This document shows positions 1 through 6,863 of a stretch of 6,863 bases of DNA, piece after piece. Within the stretch, counting starts at the first letter, position 1. Each line of letters opens with the position of its first letter. The position numbers and the translations under genes were made by a program. A model generated the notes under the pieces. It saw only the letters and a list, made by a program, of their open reading frames with translations. It was not told where the DNA came from and ran no database searches. The stretch lies in the IMG/VR virus record IMGVR_UViG_2740892230_000020. One strand, written 5' to 3'. This stretch comes from a virus (taxonomy: Duplodnaviria; Heunggongvirae; Uroviricota; Caudoviricetes).

Positions 1-168
1 ATTGCACTTCAGTTCGGTGGTGGTAATGAGGAGACGAATCTCTGGACGCTCTGTACCGAATGCCATCGACAAAAGTCTGCTCGTGAAGCGGCGGGTGGTA
101 TGCCGGACCCGACGCTGCCGGAGGTGTCCGGAGGTAGTGGCAGAGCGGACGACATCATCGGACTGTAA
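1..168 (+). CDS. HNH endonuclease, C-terminal fragment (5' end cut by window start); diverged second copy of the gene at 6604..6863
   Basis: Frame-1 translation from position 1 reads IALQFGGGNEETNLWTLCTECHRQKSAREAAGGMPDPTLPEVSGGSGRADDIIGL, then TAA at 166..168. It contains the C-terminal C-x2-C-H zinc knuckle of HNH nucleases. The nucleotide sequence is the near-identical reverse complement of 6604..6771. Absent from the ORF track because it is under 60 codons with no start codon in the window. Confidence 0.65.
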   Translation: MALQFGGGNEETNLWTLCTECHRQKSAREAAGGMPDPTLPEVSGGSGRADDIIGL

Positions 169-248
169 CCCGACCCGGGGGGGGGTATCATCCGGCGTAA
201 AAAAAGATCGCTTTGGACACCGCCCCCCCTCTCACGCAGAGAAAAAAT
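1..248. repeat. Left arm of an inverted repeat (HNH 3' end plus 80-bp flank); partner at 6527..6771
   Basis: By manual alignment, 1..248 is the reverse complement of 6527..6771 at roughly 94% identity. Differences: 8 clustered substitutions at 69..94, about 4 substitutions in the flank, and a 2-nt homopolymer length difference. Confidence 0.8.
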
Positions 249-258
249 NNNNNNNNNN
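249..258. other. Assembly/scaffold gap (10 N)
   Basis: Run of ten n characters. Sequence on either side is unrelated in content: inverted HNH flank to the left, 3' end of a minus-strand ORF to the right. Confidence 0.98.
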
Positions 259-520
259 GCAGTACATCCGGATCATAATCACGACCATCACGCGGTACCG
301 GAATGGTCCCCACAGCGTCATCCACCATCGCCTGCAGAACCGGATGTACCTCATCCACCGTCACATGCTTCTGTAATACCGCCGACAGGGAAGCCAGTTT
401 CTCTTCAAACGCTTGTGCCTGCGCGGCCATCTTCCCCTCAAATGTGCGCTGTAAATCCGCCAGCACCGTGGAGAATTCTTCGCCCAGTGCACGAATAATG
501 GACAGTTCCCGTTCCGTCAT
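259..520 (-). CDS. Hypothetical phage head-module protein, translationally coupled to the portal gene; 3' end lost in the N gap
   Basis: ATG at 520..518 overlaps the portal stop (517..519) in an ATGA arrangement. The open frame runs to the gap and encodes MTERELSIIRALGEEFSTVLADLQRTFEGKMAAQAQAFEEKLASLSAVLQKHVTVDEVHPVLQAMVDDAVGTIPVPRDGRDYDPDVL, which looks helical and acidic. The ORF-track extension to 188 crosses the N run and reads through the inverted HNH flank, so it is not trustworthy. I recognise no family. Confidence 0.45.
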
Positions 521-1881
521 TTTCTCAGTATCCCCCTGAACATCGCTTTCACTGCATCATGCTCTGTTTCACTGATTGCCTTATTACCGTCAGATGCGCC
601 GTCAGGCAGTTGTGCTGAAACTGTTTTCCCGGCCGACGCGAACGGGTCCTCACGGGCATCACGACGGGACAGCGCCTCCAGACTGTAGTTCTGCTGCTGA
701 AGATACAGTGCATCACCGCCGGCAAGGGGCGGCAGGTTCTCACGTTTACGGGCCTCATTGGGCGTGAGAAGCGTATTTTTCACCGATTCACCCAGTGTTT
801 TCATGCGCCGTTCGCTGTCCATTCTCAGCAGCGTGGTGACGTCAAACTCCGTGCTCTCGTTTTCCCCCGTTTCCAGCGCCTCATCCAGTAACAGCTCAAT
901 GGACTCAATCAGCGTCTGCAGACACTGGGAATAATACTGCTGCTCCAGCGCCTCCACGTTGTCACTGGAAGGCGGGTGGCCAACGCCAATCTTGTAGGCC
1001 GGGACACGGAACACCGAACAGACAATTTCAGCCGTCATTTTCAGTTGTTCCACCGTCTGCGCATCCACCGGTGAAAACGTCGTGGGGCTGTATTTTGCCC
1101 CGTTGCTCAGTATGGCCGTCTTCCCGGCATTTTCGCCCGTATATCCGCTGTCCCAGTTCCCCTTCAGTTTTTTCGCGTTTTCTTCCGTAATACTGCCGGG
1201 GACCTCAATCACGCCTGATGGTCGCCCGCCATTTCTGAAAAAATACGTCGAATTTGCCTGAATATGATGCCCCTGCATGGCCGCCAGCCCGGCGGCATAC
1301 ACCGGCGGCAGCCCCACAAGCGGATGAAAAAAACAGTTAAACCGGTCGTGGATCACTTCCCGGGCAGGCACCGTCACCGCCTCCGTGATCCCGCAGTTCC
1401 GGTCCGGCGTGATGCGATAGAACACCTCGCCGTCATCCGCCACCAGAGGTTCAACCCGGTTCCAGTCCAGAATACGCAGTTCTTTGATCTGCCCCCGGGA
1501 GTTACGGATTTTCAGCACCACCGTATTGCCGTGACGCAGTTTGGCGTTCAGCCACAGTTCAAAAAACTGGATACGATTCTGCTGTGCATTGGGACGACGA
1601 CAGAGACGGGCAATATCCCCCTGCCGTTTTTCACGGCGGATCCCCTGTGTATCGGTCTGCATCAGGCGCAGTCGCATTTTGGCGATATCCTGGGATATCA
1701 GCGAAATGCAAGAAAACACCGCGTGAAAGGACAAAACGGTTTCCGGATCGGCTTTCACACCCTGCTGCCAGGCACCGGCAAAAGGCTCAGCCACCGCCTG
1801 AAACAGGGACCGCCAGCCCACTTCTCTTACGTCACGTCCTGATTTCTGGTTTTTTCGGGTTCGCCGCAAAAGGTTCCACAT
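517..1881 (-). CDS. Phage portal protein (HK97-type portal family)
   Basis: 454-aa ORF. The region YFFRNGGRPSGVIEVPGSITEENAKKLKGNWDSGYTGENAGKTAILSNGAKYSPTTFSPVDAQTVEQLKMTAEIVCSVFRVPAYKIG matches the conserved core I recall for HK97-type portals (FF-NG-PSGVL, W...Y.G..NAGK, EI...F.VP). GGAG lies 8 nt upstream of the ATG at 1881. The start is uncertain: an in-frame GTG at codon 21 is possible if the 1827..2048 ORF is real. Confidence 0.85.
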   Translation of the reverse strand: MWNLLRRTRKNQKSGRDVREVGWRSLFQAVAEPFAGAWQQGVKADPETVLSFHAVFSCISLISQDIAKMRLRLMQTDTQGIRREKRQGDIARLCRRPNAQQNRIQFFELWLNAKLRHGNTVVLKIRNSRGQIKELRILDWNRVEPLVADDGEVFYRITPDRNCGITEAVTVPAREVIHDRFNCFFHPLVGLPPVYAAGLAAMQGHHIQANSTYFFRNGGRPSGVIEVPGSITEENAKKLKGNWDSGYTGENAGKTAILSNGAKYSPTTFSPVDAQTVEQLKMTAEIVCSVFRVPAYKIGVGHPPSSDNVEALEQQYYSQCLQTLIESIELLLDEALETGENESTEFDVTTLLRMDSERRMKTLGESVKNTLLTPNEARKRENLPPLAGGDALYLQQQNYSLEALSRRDAREDPFASAGKTVSAQLPDGASDGNKAISETEHDAVKAMFRGILRK

Positions 1882-2048
1882 TCGCCATGCTCCGCATCAC
1901 GTTTCTTTTTCTGACCTGCCGGACGTCGCGCTGTGATGTACTCCGCCTTCCCCAGGCGAACCAGCACCTCCGCACACGGCTGTGCCACATCACGGATATC
2001 CCCGGCCCGGGCATCATGCGTGCCCTGCAGATACTGGATTTTTGCCAT
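1827..2048 (-). CDS. Possible small ORF (73 aa) between capsid and portal genes; doubtful
   Basis: ATG-initiated ORF lying mostly in the 211-bp gap between the capsid stop (2093) and portal start (1881), with protein-like composition (MAKIQYLQGTHDARAGDIRDVAQPCAEVLVRLGKAEYITARRPAGQKKKRDAEHGE...). It has no Shine-Dalgarno within 5-10 nt of the ATG and overlaps the annotated portal start by 55 nt in another frame. Confidence 0.2.
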   Translation of the reverse strand: MAKIQYLQGTHDARAGDIRDVAQPCAEVLVRLGKAEYITARRPAGQKKKRDAEHGECGTFCGEPEKTRNQDVT

Positions 2049-2092
2049 CTGTTACTGCGGGAAGCTCGCGCCTCCCGCCCTCCTCATCAGAC

Positions 2093-4030
2093 TCAGCCAC
2101 CGGACGCAGTTCCGTAGTTCACACCGGTGATCACCGCCACTGCCGCGGTACGGCGACGACGCCAGTTGATCCAGCGCTCCGCACGGATGGCCACGCTGCC
2201 GGTCTGAAACATGGAGACCAGTTCCACCGGTGACGGTGTGCTGCTGTCGCTGGTCGGTTCAGACTGCATCTCCAGTGACGCTTCACGGGACATATCCACC
2301 GCCACACCGCCGTCATCAGCCAGATAAATATCCGGTGCATTCACCAGTACCAGCTGGTCACCCACATACTGGGAGACAATCACCGGAAGCCCCTGGAAGG
2401 TCCCGCCCAGCAAGGTCATGTCCGGATATTCCTTCTGCCCCAGCGCATTTTTACGCATGGACAGCGCCAGGGCATTCGTGCTGGACATCAGCCAGACCGC
2501 ACCGGTGGGCTGCAGATTTGCCGTCACAAACTGGCCAAACGCGGCCTCGGCATCCGCATCCGGGTTACCGGTTGATGCCGTGCCCTTCACATCATGGGTG
2601 ATGGACGCCGGGGAGACATCCGCCACCGCCGCTTTTTTCGGGTCCACAAAGTCTGTGTCCAGACGCGCCACCACCGCTTCTGCCAGCGCATTACGGACCA
2701 GCGCATCAGCTGCCGGACTGGAAAAACGGATCAGCTCTTCCGTCAGTACCGCAATGGCCGACACCTTCGCATGACTGAAGGTGATGGATTCAAAATCAAA
2801 CTTCGTCAGGGGTCTGGCCTTACCCTCCCCCACCCAGCCGGCAGCACCACCGGACACCTGGGCATGCACGCGGATATTGAACGGCACCTGACGAAGTGCA
2901 GGGATCCCGCCCTGACCAAATCGCCCGATAATGGTCTGCGGACGCAGGTAATCAATAAAGTCCTGCGCATATTCCTGGTATTCAGACAGGCTGCCTGCCC
3001 ACTGCGGGTCCGTGGTGGTCCCTGCCCCCACCGCCGATTTCAGGACATGATGCAGACGGCTGTCATCCGGATACTGACGACGGGCCACTTCCAGGGCTTC
3101 AGAGCGGACACCTTTAGCCGCGGCCAGTGATTTGGCAAAGCGGGCGAAACCAATCCCCTTCTCCAGTTTCTGCTCAACACGGATCACCGGCGCTGAAGCC
3201 ACCGTGGCCACATTCCCGTTACCGGCCTGTTTCACCGGCTGTGCCGTGGCGGCCTTACTGGTTTCCAGTTCACGCAGACGCTTCAGGTGCGCATCCACCT
3301 GACGGATTTCCGCTGCGGTGTTGTCGTAGTGCTCTTCCTCTTCCACATCCAGTGTGCGGCCTTCCTCTGCGGCTTTGTTCATGATCTCCTCAAGGGAGGC
3401 TGCCAGCGCCGCACGCTTGTTTTCAAAACTTTTAATCTGTTCACCAGTATTCATTGCTGACTTTTCCTTATGAAAAGAGGTTATTGACTGTGCCGAAGCG
3501 CCGGCAGAAGATGCGATTTTCACCACCGGTTTCCGGTTGCCGGACGCGGCAGAAAACGGGCGGTCGAAATATTTAATGGTCCGGATGGTGCATTCCGCAT
3601 TCGCGGGCACGGTGACGGCAGACACCTCCATCAGCTCCCAGCGCAGAAAATGCAGTCCGCCTCCGTCCAGATAAGTGTATTCATGGGGCCGGAAGCCCAC
3701 AGAAAGCCCCCTGACCAGCCCGGTCTTAATGGCAGCCCAGGCCTCATCCAGCCGGGCTGCCATCTGGGAGGGCATCCCCGGCTCCGGCTTCACCAGCATT
3801 GCCGTGATTTCCAGCCCTTCCCTGACCCGACGCACCGTACACTGGCCTACAGGGCGGGAATGGTCATGCTGCCAGAGAAACGGGATCGTACTGCCAAACT
3901 CCGCCCCCTCCGGCTCCAGGATGTCACCATCCCGATCCGGAGAAGGCGTTGACGCAATCCCGGTGATCACCCGTTCATCCTCGCTGAAGGATTTCACCGT
4001 CAGCAGGGAACAGGCCCGTTTAAGAGTCAC
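2093..4030 (-). CDS. Prohead protease / scaffold-like coiled coil / major capsid protein fusion (HK97 family)
   Basis: 645-aa ORF. The N-terminal ~165 aa carry HK97-type prohead protease motifs (ITGIASTPSPDRDGDILEPEGAEF; His in WQHDHS; Ser in VRGLSVGFRP, about 50 residues after the His). Residues ~190-280 are a charged helical segment (EQIKSFENKRAALAASLEEIMNKAAEEGRTLDVEEEE...LKRLRELE). The C-terminal ~350 aa resemble the HK97-fold capsid body. The GTG start at 4030 is preceded by a perfect AGGAGG (4036..4041 on +) with a 5-nt spacer. Confidence 0.85.
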   Translation of the reverse strand: MTLKRACSLLTVKSFSEDERVITGIASTPSPDRDGDILEPEGAEFGSTIPFLWQHDHSRPVGQCTVRRVREGLEITAMLVKPEPGMPSQMAARLDEAWAAIKTGLVRGLSVGFRPHEYTYLDGGGLHFLRWELMEVSAVTVPANAECTIRTIKYFDRPFSAASGNRKPVVKIASSAGASAQSITSFHKEKSAMNTGEQIKSFENKRAALAASLEEIMNKAAEEGRTLDVEEEEHYDNTAAEIRQVDAHLKRLRELETSKAATAQPVKQAGNGNVATVASAPVIRVEQKLEKGIGFARFAKSLAAAKGVRSEALEVARRQYPDDSRLHHVLKSAVGAGTTTDPQWAGSLSEYQEYAQDFIDYLRPQTIIGRFGQGGIPALRQVPFNIRVHAQVSGGAAGWVGEGKARPLTKFDFESITFSHAKVSAIAVLTEELIRFSSPAADALVRNALAEAVVARLDTDFVDPKKAAVADVSPASITHDVKGTASTGNPDADAEAAFGQFVTANLQPTGAVWLMSSTNALALSMRKNALGQKEYPDMTLLGGTFQGLPVIVSQYVGDQLVLVNAPDIYLADDGGVAVDMSREASLEMQSEPTSDSSTPSPVELVSMFQTGSVAIRAERWINWRRRRTAAVAVITGVNYGTASGG

Positions 4031-4042
4031 ATCAGCCTCCTG

Positions 4043-4068
4043 AAAATAAAAAAACCGCCGCAGCGGTT
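4043..4068 (-). terminator. Intrinsic-terminator-like hairpin plus U-tract between terL and the capsid gene
   Basis: Minus-strand RNA reads GAACCGCUGCGGCGGUUUUUUUAUUUUC. The stem AACCGC/GCGGUU closes a 4-nt loop and is followed by U7-A-U4, which runs directly into the AGGAGG ribosome-binding site of the capsid gene. The plus strand has no equivalent T-tract, so the element is orientation-specific. Confidence 0.45.
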
Positions 4069-4093
4069 CATGATGGTTACAGGGTGAGCAGGG

Positions 4094-5755
4094 TTATATG
4101 AAAAAAACCTCATACGCTTTCTTTTTCGGTTCCGGATTCAGGGACATCAGGGACACCGCATTGAAGAGCGCCATCAGCGGGTCAATTTTTCCCCGTCCGC
4201 TGGCCTGTTTGGTGATAAGAATGGCGTTACCTTTAGGCTCCACCCGGGCATTGCCAACGCACCAGGCCATCAGTGGCTGACCACCATGCACCAGTACTCC
4301 CTCAGCCAGTTTGCGCTCGGTGGTTTTTATGGCCCCGCCCAGCTTCCAGCCCTGGCTTATCCCCACAACAATTCCGTCGGGGATCCCGGCTTCCGCCAGT
4401 GAATCCAGAATCTGCCCCACACCTGACGGGTCAATACCGATATGCTCCAGTAACTCAGCCTCATGAATACGACGCACATACTCCGCCACTTCCGCCGTGT
4501 CATCCCCGACCCGACGGACAATCGTCATGTCTCCACAGGCCACAAAATCCTGAAAACGGGATGCCTCACTCTTCCGTCTGACCACCGCGGTTTCATGCGC
4601 CCAGGCATGGCCCCAGCCCAGCCATTCGCGGGTTTCCCTGTCACGGCCAATCACGTACATTCCCAGCAGATCATCCAGGCCCCCGCCGTCAATCCCCACC
4701 GTCACCACATCAGCGCGCTGCAGGATATCGTCCAGGCTGACGCGCCTGCCCTGCTGCTCCCAGAAATCCGCACCCGCCCAGCGGTCAGAACGCAGGGCAA
4801 GACCAATTTCCACATTGGCATGTTTTGACATGAAGCCACGAAATGCTTCCTCACCAGCCTCCCGGGCTTTACGGTACTCCCGGTACAGAAAAGCCTCATC
4901 CACCGAATAACCGAGATTCGGGTTAACCATGGCGAGGTTTTCCATCAGCAGGTGAGCCCCGCTTTCCACCATTTCAGGAGGATGCTCAAAAATCACCGGC
5001 AGAAAGTGCGGATCATGAATTTTGCCGTCACGGACATCCCGGGCATACTGCAGTTTCTGTCTGAACACCCCGGCGGGCGGTTCATTCGACTGGGTGGTCG
5101 TATACACCACAAACCCTTCCGGACGGGAGGCAAGCCCGCCGATGGCTTCACGTAGCATGTCTTCCGCCTTGTACTGCTTGCCAAACAGCCACAGTTCATC
5201 AATCAGTGTCCCCACGGACTTGATACCGGACACCGTATTCGGATCGGCTGCCACCACCTTCAGGGTGGTGTCCGTCACCCGATGGGTGATGGTCCGGATA
5301 TGTGTCTGCACCTGACAGAGGTCATCCAGATCATCGTCCCGTCGTACCATATCCCTGGCAGGGTTGAAGGCGTTAGCCGCCACCTCCACGGTCGGGGCCA
5401 GAATGGTGTAGCCCGCCGCCTGCCGCCAGTTCAGTAACAGCGCCGTCATCATGATCCCCGCAGCCAGCGTGGACTTACTGTTTTTCTTGGGGATAAGGAT
5501 AAACACTTCCTTGATATGGCGAACACCGGTCTGCGCATCGTAGGAGCCAAACAGGGCCGCCACCAGGTCAAACACCCACGGTGCACAGGACTCCCCGAAT
5601 GTCGGGCTACCCGGTGCATCCACAATTCGCAGTTGTTTAAAAATCGCCAGTGCATGTGCAGCCTGGTCCGGATAAATCGGAGCCGGAATAATCGACAGCC
5701 CCTTTTTCAGGCGCTCTGCCCAGTCCGGGCAGGCCGTGCTCCACACAGGTATCAT
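4094..5755 (-). CDS. terL: Terminase large subunit (ATPase/nuclease)
   Basis: 553-aa ORF. Walker-A-like motif in FILIPKKNSKSTLAAGIMMTALL, C-terminal nuclease-domain-like VTVGIDGGGLDDLLGMYVIGRD, and length and position typical of HK97-type large terminases. The ATG at 5755 overlaps the terS stop (ATGA) and is preceded by GAGGG with a 6-nt spacer. Confidence 0.9.
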   Translation of the reverse strand: MIPVWSTACPDWAERLKKGLSIIPAPIYPDQAAHALAIFKQLRIVDAPGSPTFGESCAPWVFDLVAALFGSYDAQTGVRHIKEVFILIPKKNSKSTLAAGIMMTALLLNWRQAAGYTILAPTVEVAANAFNPARDMVRRDDDLDDLCQVQTHIRTITHRVTDTTLKVVAADPNTVSGIKSVGTLIDELWLFGKQYKAEDMLREAIGGLASRPEGFVVYTTTQSNEPPAGVFRQKLQYARDVRDGKIHDPHFLPVIFEHPPEMVESGAHLLMENLAMVNPNLGYSVDEAFLYREYRKAREAGEEAFRGFMSKHANVEIGLALRSDRWAGADFWEQQGRRVSLDDILQRADVVTVGIDGGGLDDLLGMYVIGRDRETREWLGWGHAWAHETAVVRRKSEASRFQDFVACGDMTIVRRVGDDTAEVAEYVRRIHEAELLEHIGIDPSGVGQILDSLAEAGIPDGIVVGISQGWKLGGAIKTTERKLAEGVLVHGGQPLMAWCVGNARVEPKGNAILITKQASGRGKIDPLMALFNAVSLMSLNPEPKKKAYEVFFI

Positions 5756-6315
5756 CCGTTGCCCTCATTATCATTATTCACCACCAGGCGGGGTGGTGGT
5801 GGCACCGCAAAACGGTTAGCCGCTTTTTTCGCCGCGTCACCTTTTGCCGATTTTTTACCGGCATCCCCTTTTTTATGGTGCGTGAACTGCGCCAGCTTAT
5901 AAGCCGCATCCAGCGCCAGCCTGGGGTCGGTATTAATGTTCTCCACCAGAAGACGCCCCATCGCTTTCACCGGATCGGGAAGACCATCCTCCATATATTC
6001 AATACCAGGAGACATCACCGCGGACGGTGGCATCTCCGGATTGTTTTCGTCCGGCTGTGGTATTGCAGCCGCCTCACGGCGACGGGGTTTATCCTCCTGC
6101 TCTGATTTTTTCTGCCGGTAAACAGGAACCTCATCCACCTCCACCGTCTCGCATTGTTTACGGGCTATAAACGCAAGCACCTCCGGATCTTTTGCCAGCT
6201 GCGAGCCTTTAACCCTGGCGGTCTTCGCCGAATAACCAGCGGCAATGGCTGACGCTGTTTTGTTTTTCCCGGACATGAGCGCCAGCGCAAATTTTCGTTT
6301 TTGCGTTGTCAGCAC
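5752..6315 (-). CDS. terS: Terminase small subunit
   Basis: 187-aa ORF. The N-terminus LTTQKRKFALALMSGKNKTASAIAAGYSAKTARVKGSQLAKDPEVLAFI fits the helix-turn-helix signature of small terminases (LT-KQ..F...Y...N.T.AA..AGYS.KTA...G..LL..P.V), followed by a Lys-rich C-terminus. GTG start at 6315 is preceded by GGGAGGAGG. It sits immediately upstream of, and is translationally coupled to, terL. Confidence 0.75.
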   Translation of the reverse strand: MLTTQKRKFALALMSGKNKTASAIAAGYSAKTARVKGSQLAKDPEVLAFIARKQCETVEVDEVPVYRQKKSEQEDKPRRREAAAIPQPDENNPEMPPSAVMSPGIEYMEDGLPDPVKAMGRLLVENINTDPRLALDAAYKLAQFTHHKKGDAGKKSAKGDAAKKAANRFAVPPPPRLVVNNDNEGNG

Positions 6316-6385
6316 AGCCTCCTCCCGGGTCCAGAACGCACTCAGCCGGGTATGGTTCAGCCCATTTTTCCCGGCGTCTCATGCC

Positions 6386-6513
6386 GCAAATGTTAACTGC
6401 TGCCTGGTTAACATTTGCTGAAAAAGCCAGTTAACATTTTTTCCGCACAACAAACTGAATAATAAAGATAAAAACCGCAAAAATGCCCGGACAGCCAGTT
6501 AACATGTTAACTG
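6386..6513. promoter_or_regulatory. Array of GTTAAC-core palindromic sites (candidate terS-binding cosB-like sites or operator array)
   Basis: Five GTTAAC hexamers at 6392, 6407, 6430, 6498 and 6506, all within extended half-sites C(A/T)GTTAACAT. 6386..6418 is a 12-bp inverted repeat (gcaaatgttaac / gttaacatttgc) around a 9-bp spacer. 6496..6513 is a perfect 18-bp palindrome (cagttaacatgttaactg). An A/T-rich tract (6448..6485) lies between the sites. Confidence 0.5.
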
Positions 6514-6526
6514 CCCTGAAACGGGA

Positions 6527-6771
6527 ATTTTTTCTCTGCGTGAGAGGGGGGGCGGTGTCCGGAGCGATCGTTTTTTACGCCGAATGATACCCCCCCGGTC
6601 GGGTTACAGTCCGATGATGTCGTCCGCTCTGCCACTACCTCCGGACACCTCCGGCAGCGTCGGGTCCGGCATACCACTCGCCGTTTCACTGACTGACTTC
6701 TGGCGATGGCATTCGGTACAGAGCGTCCAGAGATTCGTCTCCTCATTACCACCACCGAACTGAAGTGCAAT
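6527..6771. repeat. Right arm of the inverted repeat (partner of 1..248)
   Basis: See left arm. Homology presumably continues beyond 6771 into the rest of HNH, but the left copy is cut by the window start. Confidence 0.8.
6546..6596. other. G7...C7 homopolymer dyad immediately 3' of HNH (candidate cos nicking region)
   Basis: A G7 run (6546..6552) and a C7 run (6590..6596) flank a ~37-bp spacer, directly downstream of the HNH stop at 6604. The same arrangement recurs in the inverted copy at 177..229 with a 9-nt run. Its position between HNH and terS is where cos lies in HK97-like phages. Confidence 0.3.
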
Positions 6772-6863
6772 GCGGTGATCGAGTTCACTGTCACAAAGGT
6801 CAACCACACGCCCACAGAGACAGCACTGTCCGGCATCCCTCAGCCAGATACGACGCTTGAGGG
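6604..6863 (-). CDS. HNH endonuclease (5' partial; start beyond window end)
   Basis: The minus-strand frame is open from the window edge: LKRRIWLRDAGQCCLCGRVVDLCDSELDHRIALQFGGGNEETNLWTLCTECHRQKSVSETASGMPDPTLPEVSGGSGRADDIIGL, with stop at 6604. It shows the full HNH zinc-finger signature (C-x2-C...DH...N...C-x2-C-H). The ORF-track entry 6604..6807 is the same frame started at an internal GTG. Confidence 0.85.
   Translation of the reverse strand, partial: LKRRIWLRDAGQCCLCGRVVDLCDSELDHRIALQFGGGNEETNLWTLCTECHRQKSVSETASGMPDPTLPEVSGGSGRADDIIGL

Follow-up and report, generated by a model that had tools for sequence, protein, structure and literature searches.

The inverted repeat that brackets the head-packaging module in this stretch of DNA is very probably an assembly artefact, produced when an orphan contig from a second, nearly identical prophage was joined to the wrong end of the module. 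The window, by which we mean the whole stretch of 6863 nucleotides that was analysed, is byte-identical to the 6863-bp NCBI WGS record CCPR01000146.1, which belongs to the draft E. coli assembly GCA_000752855.1. Since the window is an entire WGS scaffold, it begins and ends where the scaffold does, at bases 1 and 6863; between these lie, in order, a contig of 248 bp, the 10 Ns and a contig of 6605 bp.

The first-pass annotation, which was made from the letters of the window, had described positions 1 to 248 as the reverse complement of 6527 to 6771 at about 94% identity and had noted that this arm stops exactly at the 10-N gap. Both descriptions were reproduced. When 1–248 was aligned with 6771–6527 in reverse complement, MAFFT and BLAST gave an identity of 93.95%, with 12 mismatches and one 3-base gap (arm-to-arm BLAST E=2.2e-108), and the only Ns in the window are those at 249–258, which the left arm abuts exactly. 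A repeat finder reported two pairs of arms, 1–182/6590–6771 (95% complementary) and 179–248/6527–6596 (94%), which are offset from each other by the 3-base homopolymer indel and form a single repeat overall. The 15 differing columns are clustered at arm positions 69–94, in the C-terminal coding part of the HNH gene, at 176–178, where the C/G homopolymer indel lies, and at 192–214 in the intergenic DNA, while the first 68 and the last 34 bases of the orphan (the latter being 215–248) are identical to the right copy. The HNH frame is open in both arms to the same stop (...CHRQKSAREAAGGMPDPTLPEVSGGSGRADDIIGL versus ...CHRQKSVSETASGMPDPT...IIGL), and the arms differ by an in-frame block of substitutions, KSAREAAGG versus KSVSETASG. 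Because both arms remain in frame to a shared stop, the divergence between them is allelic and does not represent sequencing noise.

The genes of the 6605-bp contig lie entirely on the minus strand in the order HNH endonuclease, cos-type intergenic region, TerS, TerL, protease-capsid, 73-aa ORF, portal and repeat protein (Table 1). The HNH endonuclease is annotated at 121 aa in closed genomes. PF01844 matches both of the fragments in the scaffold, scoring 29.3 bits for the right fragment and 23.3 bits for the left, whose match covers the second half of the motif only, compared with 27 bits for the full-length protein of locus L001 and a cut-off of 21.4. An HNH gene directly precedes terS and terL, across the intergenic region, in the right copy and wherever the left allele occurs in its native context; in the scaffold, the left copy has no adjoining terS or terL. 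The label "HNH-cos" that had been given to the two arms is thus secure in its first half, which Pfam and the adjacent terminase genes support, while its second half is an assignment by gene order only.

Table 1. Coordinates of the features of the scaffold, with the evidence for each.
Feature	Position	Strand	Evidence
Orphan 248-bp contig, allele "B": HNH 3' end and cos-side intergenic flank	1..248	+	Repeat alignment, closed genomes
Partial HNH endonuclease CDS, allele B, last 55 codons and stop, begins at scaffold edge	1..168	+	Frame-0 translation IALQFGGGNEETNLWTLCTECHRQKSAREAAGG...IIGL*; PF01844
cos-side intergenic flank, allele B: C3G9 homopolymer junction, A7 run, C7 run	169..248	+	
10-N scaffold gap; placeholder, no measured distance	249..258	.	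Record's only Ns
First ~87 codons of the 407-aa gene downstream of portal, cut at tandem-repeat start	259..520	-	L001 comparison, translation
Portal protein, 454 aa	517..1881	-	Pfam PF04860 E=2.9e-80; RefSeq annotation
Hypothetical 73-aa protein encoded between the capsid and portal genes	1827..2048	-	ORF list; annotated in closed genomes; called in independent contigs
Prohead protease-major capsid fusion, 645 aa	2093..4030	-	Pfam PF04586 and PF05065
Terminase large subunit, 553 aa	4094..5755	-	Pfam PF03354 and PF20441
Terminase small subunit, 187 aa	5752..6315	-	Pfam PF03592
Five GTTAAC palindromes, terS-to-arm interval, outside both arms	6392..6511	.	Motif count versus shuffles
Right arm, allele "A": in-place HNH 3' end and cos-side flank, 211 bp from terS start	6527..6771	-	
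Partial HNH endonuclease CDS, allele A, last 85 codons and stop, runs off right scaffold end	6604..6863	-	PF01844; gene call in L079

Positions 259–6863 belong to a lambdoid E. coli prophage, often present in several copies per genome, and make up its head-packaging module. Matches covering more than 80% of this sequence occur in 1,248 complete E. coli records, with identities reaching 99.8%; a matching genome has a median of 2 module places, the maximum being 9, and the left arm has 2,929 places in 1,252 genomes, with up to 7 in a single genome. In closed genomes the module is flanked by head-tail connector and tail genes on one side and by lysis genes on the other, and these flanks contain no second HNH gene and no recombinase. 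Among 93–94 phage records, including those of Stx2-converting phage 1717, BP-4795, Stx1a- and Stx2c-converting prophages and PPompW, the HNH-cos-terS region is 89–98% identical to that of the scaffold. The order HNH, TerS, TerL, protease-capsid, small ORF and portal is likewise that of Stx-converting and other lambdoid prophages with HK97-like heads, in which several near-identical copies per genome are common, as they are for the module of the scaffold. The scaffold differs from these lambdoid phage records only in its extra, inverted 248-bp piece at the portal end, which is found in none of them. In content, then, the sequence is an ordinary and already known lambdoid prophage head module, with nothing new in it.

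Copies of the module that reside in the same closed genome can be nearly indistinguishable. The copies compared, L001, L004, L076 and L077, show 0–1 differences from the window over 259–6560, and almost all of their differences fall at 6561–6703, the variable core of the arm, with a few further to the right. Different HNH-cos alleles in co-resident copies were seen directly in the closed genomes of 13E0780 and 2013C-3264.

The left arm is a genuine allele of this junction. HNH-cos junctions of closed genomes match it at up to 99.2% identity, contig L083 differs from it by one G in a homopolymer, and the differences between the arms at 176–178, 192 and 213/214 are standing polymorphisms among 70 loci. 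Wherever this left allele is seen in its native setting, it is followed co-linearly by terS, terL, capsid and portal on the same strand. The right arm is a mosaic, in which 6527–6640 corresponds exactly to L078, L074 and L027, and 6641–6863 corresponds exactly to L077 and L004; taken as a whole, the right-arm allele has a best closed-genome match of 97.2%. This mosaic is either a natural recombinant or a consensus that switched between paralogues within the shared interval at about 6637–6666. Both arms are therefore built from alleles seen elsewhere, in keeping with the earlier argument that their divergence speaks against a simple collapsed repeat. A fold-back or chimeric amplification artefact was also considered as a source of the repeat and was rejected, as the arms differ by 6% and the differences are allele-like and in frame.

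The junction of the C run and the G run in the arms (174–185; 6587–6597) is variable in homopolymer length among loci, with two to four Cs and seven to eleven Gs. The C3G9 combination of the left arm is absent from all other loci examined, the nearest allele having G8, and it is possibly a homopolymer sequencing error. The predicted folding of this segment is no better than that of shuffled sequences (z=-0.97), and no significant hairpin was found in it. The same junction (window ~6593; arm ~182/183) is the point at which ISEc20, of the IS110 family, is inserted in strain 2013C-3264 (L004 14336–15785) and in several PPompW records, suggesting that it is a preferred target of this element.

Phage HK97 has an HNH protein, GP74, that helps terminase to cleave cos (PMC9410871). 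As in HK97, a small HNH gene is found here immediately upstream of the intergenic region that precedes terS; the likeness to gp74 is one of arrangement, and by gene order this is an HK97-type packaging region, whose HNH protein may take part in cos cleavage. None of the 93–94 matching phage records ends within the region, these records being given in prophage coordinates or opened arbitrarily, and the partial matches to phage records in the region are due to ISEc20 insertions. The hexamer GTTAAC occurs six times in the window, where 0.73 occurrences are expected, and five of the six sites lie within 120 bp (6392–6511); six sites were reached in none of 200 shuffles. The clustered palindromes are candidate recognition elements for TerS.

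The two sequences that flank the gap both stop at positions where other assemblies also break. Base 259 corresponds to position 6001 of L001, in which positions 5505–6037 form a tandem array with a period of 162 bp, 3.3 copies and 98% matches, an array that belongs to the gene following portal. Compared with the copy 162 bp upstream, the first base to differ is 259; to its left, 268 bases of the closed genome repeat exactly, and in the source strain base 259 would be preceded by ...CACCGCCTGCT of the 162-bp repeat. In Logan, five independent contigs terminate at the position of L001 5971, exactly 30 bases farther on than the equivalent of base 259. Logan assemblies are built with k=31, and 30 bases would then equal k-1.

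The other contig has a recurrent boundary as well. The exact 55-aa peptide that starts at base 1 was found in 161 index blocks of other assemblies, and in 100 of the 161 it is confined to contigs shorter than 2 kb, indicating that unrelated assemblies break at the same base and often leave short orphans. Loci differ, with A or C, at the site just upstream of the base-1 equivalent (window 6772). The last position at which the arms differ is 214, and the orphan runs on for 34 bases beyond it to base 248, a distance that fits an allele-specific graph node ending where it merges into shared sequence and that may reflect the k-mer size. The longer contigs that carry the edge peptide (6531–6767 bp, and 16 kb in L078) run from the arm through terS, terL, capsid and portal and stop at the tandem repeat. 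The right scaffold end at 6863 is not demonstrably a recurrent breakpoint, its edge peptide being unique to this record.

Runs of N are also present in other public scaffolds of the module, at L078 6576–6625 (50 Ns) and L080 1865–1964 (100 Ns). The run in L078 is at the same tandem-repeat position, and there the scaffolder spanned the repeat while keeping the proper co-linear order. Gaps of 10 Ns are written by Velvet and SPAdes as a minimum or artificial value. In the literature, 10-N spacers are found both as assembler gaps and as the product of arbitrary concatenation. With its ends at repeat boundaries, its recurrent breakpoints, its orphan allele contig and its N placeholder, the scaffold shares the features of short-read repeat breaks and misjoins in multi-prophage E. 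coli, and we identified no differences from them.

The gene in which the larger contig stops (L001 5039–6262, minus strand) encodes a 407-aa protein that contains 3.3 near-perfect repeats of 54 aa (…DGRDYDPEVLKQAVNDAVANIPVPADGKSITPDDVRPMLEQMVKEAVSHIPAPR…) and that matches no Pfam family above the cut-off. It is because of the corresponding 162-bp DNA repeat that short-read assemblies break here. The portal and repeat-protein ORFs overlap by ATGA (window 517–520). In four closed loci RefSeq treats the pair (L001 5039–7623) as one "frameshifted portal", and at L002 12893–15472 it annotates an intact fusion of 859 aa; the split form and the fused form are both in circulation.

A second possibility raised by the first-pass annotation was that the head module is truly bracketed by inverted HNH-cos repeats. 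In such an architecture a diverged HNH-cos junction would lie inverted beside a portal-side gene truncated within its repeats, and 245-bp inverted repeats would flank the module, which could then invert or be exchanged by homologous recombination. We regard this as extremely improbable. The join is present in the record as deposited, and the divergence of the arms means that they are not a trivial self-overlap. However, a search for it elsewhere gave no support. The query 1–2500, which spans the arm, the gap and the portal side, matched 1,259 records among 5,426 complete E. coli genomes, and the best 25 places listed all begin at base 259, none of them joining the arm. A place in which arm and portal side occur within ~1.75 kb (1750 bases) on the same strand at more than about 90% identity would outrank those listed, and no such place is ranked. 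The end of the arm followed by the start of the larger contig, with a spacer of 0–30 bases, is absent from viral, metagenome and genome contig collections; with a fixed spacer of 10 bases the junction has no match in viral contigs, and a scan of genome contigs with a 41-mer of the left arm did not find it. The junction pattern was validated on the window, where N in the pattern matches N in the sequence.

The organization of the module in other genomes also argues against a real inverted bracket. Each of 86 independent loci (776 kb in all) has a single arm, which in one case is split by ISEc20, and a second or inverted arm was seen in none of the 86. All 77 arm/terS pairs have the canonical relative orientation. 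Of 33 pairs of arm and portal-side end, none has both on one strand, and across the 86 loci the two never come closer together than 6245 bp. In all loci examined the end of the arm continues uninterrupted into the terS side, lying 26–27 bases from the sequence equivalent to window position 6500. Moreover, the proposed architecture would interrupt a head-region gene partway through its repeats and would leave a cos site without an adjoining terminase. Both sequences beside the gap end at repeat boundaries common to unrelated assemblies. A true new junction, being unique sequence, would have been assembled through, whereas both flanks of the Ns stop where the graph enters repeated sequence.

Invertible DNA segments bracketed by inverted repeats, such as the G segment of Mu, the C segment of P1 and the Hin/Gin/Cin systems, are well known, and the scaffold resembles them in that the record shows a segment flanked by inverted repeats. 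The likeness is superficial. Unlike those systems, the scaffold has no recombinase gene and its repeat is separated from the segment by an N gap, and its arms consist of an incidental gene end and intergenic DNA as opposed to recombination sites. No invertase or recombinase is encoded among the large ORFs of the window, and closed genomes have tail and lysis genes next to the module. Linkage of the arm and the segment on one molecule is interrupted by the Ns in the record and is seen in no other genome or locus, and the 77 arm/terS pairs show one relative orientation only.

It is also conceivable that the gap hides an IS element or other repeat between 248 and 259, and that an IS-mediated inversion or deletion placed a foreign HNH-cos remnant beside a truncated head gene. 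IS elements do remodel these prophages, as shown by ISEc20 in the arms of L004 and PPompW and by an IS3 element that truncates the capsid gene in L003, and an IS would likewise break a short-read assembly. The contig ends, however, are away from the known IS insertion points, one being at the boundary of a tandem repeat (259) and the other 34 bases past the last difference between the arms (248), and in all loci examined the arm passes uninterrupted into the terS side. The 1750-base joining span used above is long enough to cover an IS of 1.2–1.4 kb, and no place of this kind was among the ranked matches. An event of this sort therefore carries hardly any probability.

That the contig ends coincide with breakpoints, and that the junction is missing from the other genomes, loci and contig collections searched, instead strongly favours the first of the two alternatives in the first-pass annotation, a scaffolding artefact, with a short contig from a paralogous HNH-cos junction joined in arbitrary orientation. 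By analogy with related closed genomes, we infer that the source strain would have at least two copies of the module, identical over about 6.3 kb and differing almost only at the HNH 3' end and cos flank. From such a genome a short-read assembler would build the module once, with one of the alleles, and the other allele would be left as an orphan of about 250 bp with shared sequence on either side. A scaffolder, or a later contig-joining step, would then have put the orphan on the opposite, portal-side end in the wrong orientation, that end being itself an assembly break at the 162-bp tandem repeat. The module would then seem to be bracketed by an inverted repeat. In the genome itself, the 248-bp piece would be followed co-linearly by its own copy of terS, terL, capsid and portal, continuing as TCCCGTTTCAGGGCAG... 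(the reverse complement of 6526 downward).

The software step that made the join is likewise conjectural. Forward-reverse read-pair logic should place the orphan at the HNH end as a direct repeat, whereas the placement observed is inverted and at the portal end. The failure of this logic to predict the particular misplacement is a point in favour of a real join, though a spurious link, reference-guided ordering or plain concatenation could each have caused the misjoin.

The join may be artefactual and the 248-bp contig nevertheless derive from a second strain or a contaminant, in which case it would be a true allele and not a paralogue on the same chromosome. Both arms are common population alleles, and the record itself cannot tell a paralogue from an allele. 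Against this, carriage of several copies is common, as the numbers of arm and module places per genome given above show, and different alleles do occur together in 13E0780 and 2013C-3264, so that a paralogue requires no additional assumption. We therefore consider a second strain to be a very unlikely source, and a paralogous copy of the module in the same genome is preferred.

This probable misjoin can be recognised without reads, by virtue of contig ends that lie on repeat boundaries recurring in unrelated assemblies. The case is a caution that draft scaffolds of E. coli strains with multiple prophages carry placeholder joins that can mimic inverted-repeat architectures. For the biology of Shiga-toxigenic E. 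coli, it illustrates what is already well known, namely that near-identical head modules reside together in one genome and that the variation among them is concentrated at the HNH 3' end and the cos flank.

Follow-up and report, generated by a model that had tools for sequence, protein, structure and literature searches.

The closest described relatives of this locus are the phages Stx2a_WGPS2 (Sawaravirus), BP-4795 (Marienburgvirus), 2851, 1717, and Lys8385Vzw, the last of which has been induced, imaged as a siphovirus, and found to lysogenize laboratory strains (PMC6986202). A gene for a "major head protein/prohead protease" is already annotated ahead of the portal gene in the BP-4795 record, and the records of BP-4795 (ORF54-59), Stx2a_WGPS2, and Lys8385Vzw have the gene order described here, followed in Stx2a_WGPS2 by head-tail connector and tail genes. 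Our literature search, which covered sources other than PMC421614 (Liu & Mushegian 2004) and PMC1317009 (the BP-4795 paper), found no explicit discussion of this order or of the protease/capsid fusion. The initial annotation had noted that the order departs from the HK97 archetype, and the difference is real because both HK97 and D3 are arranged terS-terL-portal-protease-capsid; a module rearrangement, a distinct lineage, and a chimeric assembly were offered as explanations. The window, meaning the whole stretch of 6,863 nucleotides analyzed, was identified with a probability of about 95% as the packaging and head module of a lambdoid, long-tailed E. coli prophage of the BP-4795/Stx2a_WGPS2 type (Marienburgvirus/Sawaravirus), recovered from a scaffolded draft assembly and carrying its genes in a native, conserved order.

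Gene content and integrity of the window

The minus strand encodes, in order, an HNH endonuclease truncated at the window edge, TerS, TerL, a 645-aa fusion protein, a 73-aa ORF, a 454-aa portal protein, and the start of a further ORF. From the low-coordinate end, the features are:

1 to 248, plus strand: 3′ end of an HNH gene and downstream sequence, inverted, 94% identical to 6527-6771
249 to 258, no strand: scaffold gap of 10 N, at the start of the 162-bp tandem array found in the post-portal ORF of relatives
259 to 520, minus strand: first 87 codons of the post-portal ORF (phrog_8767), in ATGA overlap with the portal stop and ended by the scaffold gap
517 to 1881, minus strand: HK97-family portal, 454 aa (PF04860, E = 2.9e-80)
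1827 to 2048, minus strand: conserved 73-aa ORF (phrog_829, E = 8.3e-39), directly upstream of and overlapping the portal gene
2093 to 4030, minus strand: protease/capsid fusion, 645 aa, GTG start, comprising an S78 prohead protease (aa 1 to about 165), a variable linker, a coiled-coil delta/scaffold-like region (aa 193 to about 331), and an HK97-fold major capsid domain (about aa 332-645)
3452 to 3470, minus strand: candidate internal start, an in-frame ATG for Met193 (nt 3454-3452) with TAAGGA ahead of it (3470-3465)
4094 to 5755, minus strand: terminase large subunit TerL, 553 aa (PF03354 and PF20441; phrog_9, E = 1.5e-146)
5752 to 6315, minus strand: terminase small subunit TerS, 187 aa (PF03592, E = 1.5e-8; phrog_641, E = 2.6e-68)
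6604 to 6863, minus strand: HNH endonuclease gene, 5′ end lost at the window edge, 121 aa in relatives (PF01844 HNH, E = 1.3e-6; phrog_589; labeled HNH at the equivalent position in Stx2a_WGPS2 and E. coli 13E0780)

All domain calls in the window were above curated profile thresholds. The three large ORFs (517-1881, 2093-4030, and 4094-5755, all on the minus strand) lie where they had been placed, and profile searches confirmed the earlier reading of them from motifs as portal, protease/capsid fusion, and TerL. The portal matched the TIGR01537 portal_HK97 equivalog at 362.3 bits (cut-off 112) and HK97 gp3 at 28% identity (E = 1e-23), which places it in the HK97 portal family, and TerL, which overlaps terS by 4 nt, matched HK97 gp2 at 23% identity (E = 6e-11). 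The fusion protein matched PF04586 Peptidase_S78 at aa 48-151 (32.7 bits, cut-off 21), PF05065 Phage_capsid at aa 386-635 (55.5 bits, cut-off 24.2), TIGR01554 major_cap_HK97 at aa 204-584 (80.9 bits, cut-off 27.5), and phrog_617 (E = 3.8e-259). Its protease part is 29% identical to HK97 gp4, with H55 and S110 aligned to the catalytic H65 and S114; NCBIfam TIGR01543 scored 44.1 on the protease, under its cut-off of 59. An HK97-family major capsid protein and an S78 prohead protease with catalytic His and Ser, as expected of an HK97-type module, are thus both present. The interval between TerL and the fusion gene (4031-4093) is an ordinary 63-nt intergenic spacer, and that between the fusion and portal genes (1882-2092) is mostly occupied by the 73-aa ORF, which is annotated as a hypothetical protein in all relatives and whose phrog_829 family also precedes the portal in Moraxella phage Mcat6.

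Full-length relatives of the post-portal ORF encode 245-556 aa and contain a 162-bp tandem repeat, with matches to collagen and CBM_5_12. Routine annotation labels it "portal protein", or PGAP joins it to its neighbor as a "frameshifted portal"; it is a separate, fibre-like protein of coiled-coil, repeat, and CBM5-12-like composition, and the portal label is a mis-annotation. We rejected a reading of the portal and the following ORF as a single frameshifted gene: nearly all relatives have two distinct, overlapping ORFs, and the downstream product has a coiled-coil, repeat, and CBM-like architecture of its own. At one Brevundimonas locus, L031, the portal and downstream ORF apparently occupy a single ORF. 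The 162-bp tandem array is also a predictable contig-break point in short-read assemblies. The 10-N join at 249-258 is the sole assembly problem in the window and lies outside the two junctions that had been questioned; the segment at 1-248 is a piece of a second, related prophage copy. Neither the gap nor the inverted HNH copy was mentioned in the initial annotation.

Prevalence and depth of the capsid-before-portal order

Of 5426 complete E. coli genomes, 1243 carry the 6.6-kb block in collinear form at 90-99.8% identity, with a median of two copies per genome having any, and so do 92 phage records, including Stx1a-, Stx2a-, and Stx2c-converting phages, BP-4795, 2851, 1717, and Lys8385Vzw. 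Stx2a_WGPS2 and E. coli chromosomes aligned over 100% of the block at 98.9-99.8% identity with identical ORF lengths, as expected of a module of the BP-4795/Stx2a_WGPS2 type. In more distant phages of Rhizobium, Pseudomonas, Burkholderia, and Moraxella, spanning alpha-, beta-, and gamma-proteobacteria, the order recurs at 35-50% identity. The arrangement terL-capsid-portal was found at 27/27 informative species-level loci, and the portal lay between terL and capsid at none. Two protease-only loci (L042 and L044), considered as possible relatives with the canonical order, lie beside AAA_25 and lysozyme genes and are uninformative on portal position.

Mis-joins do occur in this assembly, as the scaffold gap and the inverted HNH duplicate show, which speaks for an order produced by chimeric assembly or by a recent rearrangement peculiar to this sequence. 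However, the gap falls at neither the terL/capsid nor the capsid/portal junction, positions 259-6863 align by megablast in one piece at 99.7% identity to many complete chromosomes and also to phage genomes, and the order is conserved in distant genera. The alignments run continuously across both 1881-2093 and 4030-4094, where contiguity had been in doubt, and the chimera proposed at these junctions is refuted by the collinear genomes and phage records; we regard either origin as exceedingly improbable. A module rearrangement, if there was one, must be ancient rather than recent, since the order persists in different proteobacterial classes at identities as low as 35%. The suggestion of a distinct lineage is right, namely a widespread HK97-type head-module lineage with protease and capsid before the portal. 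The initial annotation had left open that a described phage family might share the order and had named its presence in many characterized phages as a refutation; such phages exist, among them BP-4795, 2851, 1717, Stx2a_WGPS2, and Lys8385Vzw. Phage D3 was rejected as a characterized example because its order is canonical; IME307, of the same genus as D3, carries the alternative head module.

The window stops short of tail or lysis genes, and the block could also be imagined to come from a capsid-forming phage satellite (cf-PICI), with its own HNH, terminase, capsid, protease, and portal and no tail genes, rather than from a complete prophage. Such elements are 10-18 kb and carry a packaging module, with no lysis genes or complete tail module (10.1101/2025.02.11.637232). 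Copies 98-99.8% identical to the block nevertheless sit in Stx phages of 49-58 kb, where lysis genes immediately precede them and genes for connectors, tail tube, tape measure, and tail tip follow. [quoted passage not shown] The layout of the lineage is HNH-terS-terL-(protease+capsid)-small ORF-portal-fibre-like ORF-head-tail connector genes.

On these comparisons, the capsid-before-portal order of the prophage module is an old, long-annotated lineage trait, neither new nor an artefact. The result itself matters little and serves chiefly as a guard against over-reading: capsid before portal is the usual arrangement in one of the commonest prophage head modules of E. coli, found in about a quarter of complete genomes, and it should not be flagged as a rearrangement or mis-assembly.

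Candidate products and maturation of the fusion protein

The protein cluster nearest to the fusion has 9916 members, whose JGI name is [quoted passage not shown]. NCBIfam NF045541, "prohead protease/major capsid protein fusion protein", matched at 52.7 bits against a cut-off of 525, over aa 49-267 only; it is alike in architecture but represents another fusion family. The capsid part had no significant match to HK97 gp5 by direct BLASTP, and an hhalign profile alignment of the capsid domain with gp5 was weak (E = 0.04, probability 1.3%) and used only as a tentative residue map. The predicted structure of the fusion (19 homologues, ≥73% identity) had a mean pLDDT of 40.8 and a pTM of 0.26, too low for a fold search, with long helices at 195-222 and 229-261 at pLDDT of about 75 and the remainder poor. 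Searching solved structures with the fusion sequence gave one weak, uninformative match (9d9w, E = 0.003).

By their families, HNH, TerS, and TerL would cut and package cos DNA and a portal dodecamer would be the base for prohead assembly, while the single reading frame of the 645-aa protein would provide protease (S78), a delta-like coiled-coil scaffold, and the shell subunit with its HK97 fold. The protease would then take off roughly the first 331 residues, by analogy with HK97 cleavage after K103; the motif was matched by eye rather than computed (window K331-SAVGAGTTTDPQWAGSL, HK97 K103-SLGSDADSAGSL). This putative cleavage site and scaffold role draw on that motif, the weak gp5 profile alignment (E = 0.04), and the low-confidence model (pLDDT 40.8). 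In the same weak alignment, the HK97 isopeptide crosslink pair K169/N356 and the catalytic E363 map to R406, G611, and a retained Glu (E618) in the window; nearly all relatives have K and N at the positions of R406 and G611, and BP-4795 has retained the Lys that corresponds to K169, unlike the window with its Arg.

An ATG occurs at the position of Met193, with Shine-Dalgarno-like motifs, in 26/26 fused homologues, although the linker around it is poorly conserved, and in relatives with split genes the capsid gene begins at the equivalent point. Alpha-proteobacterial and Pseudomonas/Halopseudomonas copies retain strong motifs of the AGGAGG type (top 0.1-4% of background); in the window and other enterobacterial copies the match is AAGGA only (about -5.6 to -6.2 kcal/mol, top 8-14% of in-frame background positions). 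The start of the TIGR01554 match at aa 204 was also counted in support of an internal start. The ATG at Met193 probably gives an additional, stand-alone capsid precursor that lacks the protease, which would keep the protease-to-capsid ratio low, in a way resembling the nested C/Nu3 genes of phage lambda.

The 645-aa ORF may instead yield a single product, in which the protease of each capsid subunit cleaves itself off and the ATG is a functionless relic, a reading that we place at somewhat below even odds: the long ORF is intact in the 26 fused homologues, the enterobacterial Shine-Dalgarno match is modest, and the retained catalytic His and Ser make self-processing plausible. The invariance of the ATG within a poorly conserved linker, the strong motifs of the alpha-proteobacterial and Pseudomonas/Halopseudomonas copies, and the capsid gene start in split-gene relatives all argue against it. 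The Met193 codon may be left over from an ancestral boundary between two genes. We only tentatively suggest, as rather doubtful readings, a two-product gene (bulk capsid precursor from Met193, and a few full-length protease copies per prohead) and, separately, loss of the HK97-type chainmail crosslink in the E. coli branch (K to R at 406, N to G at 611); neither the dual-product gene nor the crosslink loss was found in the literature search. The fused gene is a convenient system for studying how the ratio of protease to capsid is set within a shared frame.

Comparison with described head modules

Stx2a_WGPS2, BP-4795, 2851, 1717, and Lys8385Vzw share the genes and order of the window at 95-99% identity; the protease/capsid fusion, the 73-aa ORF, and the post-portal ORF are all among these genes. 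The Stx2a_WGPS2/BP-4795 group differs from the window only by point differences and by the copy number of a 54-aa repeat, giving post-portal ORFs of 245, 407, or 461 aa. No evidence contradicting the identification was met.

The nested C/Nu3 genes of lambda, compared by analogy only, yield a long protease product and a shorter, internally initiated one, as proposed for Met1 and Met193. The lambda protease belongs to another family, the shorter lambda product serves as scaffold and not as capsid protein, and the lambda head genes follow the canonical order portal-protease-scaffold-capsid.

With HK97 gp1-gp5, the window shares homologous TerL (23%), portal (28%), and S78 protease (29%, catalytic His/Ser conserved) and a capsid of the HK97 family, with an N-terminal coiled-coil extension where HK97 has its delta domain; relatives of the window have homologues of the connector genes gp6, gp7, and gp10 downstream. 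In HK97, however, terL is followed by the portal and then by distinct protease and capsid genes, whereas in the window these last two are fused and precede the portal, departing from the canonical order. The window also has the extra small ORF and fibre-like ORF, and Arg/Gly rather than the HK97 Lys/Asn at the weakly aligned crosslink-pair positions.

Pseudomonas phage vB_PaS_IME307 (Detrevirus) and Rhizobium phage RHph_X2_26 likewise carry a fused protease/capsid gene (48-50% identity) after terL, with a small ORF, the portal gene, and then another ORF labeled "portal protein" behind it; they differ in their hosts, in one or two extra ORFs between capsid and portal, in strong AGGAG-type motifs ahead of the internal ATG, and in Lys/Asn at the crosslink-equivalent positions. 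Burkholderia phage vB_FUBS1 and Moraxella phages Mcat1/6/9 have the order terS-terL-protease-capsid-small ORF-portal, as in the window, at 35-39% identity, but their protease and capsid are two abutting or overlapping genes and they lack the post-portal ORF.

Layout of the head and packaging genes

Every substantial ORF in the ORF listing of the window lies on the minus strand:

6863-6604, minus strand: HNH endonuclease gene, truncated where the window ends
6315-5752, minus strand: terS
5755-4094, minus strand: terL
4030-2093, minus strand: 645-aa ORF, protease/capsid fusion
2048-1827, minus strand: 73-aa ORF, phrog_829
1881-517, minus strand: 454-aa ORF, portal
259-520, minus strand: first 87 codons of the post-portal ORF, start at 520, in an ATGA overlap with the portal stop

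Profile searches identified the 454-aa protein as an HK97-family portal (PF04860, E=2.9e-80; TIGR01537, 362 bits, cut-off 112), with 28% identity to HK97 gp3 (E=1e-23), and found two domains in the fusion, the S78 prohead protease at aa 48-151 and the HK97-family capsid at aa 386-635; TIGR01554 matched aa 204-584 (80.9 bits, cut-off 27.5), and phrog_617, “major head protein”, spans the whole protein. The protease region of the fusion shares 29% identity with HK97 gp4, with H55 and S110 aligned to the catalytic H65 and S114 of gp4, and TerL and TerS both scored above Pfam thresholds. By homology, HNH, TerS, and TerL would carry out cos DNA processing and packaging, and the portal would nucleate a prohead made from the capsid domain. 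The HK97 and D3 records examined carry terS-terL-portal-protease-capsid; the initial annotation, which described terS-terL-capsid fusion-portal as a departure from the HK97 archetype, was thus correct in its coordinates, domain calls, and contrast with that archetype.

Ten Ns at 249-258 interrupt the post-portal ORF, and 1-248 is an inverted copy of 6527-6771 (94% identical; the 3′ end of an HNH gene and sequence beyond). Because this copy stands beside the gap, the window is a scaffold onto which a fragment of a second related prophage was joined; 1-248 is evidently a contig end belonging to that other prophage, and the placing of the two sides of the gap next to each other carries no biological information. 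The contig break is explained by the location of the gap within the post-portal tandem array. Full-length copies of the post-portal ORF occur at three of the compared loci:

L001:15344-16567
L008:8011-9396
L047:6025-6762

Post-portal relatives have an N-terminal coiled coil followed by a variable repeat region, which in E. coli phages is built of tandem 162-bp (54-aa) units (BP-4795 has 4.6) and in alpha-proteobacterial relatives consists instead of collagen-type repeats (Pfam Collagen, E=7.6e-18). Protein lengths of 245, 407, and 461 aa differ by whole repeats, and a conserved C-terminal module like CBM5/12 was present in 7 of 11 members, each match under the Pfam cut-off. By this architecture the product is a putative fibre-like protein. 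The coiled coil, repeats, and CBM5/12-like module led us to reject its annotation as “portal protein”, and, as it is a separate gene, the PGAP merge of the portal and next ORF into a “frameshifted portal” was also rejected. At a Brevundimonas locus (L031), a single 614-aa ORF holds both portal and post-portal matches.

Contiguity and distribution of the capsid-before-portal order

A chimeric assembly, a module rearrangement, and a distinct lineage had all been proposed for this order. Against complete E. coli chromosomes, the head and packaging block (259-6863) aligned in a single piece at 99.7% identity, and both junctions at which contiguity had been questioned were ordinary, with a conserved small ORF at 1881..2093 and a 63-nt spacer at 4030..4094. 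Copies covering ≥80% of the block were found in 1243 of 5426 complete E. coli genomes (median, two per carrier genome), and the block was also present in 92 phage records, from Stx1a-, Stx2a-, and Stx2c-converting phages and several “Enterobacteria phage” entries. A chimeric assembly is therefore rejected, since the region is collinear as one piece in chromosomes and phage records alike. The module ranks with the most common head modules of E. coli prophages. The best match, in E. coli 2013C-3264 (NZ_CP027544.1, 5238298-5246356; 99.8% identity), is in two pieces over 8.06 kb, the block there being split by an IS110-like ISEc20.

Many characterized phages share the order, and it is already publicly annotated in BP-4795 and E. 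coli O157 prophage records. In BP-4795 (Marienburgvirus), ORF56, “putative major head protein/prohead protease”, precedes ORF58, “putative portal protein”; the RefSeq genome of Stx2a_WGPS2 (genus Sawaravirus) reads HNH, terS, terL, major capsid protein, hypothetical protein, and portal, followed by a “portal protein”, head-tail adaptor, head closure, gp10-like, tail terminator, and tail genes. Lys8385Vzw, with the same order as the window, is inducible, appears in images as a siphovirus (head 84 nm, tail 188 nm), and lysogenizes laboratory strains (PMC6986202); the module is therefore functional in a viable phage.

At 90% identity, the cluster closest to the fusion comprises 9916 member sequences, and among 8000 candidates tested, 2447 proteins matched the fusion at E<=1e-5. 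The relatives listed, from Salmonella, Klebsiella, Enterobacter, Serratia, Pantoea, and Kosakonia, are 644-648 aa long with both Pfam domains, and such proteins are named [quoted passage not shown] by JGI. The NCBI model NF045541 describes another “prohead protease/major capsid protein fusion protein” family, and the window fusion scored below its cut-off.

A tblastn search of a phage collection with the fusion recovered 33 records at <60% identity, from phages of Rhizobium, Pseudomonas, Burkholderia, Ralstonia, and Moraxella. In all four distant records examined, protease and capsid lie between terL and portal, fused in Rhizobium RHph_X2_26 and Pseudomonas IME307, or alternatively as two neighbouring genes in Burkholderia vB_FUBS1 and Moraxella Mcat6. 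A scan of one genome per bacterial species, using protease N-terminus patterns that are neutral as to gene order, yielded 37 loci; terL, capsid, and portal followed in that order on the same strand in 27, and the portal lay between terL and capsid in none. The others were cut by contig ends (three), had no detected portal (one), or matched the protease domain alone and are uninformative on order (six). The hosts come from Enterobacterales, Rhizobiales, Rhodobacterales, Caulobacterales, and Pseudomonadales/Moraxellaceae, as well as Binatia and Vicinamibacterales MAGs. The capsid-before-portal order is therefore a long-established and stable character of this widespread lineage, as the proposal of a distinct lineage anticipated, and is neither an artefact nor a recent rearrangement; given its conservation across distant hosts, a rearrangement stands only as an ancient event.

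Candidate internal start and tentative crosslink positions of the fusion

Between the protease and shell domains, aa 193 to ∼331 are predicted to form long helices, the sole moderately confident part of an otherwise poor structural model, and take the place of the HK97 delta domain. By eye, K331-SAVGAGTTTDPQWAGSL resembles the HK97 cleavage site K103-SLGSDADSAGSL, and because of this likeness maturation cleavage would be expected near residue 331. Met193 is an in-frame ATG with TAAGGA 10 nt upstream (the two together at window 3452-3470, minus strand); in alignment, an ATG occupies the homologous position in 26 of 26 fused genes despite a poorly conserved linker. The Shine-Dalgarno-like motif 5′ of this ATG in fused homologues is strong in alpha-proteobacterial and Pseudomonas/Halopseudomonas genes (-7 to -12 kcal/mol, top 0.1-4% of in-frame background) and modest in enterobacterial genes, the window included (AAGGA, top 8-14% of in-frame background positions). 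In split-gene relatives (n=7), the protease ORF end and capsid gene start coincide with the Met193 point. From these sequence features, Met193 is a possible second translation start, and the gene probably makes two products, the full-length protein with its protease domain and a capsid precursor begun at the internal ATG.

At the positions equivalent to HK97 K169 and N356, tentatively mapped through a weak alignment (E=0.04), the residues are Lys and Asn in nearly all relatives, Lys and Gly in BP-4795, and Arg406 and Gly611 in the window (nt 2815-2813 and 2200-2198, minus strand); Stx2a_WGPS2 shares the Arg and Gly of the window. The Glu equivalent to HK97 E363 is kept in the window. The E. 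coli branch may have lost chainmail crosslinking.

Portal-associated small ORF and comparison with other head modules

The genus Detrevirus holds both D3 and vB_PaS_IME307, yet their head modules differ: D3 shows the canonical order of portal, ClpP-type protease, and capsid, whereas in IME307 a fused S78 protease/capsid precedes the portal, a clear case of head-module mosaicism within one genus.

The conserved 73-aa ORF (phrog_829) overlaps the portal start by 55 nt, and throughout the lineage a small ORF precedes the portal without exception, as one also does in canonical-order D3; it is phrog_829 in the window and in Moraxella, and phrog_4810 in IME307 and D3. The small ORF thus seems to travel with the portal, suggesting that the two form one unit and that a protease-capsid block and a small-ORF-plus-portal block swapped places once, long ago. 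With no homology of the 73-aa ORF to gpW detected, it is by position that the pair is reminiscent of lambda, where gpW precedes gpB.

Follow-up and report, generated by a model that had tools for sequence, protein, structure and literature searches.

Does a phage gene in which a prohead protease is fused to the major capsid protein (MCP) yield one protein, so that each capsid subunit carries its own protease, or two, the second of which is initiated within the gene? This question is raised by a locus found in a 6,863-nt stretch of viral DNA (IMG/VR record IMGVR_UViG_2740892230_000020), referred to below as the window. The locus consists of a single ORF of 645 aa (69.4 kDa), located on the minus strand (2093..4030), as are all of the features of this gene described below. 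The ORF extends from a GTG start codon (4030..4028) to a TGA stop codon (2093..2095).

The window comes from lambdoid, Stx-converting prophages of the long-tailed type and covers their head module, in the gene order terL, protease-MCP, small ORF, portal. Among the 5,426 complete Escherichia coli genomes searched, 1,252 carry the gene, which also occurs in many other genera; it is annotated with a single product, either as 'major capsid protein' or as 'prohead protease'. An assembly or sequencing error as the origin of the fusion was ruled out, since many complete E. coli genomes contain an ORF of exactly this sequence (100% identity; annotated there as 'phage major capsid protein') and the fused state is conserved throughout the protein family. 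Another ORF of the window (188..520) was considered as a head-tail connector gene and rejected; it belongs to a 407-aa repeat protein, of which it is the truncated start.

The N-terminal part of the 645-aa protein (aa 1-146; 3593..4030) was identified, by sequence comparison, as an S78 (HK97 gp4-type) prohead serine protease domain, and is predicted to have proteolytic activity. It matches the Peptidase_S78 profile of Pfam (PF04586; aa 48-151, 32.7 bits versus a cutoff of 21), it aligns with HK97 gp4 with 97% probability (hhalign profile alignment, E=9e-11) and it is folded in the AlphaFold2 model of the whole protein (mean pLDDT of 83.9, and approx. 90 for this domain). Residues His55 (codon 3868..3866) and Ser110 (codon 3703..3701) are aligned, respectively, to His65 and Ser114 of HK97 gp4, the catalytic residues of that enzyme. 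Both are invariant across 59 diverse sequences (36-53% identity).

The protease domain is followed by a basic (pI 10.3), disordered linker (aa 147-192; 3455..3592), with a pLDDT below 50 over aa 147-189, which is highly variable in the alignment of relatives and whose 3′ end holds the putative internal ribosome-binding site. The linkers of the Enterobacter type carry an A-run, which is missing from the window. Downstream of the linker there is an acidic segment (aa 193-262; 3245..3454; pI 4.85, 16 D+E versus 10 K+R), modeled by AlphaFold2 as a pair of long helices (aa 195-223 and 229-262; pLDDT of at least 95), placed like the delta (scaffolding) domain of HK97. No significant sequence match between this helical segment and the HK97 delta domain was found, and we refer to it as a predicted scaffold-like segment. 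It had originally been described as an acidic coiled coil; the acidic character was borne out, while the coiled coil can be given only as a predicted helical hairpin. In the structure model, the region after it (encoded within 3011..3244) is disordered over aa 263-292 and forms three short helices over aa 293-331. The site or sites of maturation cleavage would probably lie within the region of aa 263-340.

The remaining part of the protein (aa 341-645; 2096..3010) is an HK97-fold capsid body, which matches the Phage_capsid profile (PF05065; aa 386-635, 55.5 bits versus a cutoff of 24.2). Since the capsid part could not be matched significantly to HK97 gp5 by profile comparison (hhalign E=0.43), a fold search was performed with Foldseek, which matched the capsid body to HK97-fold capsids of the PDB, namely those of Bxb1 (E=6.5e-15), HK97, D3 and T5, with a probability of 1.00, and others. 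A sequence search of the PDB gave only a marginal match to Bxb1 (E=0.003), and there is thus no solved structure for any member of this protein family. The joining of protease, acidic segment and capsid protein in a single ORF, as originally predicted, is confirmed by the Pfam matches, the profile alignment, the structure model and the fold search.

The ORF contains 11 internal Met codons. One of them, an in-frame ATG (3454..3452; Met193, MNTGEQIKSF), is situated at the border between the linker and the helical segment, two residues ahead of the first helix. Exactly 10 nt upstream of this ATG there is a Shine-Dalgarno (SD) core, AAGGA (3469..3465), formed by codons Lys188-Glu189. The position of this start codon, together with the motif and its spacing, agrees with the original prediction. 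Initiation at Met193 would give a nested product of 453 aa (48.4 kDa; 2093..3454), comprised of the scaffold-like helices and the capsid protein, and free of the protease. A search for sigma-70-like promoters inside the gene found none, so a short product would arise by internal translation and not from an internal transcript.

The predicted energy of the duplex between the internal AAGGA and the anti-SD sequence is -6.2 kcal/mol, a value that is matched or exceeded at 16% of the codon positions of the gene; with 11 internal Mets, one such combination of SD and Met is expected by chance. The single sequence is therefore unremarkable, and the significance of the internal SD has to be judged solely by comparison with relatives. 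The long form has a strong SD, AGGAGG (4036..4041), separated from the GTG by a 5-nt spacer (-10.3 kcal/mol). This GTG, which was absent from the original prediction, is the start codon in 20 of the 20 E. coli variants checked. The strong upstream site and the modest internal one are what would be expected if the gene produced only a full-length polyprotein, each capsid subunit carrying a protease that removes itself, with the Met residue and the purine stretch serving the protein, e.g. as a cleavage site or a helix cap. Other single-ORF fusions of protease, scaffold and capsid protein have been published without mention of a second product (PMC7302621; PMC5513430), and a T=7 prohead built of the long form alone would hold, by a rough estimate, about 15 MDa of internal cargo, which is crowded but possible. 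The mRNA around Met193 is not easily reconciled with this explanation: the local fold (-30 to +30) has an energy of -6.9 kcal/mol, versus a gene mean of -17.9 ± 5.1, which places the site among the least structured 2.3% of positions of the gene.

The relatives in which the two functions are encoded separately bear directly on this point. Wherever the protease and capsid genes are separate, the capsid gene starts at the residue aligned with Met193. This is the case for (i) the separate capsid genes of Snodgrassella, whose products begin with MTIEEQINAV, (ii) that of Acidovorax, which has a GTG start (VNLQEQIKRL), (iii) that of Burkholderia phage vB_FUBS1 and (iv) those of two split metagenomic loci, whose capsid proteins are 52% identical to that of the window. 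In one further IMG/VR locus the two ORFs lie in the same frame and are parted only by a TAA codon placed directly before the ATG. These alignments show that Met193 corresponds by homology to the codon at which free-standing capsid genes start. In the free-standing homologues its equivalent is the initiator Met, without a structural role, which argues against the view that the residue is kept for the sake of the polyprotein.

The fused relatives were analyzed using 142 representatives, one per cluster at 50% identity. In 133 of them the Met193 column holds Met, Val or Leu, or there is a Met at most two residues away (Met in the column in 111, Met up to two residues off in 11, Val or Leu in 11); the other nine mostly have Met or Val a few residues off. 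Among the 93 fused genes with available DNA, the codon at this column is ATG in 88 and encodes Val in three, and Val is encoded by GTG wherever the DNA was read, which is difficult to explain by a function of the amino acid. No variation at Met193-Asn194 was seen among 22 enterobacterial sequences, and these residues immediately follow the part of the protein that varies most.

A similar pattern was observed for the SD. In all 50 dereplicated fused genes with DNA (less than 90% identical to each other), an ATG or GTG is preceded, 5-11 nt upstream, by an SD core. The codon register of this core differs between the genes, in which it is encoded as KE, KG, QG, TG, PEEG, PKEG, PQEG, TRS, NRR, KV, KD or TEA; thus the encoded peptide is highly diverse, but both the nucleotide motif and its spacing to the ATG have been preserved, contrary to what a role in the protein would predict. 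The internal SD is often the strongest site of the whole gene (GAGGAGGG). In a clade with 44-50% identity it has the form GAGGAGGG, AAGGAGGG or CAGGAGGG, it is the best anti-SD match of the gene (top 0.5%) and, at -11 to -12 kcal/mol, it exceeds the SD of the long form (-4 to -6 kcal/mol). That many relatives have their strongest SD at this position also speaks against the synthesis of the full-length product alone.

The mean anti-SD energy is -7.8 at Met193, compared with -2 to -3 at other conserved Mets. SD strength alone was nevertheless dropped as a criterion, since a control residue, Met580, is also preceded by an SD-like sequence, which is explained by an invariant DDGG peptide. A synonymous-recoding test was therefore added, and it separated the two sites. 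At Met193 the observed pairing (-7.86) is stronger than that of recoded sequences (-6.00; Wilcoxon p=3.6e-15, n=48), although, the sequences being related and phylogenetically non-independent, the p-values of such tests overstate independence. No effect of codon choice was seen at five control Mets, Met580 included. Of 37 Gly codons at the SD position, 17 are GGA, versus 9% gene-wide. The mRNA is also unstructured in the relatives: across 50 of them, the fold energy at Met193 is -7.7 versus -16.0 (z=+2.0), and 76% are within the top 10%.

All of the comparative tests able to contradict a start at Met193 gave results in its favor, and nested initiation, as originally hypothesized, is therefore supported by comparative, not experimental, evidence: the starts of the split genes, the retained codon, the retained SD and the weak mRNA structure. 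We consider it very improbable that only the full-length polyprotein is made.

A different objection concerns the lineage of the window. In the enterobacterial clade to which it belongs, the internal SD is weak (AAGGA or AAAGGA, -5.6 to -6.2 kcal/mol), its spacer is long and it ranks only within the top 5-16% of gene positions, and the caution expressed in the original prediction about the sub-optimal spacing was fair, as the site of the E. coli lineage is a weak version of the motif. The internal start might thus be functional in distant relatives but persist in the E. coli/Stx-phage lineage as a relic that is weak or in decay, with the long form making up nearly all of the product and the short form being negligible; the 10-nt spacer in E. 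coli and the AGGAGG at the N-terminal site of the enterobacterial clade are in agreement with this. Decay would be expected to show in a linker that is otherwise free to change, but the SD motif and the ATG are invariant in 20 of 20 E. coli variants, in which the spacer codons between them vary (TCAGCA or ACCATA) and AAGGAAAAG and the ATG are fixed. Enterobacterial genera at 57-77% identity have also retained the SD and ATG, with use of the rare Gly codon GGA, and the low degree of mRNA structure at the site of the window is likewise not that of a relic. Moreover, the ATG of the long form has been replaced by GTG in the E. coli lineage alone. The use of GTG in place of ATG lowers initiation, and the exchange would thus reduce, rather than raise, the synthesis of the long form. 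A relic therefore seems unlikely, if somewhat less so than the exclusive synthesis of the polyprotein.

We consider it highly probable that the gene makes two proteins from one frame, which assemble together in a dose set by the strengths of their starts. Initiation at GTG 4030 would give a 69-kDa long form (protease, linker, scaffold helices and capsid protein), and initiation at ATG 3454, directed by the AAGGA 10 nt upstream, a 48-kDa short form, i.e. an ordinary HK97-style capsid protein with an N-terminal scaffolding domain. Since the scaffold and capsid parts are common to both forms, the two would co-assemble in one procapsid, into which the long form would bring the protease as a covalent passenger. 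Such carriage would replace the C-terminal targeting tail used by the free HK97 protease, and the number of protease molecules in each shell would be determined by how strong the two start sites are relative to each other. Once the shell is assembled, the protease would cut away itself together with the linker and the scaffold helices, so that the mature capsid protein is left.

The protein family is very large, with roughly 12,000 homologues: the best 150 matches alone fall into more than 140 clusters at 50% identity, and the family includes proteins of Stx-converting phages of pathogenic E. coli and of Pseudomonas phage PAJU2. It is likely, with somewhat less confidence than for the gene of the window, that throughout this HK97-like family the protease exists solely as an N-terminal extension that a minority of the capsid subunits carry, that the true MCP is an unannotated nested product whose dose relative to the long form is set by the start strengths, and that lineages toggle between fused and two-gene forms by means of one stop codon before an intact MCP start.

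If the nested start is used, the precursor of the most abundant virion protein of these phages is wholly unannotated, and proteomic and structural work on Stx-phage heads begins from the wrong precursor. Such a start would also explain how a protease-capsid fusion avoids about 415 proteases per shell, and the internal site would be relevant to anyone expressing such genes for the production of capsid-like particles. The close fused, split and single-stop-codon forms present in the family could be used to compare the targeting of the protease by covalent linkage with that by a binding tail. Our search of the literature yielded no record of the short product from ribosome profiling, N-terminal sequencing or gels, and nothing relevant on the virion proteomics of long-tailed Stx phages, the capsid of PAJU2 or internal starts in protease-capsid fusions.

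Several known systems share individual features with the window gene. One of them is gp03 of PAJU2 ('prohead protease fused capsid protein'), a member of the same protein family, which is 48% identical over its full length. Its GenBank record notes the fusion, and the gene contains an internal ATG (Met197) behind CAGGAGGG. The Stx-phage proteins annotated as 'major head protein/prohead protease' belong to this family as well. The records of PAJU2 and the Stx phages carry a single annotated product, the nested gene being absent from them. The HK97 gp4/gp5 pair resembles the window gene in its S78 protease and in a capsid protein with an N-terminal helical segment, predicted in the case of the window, followed by the HK97 fold. 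HK97, however, encodes them separately and out of frame with each other (genes at 3348-4025 and 4028-5185), not in one ORF, and its gene order is terL, portal, protease, MCP, with the portal gene placed before the protease and not, as in the window, after the small ORF.

The phage Gifsy-2 reportedly uses a ClpP-like protease and a lambda-like system of capsid and decoration proteins. In the tripartite capsid gene of this Salmonella phage, a middle part of scaffold-like character joins the protease to the capsid protein (PMC12315714), and protease-scaffold-capsid fusions also occur in the actinobacteriophage clusters EE, AN, AM, AU and EL (PMC7302621; PMC5513430). Both resemble the window gene in having the three parts in one ORF. 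Gifsy-2 and the actinobacteriophages were absent among phage matches at E<=1e-20, our searches detected no sequence similarity between the actinobacteriophage genes and the window family, and the parts of the texts on these fusions that were available to us do not mention an internal start. Protease-capsid fusions and nested protease/scaffold genes are each known; no description of the two combined, in which the capsid protein is the nested product, was found.

Nested in-frame pairs of protease and scaffold genes have been described for lambda and HSV-1 and, by ribosome profiling, for the archaeal virus HFTV1 (bioRxiv 10.64898/2026.09.13.751334). Like the window gene, lambda C/Nu3, HSV-1 UL26/UL26.5 and HFTV1 gp17/gp17.5 have an N-terminal maturation protease and an in-frame internal start, from which, as proposed for the window gene, a C-terminal part lacking the protease is made; the section common to the two products is the one that goes into the procapsid. 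The I and Z genes of Mu form another nested protease/scaffold pair. The protease of lambda, gpC, belongs to a family other than S78, and HSV-1 UL26.5 is made from a separate transcript, whereas the window gene has no detected internal promoter. If the proposed model is true, the control of dosage by nested genes, as in lambda C/Nu3 and herpesvirus UL26/UL26.5, extends to the capsid protein itself. The likeness to lambda C/Nu3 drawn in the original prediction is apt with regard to this nested in-frame logic, but does not extend to the nature of the product: in the lambda type the nested product is a separate scaffold, the capsid protein being encoded by another gene, whereas the nested ORF of the window, with no free scaffolding protein, continues across the capsid body as far as the stop codon at 2093, and its product would be a scaffold domain joined to the MCP itself.

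Inspection of the sequence confirmed, as originally predicted, a single ORF of 645 codons (2093..4030, minus strand) encoding a fusion of protease, helical acidic segment and capsid body. The ORF opens with a GTG codon (4030..4028), the sole point missing from the original prediction, located 5 bases past a Shine-Dalgarno (SD) sequence, AGGAGG (4041..4036). The protein contains two domains with Pfam matches above the curated cut-offs: a Caudovirus prohead serine protease of the S78 type (PF04586; aa 48-151) and a phage capsid domain (PF05065; aa 386-635). The HK97 protease gp4 aligned at 97% probability with a profile built from 59 diverse relatives of the fusion protein; His65 and Ser114 of gp4 were placed opposite His55 and Ser110, which are invariant in the 59-relative alignment. 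The AlphaFold2 model (mean pLDDT 83.9) comprises (i) a folded N-terminal domain (aa 1-146), (ii) a disordered linker (aa 147-189), (iii) two long helices (aa 195-223 and 229-262), (iv) a second disordered stretch with three short helices, reaching to about aa 340, and (v) a body that resembles the HK97-fold capsid proteins of Bxb1, HK97, D3 and T5 (Foldseek probability 1.00). The helical segment (aa 193-262) has a pI of 4.85. The three-part layout proposed earlier is thus borne out by Pfam, the gp4 profile alignment, AlphaFold2 and Foldseek.

In a 602-aa variant from E. coli O157:H- (P0005), the region that carries the three short helices, lying between scaffold helices and capsid body, is missing (44 residues, aa 292-335 of the window protein). 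This prophage copy may be defective; alternatively, the variant hints that the segment is dispensable. Between the terL stop codon and AGGAGG there is a terminator-like hairpin followed by a T-run (4043-4069, minus strand; GAACCGCtgcgGCGGTTT), and T-runs occur at the matching place in many relatives. The hairpin could serve as a late-operon terminator that Q antitermination overrides, or as an element of mRNA processing or stability.

At the border between linker and helices, the ORF contains an in-frame ATG (3454..3452; Met193), preceded at 10 nt by AAGGA (3469..3465), both as described in the original prediction, which proposed nested initiation at this codon. Within the window alone, the internal start is no more than would be expected by chance: the anti-SD duplex before Met193 (-6.2 kcal/mol) is matched by 16% of the codon positions of the gene. 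A comparative test was therefore needed. Four independent comparative lines (homology to real starts, start-codon conservation, SD conservation and mRNA openness) agree on the predicted internal start, and together they strongly support the nested initiation.

The family includes members with protease and capsid fused in one ORF and members with separate (split) genes. In two Snodgrassella loci (L025, L028) the capsid gene starts MTIEEQINAV and comes after a 234-aa protease gene; the capsid gene of an Acidovorax locus (L024) opens with GTG (VNLQEQIKRL), and in Burkholderia phage vB_FUBS1, where the genes are annotated separately, MTIAEKIKQL is the N-terminus of the capsid protein. Two further free-standing capsid proteins (P0258, P0193), sharing 52% identity with the C-terminal part of the window protein, are encoded behind separate S78 protease genes in the order terL, protease, major capsid protein (MCP), small ORF, portal. 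The start residue of all these capsid proteins aligns with Met193 (MNTGEQIKSF). In an IMG/VR contig (L100, 2050-2100) the two ORFs lie in the same frame, and their sole divider is a TAA directly 5' of the ATG (…CACAAG TAA ATG ACC…), which makes this locus an intermediate between the split and fused forms. Stop-codon readthrough at this junction is conceivable. Given the aligned starts and the layout of L100, a single stop codon can be all that separates fused from split genes, and on homology Met193 is the initiator of the capsid gene itself.

Fused genes retain the start codon. The 150 top-ranking representatives of a library clustered at 50% identity include 142 fused proteins. In 111 of the 142, Met occupies the Met193 column; another 11 carry Val or Leu, a further 11 have a Met no more than two residues off, and in most of the other nine a Met or Val lies a few residues from the column. 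At the DNA level, ATG is found in 88 of the 93 fused genes with available DNA, and Val codons in three. Met193-Asn194 is invariant in all 22 enterobacterial proteins compared (73-97% identity), directly past their least conserved stretch.

An SD core is present 5-11 nt 5' of the Met193 codon in every one of the 50 genes retained after dereplication at 90% identity. It is encoded by diverse peptides (KE, KG, QG, TG, PEEG, PKEG, PQEG, TRS, NRR, KV, KD, TEA), and its codon register also differs among these genes. In relatives at 44-50% identity, a group to which the cultured Pseudomonas phage PAJU2 belongs, the motif (GAGGAGGG, AAGGAGGG or CAGGAGGG) is the best anti-SD match of the whole gene (top 0.5%), with -11 to -12 kcal/mol versus -4 to -6 kcal/mol for the long-form SD. 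Anti-SD energy averages -7.8 kcal/mol at Met193 versus -2 to -3 kcal/mol at other conserved Met codons; the exception is Met580 (-6.1 kcal/mol), which is G-rich upstream because an invariant DDGG peptide forces such codons. The two sites were separated by a synonymous-recoding test, comparing the anti-SD pairing of observed and recoded codons. Met193 was the only tested Met with observed pairing better than recoded (-7.86 versus -6.00; Wilcoxon p=3.6e-15, n=48, a value that overstates independence since the sequences are related), while at Met580 and four other control Met codons the observed pairing was equal to or weaker than the recoded. GGA accounts for 17 of the 37 Gly codons contributing to the motif, versus 9% of Gly codons gene-wide. 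The direction and specificity of this codon-choice signature are clear despite kinship.

The Enterobacter- and Salmonella-type linkers (L004, L005, L048-L060 and others) carry an A6 run (CAAAAAAGGAAA) about 10-20 nt before the internal ATG, immediately before or inside the internal SD; the window has no such run. Runs of this type can promote slippage.

The mRNA is also open at this site. In the window, a 60-nt stretch around Met193 has a folding energy of -6.9 kcal/mol versus -17.9 +/- 5.1 for the gene, placing the site in the least structured 2.3% of gene positions; A+T reaches 67% in the 30 nt upstream, and the G+C content of the gene is 60%. The 50 relatives gave -7.7 versus -16.0 (z=+2.0); all were weaker-folded at Met193 than their own gene mean, 76% of them in the top 10%. 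No sigma-70-type promoter was found within the fusion gene, so the short product would come from internal translation initiation. Production of the long form alone is very unlikely, since it leaves unexplained the joint retention of a start codon, a register-shifting SD and open mRNA within a linker that is otherwise free to vary.

Of the two SDs, the N-terminal one is the stronger in the enterobacterial clade. The internal start might thus be a relic in the E. coli lineage, a somewhat less unlikely reading given the weak SD and 10-nt spacer there. We nevertheless consider this improbable: the SD motif and ATG are invariant in E. coli though spacer codons have changed, and both have been maintained among enterobacterial genera, with the motif using a rare Gly codon.

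With Met193 used as a nested start in vivo, the fusion gene would give two polypeptides, of 69.4 kDa (long form) and 48.4 kDa (short form). These should co-assemble, because the scaffold helices and capsid body are common to both, and the long form would carry the protease into the shell as part of a subunit. The protease dose would be set by the two start sites; the much stronger internal site of the distant clade would fit a shell in which the majority of subunits are protease-free. The E. coli lineage is alone in opening the long form with GTG rather than ATG (20 of 20 variants checked); the 48 other dereplicated relatives with an assignable start have ATG. The use of GTG would lower long-form output. 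Linker, protease and scaffold helices would afterwards be removed by the protease itself, with the disordered segments aa 263-292 and 335-338 of the model as candidate sites of cleavage.

The fusion gene was found in 1,252 of 5,426 complete E. coli genomes, in up to seven copies per genome and in many at 100% identity. Nearly all of the 93 phage records containing it are Stx1a-, Stx2a- or Stx2c-converting phages, BP-4795, YYZ-2008 or 1717. In E. coli O157:H7 (Z1836), stx2a and the lysis genes lie upstream of it, and the local order is HNH, terS, terL, fusion gene, 73-aa ORF, portal, connector genes and lambda-like tail genes. Every record examined annotates one product only ('phage major capsid protein', 'phage prohead protease' or 'major head protein/prohead protease'). 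The predicted nested start is widespread, absent from annotation and, through the Stx phages, medically adjacent.

Bases 259-6863 of the window are colinear with Z1836 at 99.6%. Bases 1-248, joined to them by 10 N (249-258), repeat the HNH gene's 3' end (6527-6771) in inverted orientation with a 94-95% match, which looks like a draft-assembly scaffolding artefact rather than biology. The gap cuts the ORF next past the portal gene (188-520, minus strand). Its complete-genome counterpart (L001, 18511-19734) encodes 407 aa, including about 3.5 tandem copies of a repeat of roughly 45 aa (…IPVPADGKSITPDDVRPMLEQMVKEAVSHIPAPRDGRDYDPEVLKQAVNDAVAN…); the break in the assembly probably results from these repeats. 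The NCBI annotation fuses this ORF and the portal gene into a 'frameshifted' pseudogene, at odds with the intact portal ORF (454 aa, full Pfam match).

The order terL, protease(-)MCP, small ORF, portal is common to fused and split relatives (window 517-5755, minus strand; L110, L111, L113, L116), unlike that of HK97 (terL, portal, protease, MCP). HK97 also brings its protease inside, but as a separate protein that binds the shell interior via its own C-terminal region, whereas in the window protein a disordered linker follows the protease fold. Fusions of S78 or other proteases with capsid proteins have already been noted as unusual genome features, in the GenBank record of PAJU2, in actinobacteriophages (PMC5513430; PMC7302621), in thaumarchaeal proviruses (PMC6563490) and in Gifsy-2 (PMC12315714). 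For lambda and HSV-1, in-frame nesting of protease and scaffold genes is established, and ribosome profiling recently showed such a pair in archaeal virus HFTV1 (bioRxiv 10.64898/2026.09.13.751334). In the incomplete literature covered, no statement of a nested capsid start within a protease-capsid fusion gene was found. What appears new is such a start for the capsid protein itself, fusions and nested protease/scaffold genes each being known alone; its logic should strike a specialist as natural rather than shocking. The proposed likeness to lambda C/Nu3 holds for the mechanism and not for the product: Nu3 is a separate scaffold protein, whereas the nested product predicted here is the major capsid protein.

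Follow-up and report, generated by a model that had tools for sequence, protein, structure and literature searches.

We propose that the dense cluster of short repeats lying between the genes of an HNH endonuclease and the small terminase subunit (terS) in a 6863-bp stretch of viral DNA, the whole of which we call the window, is a recognition region of the cosB type within the cos site used by long-tailed Stx-converting lambdoid phages, and we regard this reading as likely. The putative TerS recognition sites lie on the terS side of a mapped genome end, hold a fixed position, change together with the HTH domain of TerS and are kept in a satellite that has no terS, and these observations favour the cosB-like role offered in the initial annotation. 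No description of the sites was found in the searchable literature, including that on cosB and on HNH phages, and the cohesive-end sequence occurs there in one phage paper only; what is new here is the recognition sites, the cohesive-end sequence alone having been reported previously for the region.

The window DNA is 98-99% identical to the packaging/head module of the phages Stx2a_WGPS2, BP-4795, 2851, 1717 and YYZ-2008. Judged by its sequence, it comprises the HNH-terS-terL-head module found in long-tailed Stx-converting lambdoid phages, and an HNH endonuclease is annotated in the matching genomes as well. The features are listed below, where positions preceded by a plus sign are counted from the left end of the packaged genome toward terS (6545 minus the window coordinate).

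517-1881, minus strand: portal gene.
2093-4030, minus strand: prohead protease/major capsid fusion gene.
4094-5755, minus strand: terL, with ATPase and nuclease domains (Pfam TerL_ATPase, TerL_nuclease).
5752-6315, minus strand: terS, 187 aa, GTG start with a GGAGGAGG Shine-Dalgarno sequence upstream (Pfam Terminase_2, E = 1.5e-8, residues 2-57).
6386-6418: putative half-sites C and D as a tail-to-tail inverted repeat with a 9-nt spacer (CAGGCAGCA).
6390-6397 (+148 to +155), minus from the left end: putative half-site D, ATGTTAAC.
6407-6414 (+131 to +138), plus from the left end: putative half-site C, ATGTTAAC.
6428-6437 (+108 to +115), minus in the window and plus from the left end: putative distal half-site B, ATGTTAACTG read toward terS.
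6438-6495: A/T-rich tract separating the proximal from the distal sites, 27-35% GC.
6448-6460 (+85 to +97), minus strand: IHF-like element ATTCAGTTTGTTG within the A/T-rich tract.
6496-6513: putative proximal cosB element, the perfect 18-bp palindrome CAGTTAACATGTTAACTG, in which two ATGTTAAC half-sites stand head to head.
+40 to +47, plus from the left end: putative half-site A2, ATGTTAAC.
+34 to +41, minus from the left end: putative half-site A1, ATGTTAAC.
6519-6538 (+7 to +26), minus strand: conserved block CAGAGAAAAAATTCCCGTT between cosN and the palindrome, kept in all relatives.
6545-6554, minus strand: cosN, the 10-nt 3' cohesive-end sequence CGCCCCCCCT (PhageTerm, Lys8385Vzw; PMC7946995).
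6591-6597, minus strand: G7 run, read along the genes, on the upstream side of the cut at a distance of 46-52 nt, present in 20/20 distant relatives and in satellites.
6604-6863, minus strand: 3' part of the HNH endonuclease gene, running off the window end (Pfam HNH, E = 1e-6).

Two further features of the window stand apart from the array. The protease-capsid fusion is a single 645-aa ORF (Peptidase_S78 and Phage_capsid); a fused prohead protease and major capsid protein has been reported for Gifsy-2-type heads (PMC12315714). At the other end of the window, ten N at 249-258 mark a scaffold join, and positions 1-248 hold a second, inverted copy of the HNH 3' end and cosN, about 90% similar, which stops at +18 from the cut, just short of where the array would begin. 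Positions 1-258 look like an assembly join of two paralogous prophage copies and not like a biological inverted repeat.

The 6863-bp window contains six copies of the core GTTAAC against an expectation of 0.73, and none of 200 shuffles reached six; five of the six are clustered within 6392-6511 (starts at 6392, 6407, 6430, 6498 and 6506). The organisation is therefore beyond chance, as had been claimed from the first reading of the sequence. Five copies of a longer half-site had also been counted. Four stand as exact copies of the 10-mer CAGTTAACAT, at 6390-6399 (minus), 6428-6437 (plus), 6496-6505 (plus) and 6504-6513 (minus); the fifth, at 6405-6414 (TGGTTAACAT), agrees with the 8-bp core GTTAACAT only and not with C[AT]GTTAACAT. 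The initial annotation was right about the two inverted pairs, both of which are exact (the one at 6386-6418 has 12-nt arms, 6386-6397 and 6407-6418, that are 100% complementary with 9 nt between them), about the A/T-rich tract that separates them (27-35% GC in 40-bp windows) and about the location between HNH and terS, both flanking genes being on the minus strand. Its suggestion of a dimeric protein is too simple, because the two inverted pairs are opposite in polarity, 6496-6513 being head-to-head and 6386-6418 tail-to-tail; a TerS ring, with several HTH domains that bind independently, would suit this arrangement better than a single dimer. The centre-to-centre spacings of the half-sites are 6, 68, 23 and 17 bp, so helical phasing is not clean, and similarity among the repeat copies stops after 8-13 bp. 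Counted from the left end, the array spans +34 to +155 and terS starts at +230.

The position of the array relative to the packaged genome comes from phage Lys8385Vzw, whose cohesive ends were mapped by PhageTerm as the 10-nt 3' end CGCCCCCCCT (PMC7946995). Its TerS is 99.5% identical to that of the window, the gene lying at 230-790 of the record (MT225100), and the record ends in ...GCCCCCCCT (in a longer reading ...GGACACCGCCCCCCCT) and begins with CTCACGCAGAG (in a longer reading CTCACGCAGAGAAAAAATTCCCG). The record ends taken with the published ends place the overhang at window 6545-6554; the first base of the left end of the packaged genome is window 6544, running downward, and the array therefore falls between cosN and terS, which is the position of cosB. 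An IMG/VR contig, L070, begins 1 nt before the inferred cut and gives anecdotal support for the end position. We set aside the start of the phi330 record as evidence of a genome end, since that record, unlike that of Lys8385Vzw, is not cut at cos.

Several elements around the cut are shared more widely than the array. The CAGAGAAAAAATTCCCGTT block is kept even in satellites with a different TerS HTH and different repeats, and is probably part of the cleavage-site context recognised by TerL/HNH. The A-tract at +11 to +17 is conserved, also in satellites with a different TerS HTH, and does not track TerS class; it could be a TerS site or contribute to one. In HK97 (L085, 684-691) a run of eight G residues stands 44-51 nt upstream of the cos cut, so that a run of seven or eight G residues 44-52 nt upstream of the cut is common to the whole window family and to HK97, whose TerS is unrelated. 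This G-run may be common to HNH-dependent cos sites, with a part for instance in termination or in HNH/TerL contact. Within the window family it is complementary to the C-run of cosN.

In many distant relatives (L096 and others) GTAAACAT is found again, as a direct repeat, some 26-34 nt upstream of cosN, which gives them a half-site on both sides of the cut and recalls R4/cosQ of lambda; the window equivalent, at 6570-6578, is degenerate (GTAAAAAAC). In the PPompW prophages (L083; LC567822.1, PPompW_132418, 2775-4233) the IS110-family element ISEc20 sits in the G/C-run just upstream of cosN, at about window 6593. These prophages are without the HNH and lysis genes, tRNAs and Q follow directly, and the cos-terS side, array included, is intact.

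The TerS of the window has an N-terminal HTH DNA-binding domain (residues 1-57, window 6145-6315). AlphaFold2 gives pLDDT values above 90 for residues 1-50, with helices at 4-14, 19-25, 33-41 and 44-56. The best Foldseek match to the model is the DNA-binding domain of the SF6 small terminase (4zc3, TM 0.84, rmsd 1.6 Å over 56 columns), followed by a second SF6 structure (2cmp, TM 0.81); a PDB sequence search with TerS returned SF6-type DNA-binding domains only, as weak matches, and HK97 TerS was not among them. On the predicted structure the N-terminal domain is an SF6-type HTH, and we propose residues 33-41 (ARVKGSQLA) as the recognition helix. The window TerS is accordingly not taken as a homologue of HK97 gp1, since it belongs to Terminase_2 and has SF6 domains as its best Foldseek matches.

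The motif is confined to the HNH-terS junction, as the initial reading required of a specific site. In the 50-kb genome of Lys8385Vzw five of the six ATGTTAAC copies fall within the first 155 bp, as do five of the 17 copies of GTTAAC, the others occurring at background level, and a similar density elsewhere in that genome, which the initial annotation had named as a refutation, was not seen. The array is also common. A 245-bp segment holding it together with cosN is present in 1283 of 5426 complete Escherichia coli genomes, at up to seven places in each. Within the lineage, for which 61 haplotypes were taken from 77 IMG/VR loci, the array hardly varies at all, and divergence is too low for footprinting.

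More diverged comparisons were made with the contexts of TerS variants that are 67-88% identical to the window TerS. In four diverged E. coli lineages the half-sites keep their positions and orientations to within 2 bp. Half-site B is found at +106 to +108 in L178, L181, L169/L171 and the satellite L185. L178 and L181, in which TerL is 88% and 85% identical to that of the window, have GTTAAC half-sites at matching positions with one extra copy each, and they agree with the window at 95% and 97% of motif positions, against 68% and 61% in the rest of the region. Within the A/T-rich tract, four phage lineages keep ATTCAKWTTGTTR at +84/+85 and a satellite has it at +74, with one or two mismatches to the IHF consensus WATCAANNNNTTR; a search of the window region with that consensus, allowing at most one mismatch, gave no match. 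The tract at 6438-6495 may be a bend.

The repeats change with the TerS HTH. In the lineage L169-171, which we place in a second class, TerL is 97% identical to that of the window and the layout of the array matches, including the 9-nt spacer of the distal pair (GTTTACagggcagcgGTAAAC), yet all five cores are altered to GTTTAY (TATAAACATGTTTATA, ATGTTTAT, ATGTTTACagggcagcgGTAAACAT). TerS of this lineage differs by K19R, A25E, A30E, T32S and V35C, and the class-defining substitutions are at residue 25 (the end of helix 2), residues 30 and 32 (the turn and N-cap) and residue 35 (in the putative recognition helix). A second lineage with the KSARCKGSQ helix, L180, also has GTTTAY cores. Three helix/motif classes (GTTAAC, GTTTAY and GTTACAC) were distinguished across 117 loci, and the two phage classes compare as follows.

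TerS helix KTARVKGSQ/R, 87 loci in four lineages: five or six GTTAAC in 85/87, three and four in the other two; GTTTAY absent in 86/87, with a single GTTTAY in one locus.
TerS helix KSARCKGSQ, four loci in two lineages: five GTTTAY (three in a truncated contig), no GTTAAC.

The sample of the co-variation amounts to two class II lineages and two lineages of TerS-encoding satellites, and linkage could account for part of the co-variation through co-inheritance, cosB being at most 230 bp from the sequence for the TerS N-terminus. Repeats of 8 bp are too short to be homogenised by gene conversion, and that all five have switched together within a shared layout suggests that a single binding protein exerted the selection. 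We also note that L181 (GCA_902840805.1, terS at 507-1049) combines a window-type HTH and a GTTAAC array with a C-terminal tail, ...PPKFTRH, otherwise seen in satellite TerS proteins, which suggests recombination between phage and satellite terS genes.

Satellites provide the third motif class and a separate line of evidence. P0059 and P0053 are TerS variants with a different HTH (helix ...KTARVKGWQL...) that are located outside phages. The P0059 element, at least about 8.5 kb long, encodes an integrase, small ORFs, an AAA_25 replicase, TerS and a 307-aa capsid-like protein and has a cos, while TerL and HNH are absent; an AlpA gene is adjacent to the P0053 terS. These elements have the G-run and a homologous cosN (CGCCCCCCGT/CTCAT and CGCGCCCCCT/CTCAT, the stroke marking the junction), followed by GTTACAC repeats from +33. 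One element has two of them, and the other has four exact GTTACAC and two GTTACAT variants together with a phage-like A/T-rich tract. L184 (GCA_012987925.1, contig AATOBA010000003.1, 3446-11944; compare L172-174 and L182-183) is a small satellite-like element that fits this description: it encodes an integrase, DUF4222, an AAA_25 replicase, a TerS of its own with a different HTH and the 307-aa capsid-like protein, lacks TerL and HNH, and combines the G-run and cosN of the Stx-type phages with GTTACAC repeats from +33.

A third, related satellite (L185/L186) is found in Ec-042-T20-MAC between cspD and clpS (NZ_CP086526.1, 2992400-3012000). It is about 9.5 kb long and encodes an integrase, an Icd-like protein, a RepA helicase and a protease/capsid fusion; terS, terL and hnh are missing. 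At its clpS-proximal end it has cosN and a complete GTTAAC array at +34, +40, +108, +132 and +149, in which the motif is identical to the window at 38/38 positions and the rest at 78/117 (67%), with no gene downstream; the 9-nt spacer and orientation of the distal pair are kept too. A complete array that persists without any following gene would be kept as a cis-acting signal and not as the regulatory region of terS. From this conservation we infer that the array is a packaging signal that works in cis whether or not a gene follows it, and the satellite apparently borrows the packaging signal of its helper.

A scan by TerS alignment, with one genome per species, gave 20 full-length relatives, all in prophages, from Kluyvera, Phytobacter, Serratia, Atlantibacter, Kosakonia, Rouxiella, Enterobacter, Citrobacter, Erwinia, Pantoea, Buttiauxella and other genera. 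Their TerS proteins are 33-49% identical overall, with the N-terminal 57 residues highly conserved. All 20 have the run of seven or eight G residues, about 45 nt, and then CGC(G)CCCCCT/CTCACGCACAGAAAAAATTCCCCTCTGGAGGGTGTAAAC-ATG-TTA-ACA, so that an imperfect palindrome, GTAAACATGTTAAC, lies at +34 to +47 over the terS start codon (ATG TTA ACA), terS starting at +40 with GGAGGG as Shine-Dalgarno sequence. Salmonella phage FSL SP-016 has this arrangement as well. L105 has the mirror-image GTTAACgtGTTTAC, which changes Leu2 to Phe, and L106 and L107 have GTTAACgtGTTAAC. The window lineage has its terS start (GTG CTG ACA) displaced downstream by 190 bp, and the palindrome, now non-coding and perfect, is still at +34 to +47. 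The proximal position holds a half-site in every relative examined (20 distant relatives, four E. coli lineages and three satellite types) while the start of terS moves from +40 in the distant genera to +223 to +242 in the E. coli lineages, which indicates that the palindrome is positioned relative to cosN and not to terS. The distal half-sites are absent from the distant relatives and may be dispensable.

The initial annotation had put forward an operator array as the other candidate, that is, repeats that bind a transcriptional regulator, or an autoregulating TerS, and control the packaging operon. Palindromic repeats ahead of the first packaging gene do resemble operators, and the site shares bases with the terS start codon and Shine-Dalgarno sequence in the distant relatives, where autoregulation by a roadblock would be possible. 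The motifs even form an antisense promoter-like match (TTAACA-18-TAACAT, 6408-6437, plus strand). This match, directed toward HNH and probably incidental, was the only one in a promoter search of the array region, which agrees with the earlier failure to find a sigma-70 -35/-10 pair in the gene direction; a terminator was not found there either. In lambdoid phages late transcription comes from upstream and depends on the Q antiterminator, Q is annotated in the Lys8385Vzw record as well as in the PPompW prophages, and the late genes of these phages are transcribed from far upstream. Since the array also stays intact in a satellite with no gene behind it and keeps its distance to cosN while that to terS changes, we consider a role as operator unlikely. 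Two other candidates for the region were tried and rejected: a hydrophobic 24-codon ORF that starts at the ATG of the palindrome is not conserved, L178 having a stop after five codons, and a structured RNA element finds no Rfam match at E <= 1 and has a fold z-score of -1.4.

If the array is a packaging site, its binder might still be the HNH protein, TerL or a host DNA-binding protein in place of TerS. HNH and TerL must act at cos, HNH is encoded immediately upstream, and A/T-rich cores flanking a bendable tract are often seen in sites of nucleoid proteins. The motif class, however, switches where TerL is 97% identical and stays the same where it is 85-88% identical, and HNH is about 80-85% identical to that of the window in both motif classes; the class therefore follows TerS and is independent of the divergence of TerL and HNH, which we reject as binding partners. 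A satellite with TerS and without TerL and HNH has its own type of repeat, and a host protein would leave the lineage-specific switch of all five cores inside one host species unexplained. Taken together, these points make a binder other than TerS very unlikely. The repeats might, on the other hand, bind nothing and be relics, duplications of the ancestral start region of terS (ATG TTA AC...). The core ATGTTAAC does equal that start, which reads Met-Leu-Thr, and the 180-bp spacer is specific to the lineage. Against this, the copies are alike over 8-13 bp only, their positions are kept while the spacers diverge, all copies switch together in class II, and the reading frame from the palindrome ATG has not been preserved. 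We find a non-functional relic barely credible.

We return to the cosB-type reading and suggest how such a site might work. The terminase cuts cosN (6545-6554) and leaves 10-nt 3' overhangs, a step shown in published work, and the terS-adjacent end would be the left end and be packaged first, as gene order and the genome ends indicate. The co-variation suggests that the SF6-type HTHs of an oligomeric TerS bind the ATGTTAAC sites at +34/+40, +108, +131 and +148, with two HTH domains on the proximal palindrome and further domains on the distal sites. The A/T-rich tract with its IHF-like element might bring the proximal and distal sites to one TerS assembly, although we put this forward only weakly. 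By analogy with lambda and HK97, the bound TerS would then place TerL and HNH on cosN, some 30-40 bp away. The proximal palindrome, the sole site in the other genera, would be the ancestral core site, and the three distal sites with the 180-bp spacer an elaboration of the E. coli lineage with a presumed accessory role.

The resemblance to cosB of lambda is one of layout. In both systems the repeats lie between cosN and the small-terminase gene, which starts at about +190 in lambda and at +230 here; they are short, mixed in orientation and split by an A/T-rich bendable segment (R3-I1-R2-R1 in lambda, with gpNu1 and an IHF bend); and specificity is paired with the N-terminal HTH of TerS, as between lambda and phage 21, with satellites that exploit both. 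Lambda differs in having 12-nt 5' overhangs and no HNH, in contrast to the 10-nt 3' overhangs and HNH found here. Its gpNu1 is a winged-helix protein of another family, whereas the TerS here is of the Terminase_2, SF6 type; the repeats here are 8-bp ATGTTAAC cores, the proximal site is a perfect palindrome, and a role for IHF is only suggested.

HK97 likewise depends on an HNH protein for cos packaging, leaves 10-nt 3' overhangs, carries a G-run some 45 nt upstream of its cut and has its TerS site, here a putative one, between the cut and terS. In HK97 that site is at +15 to +29 and terS begins at +50 (PMC11331095), close to the +40 of the distant relatives. Its ends were rejected as sequence homologues, since only the architecture is common (the G-run and the short distance from cos to terS), and its TerS, which has no detectable similarity to that of the window, threads DNA through a tunnel and uses a single 15-bp A-tract site, whereas here we have an external HTH and five candidate ATGTTAAC cores over 120 bp. 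The pac system of SPP1 and SF6 (G1P) has the TerS DNA-binding fold in common with the window (4zc3, TM 0.84), as well as repeated boxes and a ring oligomer, but it is a headful system with no defined cohesive ends and no HNH, whereas that of the window is a cos system with mapped ends.

Satellite precedents are the SaPI TerS, SaPIbov5, which uses the cos of its helper, and Rpp of the E. coli PICI, and both redirection strategies are seen around the window cos: L185/L186 carry the helper cos with the full array, while L172-174 and L182-184 have their own TerS and repeats by the shared cosN. The satellites described here differ from SaPI and PICI in being E. coli integrase/RepA elements aimed at HNH-dependent Stx-type phages, and their mobilisation is a prediction.

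These comparisons lead us to a wider proposal, to which we would give even chances. The array and the N-terminal HTH of TerS may form an exchangeable cassette for packaging specificity that sits on a common cleavage core (G-run, cosN and A-tract). There would be at least two classes in Stx-type phages, GTTAAC and GTTTAY, and E. coli integrase/RepA satellites would exploit the core either by copying the array of the helper or by bringing their own TerS with GTTACAC.

Many Stx1, Stx2a and Stx2c phages have the cos region in their packaging module, and the exact genome ends help to annotate and assemble the repetitive lambdoid prophages of enterohaemorrhagic E. coli. The putative recognition sites offer a mutable target for studying how HNH-dependent cos phages with an SF6-type TerS choose their DNA, and they would predict which prophages and satellites can cross-package. 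We see the associated satellites as the most promising lead. If our proposal is true, they could compete with, or ride on, the packaging of Stx phages and so affect the spread of the toxin genes.
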